A stretch of 64,000 nt of DNA, taken from contig CP045477.1 in NCBI GenBank assembly GCA_009392915.1, positions 768,001 to 832,000 of the forward strand, given 5' to 3'. The DNA is from Candidatus Forterrea multitransposorum CG_2015-17_Forterrea_25_41. GTDB taxonomy: Archaea > Iainarchaeota > Iainarchaeia > Iainarchaeales > CSSED10-239. Each line of letters opens with the position of its first letter. Position 1 is the stretch's first letter. Of this stretch, positions 1 through 64,000 are shown piece after piece. The notes under the pieces are model-generated. The model was not told where the DNA came from. It ran no database searches and saw only the letters and a program-made list of their open reading frames with translations. The position numbers were made by a program, and so were the translations under genes.

Positions 1-6
1 TATTCT

Positions 7-756
7 ATGTATATTACATTATTTTCAAAATTTATTAAAAAAGACTTAATTACTATAAATAGTGATGATGTAATTGAATATTTATCTTATTTAAAACAAG
101 AAAAAAAAGCTGAAAGTACAACTATGAACTTAGTTCTTTCTGCAATTAAGCATTTTTATTCTAATTTTTTAAAAATAGATTTAGAACTTAAAATTAAATT
201 ACCAAAAAAAGCTAAAAAGATACCTGTTGTACTAACATCTAAAGAAATAATTTTACTTTTAGAAAATATAACTGATTTAAGAAATAAATTAATTACACAA
301 TTTATTTTTTCAACAGGAGTTAGAATTTCTGAATGTATGGAAATGAAGTATAAAGATTTAGATTTTAATGAATATACAGGAAAAGTTGTTTCTGGTAAAG
401 GAAATAAAGATAGAATAATAATATTATCTAAAAAATGGGTTGAAGAATATAAAAAATATCTTGAAAATAGAAAAATATCATCAGAATATTTGTTTTGTAA
501 TAGTGTTGGAAAACCATTATCTGTAGATACTGTTCAAAAATTTTTAAAAATAGCTGCTAAAGGAGCAGGAATTGATAAAAAAGTATCTCCTCACACCTTA
601 AGGCATTCTTTTGCAACTAACCTGCTTGAAAATGATGTTAATATTAGATATATACAACAATTACTAGGGCATGCTAATCTAAATACAACACAAATATATA
701 CTAAGGTTAATACAAATAAATTAAAAATTATTAAAAATCCATTAGATGATTTGTAA
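7..756 (+). CDS. Tyrosine recombinase/integrase (XerA/XerC-like); the reading frame is open to the window edge, so it may be 5' partial
   Basis: The C-terminal catalytic signature is present: Arg in TGVRISE, H-x-x-R in HTLRHSFATNLL, and His...Tyr in LGHANLNTTQIYTKV. An N-terminal core-binding-like domain is also present. Confidence 0.8.
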   Translation: MYITLFSKFIKKDLITINSDDVIEYLSYLKQEKKAESTTMNLVLSAIKHFYSNFLKIDLELKIKLPKKAKKIPVVLTSKEIILLLENITDLRNKLITQFIFSTGVRISECMEMKYKDLDFNEYTGKVVSGKGNKDRIIILSKKWVEEYKKYLENRKISSEYLFCNSVGKPLSVDTVQKFLKIAAKGAGIDKKVSPHTLRHSFATNLLENDVNIRYIQQLLGHANLNTTQIYTKVNTNKLKIIKNPLDDL

Positions 757-759
757 AGG

Positions 760-783
760 AAGCAAGACCCCGCACTTCCTGTA
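760..783. repeat. GC-rich inverted repeat AGGAAG-N12-CTTCCT immediately 3' of the recombinase stop. Candidate terminator hairpin or recombination site.
   Basis: Read directly: aggaagcaagaccccgcacttcct. It is a GC island in DNA that is otherwise more than 75% AT. Confidence 0.4.
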
Positions 784-940
784 ATAAATTTTAAATTTTT
801 TATTATTTTTAGTAAAAATACCTTATTTGGAAAGTAAACTATAAATTAAACATAAAGTCTATTAATTAAATAAATAGATATATAAATCTTTTGTATAACA
901 CATATTATAATTAATATTTATTTTACTGGAGGAATTATAA

Positions 941-1303
941 ATGACAACAAGAATTTCAAAATTATTTGGTATGGATATTTACCAAACAGATGCTACTTAT
1001 AGAGGAAAAGTTCATGATTTAATAGTAAATATTGAACAAGGTGTTATTGAAACTATAACAACTCAACCTTTAAAGGTAAATTCAAAAATAGAAGCTAAAA
1101 AAATAATAACAGAACACAGTATACCTTATAATAAAGTTATATCTGCTGATGATATTATTTTAATTAATGCAGGAAACGTACCAACTAATAAAAAAGAAAC
1201 TAAAATGGTTGCTGAAGAAACAATAGATCCTGCTAAAAGTAAAGATGCAGCTATAAGAAAGAAATATATAGGTTATAAAAGTAAATATTCTGCAAGAAGG
1301 TAA
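941..1303 (+). CDS. PRC-barrel domain protein
   Basis: The N-terminal pattern GMDIYQTDATYRGKVHDLIVNIEQGVIETI resembles archaeal PRC-barrel proteins (G.xVyd..G..iG.V.Dvvid...g.i). The C-terminal tail is lysine-rich. Confidence 0.5.
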   Translation: MTTRISKLFGMDIYQTDATYRGKVHDLIVNIEQGVIETITTQPLKVNSKIEAKKIITEHSIPYNKVISADDIILINAGNVPTNKKETKMVAEETIDPAKSKDAAIRKKYIGYKSKYSARR

Positions 1304-1446
1304 TTTTTTTAAAAAATTACTTTCTTAATTAATTTTTTATCTATTTTTTAAGATATATTTATATATATTGTTATACTATATATATATAATATATATACAT
1401 AATACATTTATTTTTTTTAATAAATATTTAATACAGGAAGTATGGG

Positions 1447-2046
1447 GTGTCTCTCTTGAGCAAAATAAAATCAATATATATAAAATATAAATTTATGTTT
1501 AAAGATGATATTAATAGATCTTCTTATCTTTATCAAAAAGTATTTAGATCTATATATGGTTATCAACAAAATGTAACTAAAAAAAATAACAAACCATATT
1601 TATATATTAGAAAAGGAATTTTAACAGATATACCTCATTACAAACCAGGAAGAAATGCAGTAATTATTCCTAAAGGTTATGAAAATAAAATTATTGATTA
1701 TTTTTCAACAGGAATTAATCCAGCACATAATTGGAAAAGTAAAGGTGATTGGGATGTTAAATATACTGTTGATGAAATTGATTTAGATTCATCAAATATT
1801 ATTAAAATTATGGAAGATTATATTTATAATTATAAAATAATTAATCTTAATAATAAAGAAACGAATATTTATGATGAATTAAAATATATTACTGAAAATA
1901 ATATTTATGATAAAAATCATTTAACTAATATTTCTAAAATTGTAGAAAATATTATTAATTTTGAATGGTTTAAAGAAGTTAAAGAAGAATCAGAAAAATT
2001 AATTAAATTTTATAATAACTATTTAGAAATAAAAAATAAAATTTAG
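1447..2046 (+). CDS. Hypothetical protein. The annotated start is GTG; the ATG giving MFKDD... about 48 nt downstream is a more plausible start.
   Basis: Long ORF with no recognisable motif. It converges on the tandem AGTAATTACT repeats. Confidence 0.4.
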   Translation: MSLLSKIKSIYIKYKFMFKDDINRSSYLYQKVFRSIYGYQQNVTKKNNKPYLYIRKGILTDIPHYKPGRNAVIIPKGYENKIIDYFSTGINPAHNWKSKGDWDVKYTVDEIDLDSSNIIKIMEDYIYNYKIINLNNKETNIYDELKYITENNIYDKNHLTNISKIVENIINFEWFKEVKEESEKLIKFYNNYLEIKNKI

Positions 2047-2054
2047 TTTTGTAA

Positions 2055-2105
2055 AGTAATTACTATATTTTTTTTAGTAATTACTATTATTTTTTAGTAA
2101 TTACT
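2055..2105. repeat. Three tandem ~21 bp direct repeats, each containing the perfect 10 bp palindrome AGTAATTACT preceded by a T-run
   Basis: GTAATTAC cores at 2056-2063, 2077-2084 and 2097-2104, spaced 21 and 20 bp apart. Located in the convergent 3' intergenic region between ORFs 1447..2046 and 2105..2734. Confidence 0.85.
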
Positions 2106-2734
2106 TAATTTTCTTTAATAAATATAATATTTTTTTTCCAAGTTCTTTTTTTACCAGTATTATTTAATTTAATTAAATTTATATCTGTTAGTGTTTTTAA
2201 GTAAGGGTAAAGACTTTTTTCATTAGAATATTCTACATTAAAATTAAGTTTAATATTGTGTCTAATTTCATCCATTGTTACCCATTTATCTGTTGGTATA
2301 GAATTAATAATATGTTCTGCTTGAGTATTTTCTTTAATTTTTATTATATCCCAAATTGTATTTAATTGTTTGATTGAAATGTTTTCAACATCAGCTGTTT
2401 GAACATTATCTTCTACTATATTATTTTTATTATTAAGATATTTTAATTGTAATAACTTTTCTTGTTCTAAGTATTTTTCATTACTTAAATTTTCACTAAA
2501 ATTATTATTTTGAGTAATATTTTTATCTATATTTTCAGATGAATAGGGTATACTATTTGTATTATTAATAGTATTTTTTTCTATAGAAATATTTGAATCA
2601 TTATTTGTATTTTTATTGTTTTCATTAGTTTTTTCTTTTGAAAACATCTTTTTAATAAATTTTAGTAATCCCATATATATAGTAATTACCGTAATTATTT
2701 TAAATAGATTGGTAATTACAGTAATTATATGCAT
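2105..2734 (-). CDS. Asn-rich low-complexity protein with a putative C-terminal winged-helix DNA-binding domain. The true start is probably Met21 (ATG at 2674..2672).
   Basis: The first 20 codons (ITVIT...ITVIT) are simply the translation of the GTAATTAC repeats. The C-terminus (KWVTMDEIRHNIKL...SLYPYLKTLTDINLIKLNNTGKKRTWKK) has a helix-turn-helix plus basic-wing character. Confidence 0.45.
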   Translation of the reverse strand: MHIITVITNLFKIITVITIYMGLLKFIKKMFSKEKTNENNKNTNNDSNISIEKNTINNTNSIPYSSENIDKNITQNNNFSENLSNEKYLEQEKLLQLKYLNNKNNIVEDNVQTADVENISIKQLNTIWDIIKIKENTQAEHIINSIPTDKWVTMDEIRHNIKLNFNVEYSNEKSLYPYLKTLTDINLIKLNNTGKKRTWKKNIIFIKEN

Positions 2735-2784
2735 TTATTTATGGTAATTACTGTAATTATATTAAAATTTAAGTGGTAATTACC
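2681..2784. promoter_or_regulatory. Array of four GGTAATTAC palindromes at ~31 bp periodicity (cores 2682, 2712, 2744, 2776). The first three are each followed 2 bp later by a degenerate half-copy GTAATTAT. The array overlaps the promoter and 5' end of ORF 2105..2734.
   Basis: Read directly from the sequence. The motif is far more frequent here than base composition predicts. Confidence 0.8.
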
Positions 2785-2887
2785 TAATATTTTATAAATT
2801 AAAAATTATATACTTAATTTTAGATCATATTTTTATGTAGCCTATAATAAATTAATTATATTTTTAGTAATTTATACTATTTTTTAT

Positions 2888-2909
2888 CGTAATTACCATG
2901 GTAATTACT
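2888..2909. repeat. Two more GTAATTAC palindromes 12 bp apart (cGTAATTACCatGGTAATTACt)
   Basis: Read directly; same motif family as 2055-2105 and 2681-2784. Confidence 0.8.
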
Positions 2910-3100
2910 TATTAAATAACCTTAAAAATAGTTTATTTTTATAAAATTAGTTAAATTTATGTTTCTTTATTGATTTAAAGGTTTATTTTAACTTTATTTT
3001 TAAAATAATTAGTTTATAAGTTTTATTTGTGTTAAAAATTAGGTTTTTTGTAATTTCAAAATATGTCCAAGAAAGATAGTAAATAACTAATAATTTTGAG

Positions 3101-3175
<75 letters not shown>

Positions 3176-3255
3176 TTTTTTAAATAAATAAAAATAGTCT
3201 TAATATATATTTTAATATACCAAAATATATATAAACCTACTTAAAACAATAATTA

Positions 3256-3828
3256 TTACTCACAATGATATCCTGAAGTATTATCATTTATTTTTTCTAA
3301 TAATTCTTCTAATTTTTTAATATTTTTTTCAATAATATTTTTTTCTCTTTTAAGTTTATTAATTTTATTTTTACTATTTAATATTTCTAAATTAGCACTA
3401 CAGTTTGGACATTTAAAATTATATGCAGCAGCAACTTCAAATATAACTTCTACATTACATTTTTTAGGACAGAAAAAATAATCGTGCCCTTCTTTTTGAG
3501 TTAATTCATACTCTAGTTTTTTAAATTTTTTAATTTCTTGTAATAATAAAACATCTACAATTTTTTTATATTTTATTTCCCAAATAAATTCATACAAATT
3601 ATTTTCATTTCTTTGTTTTTTATAACATGCTATTCCTCTGAAGTGAAGACTATTTAGTGTAGATCTTACAACAGTAATTTTTTCATTTAATTTTTTAGAA
3701 ATTTCTTCTGGAGACAATCCATCATTATTAAATAATTTTATAACATTAATAGCCATTGGCCCTGCAATTTGTTCTAAAAAAATAGCTGTTGATTTATCAG
3801 ATAATAAGTCTTTTTTTAATTTATTCAT
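3256..3828 (-). CDS. tfe: Transcription factor E (TFE alpha, TFIIE-alpha homolog)
   Basis: N-terminal winged helix (GLSPEEISKKLNEKITVVRSTLNSLHFRGI, YEFIWEI) followed by a zinc ribbon CPKKC...CPNC. Confidence 0.7.
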   Translation of the reverse strand: MNKLKKDLLSDKSTAIFLEQIAGPMAINVIKLFNNDGLSPEEISKKLNEKITVVRSTLNSLHFRGIACYKKQRNENNLYEFIWEIKYKKIVDVLLLQEIKKFKKLEYELTQKEGHDYFFCPKKCNVEVIFEVAAAYNFKCPNCSANLEILNSKNKINKLKREKNIIEKNIKKLEELLEKINDNTSGYHCE

Positions 3829-3869
3829 TATAACACCACTTCCTTGTATACTATAATTATGTTACAAAA

Positions 3870-4394
3870 CTATTTTAAGGAGATAACTTTTTTGCCTTTT
3901 TCTGTAGGTTCTAGTTTTATCTTATTATTTTTAAATTTATCAATATATAATGCATCAGGATTTAAAAAATTAAGAATAATTGCAAGAGCTGCAACTTCAC
4001 TATGCGGTTGATTTGTCACAGAAACATTATAGTTTGCTTTTTGATAATAAAATTTATCTACCTTAGGTCCACCAACAATAATTAATAAATCTTTATTTTT
4101 AAAATCTTTTTTAATAAAATCTATTTTTTCAACAATTTGTTCTCCATACATAGTTAGATGTATTATTATTCCTTTAAAATCATCTACAAATGTTTCTGGT
4201 AATTCAATATATTTTGCATTAAAATTTCCACCCCATTGATTACTAATAGAAATTATATTTTTTTCAAAAACATTATCTTCTATCCCTGAATAATAAAATT
4301 CATCTGCACTAAAAGCTCTAGAAACTAATGCACAATGTGTTGTAATCCTTTTATCTCTAAGTGGTCTGTGATCTAATTTTAATATTTTAATCAT
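3870..4394 (-). CDS. trm56: tRNA (cytidine56-2'-O)-methyltransferase, SPOUT family (aTrm56)
   Basis: N-terminus LKLDHRPLRDKRITTHCALVSRAFSADE matches the Trm56 signature [24 protein letters not shown]. Confidence 0.7.
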   Translation of the reverse strand: MIKILKLDHRPLRDKRITTHCALVSRAFSADEFYYSGIEDNVFEKNIISISNQWGGNFNAKYIELPETFVDDFKGIIIHLTMYGEQIVEKIDFIKKDFKNKDLLIIVGGPKVDKFYYQKANYNVSVTNQPHSEVAALAIILNFLNPDALYIDKFKNNKIKLEPTEKGKKVISLK

Positions 4395-4514
4395 TTTTTC
4401 TTACTTTTTAGTTATGTTTAATTTACAAATAAAATAGAAATTATTTATAAATGTTTAGTATATATATTATATAGTATAATCTTTTTATATATTAGGTTTG
4501 TACAATATAAAAAA

Positions 4515-4588
4515 GGATCCGTAGCTCAGTCTGGCAGAGCACTGGACTTTTAATCCAGGTGTCGTGGGTTCAAATCCCACCGGATTCA
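4515..4588 (+). tRNA. tRNA-Lys (anticodon TTT)
   Basis: Cloverleaf GGATCCG...CTGGA-CTTTTAA-TCCAG...GGTTCAAATCC...CGGATTC-A. Confidence 0.8.
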
Positions 4589-4622
4589 CTTTCTATTATT
4601 TTTTATTTTAAAATAATTATTA

Positions 4623-4697
4623 GGGCTCGTAGCTCAGTCTGGTAAGAGCACTGGACTCTTAATCCAGGTGTCGTGGGTTCAAATCCCACCGAGCTCA
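4623..4697 (+). tRNA. tRNA-Lys (anticodon CTT)
   Basis: Near-duplicate of the previous tRNA, with anticodon loop CTCTTAA. Confidence 0.8.
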
Positions 4698-4722
4698 CTT
4701 CCTTAATACTTTAAAAAATAAT

Positions 4723-4796
4723 GGTTCCGTAGCTCAGCCTGGGAGAGCAATAGGCTGAAGACCTATGTGTCGTGGGTTCAAATCCCACCGGAGCCA
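4723..4796 (+). tRNA. tRNA-Phe (anticodon GAA)
   Basis: GGTTCCGTAGCTCAG...ATAGG-CTGAAGA-CCTAT...GGTTCAAATCC...CGGAGCC-A. Confidence 0.75.
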
Positions 4797-5407
4797 TATT
4801 TTACTTTTTTTATAAAAATAATTTCTTCATCTGTTTCTATTGCTTTTCTGGCATTATCAAAAACTTGTTTATTTATTTTTATATTTTTATTAATTAGGTT
4901 TGTTTCTGGTGAATGAATTATTATGTTATCTACGTCATATCCTGTAATTATTATGAAGTGGCCTTGAAATGCACCTTCTTTTTGAAATAGTTTATTGTAA
5001 TCTACTAATATTATCGGTACATATCCATCATTGATTTTTGTTAATATATTTTCTATTGTAATTTTTTGTTCGTATATCTTAACATTTAACATTTTTGCTG
5101 TATCATACATTTTTTTAATATTAATTAATATTTCATCTTTTAAAAATGGATTTGCTGTTAAAGAAAATTCGTCTTCTGGCAATTTAATTTCAGTTGTTTT
5201 TGTATAAAATTCAACATCAAAACCAAATTGTTTACTGACTAGTGCTAATTGCAAACTATATAATCCTTTTCCTTCTTTATAACTTAATTTGTGCTTAATT
5301 TCTTTATTTGATTTTTCTTCTTTAAAATAAGCATACACCATTTTTAGTGCTATTGGGCCGCAATCAAATTTTTCGTCTTGTTGATAATAAGGTATGTTTA
5401 AGTTCAT
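4778..5407 (-). CDS. Papain-like cysteine peptidase, C39-like domain protein (standalone)
   Basis: Catalytic Cys in QQDEKFDCGPIALKMV and His in QGHFIIITGYD. The 3' end overlaps tRNA-Phe by about 19 nt. Confidence 0.45.
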   Translation of the reverse strand: MNLNIPYYQQDEKFDCGPIALKMVYAYFKEEKSNKEIKHKLSYKEGKGLYSLQLALVSKQFGFDVEFYTKTTEIKLPEDEFSLTANPFLKDEILINIKKMYDTAKMLNVKIYEQKITIENILTKINDGYVPIILVDYNKLFQKEGAFQGHFIIITGYDVDNIIIHSPETNLINKNIKINKQVFDNARKAIETDEEIIFIKKVKYGSGGI

Positions 5408-5480
5408 ATGTATATTTTTAATTAAAACTATTTAAATTTATTTGCTTTTTTAATTTTATAAAAAATAAATTCTCTTTTAA

Positions 5481-8024
5481 TTGTTTTCTATTATATATTA
5501 TATTATGGATGATAAAACATATACTCCTATGATGAAACAATATGTTGAAACTAAAAAACAATACCCTGAAGGTATTTTACTTTTTAGAGCAGGAGATTTT
5601 TATGAAATGTTTTTTGATGATGCAAAAGAAGCATCAAGTATCCTAAACATAACTTTAACCAAAAGAGGTAAGGGTGCAACTGAAGCTCCTCTTGCAGGTA
5701 TACCCTACCATTCAATTGATCCTTATATTGCAAAATTAATTAAATCAGGAAAAAAAGTAGTTATTTGTGATCAAATAGAAAACCCTAAATTTGCAAAAGG
5801 CTTAGTTAAAAGAGCAGTTACAAGGATAATTACTCCAAGTACTTTTTTTAATGATTCTTATGATAATAATTTTTTATGTTCTATAACGAACCACAAAGAT
5901 AAATTTGGGTTCTCATTAGTTGATATTACAACTGGAGAATTCAAAATTACTTCTTTTAATGATTTTTCAAGTCTTTTAAATGAATTAATATTAAATAAAC
6001 CAAAAGAAATATTATTAACTAAAAATATTTTAAAAAATATAGATTCTCTTGACTTGATTAAAAAAGCAATACCAAGCACTATTATAAACTATACAGATAA
6101 TTTAGATGTTGAATTTGCCTATCAAGAGTTATTAAATCACTTCAACATGAAATCTTTAACTCCTTTTGGTATTATTTCTACTAATCATTCATCAGAAATA
6201 ATTTTATCTGCTTATAATGCTATTAAATACTTAAAAGAAACACAATTTTCAAATCTAAGTTATATTAGAACAATTAAAGAATATTCATTAAATAAATATT
6301 TAAAATTAGATAGAAAAACTGTTAGAAACTTAGAACTTGTTTATAATCTTCAAGATTTTTCAATTAAAAATTCATTATTTCATTTAATTAACCATACAAA
6401 AACACCTATGGGTTATAGAAAATTATATTTTGATTTATTACACCCTATATTAGATAAAGAAAAATTAAATAATATTTATGATTCTGTTGAGGAATTAATT
6501 AATAATCAACATTTAATGCAAGAACTTTCATTAAATTTATCATATATTGGTGATATTGAAAAAATAATTAGTAAAATTGGTTTTGGAAATGCAAATCCTA
6601 GAGATTTAATTTCTTTAAAACAAAGTATCTCAATACTTCCAAAAATAAAAATGATATTAGAGAGTACTTCTTCTAAAAATTTAAAAATATTAAATAGTGA
6701 ATTAATAACTTTAGATAGATTGCATGAATTAATTAATGTTTCAATAGTTGAAGAACCTCCTTTCACAGTTAGAGAAGGTAAATTTATAAAACCTGGTTAT
6801 TCAAAAGAATTAAGTGATTTAATTTATACTTCTAAAAATATAAATTCTTGGTTAGTTGAATTTGAAGCTAGATTAAAGACAGAAACAAATATTAAATCTT
6901 TAAAAGTAAAATTTAACAAAGTGTTTGGATATTACATAGAAATACCAAAAGCACAAGCAAAAGAAGTTCCTTTTTATTTTGAAAGGAAACAAACACTTGT
7001 AAATGCAGAAAGATTTACAACAAAAGAACTTTCTGAAAAAGAAATAATTGTTTTAAATGCACAAGAAAAAAGAATCGAACTAGAATATAATATTTTTTTA
7101 GAAATTTGTAAAGAAATTAATACTTATAGAGAAGAAATTAATTTAGTTGCAAGTTTAATTTCAGAACTTGATGTATATTATTCATTTGTAAATGTATCTT
7201 TGTATAATAATTGTTCAAGACCAATAATTAATAATTCAGATAAATTAATATTTAAAGAATTAAGACATCCTATTATTGAAAAAAACATAGAATTTATACC
7301 AAATGATTGTTCACTTAATAATTTAGAAAGAACAATGATAATTACAGGTCCAAACATGTCTGGAAAAAGTAGTTATATGAGAAGTGTTTGTCTTGCAATA
7401 ATTCTTGGACACGTTGGTTGCTTTGTTCCTGCTAAAGAATCAGAAATTGGTCTAATAGATGGTATTTTCACAAGGATAGGTGCTTCTGATGATATTTTAC
7501 ATGGTCAAAGTACTTTTTTAGTTGAAATGTCTGAAATTTCTTATATTTTAAATCATTGTACAAATAATAGTTTTATTATTTTAGATGAAGTTGGAAGAGG
7601 TACAAGTACTTATGATGGTTTAAGCCTTGCTTGGTCAATTACAGATTATTTGAATAATAGAATTAAATCAAAAACTTTAGTTGCAACTCATTATCATCAA
7701 TTAAATAAAATGGAAGAATTATTTGAAGGTGTTAGTAATTACCATGTAACTGCAAAAGAAGAAAACAATAATTTAGTATTTTATCATAAACTAATAAAAG
7801 GTGGGATAAATAAAAGTTATGGTATTCAAGTTGCAAAAATTGCTGGTCTTCCAGAAGAAATTATTGAAAAAGCATTATTAATTCAAAGAGATTTAGAAGA
7901 AGATGTTTTTTTAAAACAAAATAAATCTTCTCCTAATTTACAAGAAGTTAAAAAAATAAATGAAGATGAAAAAAGAATTCTTTTTAAAAAAGAACAAAAA
8001 AGATTAGAAGATTATAAAAAATAA
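5481..8024 (+). CDS. mutS: DNA mismatch repair protein MutS (bacterial-type MutS1). The likely start is MDDKTY... about 24 nt into the ORF.
   Basis: Mismatch-recognition motif GDFYEMF (Phe-x-Glu), Walker A GPNMSGKSSYMRSV, and DEVGRGTSTYDG. Confidence 0.85.
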   Translation: MFSIIYYIMDDKTYTPMMKQYVETKKQYPEGILLFRAGDFYEMFFDDAKEASSILNITLTKRGKGATEAPLAGIPYHSIDPYIAKLIKSGKKVVICDQIENPKFAKGLVKRAVTRIITPSTFFNDSYDNNFLCSITNHKDKFGFSLVDITTGEFKITSFNDFSSLLNELILNKPKEILLTKNILKNIDSLDLIKKAIPSTIINYTDNLDVEFAYQELLNHFNMKSLTPFGIISTNHSSEIILSAYNAIKYLKETQFSNLSYIRTIKEYSLNKYLKLDRKTVRNLELVYNLQDFSIKNSLFHLINHTKTPMGYRKLYFDLLHPILDKEKLNNIYDSVEELINNQHLMQELSLNLSYIGDIEKIISKIGFGNANPRDLISLKQSISILPKIKMILESTSSKNLKILNSELITLDRLHELINVSIVEEPPFTVREGKFIKPGYSKELSDLIYTSKNINSWLVEFEARLKTETNIKSLKVKFNKVFGYYIEIPKAQAKEVPFYFERKQTLVNAERFTTKELSEKEIIVLNAQEKRIELEYNIFLEICKEINTYREEINLVASLISELDVYYSFVNVSLYNNCSRPIINNSDKLIFKELRHPIIEKNIEFIPNDCSLNNLERTMIITGPNMSGKSSYMRSVCLAIILGHVGCFVPAKESEIGLIDGIFTRIGASDDILHGQSTFLVEMSEISYILNHCTNNSFIILDEVGRGTSTYDGLSLAWSITDYLNNRIKSKTLVATHYHQLNKMEELFEGVSNYHVTAKEENNNLVFYHKLIKGGINKSYGIQVAKIAGLPEEIIEKALLIQRDLEEDVFLKQNKSSPNLQEVKKINEDEKRILFKKEQKRLEDYKK

Positions 8025-8034
8025 GTGAAAATAT

Positions 8035-9789
8035 ATGTTAATTAAAAAATTATCTCAAGAAACCATTAATTTAATTAGTGCTGGAGAAGTAATTGAAGGT
8101 CCAAGTGATATTTTAAAAGAACTTTTAGAAAATTCTGTGGATGCTAAAGCAACAGAGATAACTGTTGAAATAAAATCTTCTGGTTTAGATTTAATAAAAA
8201 TAAAAGATGATGGTACTGGTATTTTAAAAGAAGATTTAGAAGTTTGTCTTGAAAAATACACTACAAGTAAACTTGAAAAAATAGATGATTTATACACTAT
8301 TGATAGTTTTGGTTTTAGAGGTGAGGCATTATCAACTATTGCTGCAGTTTCAAAATTTAAAATTGTATCTTCTACTACAAATGATGGTAAGGGATATGTT
8401 TTAGAGAATAACAATATTTCTCAAGTATCTTCAAACAAAGGAACAACTATAACAGTTCAAGATTTATTTTATAATGTGCCTGTTAGAAAAAAGTTTTTAA
8501 AATCAAAAAGCTTTGAATATTCTAAAGTATATGAAGTTTTTCTTGCAAATGCTTTATTAAATCCAAATATTACTTTTAAGTTTATTTCTGAAAAGAAAAA
8601 TGTAATTTTTCCAAAAACAGATTTTGAAAATAGATTAGTTCAAATATATGGTGTTGAAATTAAAACTAAAACAATTAATTTAGATATTAATACAGAATTA
8701 TTTAAAGTTAAAGGAATTTTAACTAATCCTCAAAATCCAGTTTATTTTCCTTCAAATTTTTTATTTATTAATAAAAGATTTGTATTTTCACCTCAAATCT
8801 ATAAAGCTATTATTGATTCTTATAAAGATTATTTAATGATACAACAAAAACCATTTTTTATTTTATTTATTGAGTTAGATCCTAGAACAATAGATGTGAA
8901 TGTACATCCTAAAAAAAGAGTTGTTAAATTACAAAATGAAATGTTGTTTTTATTAGAGTTTAAAAGAGAATTATCTAAAAAATTAGATGCATCTTTAGGT
9001 AAATTTGCTCCTGCTTTAGAGCATAATTCTTTAAAAGATTTTATTTCTTCTAAAAATTCAGATTATTCTTCTTTTCAAAAACCAACTCAAAGTAGTTATT
9101 CAAGTAATAACTATTCAAGTAATAAAGAAGTTCCTTTTTTCAGAAGTGATCTTCAAAAACCACTTTATGAAAATAACAATATTTCTAGTATTTCAGATAA
9201 CTTAACTTTATTTGAACACAATATTACAAAAATACTTGGTCAAATAAAAAACACCTTCATTATTTGTGAAACTGATAAAGGGATGATATTAATTGATCAA
9301 CATGCTGCTGATGAAAGAATAAACTTAGAAAAAAATAGATTGAAATATGCTGATTATGTTGAAAAACAAAATTTAATATCAGAAATTTCTTTAGATTTTA
9401 TTTCTGAATCACATAAAGAAATTTTAGCAAATAATATTGAAATTTTTAAAAAAACTGGTTTTGAATATTATTTAAAAAATGATATTTATTTTTTAAAAAC
9501 AATTCCTTTATTTTTAAATAAATATTTTGATAAAAACTTATTTTTAAATCTTTTAAAAGATATTGAAGAAGGCAATAATGAAGTTTTTAAACTTAAAGAT
9601 AGTCTTTTAAAATTAAGATCTTGTAAAGAATCTATTAAAGCTAATGATTATTTAAGTAGTCATGAACAAATAGAAATTATTAAAAAATTAAATCTTTGTA
9701 AAGATAAAGGTATTTGTGCTCATGGAAGACCAACAATTATATTTTTATCTTTAAAAGATCTTGAAATATTATTTAAAAGAATAGTTTAA
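8035..9789 (+). CDS. mutL: DNA mismatch repair protein MutL with C-terminal endonuclease motifs
   Basis: GHKL ATPase motif ELLENSVDA; endonuclease motif DQHAADERINLE; C-terminal CAHGRP. Confidence 0.8.
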   Translation: MLIKKLSQETINLISAGEVIEGPSDILKELLENSVDAKATEITVEIKSSGLDLIKIKDDGTGILKEDLEVCLEKYTTSKLEKIDDLYTIDSFGFRGEALSTIAAVSKFKIVSSTTNDGKGYVLENNNISQVSSNKGTTITVQDLFYNVPVRKKFLKSKSFEYSKVYEVFLANALLNPNITFKFISEKKNVIFPKTDFENRLVQIYGVEIKTKTINLDINTELFKVKGILTNPQNPVYFPSNFLFINKRFVFSPQIYKAIIDSYKDYLMIQQKPFFILFIELDPRTIDVNVHPKKRVVKLQNEMLFLLEFKRELSKKLDASLGKFAPALEHNSLKDFISSKNSDYSSFQKPTQSSYSSNNYSSNKEVPFFRSDLQKPLYENNNISSISDNLTLFEHNITKILGQIKNTFIICETDKGMILIDQHAADERINLEKNRLKYADYVEKQNLISEISLDFISESHKEILANNIEIFKKTGFEYYLKNDIYFLKTIPLFLNKYFDKNLFLNLLKDIEEGNNEVFKLKDSLLKLRSCKESIKANDYLSSHEQIEIIKKLNLCKDKGICAHGRPTIIFLSLKDLEILFKRIV

Positions 9790-10979
9790 ATCTTTACAAT
9801 CCATATAAATAAAAATACTGTAATTATTAATAAAATAGTGATTGCTGTATTTTCAGAAGAATCTGGGTTTTCTGAATTAATGCTAATTGTTTGAGTACCA
9901 ATATTTTTAACATTTTCTCCTTCTAAATAATTAATAGTAAAATTTAAGGTGTGTTCTCCTTCTTTATATGTTTTAATTATAAATGGTATTTCAACAACAT
10001 CTTTTGGTCTAATTAGATTTATTTTTTCTTGAGATACAATTATTTCTCCATTAAAATAAGGTTTGATATATACATCTGTAACTTCTTTTTCTGAATTGTT
10101 AATAATAATTAAATGACCAGTTTGTTCTTCTTTTGGTACAATTATTTTTTGAATATCTATATGATTTTCTAAAGCATTTTCTTTTTCTGAAATAGTTATT
10201 ATTTTTTGTTTAATTTTTTTTGTAATTTCTTGGTTAAAAACATCTGTGTATTTAAGATTTGCAATAGGTGTTGCAAATGTGTTATTTGAATCTGTTTTTA
10301 CAAAATAATCTATTTTTATTTCACTTTGAGCTTTAAGCAATCCTTCAAAACTTGTTTCTCCAGAAACATTTTCTAAATTAGAATTATATATGAATAAATT
10401 AGATGCATTTTTAAGTTCAATAAAAGTATCTGCATAACCACTATTTCTTACGTGAATAGTAATAGGTATTAAAGTATTAACATATGCTGTAGAAGGTGCA
10501 TCTTGATAAAAATCTTCATCAGTTATTTTTGAATTATAATAAGTTCCAATTAAACTATCTGAATCTATAATTAACCTTGGTAAAAAATTATTTTCAATAC
10601 AAATTTCTAATTTGTTATCAATTGAATCAAATTTTCCTAATTTTATAATATTTTTTTCTTTAATCTCTTTATCAATTATTTCTGTAATATTTTTATCATT
10701 TACTTTAATGTTGATTATAACTCCTTTAGAAATAGGTATATAATTTTTAAGCATTAATTGAAAATAAGTTTCTGAAAACTCATCAGATTTTAAATTAAAA
10801 GTAAAATCTTTACAAAAACTACTTCCTTTTTCAACAACAATATCACCTTTATCTAATATATTTAAAGTGGTTTCATCAATAGTTGTTGCTAATAATGAGT
10901 TTGAAATTAAGATAATTCCAATAATTAATAAAAAATACTTATAATTCATATATACTTCACAATATATTATATCTAACAA
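9786..10979 (-). CDS. Secreted/surface protein with an N-terminal signal peptide and a C-terminal transmembrane anchor
   Basis: Hydrophobic N-terminus (FLLIIGIILISNSLLA) and C-terminal TM segment (AITILLIITVFLFIWIVKI). No recognisable enzymatic motif. Confidence 0.4.
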   Translation of the reverse strand: MLDIIYCEVYMNYKYFLLIIGIILISNSLLATTIDETTLNILDKGDIVVEKGSSFCKDFTFNLKSDEFSETYFQLMLKNYIPISKGVIINIKVNDKNITEIIDKEIKEKNIIKLGKFDSIDNKLEICIENNFLPRLIIDSDSLIGTYYNSKITDEDFYQDAPSTAYVNTLIPITIHVRNSGYADTFIELKNASNLFIYNSNLENVSGETSFEGLLKAQSEIKIDYFVKTDSNNTFATPIANLKYTDVFNQEITKKIKQKIITISEKENALENHIDIQKIIVPKEEQTGHLIIINNSEKEVTDVYIKPYFNGEIIVSQEKINLIRPKDVVEIPFIIKTYKEGEHTLNFTINYLEGENVKNIGTQTISINSENPDSSENTAITILLIITVFLFIWIVKI

Positions 10980-10998
10980 TTAATTTATATTCTTATCT

Positions 10999-13900
10999 TT
11001 AATGTCTTAATATTTTTTTCTTTTTCTCAGCTATGGTTTTTTCTTTCTTTTTATTACCCAACCTTAAATAAGCATATAAACTAACGAATAAAACTACAAT
11101 AATTGTAATTAAAATATATTGTGTTTTTGTTGAATTTTTCGAAACAGGATTTGTTTGTTTTAAAACATAAATTACATCAAGATATTTTTCATCATCATAA
11201 TTTGTTTTTGCAAAATTAAGTGTTTCAACATCATATTCTTTTTTTTGATAATCTATTATTTCTTTTTTAGCATCATCTTTTATTTCAATTAAACCAGAGG
11301 TTAAATTATCATAATCTGATTTTATTTTTTCAATTCTATTTATTGTTTCTAAAGAAATGGCATTAAGTGCACCTTTGTAGTCTTTTTCATTATATTTTTC
11401 ATCAAAGTTAGATAATTCTTTATTGAAAAGTACACTTTCTAAAAAAGCATAATTTTTTTCTAATCTTTTTGCATCGTTTTCTGTAATTCCAGAAAAATAC
11501 CCAATTGAATAAAGATCAGTTAAAGTATATGTTTCATATAACAAATATGTTTTTGTAATTATTTCATTAATTTTGTCTTCTTCTAAATTATTTGTTATTG
11601 GGTTAATGTAATAATAAAGTTCTTCAGCTTTTTCTTTTAGTTTCTGATTAATTATATCTTTAATTTCTGTAATGTTTTTATCTTTACTTAATAAATCTAA
11701 ATCTATGTTTTCTAAATTATTTTCATTAATAATTTCATTAAGTTCTTTAAATTCAGCAATTTCTAAACTTTTAGTGTCGTTTTGTAAGTCCTTTTCTCTT
11801 TTTTTAATATCTATTAATAACTGTATTAAATCTTTTTCTGCTAAAACCATATTTTGATATTTATTACTTTCTATTTTTTCTAATTTGTTTTCTTCAAAAG
11901 AAGTTAGTTCTTTTTGATAAATCTCATTTAAAGTAATTAAATAATTTTCTTCAATAATTTGATAATGTTTGTTTTTTTCTAATAGTTTTTGTAAGGTGTT
12001 ATAATAACTGTAAATAGTTTCTATTTCATTAATACTATATTCTTCAGAATATGGTTTGTCCAACAAATATTTCAATTCTTTAATTGATTCTTTTTGAATA
12101 TCTAAAAATCTAGTGTTTCTAAGCTCTTCTGCTGCTAAAATTATTTCTCTAATTTCTTCATAAACTTTATTCTTTTCAATTAATGTTTTTAAAACAAATT
12201 CTAAAACTTCATCTTTTTTAATCTCTATATTATAAATTAAGTTTCCATTTTCTTCAAATAAAGTAATTTCTTTATTATTTTTATAAAAAGTATTAATTTC
12301 GTTTTCTTTAGTTTCTTTAATAATTAATTTTTGATTAATTTTTTCAAAAAATTTATTCTTTAAAGAAATATTTGTTGTTGTAATAAATTTATCACTACTT
12401 ATTTCTTCAATATTTTTAGATAGGTTATTTTCAAATACAGGTCCATAGACATAAAATTCATTTTCTTTTTTTGTATAATAATAAATATTATTTTCTTCTA
12501 TAATAACATCTTCATTTTTAGATATAAATCCATCAATAAATAAAAGTGAATCATATATTCCTTCTACTTCGTTTTCAATTGTAATTTTAATAATACTTTC
12601 TTTTAATGATAAATAAATTATTTCATAATTTATATTTTTATTATTCTCATAATCTACTAAGAAATAATTTTTACCAGGATATATAGTGTGTATCTTTATT
12701 TGTGTTTTATTAATAAGTAACCCAGGATCTTTAGATACTAGGTTTAAATAATTATTTTCTATTTCAATATTTAAAATAATTTCAGAGAAGTTATTTATTA
12801 ATTCAAAATAATATTTATCATCTATTTTTTTAATAGTGTAGTTTTTATTTTCTTGAATGATCTTTTTAATGATTAAATCTATTTCTCTTTCAATATTATT
12901 TATTTTTTCTTGATTTTCATTAATATTTATAATTAACTCAACATTATTTTTTTGTTTTATTTCCTTTACATCTTTTTCAATTTCACTAATTATTTCATAA
13001 TTTTCTTCAAGTTTATTTTCAACATATATTTCATTAATTTTATTTTCTATTTCTTTAATTCTTTTTTTAATTATAATTATTTTTTCATTACTTTCAAGTT
13101 TATAATTTATGTTGTTAATGTGTTCTAAACAATCTTCTTCTGTTGAATAAATATATAATTCATAATCTTTAACTTCTTCAATTTCGCTTTCAATAACACT
13201 ATAAATTAACTCTTGGCAATTTTGTATTTCATTTGCATTTTTTATTTTTTCACAATAATTTAATTTTTCAAGAAGATTGTCACTTTCTTTATATTGACTA
13301 ATTAATCTTGATATATATAGATTACTTTGTTCTTCTAGATTTTCAACTAAAATATCACAAGCAAACAGTTGAGAGTTTTCTAACTTTTCTTTTTCAACAA
13401 TTTCTTGGTTTTGTAAAATTTCTAAATTAATTTCTTTTAATTCTGATAAATATTTTCCAAAAGTAATTGTTTTATTTTCAAAGTAATTTTTTTGTTTTAA
13501 ATAATAATTATATTTTTCAGTAGTTAAATATTCTTTATTTTTTTCAATTTCTTTTTGATAATCTTCTATTTTATTATAAATTACATCTAAATTTTCAGTT
13601 ATTCTATTATTAATAATTATAAATTCTGTAACTAATGATTTTTCTTTTCCAACCAACTTATCCATTAAAATATAAAAATTATATCCATCTAGTTTATCTA
13701 AATTATAGTTTATGTTTCTTAAATCTTCTATGTTAGATAATTTTTTATATACAAAATTATTTATTCTTAAAATTTCAGGAAGATTAATTTCTTGTGAATT
13801 AATTTCTTTTTCATAGATTTGTAAATAATACAAAGTTAGATCAGATACATTTTCTTTTGCAAGATAGGTTTCTCTAAAACCTAATTCTTTAGAATATACA

Positions 13901-14487
13901 TGTAATTCTTTAATTTCTTGATTTACTTTTGATAAATAACTTTCATTTTCTATTTGTTTTTTCATAAAATTAATATTATCATTTAATAATATATAATCTT
14001 GAAATATTTCTTCTTCAGGAATTAGGTTAACTTCTTGCTGTTCTAAAAATAAGGTATAATCAATAATAAGATACATGCTTTTTTTAGTTGCATTATCAAC
14101 ATATGAAAAGGTTTTAGAAAAAAGGTCCATTACATCATTATAATTATCTAAAATTGTTTTGATGTTCTCTTTTCTACACCCTTCATTCAATAAATCTAGT
14201 TCTTTTTTAGTAAGTGTATAATAATAATGACTGGATGCTAAGTAATTTTTATAAGTATCTATATTTTGACTTAAAGAAAGAGGTATTTTGTTATTTTTTT
14301 CAATAGATAATTTTTCAATTTCAGTAAAACATTTATTTTGAGAAGTACAATCATCAATAGAAGTAGAGGAATAATGAGTTAAAGCAAGACAAGCTTGCTT
14401 TTCTCTAGTGGTTATAAATTCAAGGCAACCTGAAAGGCTTACTAGTAAAATCAATAAAAAATATATGTATATTTTTTTATCAATCAA
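10999..14487 (-). CDS. Giant (1162 aa) coiled-coil surface protein. It has a signal peptide with a lipobox-like LSGC, an N-terminal Cys-rich region, and a C-terminal TM segment plus basic tail.
   Basis: Extremely E/K/N/I-rich heptad-like sequence throughout. C-terminus ILITIIVVLFVSLYAYLRLGNKKKEK. Confidence 0.4.
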   Translation of the reverse strand: MIDKKIYIYFLLILLVSLSGCLEFITTREKQACLALTHYSSTSIDDCTSQNKCFTEIEKLSIEKNNKIPLSLSQNIDTYKNYLASSHYYYTLTKKELDLLNEGCRKENIKTILDNYNDVMDLFSKTFSYVDNATKKSMYLIIDYTLFLEQQEVNLIPEEEIFQDYILLNDNINFMKKQIENESYLSKVNQEIKELHVYSKELGFRETYLAKENVSDLTLYYLQIYEKEINSQEINLPEILRINNFVYKKLSNIEDLRNINYNLDKLDGYNFYILMDKLVGKEKSLVTEFIIINNRITENLDVIYNKIEDYQKEIEKNKEYLTTEKYNYYLKQKNYFENKTITFGKYLSELKEINLEILQNQEIVEKEKLENSQLFACDILVENLEEQSNLYISRLISQYKESDNLLEKLNYCEKIKNANEIQNCQELIYSVIESEIEEVKDYELYIYSTEEDCLEHINNINYKLESNEKIIIIKKRIKEIENKINEIYVENKLEENYEIISEIEKDVKEIKQKNNVELIININENQEKINNIEREIDLIIKKIIQENKNYTIKKIDDKYYFELINNFSEIILNIEIENNYLNLVSKDPGLLINKTQIKIHTIYPGKNYFLVDYENNKNINYEIIYLSLKESIIKITIENEVEGIYDSLLFIDGFISKNEDVIIEENNIYYYTKKENEFYVYGPVFENNLSKNIEEISSDKFITTTNISLKNKFFEKINQKLIIKETKENEINTFYKNNKEITLFEENGNLIYNIEIKKDEVLEFVLKTLIEKNKVYEEIREIILAAEELRNTRFLDIQKESIKELKYLLDKPYSEEYSINEIETIYSYYNTLQKLLEKNKHYQIIEENYLITLNEIYQKELTSFEENKLEKIESNKYQNMVLAEKDLIQLLIDIKKREKDLQNDTKSLEIAEFKELNEIINENNLENIDLDLLSKDKNITEIKDIINQKLKEKAEELYYYINPITNNLEEDKINEIITKTYLLYETYTLTDLYSIGYFSGITENDAKRLEKNYAFLESVLFNKELSNFDEKYNEKDYKGALNAISLETINRIEKIKSDYDNLTSGLIEIKDDAKKEIIDYQKKEYDVETLNFAKTNYDDEKYLDVIYVLKQTNPVSKNSTKTQYILITIIVVLFVSLYAYLRLGNKKKEKTIAEKKKKILRH

Positions 14488-14499
14488 CTTTTTTATCTC

Positions 14500-14850
14500 C
14501 TAATATCTTACAATTCCTTCTGCATTTATTGTTACTATTTTAAATTTAATATTAGTTTTTAAAAGAATAGATAATATTGCACTATGTTCTTTTCCGCTTC
14601 CAGAATGTATATTAAGTTCAATATCTTTTAAATCTTTAGGCATTTGATTTTCAATATCATCAACAATTTCTGAAAAACCTTTTCTTGGATCAATAATTAT
14701 CCAGTTTACTTTTTTTGAACAAGTAAATTTATCTTGTGCCCATTCGTTTGAGATTAAATAAACTTTATCGTAATCAGTGTTATCTATTATGTGTGCTACT
14801 TGTCCCCAAGTTCCTTTTCCTGTACTTAGTATTCCTAAAAACATTTTCAT
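14500..14850 (-). CDS. Hypothetical small protein, probably co-transcribed with elp3
   Basis: It directly abuts the upstream gene. GKGTWGQ is not a canonical P-loop. Confidence 0.3.
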   Translation of the reverse strand: MKMFLGILSTGKGTWGQVAHIIDNTDYDKVYLISNEWAQDKFTCSKKVNWIIIDPRKGFSEIVDDIENQMPKDLKDIELNIHSGSGKEHSAILSILLKTNIKFKIVTINAEGIVRY

Positions 14851-15168
14851 TTATTCACCACCGTTTAAATCAAATTTTTCTTTAGATTCTATATAGATAC
14901 TAACAAAATCTTTTCCTTTATCTGTAAGATAATAAACTTCTTCTTCATCTAGTTGGATTTTTTTGATTAATTTTGTCTGTATTAAAGTATCTAATATATT
15001 ATATAGAATAGATACATTTTTAAAATATATATTTACCTTTAATTCTTCAATTTTAGGTGGTTTTTTATTAATTTCAACTAAAACAGCCATATGTTCTTTA
15101 GATTGTATAATTTTTAGAAGTTCTGGTTCTTTTTCAACCATTTCAATTAATTTTTCTTTTTCTGTCAT
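14851..15168 (-). CDS. Winged-helix transcriptional regulator (ArsR/MarR-like)
   Basis: The pattern HMAVLVEINKKPPKIEEL...SILYNILDTLIQTKLIKK...YYLTDKGKDF fits a wHTH fold. It overlaps the 3' end of elp3. Confidence 0.4.
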   Translation of the reverse strand: MTEKEKLIEMVEKEPELLKIIQSKEHMAVLVEINKKPPKIEELKVNIYFKNVSILYNILDTLIQTKLIKKIQLDEEEVYYLTDKGKDFVSIYIESKEKFDLNGGE

Positions 15169-16699
15169 TTTTAATCACTTTTACCATGTAAGCACCTTCA
15201 AGTTTATACCCTTGTTTTTTATAGTACTCTCTAACTCCAATTCCACTAATTATAGCTACTTTTGTTTTATTTTCTTTAAGTGAAATTGTTTCTGCTAATT
15301 TTAATAGTTTTTTACCAATACCAATATGTTGTATATTTTTATTTTTAAACTCTGTGGCTTGTCCATATACATGTAATTCTCTAACAATTGAGGTATTTTC
15401 AGTTATTTCTTTAACAAAAGGTTGACTTGGTATTCTAAGTCTTATAAACCCAAGCAAATAATCTTTCTTTTCTGCATATATAAAATATTCTGTTCCACCA
15501 GATGCAGCATATTTAATTTTTTTAATAGAATAGCTTTTGATACTTTCTATTTTTTGTTTAGGTTCACAACATCTAATACAGTTACATTTTGTTTTTCTTT
15601 TTTCAAGTTCTTTAAAAACAAGTTCTCTTAAGTTACTTTTTGTAATTCCTGCAAGTATTTTTGTTGCAGGTATATCTCTTTGAACTCTCATTATCCTTAC
15701 CCATTTAGGAACAATTTCTTTAACATCTGCAATTAAATTAATTACTTCTTTTTCAGTATAAGGAATGTATTTTTGAGAATAATACATTTTTTCAAGAACT
15801 GTATGCTCTGTAACTAAACAAGGATATATTTTTATCATATCAGGACAATAATCTGGATTTGAAAATATTTCTTTAAAGCTTTCAAAATCTCTTTTAATAT
15901 CGCTTCCAGGAAGTCCAATCATCATGTGATATAATACTTTAAATCCAGAATCTTTAAGTTCTTTTGTAGCCTGAATTACTTCTTTAATTCCATGTCCTCT
16001 TTTTACAAAAACATGTACATCATCATATGTAGTTTGAACTCCAAGTTCAACTCTTGTTCCTCCAAAATCTAAAAGTCTTCTAATAATTTTTTTATCACAA
16101 TAATCTGGTCTAGTTTCAAAGGTAAGTCCAACTATTCTTCTTTTTGTTTTCATTAATATTTTTTTAAGATTATTTAGGTCTTTACTTTTAGAATTTGAGA
16201 TTGCTTGAAATGTTTTAATCATAAAATCTTTTTGATATTTATAATCAGTTGAAGGAAATGTTCCCCCCATCACAATAAGTTCTAATTTATTTGTAGGATG
16301 TCCAATTGCTTCAAGTTGTTTTATTCTATCTGTAATTTGTTTTGCAGGATTAAAATTATTTAATTTACCTCTCATACTTGCAGGTTCAAAACCAGTGTAG
16401 CTTTTAGGTGTATCTTTAAAGCTAGGACAAAAAATACAATTTCCAGGACAAACATGTGGTTTTGTCATTACTGAAAGTATTGTTACTCCTGAAAGTGTTC
16501 TAGAGGGTTTAGTTATAAATGTAGAAGTTGGGTTTTGAATATCAAGGGCATGTAAAATATCTGAAGTTAAGGGTAATTTTGATAAATTATATTTTTTTGC
16601 AAAACTTGCTTTCATCCCTTGAAGTTCTTTGTATTTTATTTTTTCAAGATTTATATCTTTAAAGAAATCTTTTATTCTTTTTATTTTTTCTTTGTTCAT
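15143..16699 (-). CDS. elp3: Elongator complex protein 3 homolog (radical SAM plus GNAT; tRNA cm5U synthase)
   Basis: Radical SAM cysteine cluster CPGNCIFCP and a C-terminal GNAT region (QHIGIGKKLLKLAE). Confidence 0.8.
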   Translation of the reverse strand: MNKEKIKRIKDFFKDINLEKIKYKELQGMKASFAKKYNLSKLPLTSDILHALDIQNPTSTFITKPSRTLSGVTILSVMTKPHVCPGNCIFCPSFKDTPKSYTGFEPASMRGKLNNFNPAKQITDRIKQLEAIGHPTNKLELIVMGGTFPSTDYKYQKDFMIKTFQAISNSKSKDLNNLKKILMKTKRRIVGLTFETRPDYCDKKIIRRLLDFGGTRVELGVQTTYDDVHVFVKRGHGIKEVIQATKELKDSGFKVLYHMMIGLPGSDIKRDFESFKEIFSNPDYCPDMIKIYPCLVTEHTVLEKMYYSQKYIPYTEKEVINLIADVKEIVPKWVRIMRVQRDIPATKILAGITKSNLRELVFKELEKRKTKCNCIRCCEPKQKIESIKSYSIKKIKYAASGGTEYFIYAEKKDYLLGFIRLRIPSQPFVKEITENTSIVRELHVYGQATEFKNKNIQHIGIGKKLLKLAETISLKENKTKVAIISGIGVREYYKKQGYKLEGAYMVKVIKNDRKRKIN

Positions 16700-16703
16700 G
16701 TAT

Positions 16704-17498
16704 CTATATGATTTTAATTATTTTATTTAAAAAATAAATAGGTATTAAGTTTGAATTAAATAAAGGATAAAAATGTTCTTTTGAACCATATATTGATTTA
16801 AGATCTTTAATAGTTTCTATTTTTATATTGTAATTAATACTATTTGTTAAATCCTCTTCTTTAGGATATATTTTTAAAGTAAAATTTTTCTCTCCAATTT
16901 CTTTAGGATAATATTGATATATTTGTTCTGTTACACTATTTGGTTGAAGAATAATTTTTTTCTCTTTTGAAAGTCTTTCTTTTTTATCTAAAAACCATTT
17001 ATCTGAAATATCTGAAGTAATCATTATTTTTTTAGTGGTGTTTGACTTATTAATAATACTTAAGGTTATTGTTTCTTTTTGTTCAAATTTAACATAAGGA
17101 TTATAATTAATTAATTTTGAATGAATTACTTGATCTGTAATTTCCATATTTAAAATAATTTCTCTCTTTTGGTTTTCAGAGCTTAAAATTAATTTTAATG
17201 AATATGGTCCAGATAGATTTTCAGCTAATTTAATTTCTGTAAAAATACTTTCTCTTGTTTGTCTTGTTTTTTCTACAATGACGTCGTTTATTTGATTTGG
17301 ACTAATAGAAATGTAGTTATAATTTTCATTTTCTTCTAAAAGAAAACTAATCATGAAAAATTCTCCTGGAGAGAAAAAACCTAATTCTACAGTGTCATTA
17401 TAAGTTAAATCTTTAGAGATTGGTTCTAATAATTCTAATGAAAATAAATTAGTACTAATCACTAACATAAAAATAATTATTATTAAATATTTTTTCAT
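16704..17498 (-). CDS. Secreted hypothetical protein with an N-terminal signal peptide
   Basis: MKKYLIIIIFMLVISTNLFS followed by a polar domain. Confidence 0.35.
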   Translation of the reverse strand: MKKYLIIIIFMLVISTNLFSLELLEPISKDLTYNDTVELGFFSPGEFFMISFLLEENENYNYISISPNQINDVIVEKTRQTRESIFTEIKLAENLSGPYSLKLILSSENQKREIILNMEITDQVIHSKLINYNPYVKFEQKETITLSIINKSNTTKKIMITSDISDKWFLDKKERLSKEKKIILQPNSVTEQIYQYYPKEIGEKNFTLKIYPKEEDLTNSINYNIKIETIKDLKSIYGSKEHFYPLFNSNLIPIYFLNKIIKII

Positions 17499-17590
17499 AA
17501 ATTTTCTTTTATCCTATCCTTTATTAAATATTTTTTATCTATATATATTATAGCTAAACAAATATAAAAAGCTTTTTAAAATTAAAAAGG

Positions 17591-18202
17591 TTGGAAATAC
17601 TTATGAATCAAAATACAATTGATAATAAATATGAAATGATAAAAAAACACCATACAGAAACTTTAATGGAAGCAATAGAAACTAAAAAAGTTGATGAAAT
17701 ATTAATTCCTTTTCTTTTAGAAGTTACAAAGATTCCAGATGTTTTTACTTCTTCTTCTTGTGCTGGAAGAATAATGCTTTTATCTACAGATGAATATGAA
17801 AATAAGAAAGTCTCTTCTTTTCATAAAAAATATCATAGAACAACAACTTTTGAAGAACTTAAACAAGATACTGATGATTTTAATGAATCTGAGCTTTGGT
17901 TTAAGATGGAACCTTTTATTTTTCATTTTGGATGTAAAGATTATGAAAAGGCAAAAGAACTACTTTCTTTTTCTCAAGAATTTGGGCTTAAAAAAGCAGG
18001 TATAATAACTGCTCATGATGGAAAGTATATCTTAGAGGTTACAAGTACACAGTATATGGCCTTACCTTTAAAGGAAAATGGTAAAATGTTAGTTACTGAT
18101 GATTATTTAAAATTTATAGTTGATAGGGCAAATAAAAAAATAGAAAAAAACTTTGAAAGACTTGAAAAGTTTTCAAAGTTATTTTTAGAAAGGTTTTCTT
18201 GA
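17591..18202 (+). CDS. taw3: tRNA wybutosine-synthesizing protein 3 homolog (Taw3/TYW3 methyltransferase)
   Basis: FTSSSCAGRI matches the TYW3 family signature TSSCSGRI. The size (~200 aa) is typical. Confidence 0.6.
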   Translation: MEILMNQNTIDNKYEMIKKHHTETLMEAIETKKVDEILIPFLLEVTKIPDVFTSSSCAGRIMLLSTDEYENKKVSSFHKKYHRTTTFEELKQDTDDFNESELWFKMEPFIFHFGCKDYEKAKELLSFSQEFGLKKAGIITAHDGKYILEVTSTQYMALPLKENGKMLVTDDYLKFIVDRANKKIEKNFERLEKFSKLFLERFS

Positions 18203-18208
18203 AAATAT

Positions 18209-19168
18209 TTATTTTTTATCATCTTTTAAATACGCTTTAATAAATGGTAAATAATTTTTAAGATCATCAGGATCTACTTTATTTGCAACTTTTTTAACAT
18301 CTTTAGTTTTACTAATTGTATCTGTGACTTTATTTAATAAAGATGTAAGCTCCATTGGAAAAATAATTTTAGAAGATTGTCCTTCTGCCATTTTTTCTAA
18401 AGCTTTTAAATAATAATAGATAACTGTTTTTTCTGATAATTGATCAGTTGCATCTTTAACAGCTAAAATTTTTGCTTTTTCAGATTCTGCAAGTTCATAA
18501 ACAGCTAGTTTTTTCTGAACTGCTGCTTTTTGTTCGTGCATTGCCATTAAAATATCATCTGGTATTTTAATATCAGTAAGTTCAACAGAAGTTACTTTTA
18601 CACCCCATTCTTTAGAAACACTTTCTAAGGCTTTTTTAAGTTTAGTATTAATCTCTTCAATGTTTGTAATTACTTCTGTAATTTCAAATTCACCCACAAC
18701 ATCTCTAAGCATTGCAATAACATACATTGTTGATGCTTTTCTATAATCTTCAACACTAACTATAGAATTAATTATGCTTTCTTTATCATTTCTAACAGAT
18801 ATAAATAATACACCATCTATTCTAAGTTGGATGTTATCTTTTGTTAAAACATTTTGTGGAGGAATGTCCATGGTTTCTACTCTTAAAGTTACAAGGTTTG
18901 GTTTTTCAATCAATGGCCATACAAAAGTCCATCCTGGTCCTCCAACTCTTCTAACTTTTCCAAATCTAAAAATTACTGCTCTTTCATAATCTTTTAAAGT
19001 AAGTATTATTTTTAATTTAAATATTAAGAATATAAAAAACACAATTCCTAAAAACCAAAAAACACTAGTTTGTATTTTTTGACTTAAATAAAAAATAGCG
19101 ATTATTAAACCTAAAACAAAAAGGGTCAATATTGTAAAGATAAAATTTTTAAATTTAGATTCATTCAT
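18209..19168 (-). CDS. SPFH/band-7 (stomatin/prohibitin-like) membrane protein
   Basis: N-terminal TM segment followed by an SPFH core (RAVIFRFGKVRRVGGPGWTFVWPLIEK, QLRIDGVLF). Confidence 0.75.
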   Translation of the reverse strand: MNESKFKNFIFTILTLFVLGLIIAIFYLSQKIQTSVFWFLGIVFFIFLIFKLKIILTLKDYERAVIFRFGKVRRVGGPGWTFVWPLIEKPNLVTLRVETMDIPPQNVLTKDNIQLRIDGVLFISVRNDKESIINSIVSVEDYRKASTMYVIAMLRDVVGEFEITEVITNIEEINTKLKKALESVSKEWGVKVTSVELTDIKIPDDILMAMHEQKAAVQKKLAVYELAESEKAKILAVKDATDQLSEKTVIYYYLKALEKMAEGQSSKIIFPMELTSLLNKVTDTISKTKDVKKVANKVDPDDLKNYLPFIKAYLKDDKK

Positions 19169-19213
19169 AGAATATTCATTTTTATAAGTTTATGTAAATA
19201 AATTAAATTACAA

Positions 19214-20551
19214 TTGTTTTATATATTTTTCTATATTATATATTTTGGAGTACTCATGGCTAAATCTAAAAAATCAGAAACTAATAAAACTAATGAAGTG
19301 AAAATAGTTTCTCAAACAATCTCTGATGAGATTTTAGATCAAGAAAAGATATTAGTCGTATGTGTAGATAGAGATAATGATATTGGTCAAAAAATTAATG
19401 TTACTGGTCCAATCATTGGTTTTAAAAATAATGTAAAGGTTGTTACTAATTTTGGAATTGCAGATCCTGAAGATTCAGATGCAAATTGTATTTTTGGTGG
19501 TTTGAAAGTTTATAAAAAATTAGAAAGTAATACTGATGTTGAAATTGTAACATTAACAGGACATTCAAAAGAAAATATTTTATTTTCTGATAAAAATATA
19601 GCTAATCAATTAAAACAAGTATTGTCTGTTTATCCTGCAACAGGTGTTGTTTTTGTAAGTGATGGTGCAGAAGATGATCAAGTAATTCCATTAATTCAAA
19701 ATTTTGTACCTATAATTTCTAAAGAAACAGTAATTGTTAGACAATCTAAAAGTTTAGAAAGTACCTTTTATACAATAAAAAGAGCTTTAAAAGATCCTTT
19801 TTTTGCAAGAGTTGTTTATGGTGTTCCTGCAATTGCTTTATTGTTATTTGTTTTCTTTAGGGCTTATGCTTTACAGATTGTTGCTTTTTTACTAGGAATG
19901 TATTTTTTAGTAAAAGGTTTTAGTTTAGATAAAAAAATAATTTCTTTTTTTAAAAATGTTACAAATAAATTTTCAATATACAGGATAAGTCTTCCTTTTT
20001 ATCTTGCATTTATTTTCTTTTTAATCTTTGCAATTATTAAAGGATTAAATCTTTATTATCAAAATCAATATTTTGATTATTTGTTTATTATTGTTTCTTC
20101 TATTAGATCTGTACTTTTACAAATAGTTATTGCTTTTGTACTTTTAGTTATAGGTTCAATAATTGATTTATTCTATTTGAAAAAAATGTTTAATTTAGGT
20201 AAAAATATTTTTGCTTTGTTTTTTATAATTATATTTTCAATAATTGTTGATTTTGCTTTACAATTTATAATTCAAGATATAAATATTTCATTCTTTTTAT
20301 TAGTGGTAATCTTTGGATCAATCCTTTTAGTTTTAGTAAGTAGATTTACTGTTCTATTTGATGTGAACTTTAAAGTTAGTCCTCTTTTAGTCGGGCTTTC
20401 AGTCTATTCTAAGTATGGTTTGTTTTTAGGAGAAGTAACTGGTGTAGATGATAAGAGAAAAGTTTTAAGATATAAGGAAAAGAACACTGAAAAAGTAAAA
20501 ACTATTTCTGAAAAGAACTTTGTTTTAGAAAATGGTACTATTCTAATCTAA
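19214..20551 (+). CDS. Polytopic membrane protein with an N-terminal soluble domain (DUF373-like?)
   Basis: About 150 aa of polar sequence followed by at least 6 hydrophobic segments. Confidence 0.35.
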   Translation: MFYIFFYIIYFGVLMAKSKKSETNKTNEVKIVSQTISDEILDQEKILVVCVDRDNDIGQKINVTGPIIGFKNNVKVVTNFGIADPEDSDANCIFGGLKVYKKLESNTDVEIVTLTGHSKENILFSDKNIANQLKQVLSVYPATGVVFVSDGAEDDQVIPLIQNFVPIISKETVIVRQSKSLESTFYTIKRALKDPFFARVVYGVPAIALLLFVFFRAYALQIVAFLLGMYFLVKGFSLDKKIISFFKNVTNKFSIYRISLPFYLAFIFFLIFAIIKGLNLYYQNQYFDYLFIIVSSIRSVLLQIVIAFVLLVIGSIIDLFYLKKMFNLGKNIFALFFIIIFSIIVDFALQFIIQDINISFFLLVVIFGSILLVLVSRFTVLFDVNFKVSPLLVGLSVYSKYGLFLGEVTGVDDKRKVLRYKEKNTEKVKTISEKNFVLENGTILI

Positions 20552-20767
20552 GTTAACATCAATAGTAAGTTGATTTTCACAAATATTTAATTGATCTATA
20601 CAATTATTGATTTCTTTATTTAATATTTGAATCTCATTAAAACTAGGGTTATTTTTATTTTTTGTAAACAAATTTCCAGAAAAAACAATTGCACCAAGTA
20701 TAAACCCAACAATAAGGCTTACAACAATTATAATAATAGTAGTTTTTGAGTATTTTTCACTATCCAT
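20543..20767 (-). CDS. Small single-TM protein
   Basis: TTIIIIVVSLIVGFILGAIVF. Short ORF, weak support. Confidence 0.25.
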   Translation of the reverse strand: MDSEKYSKTTIIIIVVSLIVGFILGAIVFSGNLFTKNKNNPSFNEIQILNKEINNCIDQLNICENQLTIDVNLD

Positions 20768-20951
20768 AAATTTTTCACATTTAAATATTATCTATGAGTG
20801 TATGTTTTTAAAAACATTAGTTTATTTATTAGTTTGTATTCTAAACTATAATTTTAAAGCAATTAGTTAATCTAAACCGATGCATTTATAAATCTAATTA
20901 CTAACATATTAATATAATTTTTATATTTAAAATTAAAGTGAGGAATTAACT

Positions 20952-21212
20952 ATGTACAAATATGCTATTGCAAGACAACTTGCTACAAAAAAATTAATTA
21001 CAAACAGAGGAGACAATATCGGACGTTTAATTGATTTAATGGTAAATGAACAATCAGGAGAAATAGAATCTATTTTAGTTGAAGTAGATCCTGCATCTGC
21101 ATTTATACAAAAATTAAGTTTACAAGGAAACATGCTTGAGATACCTTACAAGAGTGTTTTAGCTGTAAGTGATGTTTTTATAGTAGACGAAGGTCAAGTA
21201 CAAAAAGAATAA
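20952..21212 (+). CDS. PRC-barrel domain protein (paralog of 941..1303)
   Basis: GDNIGRLIDLMVNEQSGEIESILVEV shows the PRC-barrel pattern. Preceded by a GAGG-like ribosome-binding site. Confidence 0.5.
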   Translation: MYKYAIARQLATKKLITNRGDNIGRLIDLMVNEQSGEIESILVEVDPASAFIQKLSLQGNMLEIPYKSVLAVSDVFIVDEGQVQKE

Positions 21213-21220
21213 ATTTTTAT

Positions 21221-22267
21221 TTATTCTTTCTTCTCTATTGTATATGTCTTTTTCTTTTGATTAATTTCAGTAATATATAGTTTAATATTTTTTTCTTCTA
21301 AATAATTATTTATTTTTAAAATAATTTCTTTAGAATCTATTTTTTTAAAAGTAGCTTTTTCAATAATTTTATTTATTTGGTCTACAAGTGTAAAATTAGA
21401 ATAAATAAATTCTCCTTCTTTTTCAAGAGTCTTTATTTTTTCTTCAAACTGTTCTTTTTTATCTTCTTGTGATTTTAGTATTTCTGAAACTTTGTTTTTT
21501 TTAATAGTTTCTTTAACTTCTTCTTTTTTTTCAAAGAAATTTTTAAACTCGTTTTCAAAAGAATTAAATATATCTTCTCCATCTCTTGAAATTATAAAAC
21601 TATTTTTATTATTTTTATTGATTTTTTTTACCCCTGGGTTTTCAAGCTCATAATTTTGGTAAATATTTTCAATTAATTGCTTTTTAGAATCTAATATATC
21701 ATTAATTTCCATAGGAGCAATATTATATTTTCTTGAAAGCACTCTAATTTTTTCAGGATCTGTTAAATCTTTTAATTCTTCTTCTATTTCTTTTTTATTT
21801 TTAAGTTTAATATCTTCTCCAGAAGGGAAATTATAAGTTTCTCCTTTCTGAATAGTTCTATCTTTCCATTCTTCTTTTTGTCTTGAGGTTATTATCTTAA
21901 AATTTTCATCTGTTAAAATTACATTTGATTTTGAAAAGAATTCAAATATTAAATAATATTTATCAAGTTTAAAACAAATTACTTTATTATTTTTATCTTG
22001 ATAGATATCATGTATTCTTTGATTATATAATTTTTTTTTAAGATATTTTTCAAATCCTAAAATTTCTGAAACTGGAAAAGTATGTTTTGGTAAAAAACAT
22101 ATTTCAGGAGTTATAATTAGTTCTTTTGTTTTTTTAGAATGTATTTTTATTTTCCATATCTTGTTATCAATAGTCTGCACATTATTAATATATCCTAAAT
22201 TAAATTCTTCTTTTAATTTTTTAGCGATATAATAAAAAACAGTACTTGTGGTTTGTATATTTTCCAT
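21221..22267 (-). CDS. NFACT-N domain protein (Rqc2/NEMF/FbpA N-terminal-like); no NFACT-R domain
   Basis: The pattern ICFLPKHTFPV...RIHDIYQDKNNKVICFKL...YLIFEFFSKSNVILTDENFKII fits NFACT-N (Q..DRil.l.f ... LivElfg.gNiiL.d). Confidence 0.45.
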   Translation of the reverse strand: MENIQTTSTVFYYIAKKLKEEFNLGYINNVQTIDNKIWKIKIHSKKTKELIITPEICFLPKHTFPVSEILGFEKYLKKKLYNQRIHDIYQDKNNKVICFKLDKYYLIFEFFSKSNVILTDENFKIITSRQKEEWKDRTIQKGETYNFPSGEDIKLKNKKEIEEELKDLTDPEKIRVLSRKYNIAPMEINDILDSKKQLIENIYQNYELENPGVKKINKNNKNSFIISRDGEDIFNSFENEFKNFFEKKEEVKETIKKNKVSEILKSQEDKKEQFEEKIKTLEKEGEFIYSNFTLVDQINKIIEKATFKKIDSKEIILKINNYLEEKNIKLYITEINQKKKTYTIEKKE

Positions 22268-22270
22268 AAA

Positions 22271-23335
22271 TTATTCATTACTATAATCTGTATATTCTAG
22301 GTTGTTATAAGAATATATTTTTTTAACTATTTTTTTATTGTTAAACCTATATTCTTCATAAAGTTTGTTTACATCAGTATTTTTATAAGTATCCATAGGT
22401 ATATTTTGAACAATATCTAAAATATAATAAGTTTCTTTAATCTTTGTACTTACAAAAGAATGTACTTTATCATCTTCAAGTAAAACTACTTCTATGCTTG
22501 ATAAGTTATCTTGCATTCCTTGCATTACAGAACAAAGAATAACTGATATTGTTTGTTCATCGCAAATTTTTTCAGAAATAATTTTTGAAAAATCCATCCA
22601 AAAAATAACTTTTAAATCATTTTCAATAACATCAATTTCTGTTCTTAGATAATTATATATTTTTCTAAGTGTTGTTAAATAATCTTTATTATAATCATAA
22701 GCAATTGGTGTGAATTTTGAAATTATACTTTTTATTGTTAAATCATTTGGTTTTACCATTTCTTTAAGTTGAGAAATAGTTTTTCTTTCATCTTCGTTTA
22801 TTAAATCTTTATATTTATTAATAATTATTGAATAATATTTAATTTTATTAATATCTTCTTCGCTAGCTTTTGTTTCTGTATTTTTTTTAATATTTTTAAT
22901 AAAATCTTCAAGTTCTTTAATTCTTTCTTTTAAATTTAAATTTTCAACTTCAAGTTCACTAACATCTCCTTTTATTTTAAGATTTTTAAATCTTAGTTCT
23001 TCTTCAGGAGAGTCATCTTTTTGTATTTTTGTAAGGTTTGAAACTTCTAAATTAATTTTAGTTTCTATTTTTTTAAGTTCGTCATTAATTTCTTTTAATG
23101 TTTTTGAATATATTGATTCATCAATACTTTTTGCTGTATATCTATAAGAAAGTTCTTTTTTTTGTTCTAAAAGTTCTTTTTTCTTAGTATTTAAATTTTC
23201 AATAATCTGCCATGTTTTTTGTTCTTTGTTAATAGGGTCTTTTTTCTTAACTCTTAAATTAACTATAGCTATAATTGTACCAAATGACAAAAATATAAAA
23301 ATTATTATTAATATCTGTGAAAAATTAATTGACAT
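22271..23335 (-). CDS. Membrane-anchored coiled-coil protein with a possible C-terminal transglutaminase-like Cys-His-Asp core
   Basis: N-terminal TM segment, coiled-coil middle, C-terminal ICDEQTISVILCSVMQG ... VHSF ... YILD. Confidence 0.3.
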   Translation of the reverse strand: MSINFSQILIIIFIFLSFGTIIAIVNLRVKKKDPINKEQKTWQIIENLNTKKKELLEQKKELSYRYTAKSIDESIYSKTLKEINDELKKIETKINLEVSNLTKIQKDDSPEEELRFKNLKIKGDVSELEVENLNLKERIKELEDFIKNIKKNTETKASEEDINKIKYYSIIINKYKDLINEDERKTISQLKEMVKPNDLTIKSIISKFTPIAYDYNKDYLTTLRKIYNYLRTEIDVIENDLKVIFWMDFSKIISEKICDEQTISVILCSVMQGMQDNLSSIEVVLLEDDKVHSFVSTKIKETYYILDIVQNIPMDTYKNTDVNKLYEEYRFNNKKIVKKIYSYNNLEYTDYSNE

Positions 23336-23626
23336 ATTCTTTCTTTACCTCTAATAATATATTATAGGTTTAGGTTTATATAGTTTTTCATTTTATATAT
23401 TATTATTTTTTATATTTAATAGTAAAGAGGTTAGCTTTGGTTTCCTTAATATATCTATTTAAAAATACTTTGGTTTAACTAATATATATACTTATAAGAC
23501 ACTATTTATAGTAAAATGTGTTTTGTAAATTTATCTTGTTTTTTACAAAAATTACAAGAAAAATTTATGTTTTTATTTTAAAAAAACAAAAAAATTAATT
23601 TAAATCAAAATAACGGAGGAATAAAT

Positions 23627-24904
23627 ATGGCAGGTGAAAAACCACATATTAACACAATTTTCATTGGTCACGTTGATCAAGGTAAATCAACATTAGTTGG
23701 AAGATTAATGTACGACACTGGATCTTTATCAGAACAAGATTACAGAAAACTTGAAGCTATTGCTCAAGAGAAAGGTAAAGGAACTTTCGCTTTCGCTTAC
23801 ATGATGGACACATTAAAAGAAGAAAGAGAAAGAGGAATTACTATCGATGTTAATTATAAAAAATTTGATACTAAGAAAAACTTTTTCACAGTTATTGACG
23901 CTCCTGGTCACCAAGACTATATTAAAAATATGATTACAGGTACATCTCAAGCAGATGCTGCTGTTTTACTTGTTGGTGCTAAAGAAGGTATCATGGCTCA
24001 AACAAAAGAACACTCATACCTTGCAAAAGTATTAGGAATTAATCAATTAATTGTTGCTGTTAACAAAATGGATGAAATTGAATATAAAGAAGAAAGATTC
24101 AATGAAGTTAAAGATGAAGTTAGCAAATTATTAAAAGGAATTGGTTACAAAGACGAAATGTATAAAGTAATTCCTGTATCAGCATGGATGGGAGATAACG
24201 TTGCTAAAAAATCTGAAAAATTAGCATGGTTTAAAGGTCAAACTCTTTTAGAAGCAATGGATGAATTTAAAGCTCCAGCATCAGCTGCAGATAAACCATT
24301 AAGACTTCCTGTTCAAGATGTTTACAATATCAAAGGTGTAGGAACTGTTCCAGTTGGTAAAGTTTCAACAGGTGTTATGAAACCTAATGATAAAATTATT
24401 ATTAATCCTGAAGGTACATTAACAGATGTTAAATCAATTGAACAACACCACGAACAATTACCTCAAGCAAATCCTGGTGATAATGTTGGTTTCAACTTAA
24501 GAAAAGTTGGTCCTAAAGACATTAGAAGAGGATCTGTAATTGGACACGAGTCAAATCCACCAAAAATTGCAGAAGAATTTACAGCACAAATCATTGTTAT
24601 AAACCACCCTTCAGCAATAACAGTTGGATACACACCAGTATTCCACATACACACAGCTCAAATCTCTTGTACTTTCACAGAACTTGTAAGAACACTTGAT
24701 ACAAAATCTGGTGGAACAAAAGAAGAAAATCCAAAATTCTTAAAAACAGGAGATGCTGCAATTGTAAAAATTAAACCAACTCAACCTTTAGTTGCAGAAG
24801 CATTCAAAGACTATCCACAACTTGGTAGACTTGCAATAAGAGACATGGGTAAAACAGTTGCTGCTGGTGTTATTATAGAAGTTAAGGAGAAAGTAAAGAA
24901 GTAA
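23627..24904 (+). CDS. tuf: Translation elongation factor 1-alpha
   Basis: GHVDQGKST, DAPGHQDY, NKMD. Confidence 0.95.
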   Translation: MAGEKPHINTIFIGHVDQGKSTLVGRLMYDTGSLSEQDYRKLEAIAQEKGKGTFAFAYMMDTLKEERERGITIDVNYKKFDTKKNFFTVIDAPGHQDYIKNMITGTSQADAAVLLVGAKEGIMAQTKEHSYLAKVLGINQLIVAVNKMDEIEYKEERFNEVKDEVSKLLKGIGYKDEMYKVIPVSAWMGDNVAKKSEKLAWFKGQTLLEAMDEFKAPASAADKPLRLPVQDVYNIKGVGTVPVGKVSTGVMKPNDKIIINPEGTLTDVKSIEQHHEQLPQANPGDNVGFNLRKVGPKDIRRGSVIGHESNPPKIAEEFTAQIIVINHPSAITVGYTPVFHIHTAQISCTFTELVRTLDTKSGGTKEENPKFLKTGDAAIVKIKPTQPLVAEAFKDYPQLGRLAIRDMGKTVAAGVIIEVKEKVKK

Positions 24905-24965
24905 ATTTTTTAAATTTACTTTTTTCTTTTTTTATATTTTTTAAAAGAAGGGAGTTTGAGATTTT

Positions 24966-25274
24966 ATGCAGACAGCAAGAATTGTTTTAACAAGTACTGA
25001 TTATGAAAAACTCACCGACTTTTGTAATAACTTGATAGATGTTGCAAAAAGAGCAGGTGTTAAACATTCTGGAATAATACCTTTAAAGACAAAAAAATTA
25101 GTTGTTCCAACAAGAAGAGGTGTTTCTGGTGGAGGAACTGAGACTTATCAAAAATTTCAATTAAGAATTCATAAAAGAATTATTGATGTTAAGGCTGATG
25201 ATAAAATCTTAAGAAAAGTTATTAGGGTTGAAGTTCCATCTGATATCCAAATGGGTATCGAGCTTAAAGAATAA
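24966..25274 (+). CDS. rps10: 30S ribosomal protein S10 (uS10)
   Basis: ARIVLTSTDYEKLTDF...GIIPLKTKKLVVPTRRGVSGGGTETYQKFQLRIHKRIIDV. Confidence 0.9.
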   Translation: MQTARIVLTSTDYEKLTDFCNNLIDVAKRAGVKHSGIIPLKTKKLVVPTRRGVSGGGTETYQKFQLRIHKRIIDVKADDKILRKVIRVEVPSDIQMGIELKE

Positions 25275-25307
25275 TTTTTCTTTAAGTTTTTTTTCTATTT
25301 TTTTTAT

Positions 25308-28300
25308 TTAAAAAAAGTTAGATAAAGATTTCTGTTTCATTTCTTCTTTATCAACAAACAGAGAATTAATATCTTCTTCAGCTAGAATTACTTTCTGATA
25401 AAGATAAGGTTTTAATTCATATTTTTTAATTAAGTTTTTTGCAACTTCTAAATATTTTTTAATAGAACCTTCATGTATTGTCATTACAAGTTTACCTGAA
25501 CAATTAAGACAAATACCAGAAAGAGGAATTCTTCTATACTTAGAATTACATTTAATACATCTTAGTCCTTGACGAGCAAAAGCTCTGGTGTTACCAATAA
25601 TGTCTGGGAATAAGTGATAGTGTAATAATCTTTCAAGAGCATCTTTATTATCTACTGCTCTTATCTTTTTTTGAAGTTCTGCTTGTCTATCAACTTTATC
25701 TTGCATAGATTTAATTGTAAGGTAAGCACTCATTTTTGGTCCTTCATCAAAAATAGAAGTATCATGTGTAAACTTCATACAAGTATATTGATCTTCAGTT
25801 CCTAGATAATCAGAAACATATTTTAAATTTTTATCATCAGCATCTAAAAATCTTTTAGAGTTTTGATAAAATTCAAAAGGATATTCTGTAGCTGTTTCAA
25901 TTTCATAACACTCATCATCAATTTCATAAGGGTTAACAACAGTTGTAAAAGCAATAGGTGCATCCATTCTTCCACCTCTACCTTTACTTAAATATTTAGG
26001 TGAAAAATTTAATAATGCATCCATTAAAAGCATTATTGAGTCTTGATCTCCATCTACATTTCTTCTTTTAGCTGTAATAAAAAAAGGATGTCCAAAACAA
26101 AGTCTTGCTTTTGAAAAACCTAATATTCTTCCTACAATTCCAGCTGATGTGTGTGGTGCAAGACCAATTACAAGTTCACCAATTAATTCTTCTTTGTCTT
26201 TAAAATTAAAATATTTTTCTTTTTTATAAAATTTTTCTAAAAGATCATCAATAAATCTTGTAATTTTTAAAAAATATTCAGCAGTGTGATCTGAAATAAT
26301 TATGTCTTGTGGAAAAAGATCAATTATTTGATTTTCATCTTTTATTTCTTTTCCTTGATAATCTATAACATAACCTAGTTCTTTAACTTTTTCAACAGTT
26401 AGGTTAAGTTCTTTAGGTTTAAATTGAGTGATGGTTGCATTTAATGCTTCATATCTAATTGTTCCATCTCTAAAAACATAAAGTCCGTGTTTACTTCTTA
26501 ATATTCCTTTTTCAAGAGCTTCTGTATATTTTTCTTGACTTGCAAGTTCTTTAAAACCTTTTAAAGTCTCAGGCACACCAACACCAAGATTATTAATTGC
26601 TTTTTTAATAAGGTCATCTAAATTTACTTTATTATTTATTTTTGCTCTTCCTTCTTCATTACATACAGGACAAGTTTTATTAAAACTAATTTTTTTACAA
26701 CTATAACATTCATATAGTTCTTTAGTTCTTTGATCACACTCTAAGCAGTAAGGTGTAAACATTATTTTTTTACAACTTTCACATTGATATCCTTTGACTT
26801 TAATATCCATGCTTCCAGAATAGTTTTTCTTAGAATCAATTGTTTTTAATAGATCTCTATTGTTTCCAAAACCTTCTCCAACAGGAAAAATAGTTGCACT
26901 TTTACCTGGCAAAATTCTTTCGTGTGCAGCTTCTGGTCTTCCCATTCTTGCTCCAATAAAACTTCCTGCTTTTTCATTTATTTTTAATTTTGAAATTATT
27001 GTTAATTTTTCAACAATTGTTTTTTGTTTATCTTCTAAAACTTCTTTAAATTCTTCAAGAGGATTTGTTGCATTAAGTGCACCAAGAGTTTTTAAAAAAG
27101 GATATGCTATTTCTTTTTCAAGTAATATTTTATTTTCTTCTAGAAGATATTTATGTTCAACACCTATTTTTTCTAAAATACTTTTTATAACATTATTTGT
27201 TTTTATTTTTGCACCAATAATTTTATCTTCTAAAAATATTTTTTCTGCAGTTCTAAATTTTTCAATAAGTATTTTTAGTTCTTCATTATCAAGAAGTGAA
27301 TAATAGGCAATGTATTTTGGATATAAAGAAACTTTATACTTTAAACTTAAACTAATTGCTTTATAAGGATCTGGGTTTTTATAAAATTCATACAGATTTT
27401 CAAAATCATCTTCTGTTATTTCTTCTTTTCTTAAAAGATATTTCATTTCAGAAAGCCATTCTTCTTCAACATATCCTGCTTTAATTAAAGGATGTCCACT
27501 TTTTTTAAAGTCTCCAATATTAATTAAAATATCTCCTAAAAAAAGTATTTTTTCTATTGATTCTCTATGTTTTAAAGCTTCTTTAACATTATTAATTTTA
27601 ATTACATCTTTATTTTTTAATCTTACAATTGGACCTTCGATACTATCACATGGAAAATACTGTAAAGACTTTCCTGGTCTTTCAATTCTGCCGTGTGTTC
27701 CAACTGCTATAAATTCTTCTAAAATATACATGGTTGCAGGGTTTATTGCTTTTGCCATAAGCCCAGTTGTTCTTGTTTTACCATACCTAAGTCTAAATCC
27801 TCCAGGTACTAAAGGGTATGAGAAAACTGGTCTTCCTGCTGCAAGTCCTTCTAGATATTTTGTTGAAGGTTTAAGTTCAAAAGAACCTTCTGAGGTTTTT
27901 TTAACTTTAATTAATTTTTCAAGCCAAGACCAATCAAGTCCTAATACTTTACTTGTTTTTAATATTTTCATGGCTCTAACATAAACACCATCAATCATTA
28001 CAAGACACATTGCACCTCTTACTCTGTTTGTTTTAATTCTTTCAAGATCTCTGTTTACCATTAATTCAACATCACTATCAGGACCACTATTAATACACAC
28101 AGGGCAATTTTCTGCAATTACTCTTATTTCATCTTCAGTAACTCTTTGTTGTCTAACAACAACATCTGATTGATAAATCATATTTTCTTCAATTAATCTA
28201 TCAACTTCTTGTTTTGAAGGTTTATATCTATCTAGATGTAGTTTTTTTCTTGCAAGGTCTGCAAGAAGTACAGGTAAGGTTTGTGCATTTCCTCCTGCAG

Positions 28301-28754
28301 CTCTAATAGGTCCTGCAAAATAAATATCAGGATATTTTGAACCATCTGGATTTGTTGAAATTTTTATTTCTGGAAGTCCATCTAAGGGAGAAACAACAAC
28401 TCCGTCTGTTTGAATAACTAAAGCAGTTCTAATTGCTTGTTCTAATCTTTTTTCTGGATCTTCAATTCCACCTAAAGTCCCATCTAAAATTTGATTAAAT
28501 ATATCTAAAGTAACTTTAAATCTATCATGGTTATGTACTTCCCATAGATCATGATATATTTTAGAAACTCCTTTTGGTCCAACTAAAATTTCTGTTTTTT
28601 CAGCAATACCTTGTGCAGGAAATGTTTCTATGTCTGTATCAATATCTCTTCCAGTCTTTCTTGCATCTTTTGCAACATCAACTTGATTATTTATCTTTTC
28701 TGTGAGTTTTTCAAAATATTGAGAAACATCTTTTCTTGCAATTATTTTTATCAT
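25308..28754 (-). CDS. polC: DNA polymerase II (PolD) large subunit DP2; no intein
   Basis: Length and multiple conserved DP2 blocks, including the C-terminal zinc cluster CIKCNSKYRRIPLSGICLNCSG. Confidence 0.9.
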   Translation of the reverse strand: MIKIIARKDVSQYFEKLTEKINNQVDVAKDARKTGRDIDTDIETFPAQGIAEKTEILVGPKGVSKIYHDLWEVHNHDRFKVTLDIFNQILDGTLGGIEDPEKRLEQAIRTALVIQTDGVVVSPLDGLPEIKISTNPDGSKYPDIYFAGPIRAAGGNAQTLPVLLADLARKKLHLDRYKPSKQEVDRLIEENMIYQSDVVVRQQRVTEDEIRVIAENCPVCINSGPDSDVELMVNRDLERIKTNRVRGAMCLVMIDGVYVRAMKILKTSKVLGLDWSWLEKLIKVKKTSEGSFELKPSTKYLEGLAAGRPVFSYPLVPGGFRLRYGKTRTTGLMAKAINPATMYILEEFIAVGTHGRIERPGKSLQYFPCDSIEGPIVRLKNKDVIKINNVKEALKHRESIEKILFLGDILINIGDFKKSGHPLIKAGYVEEEWLSEMKYLLRKEEITEDDFENLYEFYKNPDPYKAISLSLKYKVSLYPKYIAYYSLLDNEELKILIEKFRTAEKIFLEDKIIGAKIKTNNVIKSILEKIGVEHKYLLEENKILLEKEIAYPFLKTLGALNATNPLEEFKEVLEDKQKTIVEKLTIISKLKINEKAGSFIGARMGRPEAAHERILPGKSATIFPVGEGFGNNRDLLKTIDSKKNYSGSMDIKVKGYQCESCKKIMFTPYCLECDQRTKELYECYSCKKISFNKTCPVCNEEGRAKINNKVNLDDLIKKAINNLGVGVPETLKGFKELASQEKYTEALEKGILRSKHGLYVFRDGTIRYEALNATITQFKPKELNLTVEKVKELGYVIDYQGKEIKDENQIIDLFPQDIIISDHTAEYFLKITRFIDDLLEKFYKKEKYFNFKDKEELIGELVIGLAPHTSAGIVGRILGFSKARLCFGHPFFITAKRRNVDGDQDSIMLLMDALLNFSPKYLSKGRGGRMDAPIAFTTVVNPYEIDDECYEIETATEYPFEFYQNSKRFLDADDKNLKYVSDYLGTEDQYTCMKFTHDTSIFDEGPKMSAYLTIKSMQDKVDRQAELQKKIRAVDNKDALERLLHYHLFPDIIGNTRAFARQGLRCIKCNSKYRRIPLSGICLNCSGKLVMTIHEGSIKKYLEVAKNLIKKYELKPYLYQKVILAEEDINSLFVDKEEMKQKSLSNFF

Positions 28755-28769
28755 TTAATATTCTCTTTT

Positions 28770-30197
28770 TCAAATTTCTTTTTCTAAAAAATCTTTTATT
28801 AAAAGTTCTTCTGTTTTTAAATTAAATAAAAGCGCTTTTGAAACTGTTGGAATATGTCCTAACTCTTTTTGAAAATCTGTCATGTCTTGCCAACAAGATG
28901 ATGCTATTAAGTGTACATGCTTATATTTAGAATATGCATGATGATGAACATCTGCAGTTATAAAAATATCTGGTACTTCTTCAATAACCATTAGATTTTT
29001 TTCAATAGGTACAAATGTTTGTCTATGACCATATTGTGGCATTAAATCTCTTCTTTTCAAAACTTCTATCATTGCTGTATCTGGTTTATCCATTTTTGCA
29101 TTTTTAATTTCTGTGTAAATTCCATGAAGTGAAGCTCCATGATACATTAATGTTTTAAACCCTTCAATAACAACCCAAGCAGGAGATCCTAAGATGTGAA
29201 TATTTTCTTTTTCATAAAGTCTTGGAAGATATTCTTTTGTAATTGCAGGTTGTGGGTCTGATAATCTTACTGCATCATGATTTCCAGAAATAATAAATAT
29301 TTCAATATCTTCTCTAATTTTTAAAATATATTCTTCAAACAATTCATATTGTTTTTTAATATCTGTAATTGCAAGTTCATTAAACTGTGAGGGATAAACT
29401 CCGATACCATCAACTAAATCTCCAGCAATAATTAAATATTTTATTTTTTTAGTAAGTTCTTTTTCTTCTTCAAAATTACCATTTAACCATTCTATAAATT
29501 TTAAAAATTCTTTTTCTTTAAATTTTTTAGATCCTACATGCACATCTCCAATTATTGTAAGATAAACATCTTGAGGTAGGTTGTGTGTTTTTCTTTCAAA
29601 AGGAATATCTGGATAAATTACTTCATTTACAATTAACATATCTTTTGAAAGTAAAGATGTTTTAAAACCTAAAACATTATCTAAAAGAATTTCTTTGTGT
29701 TTAAAGAATTCATTTTCATCTTTATTCATGATTACAAGTTTTATTTGACCTGTAGGATCATCAATTGTTAAAATTAAATTTCCGTTTTTACTAATTCCTT
29801 TATCATAAACCATCCCAATAACATCAGCTGGTTTTCCTTTAACAAGTAATCTTGCTTGTTCAATTGTTGTGTATTCAAAATTAGGTCTTGTTTTAATCAT
29901 TTTAGATATTTTTTCATATTTGTCTAAAAATAGTTTATGGAAGTCTTCAATACTTCCTTGTGAATAGTTTTTACCAGTTATATCATACTTATCTAAAATA
30001 TAAAAATTTTTAAAATATTTTTTATCTTCTTTTTGATTCTTAACATCAAGAATATCTTTTTCTTTAACAATAAATAAGTTTTTTTCTTTAAGTTTATTTA
30101 AAATTTCTTTATAGTTATCACTAGACAGATGTTTTAATGTCTCAGGTGTAAGAATTAAATTATTTTCTTTTGCATATTTTATGATTTCATTATCCAT
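28770..30197 (-). CDS. polB: DNA polymerase II (PolD) small subunit DP1 (calcineurin-like phosphoesterase)
   Basis: GDVHVGS, ISGNHD and related phosphoesterase motifs. Adjacent to DP2. Confidence 0.85.
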   Translation of the reverse strand: MDNEIIKYAKENNLILTPETLKHLSSDNYKEILNKLKEKNLFIVKEKDILDVKNQKEDKKYFKNFYILDKYDITGKNYSQGSIEDFHKLFLDKYEKISKMIKTRPNFEYTTIEQARLLVKGKPADVIGMVYDKGISKNGNLILTIDDPTGQIKLVIMNKDENEFFKHKEILLDNVLGFKTSLLSKDMLIVNEVIYPDIPFERKTHNLPQDVYLTIIGDVHVGSKKFKEKEFLKFIEWLNGNFEEEKELTKKIKYLIIAGDLVDGIGVYPSQFNELAITDIKKQYELFEEYILKIREDIEIFIISGNHDAVRLSDPQPAITKEYLPRLYEKENIHILGSPAWVVIEGFKTLMYHGASLHGIYTEIKNAKMDKPDTAMIEVLKRRDLMPQYGHRQTFVPIEKNLMVIEEVPDIFITADVHHHAYSKYKHVHLIASSCWQDMTDFQKELGHIPTVSKALLFNLKTEELLIKDFLEKEI

Positions 30198-30201
30198 ATT
30201 C

Positions 30202-30483
30202 TTATTTCATATTCTCTTTTAAAGTTTCAAGTTTTGAAATTAAGCTCCAAACTACAGATCTATATTCTGTTGCATTAACAGTATTTATTGTTTCTTCAAG
30301 TTCATATAAAATATTTGAAACTTCAAGAGAACAAAGATTATCTGTAAGTTTAGATTTTATGCTTCTTATGACACCTAATACATTTTTTGGAATTGTTTGA
30401 TCTTCAAGTAAATAATCTGCTTCAGAAATAATTTCTAAAACCATCTTATTACATAATTCTTGTTTCTTTGTAATTTTTGGCAT
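30202..30483 (-). CDS. UPF0147-family small protein
   Basis: About 90 aa, helical, with IPKNVLGVIRSIKSKL resembling the UPF0147 VPRNIRR block. Confidence 0.35.
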   Translation of the reverse strand: MPKITKKQELCNKMVLEIISEADYLLEDQTIPKNVLGVIRSIKSKLTDNLCSLEVSNILYELEETINTVNATEYRSVVWSLISKLETLKENMK

Positions 30484-30561
30484 GGGTTAATCACCTTTTT
30501 TTAAATAAGAATTAAAAATGTATTTCTCTAATATATATTATATATATAAATATGTTTTTAT

Positions 30562-31755
30562 ATGTTGTTTCTAATTAAAATCAAAAGGTTTTTATTCTTT
30601 TTAAATAATGTTTTATGTATGATTTCTTTAAATTATAAATCTATCTCACCTTTAATTTCTGTAATTTTATTAATTGTTGTATCTATTGCTTTTATAGGTG
30701 TAATTACCAATTGGAGTAAAAGTTTTGTTATAACGAATTCAGAAAAAGTAGATTTAATAAAAACAAATAATTCTTTAGATCAATTTATTGTTATAGATTC
30801 TTTTTATGATTCTGAAGAAAATTCAAGTATTATTTTAAAAAATAACGCTAATAAAAATATTGTGCTTGAAAATTATAAATTTATAAACGGGGAAGGTGAG
30901 TTTTATAATCAAGAATTTGTAATTTCTGGAGATGATGTTTTAAATAAAGGTAATTTATTAAAAATAGATTTAATTTGCTTTCCATCAAATAATTTAGATA
31001 TTCTTTTTAAAACAACAGATGGAGATTATTTTAAAGTTAATTTAAAAAAATCTATTTTAAATATAAATTATTGTCATAATGATTTTAAAAATCAAAAAGT
31101 ATATTCTTTTGAAGAATTGTTAGAAAAGAATCTTTTAGATGTAAATAGTTATTATTTAGATGTAAATGGAGATTTAAATTTACCTGAAATAGATGATTTT
31201 ATTATAAAAACAAAATTTAAATTAGATTCAGTCTCTGGCTATCAAACATTAATTTCATATAAATATTCTGGTGTTTCAGGTTATGGTTCAGGACAAAGAG
31301 GTGGATTTAAATTTATGGTTCTTCCAAGCGGTAATTTTGCAATTGTAGGTAGTCAAAATGGTGGTTCTTTATGGTGGGGTTATTCTGGAGGAGATCCTGG
31401 ACAAACACCCCCTTTAGTTTCAAATAAGTATTATGATTTAATTTATCATAAAAATGGTCGTTTAATTAATTTGTGTCTTAAAGATAATATAGATTATAAT
31501 TCTTTTTTTTGTAACGAACCTTGGTATTATCCTTATTATGATATTACAAACATCTATTATAGTGACAATCCAACATATAATTATAAATCAATAATTGGTG
31601 CTACAAATTATGGTTTAGAAAATACTTTTTTAGATTATTTTAATGGATCTGTTGAATATATTGAATTGTATGAATATTCTGAAGATAATAATATATCTTC
31701 AGTAAACAACCTTCCTTTAAATAATTATATTTTTAAAATAGATTTAACAAAATAA
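30562..31755 (+). CDS. Archaeal type IV pilin-like protein with a class III signal peptide. The likely start is MISLNYKSISPLIS...
   Basis: YKSISPLISVILLIVVSIAF matches the archaeal prepilin N-terminal consensus (K/R-G/S-ISPLIATVLLI). Confidence 0.6.
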   Translation: MLFLIKIKRFLFFLNNVLCMISLNYKSISPLISVILLIVVSIAFIGVITNWSKSFVITNSEKVDLIKTNNSLDQFIVIDSFYDSEENSSIILKNNANKNIVLENYKFINGEGEFYNQEFVISGDDVLNKGNLLKIDLICFPSNNLDILFKTTDGDYFKVNLKKSILNINYCHNDFKNQKVYSFEELLEKNLLDVNSYYLDVNGDLNLPEIDDFIIKTKFKLDSVSGYQTLISYKYSGVSGYGSGQRGGFKFMVLPSGNFAIVGSQNGGSLWWGYSGGDPGQTPPLVSNKYYDLIYHKNGRLINLCLKDNIDYNSFFCNEPWYYPYYDITNIYYSDNPTYNYKSIIGATNYGLENTFLDYFNGSVEYIELYEYSEDNNISSVNNLPLNNYIFKIDLTK

Positions 31756-31762
31756 GTTTAAT

Positions 31763-32626
31763 TTAAAATTTTTTATCTAAAATTTCTTTTAAAGTGATGT
31801 TTGGGTACCCTTCCATTTTTCCACCAAAACTTGGGTAGACTAATATTTTTTTATCAGGGTTTTCATCCATTAGTTTTTCTATGATTTTTTTTTGTTCATC
31901 ATAAGATTGATGTTGGTTAAATAAAAAGATGATTACATTTGCAAGTGTTTTTATTGCAACAACAGCTTGTTTTTCAATAAAGTTCATGTCTTTAAAATCT
32001 TCATGAATAAGCCCTGGTGTATCGACTACTTGAATTATTTCTTCTCTTTTTTTATAATATCCAAAATTTAAAGTTTTAGTTGTGAAAGAATAACTATTAA
32101 TTTCAGGATCTGCGGTCGTAATTTCTGCAAGCAAAGTTGTTTTTCCTGTATTTGGAGCTCCAACTAAAACAACAGTAAATAGTTTTTGAGGGTTTGGTAT
32201 TGCTCTAAAATATTTTCCATATCCCATTAATATTTCATTAGTACCATCTAACTTTTTAAGCATTGATTTTATTCTTCCTAAATATTCTTTTTTTAATTTT
32301 AGTTTATCTGTATATTTTTTTTCTCTTTTTACAAATCTTTTATATTTTTCAGAAATGGAATTTATTAAATGAATTGTTGTAATATAGTGATTTTTATATT
32401 TATCTAAAACTTTTTCTTGAACAATATTTTTTGACATTAATAAATAGTATTCATCCATTTTTGAATAATCTGGAAGTGATGAATATATATGTGTAAGTCT
32501 ATCTGCAATTTTATTATGCACAAAATTAACATAGTAAAGCACATCTTTTTGATTATATTCTTTTTTTATTTTATTTACTATAATTTCTAAAAAAGAATCT
32601 GCTTTAATAATTTCTGGGAATTTCAT
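31763..32626 (-). CDS. NOG1-family (Obg-like) GTPase
   Basis: G1 motif VLVGAPNTGKTTLL, G2 FTTKTLNFGY, G3 DTPG. N-terminal NOG1-N-like helical region. Confidence 0.55.
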   Translation of the reverse strand: MKFPEIIKADSFLEIIVNKIKKEYNQKDVLYYVNFVHNKIADRLTHIYSSLPDYSKMDEYYLLMSKNIVQEKVLDKYKNHYITTIHLINSISEKYKRFVKREKKYTDKLKLKKEYLGRIKSMLKKLDGTNEILMGYGKYFRAIPNPQKLFTVVLVGAPNTGKTTLLAEITTADPEINSYSFTTKTLNFGYYKKREEIIQVVDTPGLIHEDFKDMNFIEKQAVVAIKTLANVIIFLFNQHQSYDEQKKIIEKLMDENPDKKILVYPSFGGKMEGYPNITLKEILDKKF

Positions 32627-32788
32627 ATTGTTTTCTTATTTTTTAAGTTGTTCTTAATAATATATTTATAGTTCATTTAATTTATAAACAGTAGTAATTT
32701 GATTTTAAAAAAATTATCATTTAAGCTTACCTTTTTATATTTTTCTTATATTATGTTATATATTTATATAATTATTTATGTGTAGGAT

Positions 32789-35122
32789 ATGTTTGCTATT
32801 TCAAAAAAAGGAATAAGTCCTTTAATTGTAACTATTTTAATTGTTGTTGTAATAGTCATTATTGTGTCTGTTTTATTATTGTGGGGTAAATCTTTCACTT
32901 TAGATAATTTATCTCTTTCTGAAAGAGTTTTTGAAAAATCTAGTCTTTCTGATTTTGTTTGGCAAGATAATTTATTTGAAAAAAATTTATTTATTAAAAA
33001 TACAAATTCTAAATTAGGTGCGTCAATTATTGGTTATAAAATAAATAGTTCCTTAGATTATCCTTTTTTAAATGAATATAGATACTTAGAAACTGAAGTT
33101 TATTTGGGAAAAAACAGTATTGCAACAATTCCTTTAGTTTGTATTCCTGAGAAAAATTTTACAATAGAATTAATTACTTCCAAAGATGAGTATATTACTG
33201 TGCCTGTTACTTCAAAGTCTTTTGATGCAAGTGATTGTACTTTTAAAGGAGAAATTACAAATCCTTCTGAAGATTTTAGTATAAGGTCTGGAGATTCTAT
33301 TTTGTTTGACTCTTTGGCATTAAATACTTCTGGGAATGAAACTTATTTATGGGTATCTGATAAAGATGGAACTTTAAGTACTGATAAAAATTTTACAATA
33401 AGTTCTTTATCTGTAAACAATCATTTAATTACTTTAACAATCACAGATTTTAATTCAACTATTGAAAAATCTTTGTCTGTTGTGATTCATCCTCCTTTAA
33501 GTTTAAGTATTTTATCTCCAATTGATGATTCTGGTTTTTTAGTAAACACCTCTATTGATTTTAATTCAATTATTGATAATAATTTAGGTGATTATTCTTG
33601 TAATTGGCAATCAAATCTTGATGGTTTGTTAAGCACCAATTGTATTTTTAATTCTTCAAGTTTATCTGTGGGTAATCACACTTTAACTTTAAATGTAATT
33701 GATGATGTAGGAACTAGTAGTGTTACTTCTGATATTTTAGTTAAGAATAGTTTTACACCAATCATTAGTTCTCCTTTAGAAGATTCTATTTTTGTAGTAG
33801 GAAATAACATAAATTTAATTGGTACAACAATTAATTCTTTTGGAACTTATACTTGTTCTTGGGATTCAAATATTAATGGAAGTTTAGGTACTGGTTGTAA
33901 TTTAAATGTTGATGATCTAAACATAGGTGCTCATGAAATAACTTTAAATATAACAGATGATTTAGAAACAAAAACTGCAGTAACAACTATTGTAATTAAA
34001 GATCATTTACTTCCAGAAATAGTATCTCCTATTGCAAGTTCTACTTCAACAGAAGGAAATACAGTTAATTTTTTAGGGAGTGCAACTAATACATATGGAA
34101 GTTACACTTGTTCTTGGGATTCAAATCTTGATGGAAATTTAGGTGTTGGTTGTGATATAGATGTTTCTGATTTAACTTTAGGAACTCATGAAATAACTTT
34201 AAGTGTAACTGATGATTTAGAAACTGTTTCAATTTCTCAAATTAATTCTGTGATTGTTATTGTGTATGTTGATGATTTAATTAATTTAGTTTTCAGTGAT
34301 AGTGTTACAGGTTATTCTTTTTCTGGTAGTACTTATAATTATAATGATTTATTAATTTTAAATAGTTCTAATACTGTAACTGTTACTCCGACTGGGGCTG
34401 GAACAATAACTGTAAATGGTTCTACTGTTTCCTCAGGTTCTCCATCAAGTCCTATTGATTTAAGTGATGGTACTGAAAAAACAATTACCATAGAAGTTAG
34501 TGATGTTGATAAGTATTCTAAAACTTATACTTTGAGATTAACTAAAATAGTAACTACTGGTGGAACCATAACTAATGGTACAGGTTATAGAATTCATAAA
34601 TTTACTTCAAATGGATCATTTACCTCTAACATCCCATTAACTGCTGAACTTTTAGTTATTGGTGGAGGTGGAGGTGGTGGTGGATATGATGGTGGTGGTG
34701 GTCGTGCCGGAGCGTTATATTATAGTGCATCTTATTCAATACCTTCAGGTTCAACAAATGTTGTAATTGGTGCTGGAGGTCTAGGTGTAAATTATACAAA
34801 AGGATCAGCAGGTACTGCTTCTTCTTTTGGAGCAATATCTAAAGCTGGAGGTGCTGGTGGGGCTTTAACAAGTCCTAAATCTGGTGGTGCAGGTTGTGGT
34901 GGTGGAGGAAGTGCCTTTAATGCAGGACTGGGTTATGGTCTTGAAGGTCCTGGTTGTACATATAGTATTACAGGAACTCCTGTTGTATATGGTCTAGGAG
35001 GAAGAGGAGGTAATGGAGGGAGAACAGATGGTGCTACAAACACAGGATCAGCAGGTTGGGCTGGCGGAACTAGAGGTGGTCATGGTGCTGATGGAGTTGT
35101 AATTGTTAGAATAAATTCTTAG
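32789..35122 (+). CDS. Large type IV pilin-like adhesin. It has a class III signal peptide, four ~90 aa Ig/PKD-like repeats and a C-terminal glycine-rich module.
   Basis: N-terminus KKGISPLIVTILIVVVIV. Repeats share the motif YTCSWDSN..G.LG.GC...V.DL..G.HEITL.VTDD. The C-terminus is about 40% Gly (LLVIGGGGGGGGYDGGGGRAG ... GADGVVIVRINS). Confidence 0.6.
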   Translation: MFAISKKGISPLIVTILIVVVIVIIVSVLLLWGKSFTLDNLSLSERVFEKSSLSDFVWQDNLFEKNLFIKNTNSKLGASIIGYKINSSLDYPFLNEYRYLETEVYLGKNSIATIPLVCIPEKNFTIELITSKDEYITVPVTSKSFDASDCTFKGEITNPSEDFSIRSGDSILFDSLALNTSGNETYLWVSDKDGTLSTDKNFTISSLSVNNHLITLTITDFNSTIEKSLSVVIHPPLSLSILSPIDDSGFLVNTSIDFNSIIDNNLGDYSCNWQSNLDGLLSTNCIFNSSSLSVGNHTLTLNVIDDVGTSSVTSDILVKNSFTPIISSPLEDSIFVVGNNINLIGTTINSFGTYTCSWDSNINGSLGTGCNLNVDDLNIGAHEITLNITDDLETKTAVTTIVIKDHLLPEIVSPIASSTSTEGNTVNFLGSATNTYGSYTCSWDSNLDGNLGVGCDIDVSDLTLGTHEITLSVTDDLETVSISQINSVIVIVYVDDLINLVFSDSVTGYSFSGSTYNYNDLLILNSSNTVTVTPTGAGTITVNGSTVSSGSPSSPIDLSDGTEKTITIEVSDVDKYSKTYTLRLTKIVTTGGTITNGTGYRIHKFTSNGSFTSNIPLTAELLVIGGGGGGGGYDGGGGRAGALYYSASYSIPSGSTNVVIGAGGLGVNYTKGSAGTASSFGAISKAGGAGGALTSPKSGGAGCGGGGSAFNAGLGYGLEGPGCTYSITGTPVVYGLGGRGGNGGRTDGATNTGSAGWAGGTRGGHGADGVVIVRINS
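33490..34270 (+). repeat. Intragenic tandem repeats of ~270 bp with high nucleotide identity between adjacent units
   Basis: Near-identical runs at 33851 and 34107 (tacttgttcttgggattcaaat...catgaaataactttaa...gatgatttagaaac). Confidence 0.6.
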
Positions 35123-35285
35123 TGAATTTTTTCTCTTTTAAATATTTTTAACTTAACTTGCGCTTTATCTACTTAACTTAATCTTTATATACTTTTCTAA
35201 ATATATAATATATATTAATACTAATTATAGTATTTTATTTCTTAAAACAAAATTATAAATTTATAAAATAAGAGAATGATTTAAT

Positions 35286-36356
35286 ATGAAATTTTTTACA
35301 AATAAAAACTATTCTAAAATGATAATTATACCTTTAGTTATTTTAATAATATTTATTTTAATTGCATTTATTTTTCCAGGTATTGAAAGAGGTATTGATC
35401 TTAAAGGAGGAAATCAAATAATCGTACACTATCCTCAAGAAAAAGATTACACTTCTTTAGAAACTGCTCTTGTCGAAAAATATAATATTTCTCAAATACA
35501 AGTAAATGAAGTTAAAAGTATAAATGAATATGGACTTTTAATTGAATTCTCTCTACAACAAGATCTTGAAACTGCTAAAGCAGAAAGATCAAAATTAGAT
35601 TTTACAAAAGATTTAGAAATTTTAAAACAAGATTCTATTGTTCTATTAACTCCTTTAAAGGAAAGAGGTTTTTTAACAGAAAATGATTTAACTTCTATTC
35701 AACAAATAAATAACAAAGATGAATTAAGTTCAAAAGTTTCAGAAAACATAAGTCTTGCAAATAATAGTTTTTATAATCAAGTTACAAATCTTGTTAAATC
35801 AGAATTAGATTTAGCAGAAGATGCAAAAATACAAACTAGAGAAATCGCACCTACTTTAGGAAAAGATTTTGTAAATAGTTCTGTAAAGGTAGGAATTGTT
35901 GCATTTTCATTATTATTAATTGTTATTCTTTTATTCTTCAGAGAGATTGTTCCATCAGGATTAATTATTTTTGCTGTTATTTTTGATGTGTTTGCAGCTC
36001 TTGCAGGTATGGCTTTATTTAATATACCTTTAAGTTTAACCACAATTCCTGCTCTCTTAATGCTTATTGGATACTCTGTTGATACAGATATTCTTTTAAC
36101 AACAAGAATTTTAAAAGATGGTAATAGAAATCCAATTGATTCAGCAAATTCTTCAATTGCAACTGGGCTTACCATGACTTTTACAACAATGGCAACTATT
36201 CTTGTAATGCTTATAATTTCTTATTTTGCACAGATGTTTATTATCTTAGAAATTTCTGTAATATTATTATGTGGTCTTGTTGGTGATGTAATTTCTACAT
36301 GGCTTTTCAATGCACCTGCATTAATTAAATATGCAAAAAGGAAACATAAAAATTAA
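35286..36356 (+). CDS. secF: Protein-export membrane protein SecF
   Basis: N-terminal TM segment, then GIDLKGG, then a C-terminal 5-6 TM RND-like domain (IPALLMLIGYSVDTDILL). Confidence 0.65.
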   Translation: MKFFTNKNYSKMIIIPLVILIIFILIAFIFPGIERGIDLKGGNQIIVHYPQEKDYTSLETALVEKYNISQIQVNEVKSINEYGLLIEFSLQQDLETAKAERSKLDFTKDLEILKQDSIVLLTPLKERGFLTENDLTSIQQINNKDELSSKVSENISLANNSFYNQVTNLVKSELDLAEDAKIQTREIAPTLGKDFVNSSVKVGIVAFSLLLIVILLFFREIVPSGLIIFAVIFDVFAALAGMALFNIPLSLTTIPALLMLIGYSVDTDILLTTRILKDGNRNPIDSANSSIATGLTMTFTTMATILVMLIISYFAQMFIILEISVILLCGLVGDVISTWLFNAPALIKYAKRKHKN

Positions 36357-36376
36357 TTTAAAAATGTGAATTAACC

Positions 36377-38008
36377 ATGAGAACATTAATAAAAAAACCA
36401 ATAATTATTTTTTGGATTATTTTAATAATCATATCTTTAGTTTTACTTTTAACTAATGGTTTAAAATTTGGAGTTGACTTTAGTGGTGGAACTGCTTTTC
36501 AAGTAGTTTTAGAAGAATCAGTATCTTCTGAAGAACTAGCACAAGCTGCATCTATTTTAGGTAGAAGACTTGATTGGTCTGGTTCAAAAGATGCAAGAGT
36601 AACTCCTTCTGGAAGTCAATATATAACTATACAGATTGCTGAATCTGATCCTGATGAAATTGCAAGTTTAAGAAGCGCAATTTTAAAACAAGGAAATTTT
36701 GAAGCAGTTTTAAATGGGGATGTTTTATTTTCAGGTGAAGATATAAAATCAATCTATAAAGATCCTTCTAGAGGTTATGGAATTTCAGAAGTTTCAAAAG
36801 GTGTTGACTATCAATGGTCTCTTCCGTTTTTATTATCTCCTGATTCTGCAAAAAGATTTGCAGAAATGACTTTCCATAAATGTACTCCTACTGGAATTTC
36901 TTCTGGTTCTTTAGATGAAAGATATGAATGTGATAAAACATATTTCTTTGTTGACAGACCAGTAGATAGTATAATATTAATAGATAACTTAACTTTTACA
37001 GAAGAAAAAGAAGTTCCTGTAATACCTGGACTTTATTCTTCTTTCTTTCCAATTGAAGATCTTTTAGATCAAGTAACTTCTCCGTATTATGTTATTGATG
37101 GAAATTTATCTGCAGAAGATGTTTCAAGTTTAACAAAAGACTTAGAAAATTATTCTAAAGTAATTGTTTCTCCAGGAATAACTAATAACGATGTAAATTC
37201 TTTAAAAGAACTTGGTTTTAAAGTAATCTCTATTGAAAAACAAGAAAACCTTCCATGGATTTGGAGTGTTACAGGTTTAAAATCTGTAATTTCTATAACT
37301 CCTGGAATTGCAAACATGGATGTTTCAAGTATGGAATCTTCAAGATTTCAAACTTTTTCTCAACTTAATATTACAGGACATGCAGAATCATTAGAAGCTT
37401 CTCAAGCAAGACTTGATGATTTATTATTAATTTTAGAATCAGGTTCTCTTCCTATTGCAATTGACAGTATAAGTACAGAATCAATATCTCCATTTTTAGG
37501 AAAGCAATTTTTAAATACATCTTTGCTTATTGGTTTGTTTGCTATTCTTACTGTTGCAGTTGTTTTATTTATAAGATATAAAAGATTTAGTTTAGCTGCA
37601 CCAATTATCTTAACAGCCTCAAGTGAAATTTTAATTCTTTTAGGAATACTTTCTCTTATGAGTTTTAGACTTGACTTAGCTGCTGTTGCTGGTATTTTAG
37701 CAACTATTGGAACTGGTGTTGATGATAATATTATTATCATTGATGAACTTTTAAGAGGCAAGAAAAAAGATGAGCATGAACATCATGAAAGTCTTTTAAA
37801 GAAAATTAAGAAAGCTTTCTTTATTATGTTTGCTGCTGCTGCAACTGCTGCTGCAACAATGTTCCCAATCATTTTCTTTAGTTTAGGTCTTGGAAAATTA
37901 GTTGGTTTTGCTGTAACTATTTTAATTGGTACTGCAATAGGTGTATTTTTAGTAAGACCAGTTTATGCACAGATTGCAAGAAAAATAGTTGCTGAAGAAG
38001 GAAAATAA
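36377..38008 (+). CDS. secD: Protein-export membrane protein SecD
   Basis: GVDFSGG, a large periplasmic domain and a C-terminal 6-TM domain (AGILATIGTGVDDNIII). Follows secF, as in archaeal secFD operons. Confidence 0.65.
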   Translation: MRTLIKKPIIIFWIILIIISLVLLLTNGLKFGVDFSGGTAFQVVLEESVSSEELAQAASILGRRLDWSGSKDARVTPSGSQYITIQIAESDPDEIASLRSAILKQGNFEAVLNGDVLFSGEDIKSIYKDPSRGYGISEVSKGVDYQWSLPFLLSPDSAKRFAEMTFHKCTPTGISSGSLDERYECDKTYFFVDRPVDSIILIDNLTFTEEKEVPVIPGLYSSFFPIEDLLDQVTSPYYVIDGNLSAEDVSSLTKDLENYSKVIVSPGITNNDVNSLKELGFKVISIEKQENLPWIWSVTGLKSVISITPGIANMDVSSMESSRFQTFSQLNITGHAESLEASQARLDDLLLILESGSLPIAIDSISTESISPFLGKQFLNTSLLIGLFAILTVAVVLFIRYKRFSLAAPIILTASSEILILLGILSLMSFRLDLAAVAGILATIGTGVDDNIIIIDELLRGKKKDEHEHHESLLKKIKKAFFIMFAAAATAAATMFPIIFFSLGLGKLVGFAVTILIGTAIGVFLVRPVYAQIARKIVAEEGK

Positions 38009-38022
38009 TTTTTCCTTTTTTC

Positions 38023-38454
38023 TTATTTTTTAAGTGTTTTAAGTATTAGATAAAGTATAACTAACCCCATTGCAAACCAAAAGAGTATGTGTGCTATTTT
38101 TGAAACACTTAAGCTTATCTTTTCTGCAAGTAAAACTAAAACTATTCTTAAAAAGTTAGCTATCCATAGCAAAAGAACACTCAAAAGTATCCACTTAATT
38201 TTACTATTTTTATTTAATGTTATTTTTGATGAGATTATTATTCCTAGATAAACAGAAATGCTAATTACTCCGCTGCATATTGGTACAAAAATAAAAGGTT
38301 CATAATTTAAGAAGTCTCCAAAAATACTTCTTATTAAATATTCCCATAGATTAATCAATGGAGTTGCAATTGTTTTAAGAAATATAAAACTTAATAAAGT
38401 GTATATTATTGTAAAATAAATAATGAAATTAATTGTTTTTTTATCTAGGTGCAT
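38023..38454 (-). CDS. Exosortase/archaeosortase-family membrane protein, unusually short (143 aa)
   Basis: Active-site-like Cys in FVPICSGVIS within a TM segment and Arg in WIANFLRIVL, matching the Cys/Arg signature of the family. Confidence is limited by the short length. Confidence 0.4.
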   Translation of the reverse strand: MHLDKKTINFIIYFTIIYTLLSFIFLKTIATPLINLWEYLIRSIFGDFLNYEPFIFVPICSGVISISVYLGIIISSKITLNKNSKIKWILLSVLLLWIANFLRIVLVLLAEKISLSVSKIAHILFWFAMGLVILYLILKTLKK

Positions 38455-38516
38455 ATAGTTAATTTACTATCAAAGAGATTATAAATATTTATCTTTATAA
38501 AATATTATAATTGAAA

Positions 38517-39206
38517 TTAAACAATTAGAATATATATTAAAATAGATAAAGCACCAGCTATAAAAGTTGCAAGAAAATTAGTTTGATTATTATTAAAGAT
38601 TCCTCTTCTCTCAATTGTTGCACCTATATAACTATCAACAATAGATCCTAATATTCCACCAATAAATAAAACTATTAAAAATGTAAAAGTATAACCTACA
38701 ATATAAAAATAAACTACAGAAATAAAAGATGCAATCATTGCACCTGTGATCCCAAGAAAAGTAATTCCACCATCTTCTCCTTTTTTAACTTTTTTAAAAT
38801 TAGTAATAAGTCTTGGAGTTATGTTTGAAAGTTTTCCAATCTCTGAAGAAAAAGTGTCTGAAAAAGCAGCATTTATTGAAACTATACTTGCAAGAATAAA
38901 TAATGAATAATCTAAAAAGTTTAATTTATCAAAAATAAAACCAATTATTACAAATATTACTGCTGCTGAACAATTTCCAATAATGTTTAAGTAATTTCTT
39001 TTTTCATGTTTTTTATTAAGTATTAAAGTTATACCTTCTGCTATTGCGAAAAATACAATTACATATGCAACTGCATAGATATTAATAAAGTAAAGAATTA
39101 TACTTAAGAGTGCATAAATTAAAGAAATAGTAAAAAGATCGTATCCTCTTAATAGATGTAAGAAGATACCAATCAAAATAAATACTAGAAAATATAAAAA
39201 AAGCAT
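38517..39206 (-). CDS. DUF92/TMEM19-family integral membrane protein
   Basis: AFSDTFSSEIGKLS and GGITFLGITGA match the DUF92 blocks (ADTwASEIG ... GgvT..G). Confidence 0.55.
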   Translation of the reverse strand: MLFLYFLVFILIGIFLHLLRGYDLFTISLIYALLSIILYFINIYAVAYVIVFFAIAEGITLILNKKHEKRNYLNIIGNCSAAVIFVIIGFIFDKLNFLDYSLFILASIVSINAAFSDTFSSEIGKLSNITPRLITNFKKVKKGEDGGITFLGITGAMIASFISVVYFYIVGYTFTFLIVLFIGGILGSIVDSYIGATIERRGIFNNNQTNFLATFIAGALSILIYILIV

Positions 39207-39215
39207 AGTAGTTCA

Positions 39216-39788
39216 TTAAATTATTTTTGCCTTAAGAACTAAAACTTTATTTATATAACCTAATTTTACTAATTTTTTCTTAAGTTTTTCAGAAAATTTT
39301 TGATAAACTATGTTTGTCCAAACTTCTCTAGATGTTTTTTCTTTAATATCTTCTGTTAAAGAATCTACAATTAGGTTTCTTGTTTCAGTTCTAGTTGCAG
39401 TTGTAAATTTAGTTCCTGAAAGACACATTACTTTTAATTTTATTTTTTGATTATCTTTAGTTTCTACAAAAAATATAATTTCAATTTTTGATTTTCCACG
39501 TCTTATCATTCTTTTTAAATTTGCAACTTTAGTGTTTAGTTCTTCAAGCTTTGTTTCAGCGTTTGTACCTGTAACTTTATTAATTTTAAATGTTACAGTG
39601 TAACCTGAATCTTTAATATTTGAGGTTAAATCATTTAATGATTTTTTAATAGTTCTACCAATTAATTTAGAACTATCTAAAGCAACTGTTTTTGCAATTT
39701 CTTTTGAATCAAATACAGGATCTGCTGTTACATTGTACCATTTTTTCTTTTTCCAATTATCTACTGTTTTCTTTTTTACTTTAGCCAT
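39216..39788 (-). CDS. rps3ae: 30S ribosomal protein S3Ae (eS1)
   Basis: MAKVKKKTVDNWKKKKWYNVTADPVFDSKEIAKTVA matches the S3Ae N-terminus. Confidence 0.8.
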   Translation of the reverse strand: MAKVKKKTVDNWKKKKWYNVTADPVFDSKEIAKTVALDSSKLIGRTIKKSLNDLTSNIKDSGYTVTFKINKVTGTNAETKLEELNTKVANLKRMIRRGKSKIEIIFFVETKDNQKIKLKVMCLSGTKFTTATRTETRNLIVDSLTEDIKEKTSREVWTNIVYQKFSEKLKKKLVKLGYINKVLVLKAKII

Positions 39789-39819
39789 GTTAATTACACC
39801 ATTTTATAATCGTTAAAAA

Positions 39820-40218
39820 TTACCTTACAAGTAATTTTGCTTTTTGATCAGAATATCTCCAATCTTTTGGTAAAATTCCTTCTTTAATATAATATTTTTT
39901 TAATCTGTTAATTTTAGAAACAGTTAATTGATACCCGTGTTTTCCTCTGGTATCTTTTTTATTTTTTTCATTATGTTTTAATAATGTAACAGCTCTTTTA
40001 ATTAATGCCATTAAATCATCAGGTATTTCTTTATTAAGGTTTAATTCTTTTTGAATTTTTCCAATTCTTTTACCTGTTTCTTTTTTTGTTTTTAAAACAT
40101 TTTCTTTTTTAAGTTCAAGTCCAATCTTTGCATTAGACTCTCCTTTTTTTGTTAATTCTTCTATTTTTTTATAGATTTGATCTTTATCCATTTTTTTAAT
40201 TTCTTTTTTTTCAACCAT
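39820..40218 (-). CDS. rps15: 30S ribosomal protein S15 (uS15/S13e)
   Basis: C-terminal HGYQLTVSKINRLKKYYIKEGILPKDWRYS. Confidence 0.75.
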   Translation of the reverse strand: MVEKKEIKKMDKDQIYKKIEELTKKGESNAKIGLELKKENVLKTKKETGKRIGKIQKELNLNKEIPDDLMALIKRAVTLLKHNEKNKKDTRGKHGYQLTVSKINRLKKYYIKEGILPKDWRYSDQKAKLLVR

Positions 40219-40339
40219 ACTTAATCATGTTTTTTTAATTTATAATTTTCTTTATGTTGTTATAAAAATTGTGGCGATATTTTTATAAAAAGTATTAATA
40301 TATATATTATTATTGCGATGTATTTATATATATTATTGT

Positions 40340-40909
40340 TTAAAGATATCTTCCTCTTTTTTCAATATTTTCTATATGTTTTATAATATTTTTGTTATTA
40401 GTTCCTTTTAGATATCCTTCTTTAATACCAACCCATAGTTTTTCTGTTCTTTTAAGGGCTAAAAGGGTTTTTTTAAAAACTAAAAGATCAGTTGCCTTAT
40501 CTTCTATCTTTAAAGAAACATATCCAAGTCCAAAATCAATAAAATATACTTTATTGTTATTAGTTAGTATATTTATTAAGTTTAAATCACCATGGATAAT
40601 GTTATTATTATGTAATTTTGCAATTTCAATTCCAATTTCTTCAAGTTTATCTTTATGTTTTTTACTGTTTTTAATATATTCCATAATTATTTTATTATTT
40701 GATACAGAATATATGTAAGGGCTAAAAAGTCCTATTTCTTTTATTTTTTTAAGCAAAAAAGCTTCTTCTTTATTTCTAGTTTTTAAAATTTTAGTATCTA
40801 AAACAGGATGTCTGTATTTTTTAGAATTTCTCTCTTTAATACAAACTTCTTTATTAAATAGTTTTGTTTTGTAAATAGTTGCTTCTGCACCTTTTGCAAT
40901 AATTTCCAT
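40340..40909 (-). CDS. bud32: KEOPS complex kinase Bud32 (PRPK)
   Basis: IAKGAEATIYK, VCIKERNSKKYRHPVLDTKILKTR, HGDLNLINIL, FIDFGLG. Confidence 0.8.
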   Translation of the reverse strand: MEIIAKGAEATIYKTKLFNKEVCIKERNSKKYRHPVLDTKILKTRNKEEAFLLKKIKEIGLFSPYIYSVSNNKIIMEYIKNSKKHKDKLEEIGIEIAKLHNNNIIHGDLNLINILTNNNKVYFIDFGLGYVSLKIEDKATDLLVFKKTLLALKRTEKLWVGIKEGYLKGTNNKNIIKHIENIEKRGRYL

Positions 40910-40921
40910 TAAATTTCACTT

Positions 40922-41419
40922 TTAACAAACTTTAACATCTTGAAGTTCAAACTTATAAGTAGTATATTTATTTTTAAGAACGCTTAAGTTTTCTAAATAT
41001 TTATCAATGTTTAATTTTTTATATTCTTTTGTATTTATTTTTTCAAAATCATTTTCTAATTTATCTATTTTTAGTAAAATTCCATTTATTTTAAGACTTA
41101 AATCTCTTGATATGCATTCTTCTCTTACAACTGAAGCTCTATATATTTGTCTTTCTATTTCAGAGACTTGTTTTGAAACTTCTATAAATTCAATTAATGG
41201 TGTTGTAATTTCTTTTTGAGAAATAAAAGAAATTTCTGAAATATACCCTGTTGAATCTTCTGGAACTAATATGTTATTTGTAACATTATATTTTTGATTT
41301 ATTTTTTCTATTTTTAAAACATTATTTTGATTATATTGATTTAAGAATAAGAATACAAAAAACACAATTATAATGATAATTATTAAATCTCCAAGAAAAC
41401 TAATTTTTCGTCTTTCCAT
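40922..41419 (-). CDS. Hypothetical N-terminally membrane-anchored coiled-coil protein
   Basis: N-terminal TM segment (LGDLIIIIIIVFFVFLFL) followed by a helical region. Confidence 0.3.
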   Translation of the reverse strand: MERRKISFLGDLIIIIIIVFFVFLFLNQYNQNNVLKIEKINQKYNVTNNILVPEDSTGYISEISFISQKEITTPLIEFIEVSKQVSEIERQIYRASVVREECISRDLSLKINGILLKIDKLENDFEKINTKEYKKLNIDKYLENLSVLKNKYTTYKFELQDVKVC

Positions 41420-41507
41420 TTTTTCTCATTTTTTAGACATTATATATGTATATAATATATACAATATAACCTTTATATATATTTTTAATAAGCTTATATT
41501 TAATATT

Positions 41508-42140
41508 TTATGAATATTTTTTTAAAATTTCAATAATTTTATCATACATTTCTTTTTTAAACTGACTTTCTTTAAGTTGTTTTCTTAATTGATCAATTTT
41601 CATTTCAGAAGTTTTAATTTTAAATTCTTTTTTCTTTTCACTATATCCACCAATACTGTTGTTTTTATAGACAATTGAAGTATTAATAGTTTCTTTAAGT
41701 TTTTTTCTATAATCTGGATTTACAAGGAAAGTTTCAAATAAATTACTATATTCAGGATCAAGTAATACTTTATCTGTAAGTCTTGAATCAAGAACATCTT
41801 GTTTATATTCTTTATTTGTAATTTCTTTAATTTTATGTCTCCAATAGTTTTTTTTAAGAAACATAGTAATTGGAGCTAGTTTTTTATTCCTTTCAACTTT
41901 ATTTTTATTATTTTTCCAATAATTAAGTTCTTTTTCTAATTTTGAAAGGTTTTTTTCAATTTCAATTTGTTTTTTTCTAGTTTCACTAACCCCTGGATAA
42001 ATTATTTTTTTATTAGCTATATGTATTATTTTCTTTTTCAAAAAATATCTTAATAATTTAATTTCTTTTTCAGTAAGATTTAAGTCTAATGTTTCACTAA
42101 GCTCTTCAATTGTAGTGATTCTTTTTGTATTTAGTTTCAT
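41508..42140 (-). CDS. Hypothetical basic protein
   Basis: No recognisable motif; K-rich. Confidence 0.3.
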   Translation of the reverse strand: MKLNTKRITTIEELSETLDLNLTEKEIKLLRYFLKKKIIHIANKKIIYPGVSETRKKQIEIEKNLSKLEKELNYWKNNKNKVERNKKLAPITMFLKKNYWRHKIKEITNKEYKQDVLDSRLTDKVLLDPEYSNLFETFLVNPDYRKKLKETINTSIVYKNNSIGGYSEKKKEFKIKTSEMKIDQLRKQLKESQFKKEMYDKIIEILKKYS

Positions 42141-42293
42141 AAGTTATCAATTTTTTAATATTTAATATATATAATGGTTATATTTGTTTTAAGAACTTTT
42201 GTTTTTTACTCTACTAAATAAAATAAATACCTTTATTAATTTTTAGAACAATATATTATATTATAACAAAATTAATTAAAGAGGTTTTAATAA

Positions 42294-42635
42294 ATGATTC
42301 CTGGAATGAATGGTATGGACCCAAGAAAAATGAATGCTTTAATGAAGCAAATGGGTATTGAAAATAATGATATTGATGCTGCAAAAGTAATAATTGAACT
42401 TAAAGATGGTTCTGTTATTGAAGTAATTGATCCTTCAGTTACAGAAATTGTAATGCAAGGAAACAGAAGTTTTCAAGTAGCTGGAACTGTAACTACTAAA
42501 GAAGTTTTAACAATCCCTCAAGAAGACATAGACATGGTGTCAGAATCTGCTAATGTTTCTAAAGAAAAAGCAAAAGAAACTTTAGAAGAAACAAAAGGAG
42601 ATATTGCAGAAGCAATATCTAAATTGTCAGAATAA
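42294..42635 (+). CDS. nac: Nascent polypeptide-associated complex protein (NAC alpha)
   Basis: MIPGMNGMDPRKMNALMKQMGI...IIELKDGSVIEVIDPSV...FQVAG, plus a C-terminal UBA-like KETLEETKGDIAEAISKL. Confidence 0.8.
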   Translation: MIPGMNGMDPRKMNALMKQMGIENNDIDAAKVIIELKDGSVIEVIDPSVTEIVMQGNRSFQVAGTVTTKEVLTIPQEDIDMVSESANVSKEKAKETLEETKGDIAEAISKLSE

Positions 42636-42647
42636 TTTTTAAAAAAA

Positions 42648-43916
42648 TTATTCTTCTATTTTTTTATCTAACATCAAAAACATAATGTCTTTTCTAGTAA
42701 CATATGCTTGGACATTAAAATTAATTATTTCTTTATTTATATCTTCTGGATATTCAAGCCATACAGGGTATGTTTTTTCAGAATAAGTATATTCTTCTTC
42801 TTGTAAAGTTATTTTTTCAACATCCAAGATAGCTTCTTTTTCAATTTCTTCAAGTTCTAAATCTAATGGTGTTATTTTTTCAATAATATTTTCAATTTCT
42901 ACAGAACTTTCAAGAAGATATTTTTTTTCAAAATCTTTTACTTTATTTTCTTCTAAAAATCCATTTTCAATTAATTTTTCTTTTATTTCTGTATAGTTAC
43001 TAAGGTTATAGTCAGCTATAAAACTAATTTTTATTTCTTCTATGTTTTTATCAATACTTTCAATTTCACTAATGTTTAAATCTTCTTTAGAAACATTAAT
43101 GTCAAGTCCTTGATACACTAAACTATAATCTGGAACAATTGTAACTTTTTCAATTTCGTTAATTTTTTCTTTAATTGAGTTTTCATCATTATCATTAAGA
43201 TAATTTGTTTTTGTAGAATATCTATATTTTTCATTCCATTCTAAAATATTAATTTCTTGTTCATCAAAAACAAGAGAAGGTGAGCTTGTAAGGTTAGTTG
43301 TTTCATAAAGTATAACATACTCTAAAACTTCTCCTTTAAAACTTGCTTGTAATTGTCCTTGGATATTATCTTTTTTAAGAGTATTAACATTTACAACTGC
43401 ATCAACTATATAATCTACAAAATCATAATCCATTGTTTTGTTTTCATCACTTGTTGCTCTAAAATTAACACTATTGTTAATTTCAACTCTTGCTTGTTTA
43501 TATATTTCAATAGGCTCTGAAGTTAAATATTCTAAATTATTTATTTCTGTAATTATTTCTTCTTGAAGTAAAGGGTCAATTACAATTTTTGCAATCAATA
43601 TTATTTTTTCTTCAGAATCTTTATTAAATTGTATACTTGATCTTTTAACTCCTTCAATTGCAATTAAATCATTTTCTATTTTTGTTTGTTCAAAAACATC
43701 TGTATTACTTGCAATTATTAATTCTGAAAACATTTCTGAAACTATTGCTTCAGTTTCCCCAACATACATTTCTGAAGGTATGTTTAAATCTTCTTCAAAA
43801 TCTTGATATGTTGTATCTACATCTGGTCTTGCCCCAATTGACATACCTACAATAGATCCTAAAATTAATACTACTAATAAAATTGAAAGTCCTGCTTGTT
43901 TATTCATATTTTTCAC
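42648..43916 (-). CDS. Secreted acidic hypothetical protein with an N-terminal signal peptide
   Basis: MKNMNKQAGLSILLVVLILGSIVGMSIGA followed by an E/D-rich domain. Confidence 0.35.
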   Translation of the reverse strand: MKNMNKQAGLSILLVVLILGSIVGMSIGARPDVDTTYQDFEEDLNIPSEMYVGETEAIVSEMFSELIIASNTDVFEQTKIENDLIAIEGVKRSSIQFNKDSEEKIILIAKIVIDPLLQEEIITEINNLEYLTSEPIEIYKQARVEINNSVNFRATSDENKTMDYDFVDYIVDAVVNVNTLKKDNIQGQLQASFKGEVLEYVILYETTNLTSSPSLVFDEQEINILEWNEKYRYSTKTNYLNDNDENSIKEKINEIEKVTIVPDYSLVYQGLDINVSKEDLNISEIESIDKNIEEIKISFIADYNLSNYTEIKEKLIENGFLEENKVKDFEKKYLLESSVEIENIIEKITPLDLELEEIEKEAILDVEKITLQEEEYTYSEKTYPVWLEYPEDINKEIINFNVQAYVTRKDIMFLMLDKKIEE

Positions 43917-44009
43917 ATTTTTATAATAAAATAAGTTATAATATATATTTATTACTTAAAAGAATTTATAAGGTTTTCTTTTTATTTTTATCTAAGCATT
44001 ATATACTTT

Positions 44010-44939
44010 ATGATCAATTTTAAAATAAAAAATATACCTATAAGAAAAAAAGGAGTTTTAGCTCCTATGCAAGAGTATACTCATCTTCCATTTAGACTTC
44101 TTTGCAAAGATTATGATGTAGGTTTATGTTATACAGAGATGGTGAATATAAATCACATTATTCAATATAAAGAAGATTTATCTAAATTAGATCTTTTAGC
44201 ATCTACTGAAAAAGAATCTCCTGTATCTTTACAGTTGTTTGGAGATTTAAGTTTAAAAAAAACAATTACTGCTGCTCATTTAATTGATAATTATAAATAT
44301 TTTGATATTATTGATTTTAATTTAGGTTGTCCTTCTTTAAAAATAATTAATAGTAAGTCAGGTTCTTATAATTTAAAGCAATTAGATAAAGTTTATCCAA
44401 TAATTAAAGAAATTGTTTCTACTTCTAAAAAACCAATTACTGTAAAGGTAAGACTTGGTTTTAAAGAAGATATTTTAGAGGATATGATTAATAATTTTGA
44501 AAAGATTGGTGTTTCTGCAATTGCTGTTCATGGTAGACTTGCAAAAGAAAATTATAGTGTTCCATCAAAAATTTCAAGAGTTGAGGAAATTAAAAAAATT
44601 ACTTCACTTCCAATAATTTATAATGGAGATGTTAATGAAACAAATCTTGGACATGTGAATAAGTTTTCTGGAATTATGGTTGGCAGAGAAGCTTTAGGCA
44701 ATCCTTTTATCTTTAAGCAAATAGATTATTTTTCAAAAAATAATGTTCTTTTAGAAAAAGATTATTCTGATGAAGCTTTATTATCTTTTTTAGAATATGT
44801 TAAAGAATATCCAATTTCTTTTTCTAAACTAAAAGTATCTTTAATTCCTTTTTTTAAAGGTAAACAAGGTTCTGCAAGAATAAGAGAATTATTATCCAAA
44901 TCTAAAAATCTTAAAGAAATATTAAATATATTAAAATAG
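44010..44939 (+). CDS. dus: tRNA-dihydrouridine synthase
   Basis: LAPMQEYTHLPFR, DFNLGCP, flavin-binding TIM-barrel pattern. Confidence 0.75.
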   Translation: MINFKIKNIPIRKKGVLAPMQEYTHLPFRLLCKDYDVGLCYTEMVNINHIIQYKEDLSKLDLLASTEKESPVSLQLFGDLSLKKTITAAHLIDNYKYFDIIDFNLGCPSLKIINSKSGSYNLKQLDKVYPIIKEIVSTSKKPITVKVRLGFKEDILEDMINNFEKIGVSAIAVHGRLAKENYSVPSKISRVEEIKKITSLPIIYNGDVNETNLGHVNKFSGIMVGREALGNPFIFKQIDYFSKNNVLLEKDYSDEALLSFLEYVKEYPISFSKLKVSLIPFFKGKQGSARIRELLSKSKNLKEILNILK

Positions 44940-45645
44940 CTATAAGTATTATCCATAAAATTATTTTGTAATTTTTAATAATTTCTTTAAAAATAAAAAG
45001 TATTCCGTCAATAATTCCCATAAAAAAATCTTTTAAATAACTACCTAATTTTTTATCTTCTTTAACTTCTGAAAAAACTTCTTTAATAAGTTCTATTTTA
45101 GTTTTTTCTTTTTTTGGAATTATTTCAAAATTATTAACGTCTCCAGTAATTGCATCTATCTTAAGTTTAAACTTATCTAGTTTAACTTTCCAATTAGGAA
45201 CATATATTTGTTCAATACCGCTTAAGGAGATTTGATCTTTTAAAACATTGTGCTTATAAACCAAATATTTCATAATTGTTTCTTCAGCTTCTTCTTTTGT
45301 AACAATTTTTTTTTTAAGATTAATCTGAATTTGCTCTGTTTTAGGAGCTTCTAAATTTTCTTTAATGATTGGTTTTGATATTTTAAAAATATCAATAACT
45401 TTTTCATTAATTTGATTATTTATAGAATTAAGTGCAATTTGGTTTGAGATTCTATTAAACTTCTCATTTTTATTAATTAAAATATCGTAGAAACAGACCC
45501 AATAAGGTGTAATAGTAAGATAAAGATTTTCTTTCTTTATCTCATATTTATGACCTTTTTTTTTAAGAGCCGCTTGAAATATATCTAATGCTTGTCTTGG
45601 CTCTAATTTTATTGGAAACCTTTTTTCAGTAACTGTTATTGGCAT
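44911..45645 (-). CDS. Hypothetical protein with a C-terminal TM anchor, translationally coupled to sepF
   Basis: Its start abuts the sepF stop. C-terminal IILWIILIAILIYLIFL. Confidence 0.3.
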   Translation of the reverse strand: MPITVTEKRFPIKLEPRQALDIFQAALKKKGHKYEIKKENLYLTITPYWVCFYDILINKNEKFNRISNQIALNSINNQINEKVIDIFKISKPIIKENLEAPKTEQIQINLKKKIVTKEEAEETIMKYLVYKHNVLKDQISLSGIEQIYVPNWKVKLDKFKLKIDAITGDVNNFEIIPKKEKTKIELIKEVFSEVKEDKKLGSYLKDFFMGIIDGILFIFKEIIKNYKIILWIILIAILIYLIFL

Positions 45646-45996
45646 TTATTTCATTTTTTTAATAATTTTTACTTTTTCTGGTACCAATAATAATTTTGTT
45701 TTAGAAATCATTGCAAGATCTCCACCTTTGTCAGTAACATACATTTTTAATTGTCCAACAAATTGTTTTGCTCTTTGTGGATTTCTTTTAGAAATTCCTT
45801 CTATGTCTAAAATAACAAAGTTTCTTTCTTTTAATTCTTTTATTACAATTTCAACTTCATTATTTGATTGTAAACTAATTGGTTTTACATAGAAATCTAC
45901 ATCTTCTGGTACATCTTCTACATCCATGTTGTTTAAGAAATCGTCAATATCTATTTCTTCTTTTTTACCTGTAAACATTTTATCTAAAAAGGCCAT
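45646..45996 (-). CDS. sepF: Cell division protein SepF homolog
   Basis: FVILDIEGISKRNPQRAKQFVGQLKMYVTDKGGDLAMISKTKLLLVP fits the SepF/DUF552 core. Confidence 0.5.
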   Translation of the reverse strand: MAFLDKMFTGKKEEIDIDDFLNNMDVEDVPEDVDFYVKPISLQSNNEVEIVIKELKERNFVILDIEGISKRNPQRAKQFVGQLKMYVTDKGGDLAMISKTKLLLVPEKVKIIKKMK

Positions 45997-46151
45997 TTTT
46001 TCCCCACCTCGAAATTATATAAATGCAATTTATATTATAATTATAAACCAAAATATTTAAATACAAAATGTATTTTTTGTGCTTTTTTACTATCTTTTTA
46101 TAAATATTACAAGTTATTATTAGTTTATTAATCAATTTTATAAAAAAAGAG

Positions 46152-46604
46152 GTGGTTGTTATTTTTGGTTTTTTTAAAGGTAAAATTAATGTGATTCTAA
46201 ATAAACATGATTTTACACCTGGCGATATAATTGAAGGAAAAATGATTTTAACTGTAAAAAGAGATTTTGAATCAAAAGGGGCTTATGTTTATTTGTCTGC
46301 AATTCAGCAAACAAGAGTTAATAATTCTGGACAATCAACAACAAGATCTTCAATAATTTATGATTTTAAACTAGATCTTGAAAATGAAAGAGCTTATACT
46401 AAAGGAGAAGTTGTAGAGTTTCCTTTTCAATTAAAAATACCTCTAGATGTATTTACTCCTACAAAGACTCAACAAAACATAATTAAAGCAGTTAGTTTTT
46501 TAACAGGTGATAGATATAGTATCTATTGGAGTGTTTTAGGAAAGGTTAGAGTTAGAAGATGTTTAACAAACATAACTAAAAAAGTAAGAATTACTGTTCA
46601 ATAG
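46152..46604 (+). CDS. Hypothetical protein (Spo0M/arrestin-like beta fold?)
   Basis: Weak similarity only. Confidence 0.25.
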   Translation: MVVIFGFFKGKINVILNKHDFTPGDIIEGKMILTVKRDFESKGAYVYLSAIQQTRVNNSGQSTTRSSIIYDFKLDLENERAYTKGEVVEFPFQLKIPLDVFTPTKTQQNIIKAVSFLTGDRYSIYWSVLGKVRVRRCLTNITKKVRITVQ

Positions 46605-46688
46605 TTTTATTTTTTTAACAAAAAATGTAGTTTTTTAAAATTTAAATAAACTACTCTCTTTTTATTTTTTTAACTTCTTAATATATAT

Positions 46689-47846
46689 ATGTACAATTCA
46701 ATAATTATTCATTACAATGAAATTGCAATTAAAGGGAAAAATCGAATTTTCTTTGAAAAAAAATTAATTTCAAATATTCATGCGTCTCTTAATAAAAAAC
46801 ATAAGATAACAAGGCATTATGGTTTTATCTTAATTGATATAAATAAACCTTCTTTAGAAGAAATAAAAATTTTAGAAAATAAATTAACTAAAATACCTGG
46901 TATTGCAAATTTTTCATTTGCTTTTAAATCATCTTTAGACTTTGAAAATTTAAAAAAGCAAACAATTCTTTTTTTAAAAAATCAAGATTTTAATACTTTT
47001 AAAGTGGATGCTAGAAGAAGTAATAAACAATTCCCTTTAACTTCTCCACAAATTAATGTTTCCTTAGGAGAAGTAATTTATAATTCTTTAAATAAAAAAG
47101 TAGATATTAAAAATCCAGATTTAACTTTATTTGTTGAAGTTTCTTTAAAAGAAATATTTATTTTTACAAGTAGAACTCCTGGTCTTGGAGGACTTCCTGT
47201 AGGTGTTAGTGCAAATGTAATTTGTTCTCTTTCAGGTGGTATTGACAGTCCAGTAGCAGCTTTTCTTTTTATGAAGAGAGGTGCAAAAGTTATATTTGTT
47301 CACATCTATAATAATACTTTAGTTAAAAAAGAAATTTTAGATAAAATAAAAACACTTGTAACTACTTTAAATCAATTTCAAGGTAATTCTAAATTATATG
47401 TAGTTCCTTTTTCTGAAATTCAAAAACACATAATTGCAAATATTGATTCTGATTATAGAATGATTATCTATAGAAGATTTATGTTCAAAATAATTGATGA
47501 AATTTCAAAAAAAGAAAATGCAAAGGCTGTAATAACAGGAGATAATATAGGTCAAGTAGCTTCTCAAACTATTGAAAATATGACTACTATTTATTCAGCA
47601 ACAAAATTACCAATTTTTTCTCCATTAATAGCTTTTGATAAAAATGAAATAATTTCTATTGCAAAAAAAATAGATACTTACAAAACTTCAATAATTCCTT
47701 ATCCTGATTGTTGTTCTTATATGCTTTCAAAGCATCCAAGAACTAGATCTACAGTAGATGAAATTTTAGATTTTGAAAAAAAAATTGAAAATGAAGAAGA
47801 TTTAATTAATAATGCAATTTCTTCTTCAGATATTATTTTAGTTTAG
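46689..47846 (+). CDS. thiI: tRNA 4-thiouridine synthase ThiI (THUMP plus PP-loop)
   Basis: PP-loop SLSGGIDSPVAAFL. N-terminal THUMP-like domain. Confidence 0.8.
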   Translation: MYNSIIIHYNEIAIKGKNRIFFEKKLISNIHASLNKKHKITRHYGFILIDINKPSLEEIKILENKLTKIPGIANFSFAFKSSLDFENLKKQTILFLKNQDFNTFKVDARRSNKQFPLTSPQINVSLGEVIYNSLNKKVDIKNPDLTLFVEVSLKEIFIFTSRTPGLGGLPVGVSANVICSLSGGIDSPVAAFLFMKRGAKVIFVHIYNNTLVKKEILDKIKTLVTTLNQFQGNSKLYVVPFSEIQKHIIANIDSDYRMIIYRRFMFKIIDEISKKENAKAVITGDNIGQVASQTIENMTTIYSATKLPIFSPLIAFDKNEIISIAKKIDTYKTSIIPYPDCCSYMLSKHPRTRSTVDEILDFEKKIENEEDLINNAISSSDIILV

Positions 47847-48626
47847 AGTTGTACAAGTAACATTTCCATAAATATTAATACTTGTACTTACATCATCTTT
47901 ATAACTCATGCTACTTTCGTTTGGAAAAACACTATTTGTCATTTTTTTAGATAAAAAGTCATCAATTCCTTCTAAACTTTCAAAGACACAAACTTCTGTG
48001 CTTCCAATAAACATTTCAGCAGTTTCTTTTTCAGCACCATTTACTGGAGTATATCCTGGTTTTTCTTTTTCTTCATTTATAAGTGCTATAACTTCTTGTT
48101 TTGCTTGATTTTTTTCTTCTAAAGTAATTTCTCCTTCAAGTTTACTATTATCGAAGTCAGGATCAAAAGATTTTAAAAGCATATATTGAAAATAAACTGC
48201 GTCTAAGTTTTCTTCTTTATTTACATATTCTAAAACATCGTCATAATCAAAAGATACATTTGCATCGATTGTTTTTATTTCAACTTCACATTTATCATCT
48301 TCATTTAGACCTTTAATATTGTAATTTAGATCTTGACTTAAATACATCATAAACAAAGATGTAGTTTCTTGTCTATTCTCAAAATTACTTGGGATACAAT
48401 CTTTAGAATTATCTAAAAAATCAGTTTCTTGATTGTTACTATAGTGCCCAGAAATATAATTTTTATAAACATAAATTAGCCCATATGTGCAAAATCCAAT
48501 AACTATTAAAAAAATAACAGTAATTACTATTGCTTTATAGTTTTTATTATTTGGTTCTTTTATATCTTTTAAAGTGTTTTCTTCTCTTTTTGGTATTAAA
48601 TTTTCTAAATCAGTACTCATAATCAT
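47838..48626 (-). CDS. Hypothetical membrane-anchored acidic protein
   Basis: N-terminal TM segment (AIVITVIFLIVIGFC). No recognisable motif. Confidence 0.3.
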   Translation of the reverse strand: MIMSTDLENLIPKREENTLKDIKEPNNKNYKAIVITVIFLIVIGFCTYGLIYVYKNYISGHYSNNQETDFLDNSKDCIPSNFENRQETTSLFMMYLSQDLNYNIKGLNEDDKCEVEIKTIDANVSFDYDDVLEYVNKEENLDAVYFQYMLLKSFDPDFDNSKLEGEITLEEKNQAKQEVIALINEEKEKPGYTPVNGAEKETAEMFIGSTEVCVFESLEGIDDFLSKKMTNSVFPNESSMSYKDDVSTSINIYGNVTCTTLN

Positions 48627-48682
48627 CTTTCCTTTTTTAATGGTTATTTATTTTTAATACAATTATTCTTTTAAATAGATCT

Positions 48683-49948
48683 TTGAAAAATAAAACAATA
48701 AGCTATAAAAAACCAATTTATCTTAAATATAATATGAGTGATAACATTTTTTATGAATATTTAAACAAAGGTTCTCTATTTGTAAATAAAAATAAAATAT
48801 CACCTCATTATGTTCCAGAAAAATTACCTTTTAGAGATGAACAAATAAAAGAATTGTCCTTATGGCTTTCTCCTGCACTTAAAAAAGAAAAACCACATAA
48901 TATATTTATTTATGGAAAGGTAGGCACAGGTAAAACTTCTGCTGTAAGGCATGTTGTAAATCAATTAGATAGTATTTCAAAAGAAAATAATCTTTGTCTT
49001 TATACACTTTATCTTAATTGTAGAAATTATCAAACAAAACATGCTATTCTTTTTTACTGTGTTCAATCGTTTTATCCTGATAAAAATTTTGTAGGTTATT
49101 CAAAATCTTTTATTTATGATAAATTTATAACTTTTTTAAAAGAAAATGAATTGAATTTTGTTGTAATTTTAGATGAAATTGATAAAATTAAAGATAGAGA
49201 GATAGATGACTTAATATATACTTTATCTAGAAGTAATGATGAATTAGGTGTTGGATCTAGTGTTTCAATGATTGGTATTTCAAATAATTTATTTTTTATG
49301 TCAAGACTTGATCCTAGAACAAAAAGTTCTTTATGTGAGCAAGAGGCTGTATATCCTCCGTATAATGCTGAAGAACTAAAAGAAATTTTAAAACAAAGAG
49401 TATCTTTAACTTTTAAAGAAAATGTTGTTCTAGATTCTGCAATAAATTCAGCTGCTGCAATGGCTGCAAAAGAATCTGGTGATGCAAGGACTGCTTTAAT
49501 GCTTTTACTTAAAGCTGGTGAAATTGCAGATATGAATAAAAAAGATTTTGTAACTGATAAAGAAGTACATTTAGCAAAAGATAAAGTTGAACATGAGATT
49601 ATTAGAAGTATGGTTTTAACATTGCCTGTTCAATTACAATTAGTTTTACTTGCTATAACAGAAAGATCAGAATCTCCAAAAGGAATTTTAAAGATTGATG
49701 GATCTTATGAAGAAAATGTGCTTTATTCTGGTGAGATATACGATACATATATAGTTGTTTCAAATAAATATGGTGAAAAACCAGTGTCTATGAGATGGTT
49801 TAGAGAGTATATCAATGAATTAGAAGCTTATGGTTTCATTTCTACTACTCAATCAGGTAAAGGTGTTAAAGGAAACACCACTTTAATAAAATTAGGTGTT
49901 GATTCTAAAAGCATAAAAGATCTTTTAGAAAAAGAATTTAATGTTTAG
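48683..49948 (+). CDS. cdc6: Orc1/Cdc6 replication initiator. The annotated start is TTG; the ATG giving MSDNIF... at about 48734 is more plausible.
   Basis: Walker A YGKVGTGKTSAV, Walker B VILDEID, C-terminal winged helix. Confidence 0.85.
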   Translation: MKNKTISYKKPIYLKYNMSDNIFYEYLNKGSLFVNKNKISPHYVPEKLPFRDEQIKELSLWLSPALKKEKPHNIFIYGKVGTGKTSAVRHVVNQLDSISKENNLCLYTLYLNCRNYQTKHAILFYCVQSFYPDKNFVGYSKSFIYDKFITFLKENELNFVVILDEIDKIKDREIDDLIYTLSRSNDELGVGSSVSMIGISNNLFFMSRLDPRTKSSLCEQEAVYPPYNAEELKEILKQRVSLTFKENVVLDSAINSAAAMAAKESGDARTALMLLLKAGEIADMNKKDFVTDKEVHLAKDKVEHEIIRSMVLTLPVQLQLVLLAITERSESPKGILKIDGSYEENVLYSGEIYDTYIVVSNKYGEKPVSMRWFREYINELEAYGFISTTQSGKGVKGNTTLIKLGVDSKSIKDLLEKEFNV

Positions 49949-50759
49949 TTTTTCTAATTTTTTTCCAAATTGGCTCTTTTTTAGTTTTTAGAGGTTTTAT
50001 TTTTTGTTTTTTTTCTTTTAAATCAATATAATTTTTAAATTTATTTATAAATGTAGATTTTACATTTTCAAAGTTTATTTTTTCTGATTTTATTCCACCT
50101 TCAATATATGCATCAAGATAACTTATAATAATTCTTTCATATTCTTTATCTGTAACTGTTGAATATTTTCTTGGAAGAACTCCAGAAGTTGGAATTTTCA
50201 TTTTTTTTGAAATATCAACTAAATTTGAAATAACTTTTTGTTTCCAATTTCCTAATATTTTATTTGCTTCTTTTGTTTTTAGACTATATTTTTTTCCTTG
50301 AATTAAATTTATTTGTAATTCTTTTTTACCATTTTTAAATAAAAATATAAAATTAAAAGATCCAAAGTTTTCTCCTTGAAAATAAGCATTTATCTGAAAT
50401 GGAGCTTCAACATGTTTATTTGAATAACCAATTTCAGGAATTATTTCAGAAGATGCATATTTAAGAGTTATTTTTTTATCTAAATTAAAATTTTCAATTT
50501 TTTTTTCAAAAACTTTTTTAAATTTTAAATTATAATCAACTATTTTAAAAAATTCAGCATCAGGATAAAAAGAATTTCTAGGAAGATTTGACAGTACCAT
50601 TAAAGCGGTTTCTATTTTTTCAGGAGTTTTATATTTGTCAATTAAATTTTGAATAAATGTAGGTTCATGTCCAATAGTGTATTGTGTTTGAAGTTTAATT
50701 GCTCCTTTATAATTAGTAATTATTTTATCTATTAAAGGATTTTTAGGCATTATTTTCAC
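49938..50759 (-). CDS. Hypothetical protein
   Basis: No recognisable motif. Upstream of and co-directional with the signal peptidase gene. Confidence 0.3.
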   Translation of the reverse strand: MKIMPKNPLIDKIITNYKGAIKLQTQYTIGHEPTFIQNLIDKYKTPEKIETALMVLSNLPRNSFYPDAEFFKIVDYNLKFKKVFEKKIENFNLDKKITLKYASSEIIPEIGYSNKHVEAPFQINAYFQGENFGSFNFIFLFKNGKKELQINLIQGKKYSLKTKEANKILGNWKQKVISNLVDISKKMKIPTSGVLPRKYSTVTDKEYERIIISYLDAYIEGGIKSEKINFENVKSTFINKFKNYIDLKEKKQKIKPLKTKKEPIWKKIRKTKH

Positions 50760-51461
50760 TTATCCTCTGAATAAAAATAATTTTAGATACCCAATATATG
50801 GTATTCTTAATATTTTTTTACCCATTAAGTTTTCAACATTAATTGGATAAACATTTAAACAACCATTCACAATATAGTTTCCTGAAATTGCACAATCTTG
50901 ATCAATAATATAATTTGTTTCTCCATTATCTCCTTTGGTTAAAACATATTTTCCATCATTTGCATTAATAATTAAAACAACTCTATGAATAATATCTCTG
51001 CCAGTAAGATTTGATTTATAGACTACTACTGAATTATTTTTTTCAATAGCGTCTTTAATTTCAATAATTTGATTATTAATTTCTATTGTTTTAACTTCAT
51101 TGTTTCCATAACTATTTAATTTATATTCCATTTTTGCAAATTCACTTAAATTTTTAGTTGAAATATTTTCATCAATAGTAATTATTTCTGATTTTAAATT
51201 TTTAGCAGAAGATATAACCATAATATCTCCTCTATAAAAACTAGGCTCCATTGATCCAGAAACAACTGTTGCAAGAGGAAGTGAAGTTCCTAAAATTAAT
51301 CCTAATAATTTAAAAATAATAAATGCTAAAATAAGAGAATAGACTAAATAAAAAATCCAATACATTATTTTTGTATCTAAACTTTTAGGTTTTCCAAAAA
51401 GTCTTAAAAGAAGTGTATCTATGTAATAGTATGGATCTAAATATTTTAATCTATCTTTCAT
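50760..51461 (-). CDS. Signal peptidase I (archaeal Sec11/S26B type)
   Basis: VVSGSMEPSFYRGDIMV contains the catalytic Ser box. N-terminal TM segment. Confidence 0.7.
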   Translation of the reverse strand: MKDRLKYLDPYYYIDTLLLRLFGKPKSLDTKIMYWIFYLVYSLILAFIIFKLLGLILGTSLPLATVVSGSMEPSFYRGDIMVISSAKNLKSEIITIDENISTKNLSEFAKMEYKLNSYGNNEVKTIEINNQIIEIKDAIEKNNSVVVYKSNLTGRDIIHRVVLIINANDGKYVLTKGDNGETNYIIDQDCAISGNYIVNGCLNVYPINVENLMGKKILRIPYIGYLKLFLFRG

Positions 51462-51472
51462 TATTTAAAACC

Positions 51473-51751
51473 TTAATCTTGTGTAAGTTTTTGAAGGTTG
51501 TTAATTGTTGATAAAACATTTTCTTCAGCTTCTGAAATACATTCTAAGAAAACATCTTTTGCTGCTTGTTCTTTTGTTCTTAAATAAAAAATAAATTCGT
51601 TTGTTAAGTGATCAGATTTTTTAAGAGCTACAAATTCTACATCTCTTTTAGAACTTGCAATATTTTCAATTAAATAGAAAAAAGAAACATCTTCTTCTAT
51701 AATTTTAATTTCAATTTCATTTTTTTCTTTTTTTATAAATTCAAAATCCAT
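51473..51751 (-). CDS. rpoL: DNA-directed RNA polymerase subunit L (Rpb11 homolog)
   Basis: EIEIKIIEEDVSFFYLIENIA...DVEFVALKKSDHLTNEFIFYLRTK fits the RpoL pattern (gEdhTl.NlL...V.fagY...HPl). Confidence 0.55.
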   Translation of the reverse strand: MDFEFIKKEKNEIEIKIIEEDVSFFYLIENIASSKRDVEFVALKKSDHLTNEFIFYLRTKEQAAKDVFLECISEAEENVLSTINNLQKLTQD

Positions 51752-51757
51752 GGTTAT

Positions 51758-52180
51758 TCACATTTTCCCTATTTTTTTAGTATTTATTGTTTTACAATTT
51801 AAACATTTAATACTAGCGTCTGTTAAATTTAATTCAGCTTTACAATTTTTACAGTATGATTTTATAACTCCAAGATCAGGTTCACTAATCTTAATTTTAA
51901 AACCAAATTTATCTTGTTCTGTAATTTTCGCTTTAACAATATCCCCAATCCTTACAACATCTCCCATTTTTTCAACATAATCTTCAGATGCATTATTAAT
52001 AAATAAGATTCCTGTTGCTGAAGGGCTTAAAACATGTTCACTTTTATTATTTATGTTTACAATGGCTATTTTATCAGTTGTTTGTACAACTTCACCAATA
52101 ACTATATCTCCTTCTCTAAGAGTTCTTTGTTGAGGTATATTTTTAAGTATTTTTTGTATATTATCTTCTTTAGAATTCAA
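51758..52180 (-). CDS. csl4: Exosome RNA-binding protein Csl4-like (S1 domain plus C-terminal zinc ribbon)
   Basis: S1-like GDIVIGEVVQTTDKIAIVNI followed by CKNCKAEL...CLNCKTIN. Adjacent to rpoL. Short for Csl4. Confidence 0.45.
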   Translation of the reverse strand: MNSKEDNIQKILKNIPQQRTLREGDIVIGEVVQTTDKIAIVNINNKSEHVLSPSATGILFINNASEDYVEKMGDVVRIGDIVKAKITEQDKFGFKIKISEPDLGVIKSYCKNCKAELNLTDASIKCLNCKTINTKKIGKM

Positions 52181-52280
52181 TTTTAATCACATTTTTTTAA
52201 GTATAATTATAAAATAAGTTATAATAATATATATTATATAATTAGAAATATTTTTATATTGTTTCCTTATCTATTTTTGT

Positions 52281-53135
52281 ATGGTTCTAGAATTAATTAC
52301 AAATACTTTTAAGTTAAGAAGTAGACCTTACTTAATGTTTTTTGAAGCTATTTTACTTACAGTTTTTGCAATATTTTTTTCAAATAGTATTTTTCCAGGT
52401 AAATATTTAAGTGTTGCAATTTTATCTTTTATAATCATAGGTGCAGTTCCTTTATTAAACCGTGTTTATTCTTATGATTCATATATTACAAATTATTCTA
52501 AACCTTTTTTTCTAAGACACAAACAAATTTTTATTTTATTATTTTTTTTCTTTTTAGGGATTGTTTTTACATTAATAACTTCTTATTTTGTATTAAGTGA
52601 TAATGTTTCTGAAAACCTTTTTAACGCACAATTTGAAGAACTTGAAAGAGTAAGTGAAGTTAGAAATTCAATAACTGGTGATTTATCTTCAAGTGGTTAT
52701 AATACAAATAAATTTTGGGAAGTTTTCTATTTAATTTTTAACAATAATTTAATAGTTGTAATTTCTGCAATAATTCTATCTTTTTTTTATGGTGCTGGTG
52801 GTTTATTTTTAATTGCTTGGAATGCATCTCTTTTAGCGGTTGTAATTATTAATTATATTTCCTCTGCAGTTTATCATACAGGAATTAATGCTGCAATCAT
52901 GGGTTCAAAACATGGACTTATAGCTTTTTTAGGTTTTATTCCTCATGGTTTTTTTGAAGTTTTAGCATATTTTGTAGCTTCTGTTGCAGGAGCTATTTTT
53001 GCAAGAGATCTTTTTAAAGGTGTTTTTAATACTCCTTTTAAGTGGCATGCTGCAAGAGATTTTTTATATTTATTTTTACTTGCTATATTTTGTTTAATTA
53101 TTGGTGGATTAATAGAAGCAAGTTATTTTGTTTAG
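52281..53135 (+). CDS. DUF95/SpoIIM-family membrane protein
   Basis: Multi-TM protein with the conserved GFIPHGFFEVLAYFVASVAG motif (HG..E..A). Confidence 0.45.
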   Translation: MVLELITNTFKLRSRPYLMFFEAILLTVFAIFFSNSIFPGKYLSVAILSFIIIGAVPLLNRVYSYDSYITNYSKPFFLRHKQIFILLFFFFLGIVFTLITSYFVLSDNVSENLFNAQFEELERVSEVRNSITGDLSSSGYNTNKFWEVFYLIFNNNLIVVISAIILSFFYGAGGLFLIAWNASLLAVVIINYISSAVYHTGINAAIMGSKHGLIAFLGFIPHGFFEVLAYFVASVAGAIFARDLFKGVFNTPFKWHAARDFLYLFLLAIFCLIIGGLIEASYFV

Positions 53136-53180
53136 TAAATCTAACACATTTTTATTTCTTTTCATATACTAAATATATTT

Positions 53181-54176
53181 ATGTCTTATAACTACATTAT
53201 CAAATATCCTTTTTCAAACAAAGCAAAAGAATATTTAGAATCAAAAGAAATTGATCTTTTTTCAATTAATGAAGAAACTATTAAAAAAGCAACTTTGTTT
53301 ATTTTAAAAACTGTTTTTCAAGACATACAAGAAAATGAAAAACAATGGAAAGAATATCTTAGAATTGATGATGAAAGAATCGCAAAAATGTTTGCAACCT
53401 TATATCCTTTATCAAGAATTCTTTTAAATGTAGTAGACTATAATCCTCTTTATCAAAGATTTGGTGAATACTATCAAAAACAATTGCATTATTATTTAAA
53501 ACAACTTTTAGATAAAGAAGAATTTAAAGAAATACAAGATGATTTATGTAAAGAAATTAAATTTGATGAGGATAAAAACAAATATTATCTAAATTTAGTT
53601 GAATATTTATCCTTAAACTTAACAGATGATTATAAATTACAATATTCTAATCTTGATGATGGTAAAATTTATTTTACAAAATTAGAAGTTATTGATTTAT
53701 TATCTGTAATTTTAAAGAAGAGAATTTTAAAAAATATAGATCTTGAAAAAAAAGATCTTCCTAAATTATTTTTAGAATATGGGGATTATATTAGAAAAAA
53801 AGTAATTTCTGAAAATACTTTTGACATTAAAACAATTAATAAACCTGAAGTTAATACTTTTCCACCATGCTTTTTAAAAATATATAACAAACTTATAGGT
53901 GGAGAAAAACTATCTCATATTGAAAATTTTTATATTGCTGTTTTTTTATCTAACATAGGTTATAATTTTGATGAAATATTACATCTTTTTAAAAACTTAC
54001 CAAACTATGATGAAAAAATTGCAAGTTATCAAATCCAAAAAATAATTGAAAAAAAATATGCAGTTCCAAATTGTGATACTCTAAAAAGCAATGGTTTATG
54101 TGTTAATGATTGTAAAACAAAACATCCTTTTCAATTGTTTAAAAATATAAAAAAAGGTGAAAAAACAAATGAATGA
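53181..54176 (+). CDS. priL: DNA primase large subunit PriL
   Basis: The C-terminal Fe-S domain pattern FPPCFLKIY...HIENFYIAVFLSNIGY...PNCDTLKSNGLCVNDC carries the four Cys ligands. Confidence 0.65.
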   Translation: MSYNYIIKYPFSNKAKEYLESKEIDLFSINEETIKKATLFILKTVFQDIQENEKQWKEYLRIDDERIAKMFATLYPLSRILLNVVDYNPLYQRFGEYYQKQLHYYLKQLLDKEEFKEIQDDLCKEIKFDEDKNKYYLNLVEYLSLNLTDDYKLQYSNLDDGKIYFTKLEVIDLLSVILKKRILKNIDLEKKDLPKLFLEYGDYIRKKVISENTFDIKTINKPEVNTFPPCFLKIYNKLIGGEKLSHIENFYIAVFLSNIGYNFDEILHLFKNLPNYDEKIASYQIQKIIEKKYAVPNCDTLKSNGLCVNDCKTKHPFQLFKNIKKGEKTNE

Positions 54177-55689
54177 TCAAAAAGTACTTTTACTTATATT
54201 AGATGGTGTGGGAGTTAATAAAGAATATCCAGGCAATGCTCCATTTTTAGCAAATACAAAAACATTAGATTCTTTAATTAAAAAATATCCTTATCTAGAA
54301 TTAGGTGCAAGTGAAGAATATGTTGGACTTTCAAAAGGACAGATTGGAGGTTCTGAGATTGGTCATTTAACAATTGGTGCTGGTAGAATAGTCCTTTCAG
54401 ATATTGAAAGAATTAATAGATCAATAAAAGATAAATCTTTTTTTAAAAATAAAATATTAAACCAAGCTTTTAAGGATGTTAAAAAAGATAATTCTCTTCA
54501 TATAATGGGTCTTTTAAGTGATGGTGGAGTTCATTCTCATATTAACCATTTATTTGCTTTAATTGATATGGTTAAATTAAAAAAATTAAAAAAAGTATAT
54601 TTACATCTTTTTGGAGATGGTAGAGATGTTCCTCCTAAATCTATTCTTGAATATATTTCAAAATTAAAAGCATACATCTATAAAAGAAAATTAGAACATG
54701 TAATTGAGATTGCAAGTCTTGCAGGTAGATATTATGCAATGGATAGAGATCATAAATGGGATAGAATTGAAAAAGCTTACAAAGTAATTGTTACCGGAGA
54801 AGGAAATATTGATGATAGTAAAGCTGTATTTATAAAAAAAAGCTATAAAAAAGGAATTACAGATGAATTTTTAGTTCCAACTTTATTTGATAAAGATGCT
54901 TTAATTAAAAACAAAGATACAGTTATTTTTTTTAATTTTAGAAGTGATAGAGCAAGAGCAATATCAAGTGCTTTTATTGATAAATCTTTTAAAAATTTTA
55001 AAACTAAAAAATTAAATCTGAATTTTTATTCTTTTACTCAATATGATAAAAACTTTAAAAATCTAAATGTTATTTTTCCTCCATTAAAACCAGCTACAGG
55101 TTTAGGACAAATAATTTCAAAGCTTGGTTATAAACAATTAAGAGCTGCAGAAACAGAAAAATATGCACATGTAACTTATTTTTTTAATCAAGGTCAAGAA
55201 AAAGCAAACAAAAATGAAGATAGAATATTAGTTCCATCTCCAAAGATTTCAACTTATGATCTTATGCCAGAGATGTCTCTTTTAAAGTTAATTAAAAAAG
55301 TAATTCCTGCAATTAAGAAAAACTATAAATTAATGGTTATTAATTTTGCAAATGGTGATATGGTTGGACATACTGGAAATTTACATTCTACAATTTCTTC
55401 TTTAGAGTATATGGATGATTCTATTAATAAAATATTAAAAACAATTGATAAAAAAACAACTTTGATAATTACTGCAGATCATGGTAATTGTGATGAAATG
55501 ATTTATCCTGACAAATCAATGAGTACAGCTCATAGTTTAAATAAAGTTCCATTTATTTTAGTGTCTGATAAGTTTTCTTTGAAAAAAAATATTAAAAAAC
55601 CAACTCTTGCAAATATTGCTCCAACAATTTTAGATATTTTAGATGAAAAGATACCAAAAGATATGGATAAATCTCTTTTAAAAAAATGA
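54157..55689 (+). CDS. gpmI: 2,3-bisphosphoglycerate-independent phosphoglycerate mutase, bacterial GpmI type
   Basis: LLILDGVG, SDGGVHSH, ADHGN. Length is about 510 aa. Confidence 0.8.
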   Translation: MKKQMNDQKVLLLILDGVGVNKEYPGNAPFLANTKTLDSLIKKYPYLELGASEEYVGLSKGQIGGSEIGHLTIGAGRIVLSDIERINRSIKDKSFFKNKILNQAFKDVKKDNSLHIMGLLSDGGVHSHINHLFALIDMVKLKKLKKVYLHLFGDGRDVPPKSILEYISKLKAYIYKRKLEHVIEIASLAGRYYAMDRDHKWDRIEKAYKVIVTGEGNIDDSKAVFIKKSYKKGITDEFLVPTLFDKDALIKNKDTVIFFNFRSDRARAISSAFIDKSFKNFKTKKLNLNFYSFTQYDKNFKNLNVIFPPLKPATGLGQIISKLGYKQLRAAETEKYAHVTYFFNQGQEKANKNEDRILVPSPKISTYDLMPEMSLLKLIKKVIPAIKKNYKLMVINFANGDMVGHTGNLHSTISSLEYMDDSINKILKTIDKKTTLIITADHGNCDEMIYPDKSMSTAHSLNKVPFILVSDKFSLKKNIKKPTLANIAPTILDILDEKIPKDMDKSLLKK

Positions 55690-55695
55690 TTTTTT

Positions 55696-56724
55696 ATGAA
55701 TATTATAAAAATAGATTATAAAACAAAAGAAATTGTTTTCATTCCTCAAACAATAGAAGATTTATGGGTTATAAAAACTATTGCTCAAGAAGGAGATGTT
55801 ATAAGTGGTAGTTCATATAGAAGACTTAAAAATGAACAAACAGGAGATAGTGATAGAAAACCTGTTTTTGTGAAAATTGATATTGAAAAAAAAGATTATT
55901 CTTCAACTCTTAACTCTTTAAGATTTACTGGAAAAATATTTTTTTCAAAACCAGAAGACTTTGCACCCTTAGGAGAATATCATACCTTAGAAGTTTCTCT
56001 TCAAAATAAATTTTCAATTACTAAAAAAGAACTTTTTGATTTTCAAATTGATCTTTTAAAAAATGCATCTTCTTTAAAAAATAAAATTAATGTTGTTATT
56101 TTAGATGATGAAATTTCTGAAATTTATATGTTATCTGGAATTTCAAATGAAAATATTGCAGTTATAAAATCAGGTAAACATGGAAAAAGATATAATCAAT
56201 CATTTGATTTTACTAACTTTTTTGAATCTATTTATTCTGTTGTTTCAAACAATAAAGAACAATTGATTATTGCAGGCCCAGGAGGTACTAAAAATTTATT
56301 TTCAAAATATTTAATTGAAAAGTATAGTCTTTCATCTTTAGTTGTAAATCTTTCAAGTACTTCTAAATCTGCAATTAATGAACTTTTAGGTAAAAAAGAA
56401 ATTTTAAAATTTTTTGAAAATTCAATTATTGTAAAAGAAAAAAACATGATTGATTCTTTTAAAGAAAATCTTGGAAAAGATAATTCTCTTGCAATCTATG
56501 GTTATACTGAGATTTTAAATATTTTAAGTACAGGTGCCTGTGATTTTATTTTAATATCTTATTCTTTTTGGCAAAAAGATATTGATAAAGTACAAAACTT
56601 AATTAAAGAAGCTGAGAAATATAAAACAAAAGTTCATGTGGTTGATGAAAGACATGAAGAAGTAATTAAAACATTAAATTCTTTTGGTGGAATTATTTCT
56701 GTTTTAAGATATAAGTTATTTTAA
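55696..56724 (+). CDS. pelA: Pelota/Dom34 ribosome rescue factor
   Basis: N-terminus MNIIKIDYKTKEIVFIPQTIEDLWVIKTIAQEGDVISGSSYRR matches Pelota. eRF1-like domains 2-3 (IIAGPGGTK). Confidence 0.75.
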   Translation: MNIIKIDYKTKEIVFIPQTIEDLWVIKTIAQEGDVISGSSYRRLKNEQTGDSDRKPVFVKIDIEKKDYSSTLNSLRFTGKIFFSKPEDFAPLGEYHTLEVSLQNKFSITKKELFDFQIDLLKNASSLKNKINVVILDDEISEIYMLSGISNENIAVIKSGKHGKRYNQSFDFTNFFESIYSVVSNNKEQLIIAGPGGTKNLFSKYLIEKYSLSSLVVNLSSTSKSAINELLGKKEILKFFENSIIVKEKNMIDSFKENLGKDNSLAIYGYTEILNILSTGACDFILISYSFWQKDIDKVQNLIKEAEKYKTKVHVVDERHEEVIKTLNSFGGIISVLRYKLF

Positions 56725-56754
56725 AAAAATAAAAGTAGATGGTTAAAAATAAAA

Positions 56755-57024
56755 TTAACCATGTATTTTAGTATCTTTTGCTTGTTTGATTGGAGTCTTT
56801 GCAACATCCATTTTCTTTTCAAGCATTTCTTTTTCTTCTTGTGCTTTTCTAAGAGTTCTTGTCATGTAACCTGCCATTAAGTTAATAGTTAACTTAGATA
56901 AAGGAAGTTTCATGCCTTTTAAAAAATTTTTATTAGTTTCAAATTCAATACCTACTTTGTCACTAAATTCTGTCATTATTATTTTTGCCTTTGCTTTTAT
57001 GCTATTTGATACTGCTTTTCCCAT
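56755..57024 (-). CDS. rps17e: 30S ribosomal protein S17e (eS17)
   Basis: IKAKAKIIMTEFSDKVGIEFETNKNF...PLSKLTINLMAGYMTRTLRK matches the S17e pattern (vKr.Ak.ii.kY...dF..NK...iPSK.lRN.iAGYvTr). Confidence 0.65.
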   Translation of the reverse strand: MGKAVSNSIKAKAKIIMTEFSDKVGIEFETNKNFLKGMKLPLSKLTINLMAGYMTRTLRKAQEEKEMLEKKMDVAKTPIKQAKDTKIHG

Positions 57025-57026
57025 AA

Positions 57027-57230
57027 TTAATTCACACTTATAATTTGTCTTTCTCCATTAACATCTCTAATTACTGCTAATGGTATTGTTTTTTTTAAAT
57101 ATTCTTTTTCTGCTAGAATGTATGCTGTATCTTCCTTTGTACTTCTTACTAAAGGAGGTGCACCATATGCTATTTGCTCTGCACGAGCAGATAATATTCT
57201 AGTTATTTCATATTTTGTTAATTTTTCCAT
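57027..57230 (-). CDS. rpoK: DNA-directed RNA polymerase subunit K (Rpb6 homolog)
   Basis: LTKYEITRILSARAEQIAYGAPPLV...YILAEKEYLKKTIPLAVIR. Confidence 0.8.
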   Translation of the reverse strand: MEKLTKYEITRILSARAEQIAYGAPPLVRSTKEDTAYILAEKEYLKKTIPLAVIRDVNGERQIISVN

Positions 57231-57405
57231 AGATTTTCATTTTTTAAAGTTTTTAAAAAATTAGATGTTTATAATATAATATATATCATAAATGCTTATA
57301 AATGTATTTTTTTTAAAGACTTTATGTTATTTTTATTTAAATGTTATTTTTTGTACAACCATAATGTTTTTATTATGTTTTAATATATAATTATATTGAT
57401 TATAT

Positions 57406-57945
57406 ATGGCTGTTATAAAGAAAATAAATGATTCAATAAGAGTAAAAATTTTATCTGCTATGACAAGAAAAGGAGCTGTTGTTCCAAATATTAGGCAGAT
57501 TAAAAAAATTACTGGTTTTCATAGAGCTACAATTAAATCTTCAATTGATTTTCTTGAAAATGAAAAATTTGTTTTAGGGTATCGTCCCTTATTAGATCCT
57601 TTAGTTGCTGGTTATAATTTAAAATCATCTTCTTATTTTCAAGTTGATCTTTCTTTAAAAGAAAAACAAAAAGAACTTCTTGATATTTTAAAAAAAGATA
57701 AAAATGTTTTATCAGCTTCACAAGTAATTTCTGATGGAGATTTTAATATTGCAATTTCTTTTCTTTCAAAAAATATTGAATCTTTTCATAATAGTTTAAG
57801 AGAAAAATATGTTTACAAAATACCGAACTATTATGATTTTATAAAAAAATCTTCAAGTTATTATTTATCTTCTCCAATCTATAAAGATAAAAATGAAATT
57901 GATGTGTTAATTGATTTATTAAATGAAGAACAAGGAACTGAATAG
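57406..57945 (+). CDS. HTH-type transcriptional regulator (Lrp/AsnC-like?)
   Basis: N-terminal HTH (NIRQIKKITGFHRATIKSSIDFLENEKFV) plus a C-terminal domain. Confidence 0.35.
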   Translation: MAVIKKINDSIRVKILSAMTRKGAVVPNIRQIKKITGFHRATIKSSIDFLENEKFVLGYRPLLDPLVAGYNLKSSSYFQVDLSLKEKQKELLDILKKDKNVLSASQVISDGDFNIAISFLSKNIESFHNSLREKYVYKIPNYYDFIKKSSSYYLSSPIYKDKNEIDVLIDLLNEEQGTE

Positions 57946-57947
57946 AA

Positions 57948-58757
57948 ATGTCTGTTGAAATCAATTATACTTTATCTGCTGGAAGAAATGCAGAAAATAA
58001 GTATTTAGAACGAAATAAGTTTAAATCTAAACTAGATGGTGCAAATAAAGCTATATTAATAACTAAACAAAAGATTGATTCTCAAGATAAAAAAATTATT
58101 GAAAAACAAAAAAATAAAATCAATGTTTTAAAAAAGACTGAGAAGAAAAAAGAATGGTATCATAAATTTAGATTTTTCTTTACAACTAATGGTTTCTTAG
58201 TATTAGGTGGAAAAGACACTAAAAATAATGATTTCTTAATAAAAAAACATTTAAAAGAAAATGATCTTTATTTTCATGCTGATGTTCATGGAGCACCACA
58301 TGTTATTTTAAAAAATGATTTAAAAAAAGAAATTCTTGAAGAAGATAAAATAGAAGCCGCATGTTTTGCTTTAATTTTTTCTTCAGCTTGGAAAACAAAA
58401 TCTTTTTCAGCAGAAGTTTATTCTGTTTCTCCTGATCAAGTTTCAAAAACTGCAAATACAGGTGAATCTTTAGGTTCAGGGGCTTTTGTTATAAGAGGAA
58501 AAAGAATATATTATAAAAAATTAAACTTAAAATTAAAGTTAATTTATGATTCAAAGCTTGGTCTTTATCCTTTCCCAGTACTTTTAACTTATAATGATAA
58601 TTTAAATAAAGATGAATTTTATTTAATTCCAGGTAGTTTAAAGAAATCAGATGTTTCAAAAGAAATTAAAAATTTATATTTTAAAAAAGGAATATCTTTA
58701 TCTCAAGAAGAAATAGACTCTTCACTTCCTCCTGGATCTTTTGAATTAATTAAATAA
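57948..58757 (+). CDS. NFACT-R (DUF814) domain protein
   Basis: TNGFLVLGGKDTKNNDFLIKKHLKENDLYFHADVHGAPHVILK...IEAACFALIFSSAW matches the NFACT-R/DUF814 core. Confidence 0.65.
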   Translation: MSVEINYTLSAGRNAENKYLERNKFKSKLDGANKAILITKQKIDSQDKKIIEKQKNKINVLKKTEKKKEWYHKFRFFFTTNGFLVLGGKDTKNNDFLIKKHLKENDLYFHADVHGAPHVILKNDLKKEILEEDKIEAACFALIFSSAWKTKSFSAEVYSVSPDQVSKTANTGESLGSGAFVIRGKRIYYKKLNLKLKLIYDSKLGLYPFPVLLTYNDNLNKDEFYLIPGSLKKSDVSKEIKNLYFKKGISLSQEEIDSSLPPGSFELIK

Positions 58758-58840
58758 CTATTAAAACACTTTGGTTCATAAATATATATATTATTTTATT
58801 AAACTTATTTTTTAAAAAAAATTTAACTTTGTGATAATTA

Positions 58841-60976
58841 ATGGTTGAAAAAAAACAAGACTCAATTAAACTAAAAGTACAAGAAGCTTCTGAAGATTTT
58901 GTAGGTAAAAACATAGTTAAGCTTGACATTATGGTTAAGCAAAAGCTAAATATAATTTCAGGAGATATTATTTTAATTAAAGGTGATGATTTTACCGCTG
59001 CACAGGTTTGGCCTGAAAAAAATAAAGCTGGTGAAGAAAACATTATTAGAATGGATCAATACACTAGAAAAAATGCTAATGTATCTATTGGTGATTTTGT
59101 AACTATTAAAAAAATAGAACCTGTTGTTGCAAAAGAAATTGTTTTAGCACCTTTAAAAGAAGTTAATTTATTTTCTGAAAATCAAGATCTTATTATTAAA
59201 AAGAATTTTTTAGGTAGACCTTTTGTTAATGGTAACCATGTAATGATTAATATTTTTGGTTCAAATTATCTTTATGAAGTTACAAACACATCTCCTTCAA
59301 AAATAGTAATTCTTTCAGAAGAAACAAATCTTATTATAAATAAAAAACCAGCTTCTAAAAAAGAAATTAAACAAATTATTGGTTATGAGGATGTTGGAGG
59401 GTTAAAACCTGAAATTGAAAAAATAAGAGAAATGGTTGAGCTTCCTTTTAAATATCCTGAATTTTTTGAAAAATTAAATGTAACTCCTCCAAAAGGAATT
59501 TTACTTTATGGACCTCCAGGAACAGGAAAAACTTTACTTGCAAAAGCTTTATCAAATGAACTTAAAGCAAACTTTATAGGTATTGATGCTCCACAAATAA
59601 TGGCAAAGTTTGTAGGCGAAGCTGAAGAAAAATTAAGAAATATTTTTAAAAAAGCACAAGCAAAAACACCTGCAATTATTTTCATAGATGAAATTGATGC
59701 AATTGCTCCTAAAAGAGATGGGTTTATTTCTGAAGTTGAAAAACGTGTTGTTGCACAACTTTTAGCACTTATGGATGGTACTTCTTCAAGAGGGGATGTA
59801 ATTGTAATTGGTGCAACTAATAGACAAGATGATATTGATCCAGCACTTAGAAGACCTGGAAGATTTGATAGAGAAATTGATGTTAATGTTCCAAATGAAG
59901 AAGGTAGACTTGATATTTTAAAAATACACACTAGAAATGTACCTTTAGTAAAAGATGTAAACTTAAAAAAAATAGCCCAAGTAACTCATGGTTTTGTAGG
60001 AGCTGATCTTTCTGCTTTAGTTAAAGAAGCTGCAATTATTGCAATTAAAAGTAAAATTTCTGATATTTCTTCTCCTAAAAAAGAAATTTCTTCAAAAATT
60101 TTAGAAAACTTAGCAATCTCTAAAGAAGATTTTGAAAAAGGTTTAAAAGTAGTTCAACCTTCTGCTTTAAGAGAAGTTTTTGTTGATCTTCCAAATATAA
60201 ATTACTCTGATTTAGGAGCTTTAAAAGAACAAAAAGAAACTCTTTCTGAAATAATTAATCTTTCTCTTGAAAGAAAAAGTCTTTTACAAAAATATAATGT
60301 TAAAACCATTAAAAATATTTTAATTTATGGTCCTCCAGGAACTGGAAAAACTTCTTTTGTAAAAGCAACTGCAAAAGAACATGGTATTAATTTTTTATAT
60401 GTTAAAGGTCCTGAAATCTTTAATAAATGGGTTGGAGAATCAGAAAAAACAATTAGACATATTTTTAAAAAAGCTAAATCTGTCGCTCCTTCAATTTTGT
60501 TTTTTGATGAAATAGATTCTCTTACTCAAAGACATGATGATTCTATTGGAAACATAAAAGTTCTAGATCAACTTTTATCTGAACTTGATAATTTAGCTGG
60601 AAAAGATGTGTTGTTTATATGTGCTACAAATAGACCTGAAATTATAGATAAATCTTTTTTAAGAAGTGGAAGAATAGATAAATTTATGGAATTTAAACTT
60701 CCTACAAACAAAGAAAGAAAAGAAATATTATCCCTTCTTTTATCAAAAACTCCACATGAAAAAATAGATTTAGATGAGATTGTAAATCTTACAAATAATT
60801 TTTCTCCTGCAGATTTAAATCTTTTAATTACTGAATCTGTATTTTTAACTTTAAAAGAAAATAAGTATAAAGAATCTAAATTAACAAAAGAAGCTATCTT
60901 AAAAACTTATTCTAAATTAAAAAATAAAGTCTCACAAGGTCAAGTTCTTTCAGGAATATCTAAATATGTTAATTAA
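58841..60976 (+). CDS. cdc48: CDC48/VCP-like AAA+ ATPase with two AAA domains
   Basis: Two Walker A motifs (GPPGTGKT), two Walker B motifs (IIFIDEID and ILFFDEID), and an N-terminal double-psi barrel-like domain. Confidence 0.9.
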
Positions 60977-61632
60977 ATTATTCCTGAAAATAACAAATAT
61001 CCACCAATTGAGATTGCCATTAAGATTACCCATAAAAAAGGGCTCCATAAAAATATAGCTTTTCCATCAAGTGGTCCGAATGGTAGTAAATTAAAAAAAG
61101 AAATCCATAAATTAATTAATATTCCTAAAGATAAAATCATTCCAACAATTGTACTTTGAGTTGTAATTATACTTGCAAGTAAAACAAAGATTCCTGCTAA
61201 AATAATATTTGTGATTGGTCCTACAGCAGAAGTAATTCCATTTTCTTTAACAGAAAGTCTTTTTCCAAAAATATATACTGCTCCAGGAGCTACAAAAACA
61301 AAACCAAAAATAAATGCAAAAAAAACTGCAAAATATAAAGGTCCATTCCATTTTACAAATTTTGCTTTTGCACCATAATATATTCCTGCATATTTGTGTG
61401 CAAGTTCATGTAAAATAAAAGCAGTTCCAGTTACAACTAAGCTAACAACTAAAAATAATATGAAAGTAATTATTGAAAAATCATTAAAGTTTGAAAGATT
61501 AAATAAATTGTATCCTCCTAACACTAATGCAAAACATAAGGAAATTCCAAGCCAAGCTATAACTATATCTTTAATTTCACTTGTGTTTTTAGGTTTCATT
61601 TCAATTTTATCTTCAAAAAAATCTTCACTCAT
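60973..61632 (-). CDS. Site-2 protease family (M50) membrane metalloprotease
   Basis: HExxH in a TM segment (FILHELAHKYAG) and a C-terminal NLLPFGPLDG motif. Confidence 0.7.
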   Translation of the reverse strand: MSEDFFEDKIEMKPKNTSEIKDIVIAWLGISLCFALVLGGYNLFNLSNFNDFSIITFILFLVVSLVVTGTAFILHELAHKYAGIYYGAKAKFVKWNGPLYFAVFFAFIFGFVFVAPGAVYIFGKRLSVKENGITSAVGPITNIILAGIFVLLASIITTQSTIVGMILSLGILINLWISFFNLLPFGPLDGKAIFLWSPFLWVILMAISIGGYLLFSGII

Positions 61633-61650
61633 ATTTATTTCACGTCTATT

Positions 61651-62400
61651 TTAGATATCTATTGTAGGAAACAGTTTTAAAAAGTTATTAATGATTTTTT
61701 CTTTTACTTTTTCTAAAGGCATATTATATTTCTTTGAAAAAACTTCATATGATTCTTTAATACTTTCAATAGTTGTTTCTTTTCCATTTTGCCATACAGG
61801 AAGATCTGTTTCAATAAATATTTGATCTAAATGTTTTTCAATATTTTCAATCTTTGGTTTTGCAAATCTTTCGGTTAAAAAATATCCTCTAGATAAGGCT
61901 TCTTCAATTTCTTCTTTTTCAGCTGTAAACCAATGAAGTATAGTTTTAACTTCTGGATATGATTTTAAAATTTCTAAACTTTCTTTAACAGCTCCTCTAG
62001 TATGTACTACTATTGGTTTTTTTAAAGTTGCTGCAATTTCAATTTGTTTTCTAAATAATTTTTCTTGTAATGAAATATTAAAAGGATTTTCTGTAATTTT
62101 TTTATCCATTCCAATTTCACCAATAACAAGTGCTTCACTAAAATCTATTTCTTCAAGATCTCGTTCTATTTTTTCAAAATCTTTTTTTAAAACATTATCA
62201 GGATATAATCCATATCCAAAATAAAGATTAGGTATATTTTCAGCTTTAATTTCAAGATATTTTCTATAATCTTCTATGTTTGTTGACTGTGCAATAGCTA
62301 TTAACGGTTCATTTGTAAATTTTTGTTTGATATCTTGAATAGTTATTTGATCATAATGACAATGCATGTCAAGATAATGCTTATATTTGTTTGTTTGCAT
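61651..62400 (-). CDS. tatD: TatD-family metal-dependent hydrolase
   Basis: N-terminal DMHCHYD, internal HWFT, C-terminal FIETDLP. Confidence 0.65.
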   Translation of the reverse strand: MQTNKYKHYLDMHCHYDQITIQDIKQKFTNEPLIAIAQSTNIEDYRKYLEIKAENIPNLYFGYGLYPDNVLKKDFEKIERDLEEIDFSEALVIGEIGMDKKITENPFNISLQEKLFRKQIEIAATLKKPIVVHTRGAVKESLEILKSYPEVKTILHWFTAEKEEIEEALSRGYFLTERFAKPKIENIEKHLDQIFIETDLPVWQNGKETTIESIKESYEVFSKKYNMPLEKVKEKIINNFLKLFPTIDI

Positions 62401-63000
62401 ATATTATATATGGTTCAATTTAATTATAAAGATTTTCTTTTAAATCTTTCAAAAGAGGTTTATCCTCCCTTAGAAGACACTTTTTTAATGTTAGATTCTT
62501 TAGAAAAAGAATTTGTTAAAAATGATAAATCTTTTTTAGAGATAGGTTCAGGTTCTGGAATAATTTCTTTAAAGGCAGCATCTTTTTTTAAAAAGATTAC
62601 ATCTATAGATATTGATGAAAATGTAATTAATCATTTAAATTTACTTAAAGAAAAATATTCTTTAGACAACCAAATAATTATTCAATCAGATTTATTTTCT
62701 GCAATTGAAGATGAAAAATTTGATTGTATTGTTTTCAATCCTCCTTATGTACCTTCAGAACAAATTGAAGTTCTTTCAACTGATGGTGGAGAGGAAGGTA
62801 GTGAAATAATTTTAAGATTTATTTCTCAATTACCTAATTTTTTAAAAAAGAATGGTGTCTGTTATCTTTTAGTTTCTTCTCATAATAATCTTGATGAAAT
62901 TTATTTTGAATTGAAATTTAACAAATTGAAATTTGAACCAGTTTCTGAAAAAAACATATTTTTTGAAAAATTAATTGTTTTAAAAATAAGTGATCAGTAA
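62323..63000 (+). CDS. N5-glutamine methyltransferase Mtq2/HemK-like (release-factor methyltransferase). The likely start is MVQFNYKD... at about 62410.
   Basis: SAM motif EIGSGSGIISL and substrate motif FNPPY. Confidence 0.7.
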   Translation: MFDILNSYLIIMTMHVKIMLIFVCLHILYMVQFNYKDFLLNLSKEVYPPLEDTFLMLDSLEKEFVKNDKSFLEIGSGSGIISLKAASFFKKITSIDIDENVINHLNLLKEKYSLDNQIIIQSDLFSAIEDEKFDCIVFNPPYVPSEQIEVLSTDGGEEGSEIILRFISQLPNFLKKNGVCYLLVSSHNNLDEIYFELKFNKLKFEPVSEKNIFFEKLIVLKISDQ

Positions 63001-64000
63001 TGCCTGCAAACGTATCTTTTGAGTTTGCTTTAGCTCAAAAAAAATTTGATGAAGCTAGAAATGATGAAGAAAAGATAATTGCTCTACAAGAAATGATTTC
63101 TCGTGCTCCAGCTCATAAAGGGGGTGAAAACTTAAGAAAAGATCTTTCTAGAAAACTTGCTGCTCTAAAATCAAAAATGGAAAAGCAAGCTATAACTGCA
63201 GGAAAAAGAACTGGAAATACAATTAATATTAAAAAAGAGGGTGCTGGACAAATACTTATTTTTGGAGCTGCTAATTCAGGTAAAAGTACTTTTTTAACAG
63301 AATACACAAATTCTAAACCTTTGATTGCAGCATACCCTTATACTACTAAAAAACCAGATGTTGGTATTTTAAATTACGGTGGTGCTTTAATACAATTAAT
63401 AGAACTTCCTTCTTTTCTTGAAAGACATGAACTTACTCCTCAAATTTTTTCTATGATTAGAGTTTGTGATGCATTAGTTTTATTAATAAAAGATGGATCT
63501 ATTGATGAGTTAAAATATTTAATTTCTATTCTTGAAAAACAAGATGTTTTTGTTACAAAGAAAAAACCAAATATTCAAATTTCTAAAAGTGAATTTTCTG
63601 GAATTTCGTTTGTAAATGATCATTTTCTAAAAGTTCCAAAAGATCAAGCAATTGAAATTTTAAAATCTTCTGGTTTTAGAGCACATAATATAATTTTAAA
63701 TCAAACCACTCATTTAGATGATTTAATGCTTTTAATTAATCCAAGAGCATCTTATAAATCAGTTATTGTTGTGTCTATGCCATTTACTAAATCTTTTAAA
63801 GATGTTTTTTATTATAAACAAATACCTATTTATGATTTTTCTTTAAAACAAGAGGTTACATTAAAAATATTTGAAATTTTAGAAAGTGTAATTGTTTTTA
63901 CGAAAAAACCTGGACAAAAAGTAGACAAAACAGAACCATTAGTAATAGATAAAGGTAATACTGTTTTAGATGCTGCAAAATTAATTCATAAAAACTTTTA
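63001..64000 (+). CDS. DRG-family (Obg-like) GTPase with a C-terminal TGS domain; 3' partial (runs off the window), absent from the ORF track
   Basis: Own translation from the ATG at 63001 gives MPANVSF...HKGGENLRKDLSRKLAALKSKMEKQ, G1 ILIFGAANSGKSTFL, G2 YPYTTKKPDVG, and a TGS-like region KPGQKVDKTEPLVIDKGNTVLDAAKLIHKNF. Confidence 0.65.

Follow-up and report, generated by a model that had tools for sequence, protein, structure and literature searches.

We found that RqcH, the archaeal NEMF/Rqc2 homolog, is encoded by two unlinked genes in the window, that is, the whole 64-kb stretch of DNA analysed here (G+C content of 23.9%), which derives from an Iainarchaeota-like DPANN archaeon with a small genome. 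These genes, rqcH-N and rqcH-C, specify complementary halves of a single RqcH/NEMF protein, and the split is a clade-wide DPANN trait with one conserved junction. The explanation we favor, to which we assign a probability of about 0.6, combines fission of rqcH, a two-chain RqcH, and a conserved gene cluster that would couple the C-terminal half with the Cdc48 unfoldase.

Two genes for one archaeal RqcH

The ORFs named in the first-pass annotation, namely pelota, an HTH gene, an NFACT-R gene, cdc48, and a 348-aa ORF, are all present exactly where it placed them. Its proposal that the 348-aa ORF (rqcH-N; 21221..22267, minus strand) and the 269-aa NFACT-R ORF (rqcH-C; 57948..58757, plus strand) jointly make up one NEMF was borne out by profile alignments as well as by the predicted fold. 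In searches with the NCBIfam model of archaeal RqcH (NF041120, 645 positions), rqcH-N aligned to positions 6–375 (E = 2e-31, 109.5 bits) and rqcH-C to positions 381–643 (E = 1.7e-76, 258.4 bits); both ORFs thus fall in the same family and together cover nearly the whole model, each scoring below the 400-bit family cutoff. A profile of fused archaeal RqcH matched only these two ORFs in the window, at profile positions 4–379 and 381–647, a complementary tiling that is far beyond chance. Pfam assigned PF05670 to rqcH-C (E = 4.5e-34) and returned no match to the 348-aa ORF, even at E ≤ 10. When family profiles of each half were compared with NEMF, rqcH-N mapped to residues 13–385 (E = 2e-16) and rqcH-C to residues 461–654 (E = 9.5e-51), the latter also matching B. 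subtilis RqcH at residues 360–529. The N-terminal half has therefore diverged far more than the C-terminal one, which in the window keeps every residue that is invariant among fused homologs.

The 348-aa protein had been described as an NFACT-N domain only, encoded 36 kb away. The distance is accurate (35.7 kb), but rqcH-N extends well beyond NFACT-N, through the HhH region and the first coiled-coil helix into the M domain, of which it has the larger part, namely the helices and first two β-strands. Correspondingly, rqcH-C contributes the third M-domain strand, the second coiled-coil helix, NFACT-R, and a C-terminal (NFACT-C-like) domain. Once the two ORFs are read together, they display the same domain set and order (NFACT-N, HhH, coiled coil with M domain, NFACT-R, C-terminal domain) as archaeal RqcH/NEMF, yeast Rqc2, and B. 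subtilis RqcH. The core NFACT architecture has, however, been described only as a single chain (Burroughs & Aravind, PMC4075521), whereas the window carries two unlinked genes.

Fragmented ORFs are generally frequent in metagenome assemblies, and this is all that would speak for the split being an artefact, whether through mis-assembly, ORFs called too short, or a pseudogene that is frameshifted or otherwise disrupted. We regard this reading as refuted, because the halves lie far apart on opposite strands with their own start and stop codons, their residues are strongly conserved, and the same two proteins occur in dozens of independent assemblies, including one complete genome, on contigs of up to 977 kb. 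Moreover, the open frame of rqcH-C begins at 57942, which places an in-frame stop immediately upstream of the gene.

RqcH is split at the identical junction in about 47 of the best 80 reference loci, which belong to Iainarchaeota/Diapherotrites, Micrarchaeota, and Woesearchaeota. Among the reference loci, archaea outside these groups have a fused RqcH, and none of the fused loci within the 80 best bears an Iainarchaeota title, which speaks indirectly against a full-length copy outside the window. The notion that archaeal NEMF is normally one chain of ~650 aa accordingly holds for other archaea; the split, in turn, is no peculiarity of this genome, since the DPANN relatives are split likewise, with a constant junction. 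Standalone C-halves form a family of 70 clusters (mostly 257–275 aa, on contigs of up to 158 kb) and standalone N-halves one of 64 clusters (mostly 341–383 aa, on contigs of up to 977 kb). Short forms accounted for 51 of the 150 best representatives, 49 of them with a Met start, and split forms largely grouped together in a neighbour-joining tree. We propose that a single ancestral rqcH (NEMF/Rqc2) gene would have undergone fission into the two unlinked genes. Split genes for reverse gyrase, tRNA synthetases, Dph1/2, and others have been described in Nanoarchaeota and other DPANN (PMC6349945). Split RqcH is a further case of this kind within DPANN, in that two genes at separate locations specify one information-processing protein, but its junction is common to several DPANN phyla and is not confined to the most reduced genomes. 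In the literature searched, we found neither an earlier report of a split RqcH nor RqcH among the reported DPANN split proteins.

The break in the M domain and the predicted two-chain protein

The break maps to a variable β-turn in the small middle (M) domain, where the coiled-coil hairpin has its tip. In fused proteins, this region is a strand-turn-strand of 3–21 residues, as exemplified by ...VTLNLDG/IKVSLDV... in P. furiosus (the slash marks the junction). For AlphaFold prediction, the two halves were artificially joined as one chain and supplied with an alignment of fused proteins. The resulting model had a mean pLDDT of 87.6, reaching 97–98 near the junction, with elements H231–290, E331–336, and E341–346 preceding the junction and E349–354 and H359–410 following it. 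Top Foldseek matches of this model were NEMF on the 60S subunit (9gy4_Z, E = 7e-31, TM 0.65), yeast Rqc2, and B. subtilis RqcH; the joined halves are thus predicted with confidence to adopt a NEMF-like fold, which superposes in the model on NEMF, Rqc2, and RqcH as bound to large subunits.

Since the break divides one β-sheet and puts the partner helices of a single coiled coil on separate chains, a lone half would expose an amphipathic helix of ~55 residues and an incomplete sheet. We propose, with fair confidence, that RqcH-N and RqcH-C associate non-covalently, held together by the antiparallel coiled coil and the completed β-sheet, and that the resulting two-chain RqcH would, like the fused protein, bind obstructed 50S-peptidyl-tRNA particles. 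Published work assigns docking on uL11 to the M domain and reading of the tRNA to NFACT-N (PMC8373112).

The acidic pocket of NFACT-N is altered in rqcH-N, which has V10, N94, and K95. Both conserved acidic residues (D10 and D94) are gone, the N-terminal Asp of the NFACT family being replaced by Val and its [DE]R dyad by NK, and the lost residues include the Asp whose mutation abolishes tailing in yeast. Judging from these replacements, tailing chemistry or tRNA choice may be altered or lost in the split RqcH, and a scaffold role would then be dominant. The loss of the pocket residues would also suit sub-functionalisation, whereby RqcH-C alone would be an RNA/ribosome-binding factor akin to CCDC25/Jlp2, made up of a coiled coil and NFACT-R and with Cdc48 as its partner, RqcH-N having drifted to a tailing-independent role. 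This possibility fits the asymmetric divergence of the halves, their unlinked genes in separate conserved blocks, and the occurrence of standalone NFACT-R proteins in eukaryotes (PMC4075521); CCDC25 is itself among the matches, and CCDC25/Jlp2, like the window C-half, pairs a short coiled coil with NFACT-R in an independent polypeptide. We nevertheless deem it unlikely. The break would leave both lone halves exposed by cutting through one β-sheet and one coiled coil, and a single clade has retained the two of them under strong conservation, with similar cluster numbers. Furthermore, the C-half is the ortholog of the RqcH C-terminus rather than of CCDC25 (E = 9.5e-51 to NEMF 461–654, against about 1e-3 to CCDC25) and, unlike CCDC25/Jlp2, also has the NFACT-C-like domain and one M-domain strand.

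Genes conserved around rqcH-C

In Iainarchaeota-type genomes, only an Lrp/AsnC-like gene, rqcH-C, cdc48, and a convergent M50 protease gene are conserved around the C-half. Across 22 distant loci, cdc48 was kept in all, and the Lrp-like and M50 genes in 21 each, whereas the remaining 18 window genes were retained in 0–1 loci, with one gene in 6. In 35 of the 47 split loci, the C-half directly follows the Lrp-like gene, and in 34 it has cdc48 downstream; split loci of Woesearchaeota and most Micrarchaeota lack the cdc48 link. At fused loci, cdc48 was never found within 10 kb of rqcH, nor was it nearby in any of 30 other long loci. Linkage of rqcH-C to cdc48 is well above background synteny. Previously, only Mut7-C/AMMECR1 had been reported as archaeal neighbours of the family (Burroughs & Aravind, PMC4075521).

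The HTH regulator annotated ahead of rqcH-C (179 aa; 57406..57945, plus strand) has only weak GntR/Lrp sequence matches. Its AlphaFold model (pLDDT 88) combines a winged HTH with a β-α-β-β-α-β domain and retrieved the archaeal Lrp/AsnC structures 2cyy and 1ri7 in Foldseek (TM up to 0.80), which identifies the predicted fold as that of Lrp/AsnC-type (feast/famine) regulators. As only 2 nt separate its stop codon from the start of rqcH-C, the two genes are probably co-transcribed. Downstream, the AT-rich spacer of 83 nt between rqcH-C and cdc48 (58758..58840, plus strand), annotated as ~80 bp, contains a TATA-like element at 58770–58792, tttggttcataaatatatatatt, also found in one relative (L006), and a T6 run at 58808–58813. 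Cross-locus comparison of spacers uncovered a 19-nt element, TTA[CG]CTTTTTAATCCTTTT, at the matching place in distant relatives, which stays with cdc48 where other ORFs intervene. Thus, cdc48 (711 aa; 58841..60976, plus strand) seems to be equipped with a conserved promoter-like element of its own. It encodes a Cdc48/VAT-type double-ring AAA+ unfoldase with CDC48_N, CDC48_2, two AAA domains, and their lids (TIGR01243, 764.5 bits), and its 3' end overlaps by 4 nt that of the M50-family (site-2-protease-like) membrane metalloprotease gene (60973..61632, minus strand; PF02163, E = 1.7e-7; HELAH motif). With M50 just as well conserved despite its convergent orientation, the cluster is no simple operon, and the element preceding cdc48 speaks for conserved adjacency rather than a proven operon. 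Of the operon-level link suggested in the first-pass annotation, the linkage therefore stands, while its operon nature is doubtful.

We consider it an even bet that retention of the cluster reflects functional coupling of RqcH-C and Cdc48, with co-regulation. RqcH-C would mark or hold the stalled 50S-nascent-chain complex, and Cdc48 would prepare the chain for proteolysis by extracting or unfolding it. Co-regulation, not strict co-transcription, would come from the Lrp-like protein together with the conserved element that precedes cdc48. A somewhat less probable, still tenable, alternative is that gene order was inherited without function, rqcH-C being a passenger in a cluster held together by some other factor, for instance overlapping 3' ends or regulatory DNA that cdc48, M50, and the Lrp gene share. 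The promoter-like element that follows cdc48 past intervening ORFs and the equal conservation of M50 are compatible with this, as are the absence of the link from other split lineages and all fused loci, the loss of cdc48 from its usual position in two loci (L009 and L012), and the larger synteny blocks that persist around the N-half at moderate divergence. Mere inheritance is harder to reconcile with the departure of the 18 other neighbours from the distant loci where the four genes stayed, and with the position of rqcH-C between the Lrp-like gene and cdc48, co-directional with both and, in three loci, set off by spacers of only 12–21 nt; the pairing also fits a known eukaryotic pathway (PMC5562442). 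As to the two halves themselves, they occupy separate conserved blocks, and we saw no sign of their co-regulation.

Pelota had been grouped with the NFACT-R protein and CDC48 into one neighbourhood. The gene (342 aa; 55696..56724, plus strand) encodes a genuine ribosome-rescue factor, pelota/aDom34, with eRF1 domains 1–3 (TIGR00111 at 177.4 bits, cutoff 177.65), but it is context and not a member of the module. One ribosome-rescue operon or neighbourhood would agree with the location of the three genes on the plus strand within 5.3 kb and with pelota directly downstream of fused rqcH in one Methanocellaceae and one Thermoplasmatota genome (L069 and L070), an arrangement indicating that RqcH-pelota linkage does arise in archaea. 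However, two minus-strand genes, S17e and RpoK, intervene between pelota and the Lrp-like gene and so exclude pelota from the transcription unit of the latter. Proximity of pelota to the C-half was confined to the nearest relatives (L007, L008, L013, and L014) and 1 of the 22 distant loci, and a Cdc6/Orc1 gene takes the upstream place of pelota in a 54%-identical relative. This reading is thus largely refuted and very improbable.

Relation to known quality-control systems

The window Cdc48 resembles that of the archaeal Cdc48/VAT-20S proteasome system, reportedly the subject of work by Barthelme and Sauer in 2012, in its double ring, N domain, and aromatic pore loops (KFVGEAE and KWVGESE). It differs in its C-terminal tail, as the canonical HbYX motif has Tyr at −2, whereas the window protein ends in ...KYVN and the conserved tail is ...[ST]Y[VI][GRQNH], both with Tyr at −3. 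To our knowledge, most archaea are devoid of ubiquitination and Rqc1. The eukaryotic RQC complex (Rqc2/NEMF, Ltn1, Rqc1, Cdc48, and cofactors) likewise pairs a NEMF homolog with Cdc48, Pelota/Dom34 acting upstream; in yeast, Cdc48 works downstream of Rqc2 and its recruitment needs ubiquitination and Rqc1 (PMC5562442). Eukaryotic RQC is a known pathway, whereas the pairing in the window is one of genomic adjacency, with no Ltn1, Rqc1, or ubiquitin system seen there. The cluster with Cdc48 provides a concrete lead to how archaea might dispose of unfinished proteins.

RqcH encoded by two genes

All ORFs named in the first-pass annotation were found where it had placed them, among them a 348-aa ORF on the minus strand at 21221-22267 (rqcH-N, the N-half) and a 269-aa ORF on the plus strand at 57948-58757 (rqcH-C, the C-half), which it had suspected to be two pieces of one RqcH/NEMF protein. 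Alignment to NF041120, the NCBI model of archaeal RqcH, bore out this suspicion: the N-half matched model positions 6-375 (E 2e-31) and the C-half positions 381-643 of 645 (E 1.7e-76), so that both jointly cover the full protein, with scores of 109.5 and 258.4 bits that do not reach the equivalog cutoff of 400 bits. A profile of 68 fused archaeal homologs, that is, of RqcH as one chain, matched these two ORFs only (positions 4-379 and 381-647) and revealed no further RqcH ORF in the 64-kb window. In the window, RqcH is therefore not a single chain of ~570-700 aa but two ORFs lying 35.7 kb apart.

Pfam returned no match for the 348-aa protein, even at E<=10; its NFACT-N model (PF05833) is silent on this N-half, yet matches its relatives. 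Pfam thus remained a blank route to its identity, which was provided by NCBIfam, profile-to-PDB searches and structure prediction. The N-half family profile aligned to human NEMF 13-385 (E 2e-16) and to the N-terminal domains of FbpA/PavA, and Foldseek matched 6pon, 5h3x and 3doa, as befits an NFACT-N domain. In the C-half, NFACT-R (DUF814; PF05670) is matched over its full length (1-112 of 112, E 4.5e-34), and the family profile aligned to NEMF 461-654 (E 9.5e-51), yeast Rqc2 505-686 and B. subtilis RqcH 360-529. Pfam NFACT-C (DUF3441) found no match in the C-half; its C-terminus aligned weakly to NEMF 999-1047, NF041120 extends almost to its own end in this region, and the structural model has a confident C-terminal domain. 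On these alignments, the distant 348-aa ORF is the missing half of RqcH.

Database searches uncovered 70 clusters of the C-half (nearly all of 257-275 aa, identity down to 35%, contigs of up to 158 kb) and 64 of the N-half (nearly all of 341-383 aa, contigs of up to 977 kb). An exhaustive search yielded 2892 relatives of the C-half, and among the best 150 representatives of these, 51 were shorter than 300 aa and 81 had at least 560 aa; 49 of the 51 short forms begin with Met and align residue 1 to query residues 1-3, and the short forms mostly group together in a neighbour-joining tree. An in-frame stop lies just 5' of the C-half in ~47 of 80 reference-genome loci, while in 30 of the 80 the gene is clearly fused and its open frame spans 612-724 aa. 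Split loci bear the titles Iainarchaeum/Diapherotrites (including the complete AR10 genome), Forterrea, Micrarchaeota and Woesearchaeota; fused ones come from Thermococci, Thermoplasmatota, Methanocellaceae, Hadarchaeota, Bathyarchaeia, Asgard groups, a Nanohaloarchaeon and one Micrarchaeote, and none of the fused loci in this set carries an Iainarchaeota title. The split that the first-pass annotation had deemed notable is thus real, but it is a clade-wide trait and not a peculiarity of this genome. Scanning all loci with the N-part profile of fused RqcH located an N-half near the C-half in one split locus only, from Woesearchaeota (L081, 7490-10777), in which an N-half of 315 aa, a complete CysRS-like gene of 469 aa and a C-half of 261 aa follow one another in this order on one strand, indicating that a simple split-in-place arrangement is rare.

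Split genes are already known as a DPANN trait (PMC6349945), and the founding NFACT paper described a single-chain architecture only, with Mut7-C and AMMECR1 as archaeal neighbours (PMC4075521). NFACT, DUF814 and COG1293 go unmentioned in an archaeal fusion/fission survey, its 8 supplementary files included, and our literature search found no prior report of a split archaeal RqcH, of 'aRqcH' or of an archaeal NEMF-Cdc48 link. The data presented here document that the gene underwent fission, where the break lies and how the split is distributed.

Position of the break and the NFACT-N pocket

For structure prediction, the two window proteins were joined head to tail and aligned with the 68 fused homologs. 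The resulting model has a mean pLDDT of 87.6, rising to 97-98 near the junction, and its best structural matches were NEMF on 60S (9gy4_Z, E 7e-31, TM 0.65), yeast Rqc2 and B. subtilis RqcH. From the N-half come the NFACT-N sheet, the HhH helices, a long helix (231-290), a pair of short helices and two strands (331-336, 341-346); the chain breaks between residues 348 and 349, and strand 349-354, the long helix that runs back (359-410), NFACT-R and the C-terminal domain belong to the C-half. Between helices 231-290 and 359-410 lie two helices and a three-stranded sheet. Together, these form the RqcH coiled-coil hairpin tipped by the M domain, built in this case from elements of two different polypeptides. 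The junction in fused proteins is a strand-turn-strand with a loop of 3 to 21 residues, exemplified in P. furiosus by ...NKVTLNLDG followed by IKVSLDVEKSLEENA..., which indicates that fission placed a stop and a start codon in a permissive M-domain hairpin. In Bacillus, it is this M-domain element that docks on uL11, at the base of the stalk (PMC8373112).

The two halves might alternatively have independent functions, and the joined model, being a covalently linked chain informed by fused sequences, evidences compatibility and is not proof of association. The completion of a single hairpin and a single sheet by both polypeptides argues instead for a two-chain protein, and we favour the reading that the N-half and the C-half reassemble via their coiled coil and the sheet that they share, to which we assign a probability of roughly 0.7 on the basis of the model.

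The N-half departs from fused RqcH in its NFACT-N pocket. The dyad that matches B. subtilis D97-R98 is DR in 53 and ER in 15 of the 68 fused archaeal homologs, and N94-K95 in the window protein, with N[RK] in 63/65 family members. Likewise, the N-terminal Asp position, occupied by D/E in 65/68 fused proteins, is V10 in the window and V/A in the close family, and the conserved acidic/Arg residues of the pocket are hence replaced in this N-half (V10, N94, K95). Among split N-halves, the [DE]R dyad persists in the two most distant ones as well as in the one from Woesearchaeota. The D97A/R98A substitution in B. subtilis abolished both tRNA-Ala recognition and tailing (PMC8373112), and D98A alone renders yeast Rqc2 tailing-deficient (PMC5562442). 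These pocket positions are fixed rather than drifting, and the N-half is hence under selection; its tRNA handling may still differ from that of fused RqcH.

Gene order around rqcH-C

The window has a G+C content of 23.9%. Pelota (55696-56724, plus strand) comprises three eRF1-like domains and aligns over its full length to TIGR00111 with a borderline score (177.4 bits, cutoff 177.65); eRF1_1 and eRF1_3 are above the Pfam cutoffs and eRF1_2 scores 25.6 against 27.1. The gene just 5' of it (54157-55689, plus strand) encodes a phosphoglycerate mutase far closer to the iPGM model TIGR01307 (593 bits) than to apgM-type models; TIGR01307 represents the bacterial-type enzyme, and the gene may therefore have been transferred. 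Pelota is followed on the minus strand by the genes of S17e (56755-57024) and RpoK (57027-57230), and then on the plus strand by that of a 179-aa winged-HTH protein (57406-57945), whose stop codon lies 2 nt from the start of rqcH-C. The cdc48 ATG comes 83 nt after the rqcH-C stop. Its product (58841-60976, plus strand; 711 aa) has the domain composition of Cdc48: an N domain of CDC48_N and CDC48_2, then two AAA modules, with a GPPGTGKT Walker A motif present twice and pore loops that are aromatic, and a score against TIGR01243 of 764.5, slightly under the cutoff of 802.65. A canonical HbYX motif for 20S docking was not found at the C-terminus of the window Cdc48, which ends in ...KYVN; relatives end in ...SYVG, TYVR or RYIQ, with Tyr conserved at position -3. 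Across 27 loci, rqcH-linked Cdc48 proteins share a conserved tail, [PK][ST]Y[VI][GRQNH], that resembles HbYX without being identical to it. Beyond two minus-strand genes after cdc48 lies a gene for a methyltransferase of the release-factor-methylating HemK2/MTQ2 family (62323-63000, plus strand; TIGR00537, 118 bits, cutoff 87), in a position kept only in close relatives.

The AlphaFold model of the HTH protein, built with database homologs (pLDDT 88), shows an N-terminal winged HTH and a C-terminal beta-alpha-beta-beta-alpha-beta domain, and Foldseek matched it to archaeal Lrp/AsnC structures (E 1.8e-9, TM up to 0.80). Sequence models of the Lrp/AsnC (FFRP) type gave sub-threshold scores only; by its predicted fold, the protein is of Lrp/AsnC (FFRP) architecture, with a winged HTH and an effector-type domain.

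A tblastn survey of window proteins against the loci placed the HTH gene directly 5' of the C-half in 35/47 split loci and cdc48 3' of it in 34/47, usually followed by a convergent gene for an M50 site-2-protease-like protein (60973-61632, minus strand, in the window). By contrast with these split loci, no fused locus had cdc48 within 10 kb of rqcH; the best fused match, from Pyrococcus furiosus (P0135), has no cdc48 nearby. As a control, we scored the recurrence of 22 window genes (44-63 kb) in 22 distant loci, defined by a C-half identity below 50% and a length of at least 13 kb. There, cdc48 recurred in 22/22, the HTH gene in 21/22 and the M50 gene in 21/22, preserving the convergent cdc48/M50 pair, whose 3' ends overlap by 4 nt in the window (60973-60976), whereas each of the remaining genes recurred in 0-1 loci, except one found in six. 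Survey and control thus define the conserved unit as the Lrp-like gene, rqcH-C and cdc48 on one strand with M50 convergent to them, and not as the pelota-NFACT-R-cdc48 neighbourhood that the first-pass annotation had put forward: pelota recurs in 1 of the 22 distant loci, and among relatives just the closest four have it nearby. In one locus from Methanocellaceae (L069) and one from Thermoplasmatota (L070), pelota starts 21-29 nt past the end of the match to a fused rqcH, a linkage independent of that in the window. At the N-half, a 354-aa protein with an N-terminal membrane segment, a long coiled coil and no family match is encoded just upstream (22271-23335, minus strand); its gene stops 3 nt short of the N-half start and, in L089, overlaps the N-half by 14 nt. 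Relatives at 44-48% identity keep it together with a block of over 10 genes. Both are absent at the distant locus P0133, and on this single data point the protein was rejected as a conserved core partner.

The rqcH-C/cdc48 linkage is not absolute, since in two loci (L009 and L012; C-half identity 52-54%) cdc48 has gone from its usual place and M50 lies directly 3' of rqcH-C. Most spacers between rqcH-C and cdc48 measure 42-195 nt; three loci have spacers of 12-21 nt, and eleven have extra ORFs between the two genes. In a 54%-identical relative, a gene of 256-261 aa with no family match is inserted there (L001-L003, 10799-11584), and insertions of 0.3-2.1 kb occupy this site in other loci. In distant loci of Iainarchaeota-type genomes (L015-L084), the spacer contains a 19-nt element, TTA[CG]CTTTTTAATCCTTTT, 25-130 nt 5' of cdc48. 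Searching 836 kb for it with up to 2 substitutions gave 14 matches, 13 of them directly 5' of cdc48, and the element stays with cdc48 even where other ORFs part this gene from rqcH-C. The window shares with L006, a close relative, a different, TATA-like stretch in the same place (58770-58792), and the 83-nt window spacer also has a T6 run. We read these cdc48-specific elements as a candidate promoter or operator of cdc48 itself; the 19-nt element is possibly an operator targeted by the Lrp-like protein. Of the operon-level linkage originally envisaged, the conserved adjacency stood firm, and the promoter-like element at cdc48 weighs against the operon; the rqcH-C/cdc48 link is a conserved adjacency, probably accompanied by co-regulation, rather than an established co-transcription unit. 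A single transcript almost certainly covers the Lrp-like gene and rqcH-C.

A probable two-chain RqcH with a genomic link to Cdc48

Relative to known RqcH, the system described here differs by its two-gene encoding and its strongly conserved, lineage-specific Cdc48 link. Gene-order conservation, together with the analogy to the eukaryotic pathway, suggests that RqcH-C could be functionally tied to Cdc48. Among the ORFs examined, we noticed none for the eukaryotic components Ltn1 and Rqc1 or for ubiquitin-dependent Cdc48 recruitment. The cluster may also have been kept together for other reasons, as its occasional loss of cdc48 and the separate candidate control elements of this gene would allow; the recurrence of cdc48 throughout the distant loci favours the functional tie, to which we give even odds.

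A more far-reaching scheme, which we consider improbable as a whole, would have Iainarchaeota run a minimal, ubiquitin-independent RQC. With its tRNA-reading pocket disabled (V10, N94), RqcH would add no tail to the nascent chain, and the two-chain protein would instead act on obstructed 50S subunits as a sensor and a scaffold. The separately made C-half (NFACT-R and NFACT-C) would bring in the neighbouring Cdc48 directly, leading to extraction of the chain, and an amino-acid-sensing Lrp-type regulator would act on the conserved element 5' of cdc48.

Archaeal RQC is essentially uncharacterised, and a 2022 study still calls it 'previously unrecognized' (PMC9540759). A two-gene RqcH with a Cdc48 link bears on what happens downstream of RqcH in archaea (PMC9540759), and makes testable what stands for Ltn1 and ubiquitin between RqcH and proteolysis. 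This natural two-piece RqcH, cut exactly at the tip of the M domain, reveals which parts are separable and offers a ready-made reconstitution system, and its N-half is a natural variant at residues whose mutation kills tailing in yeast and Bacillus. The junction common to the split forms may, in addition, be of use as a discrete character in resolving relationships among DPANN. The sole strongly conserved gene order joins the NFACT-R half, Cdc48, a membrane protease and a regulator, and nominates Cdc48 as the archaeal extraction factor. If the minimal ubiquitin-independent pathway held true, these archaea would be a living model of an ancestral NEMF-Cdc48 connection, older than Ltn1 and ubiquitin.
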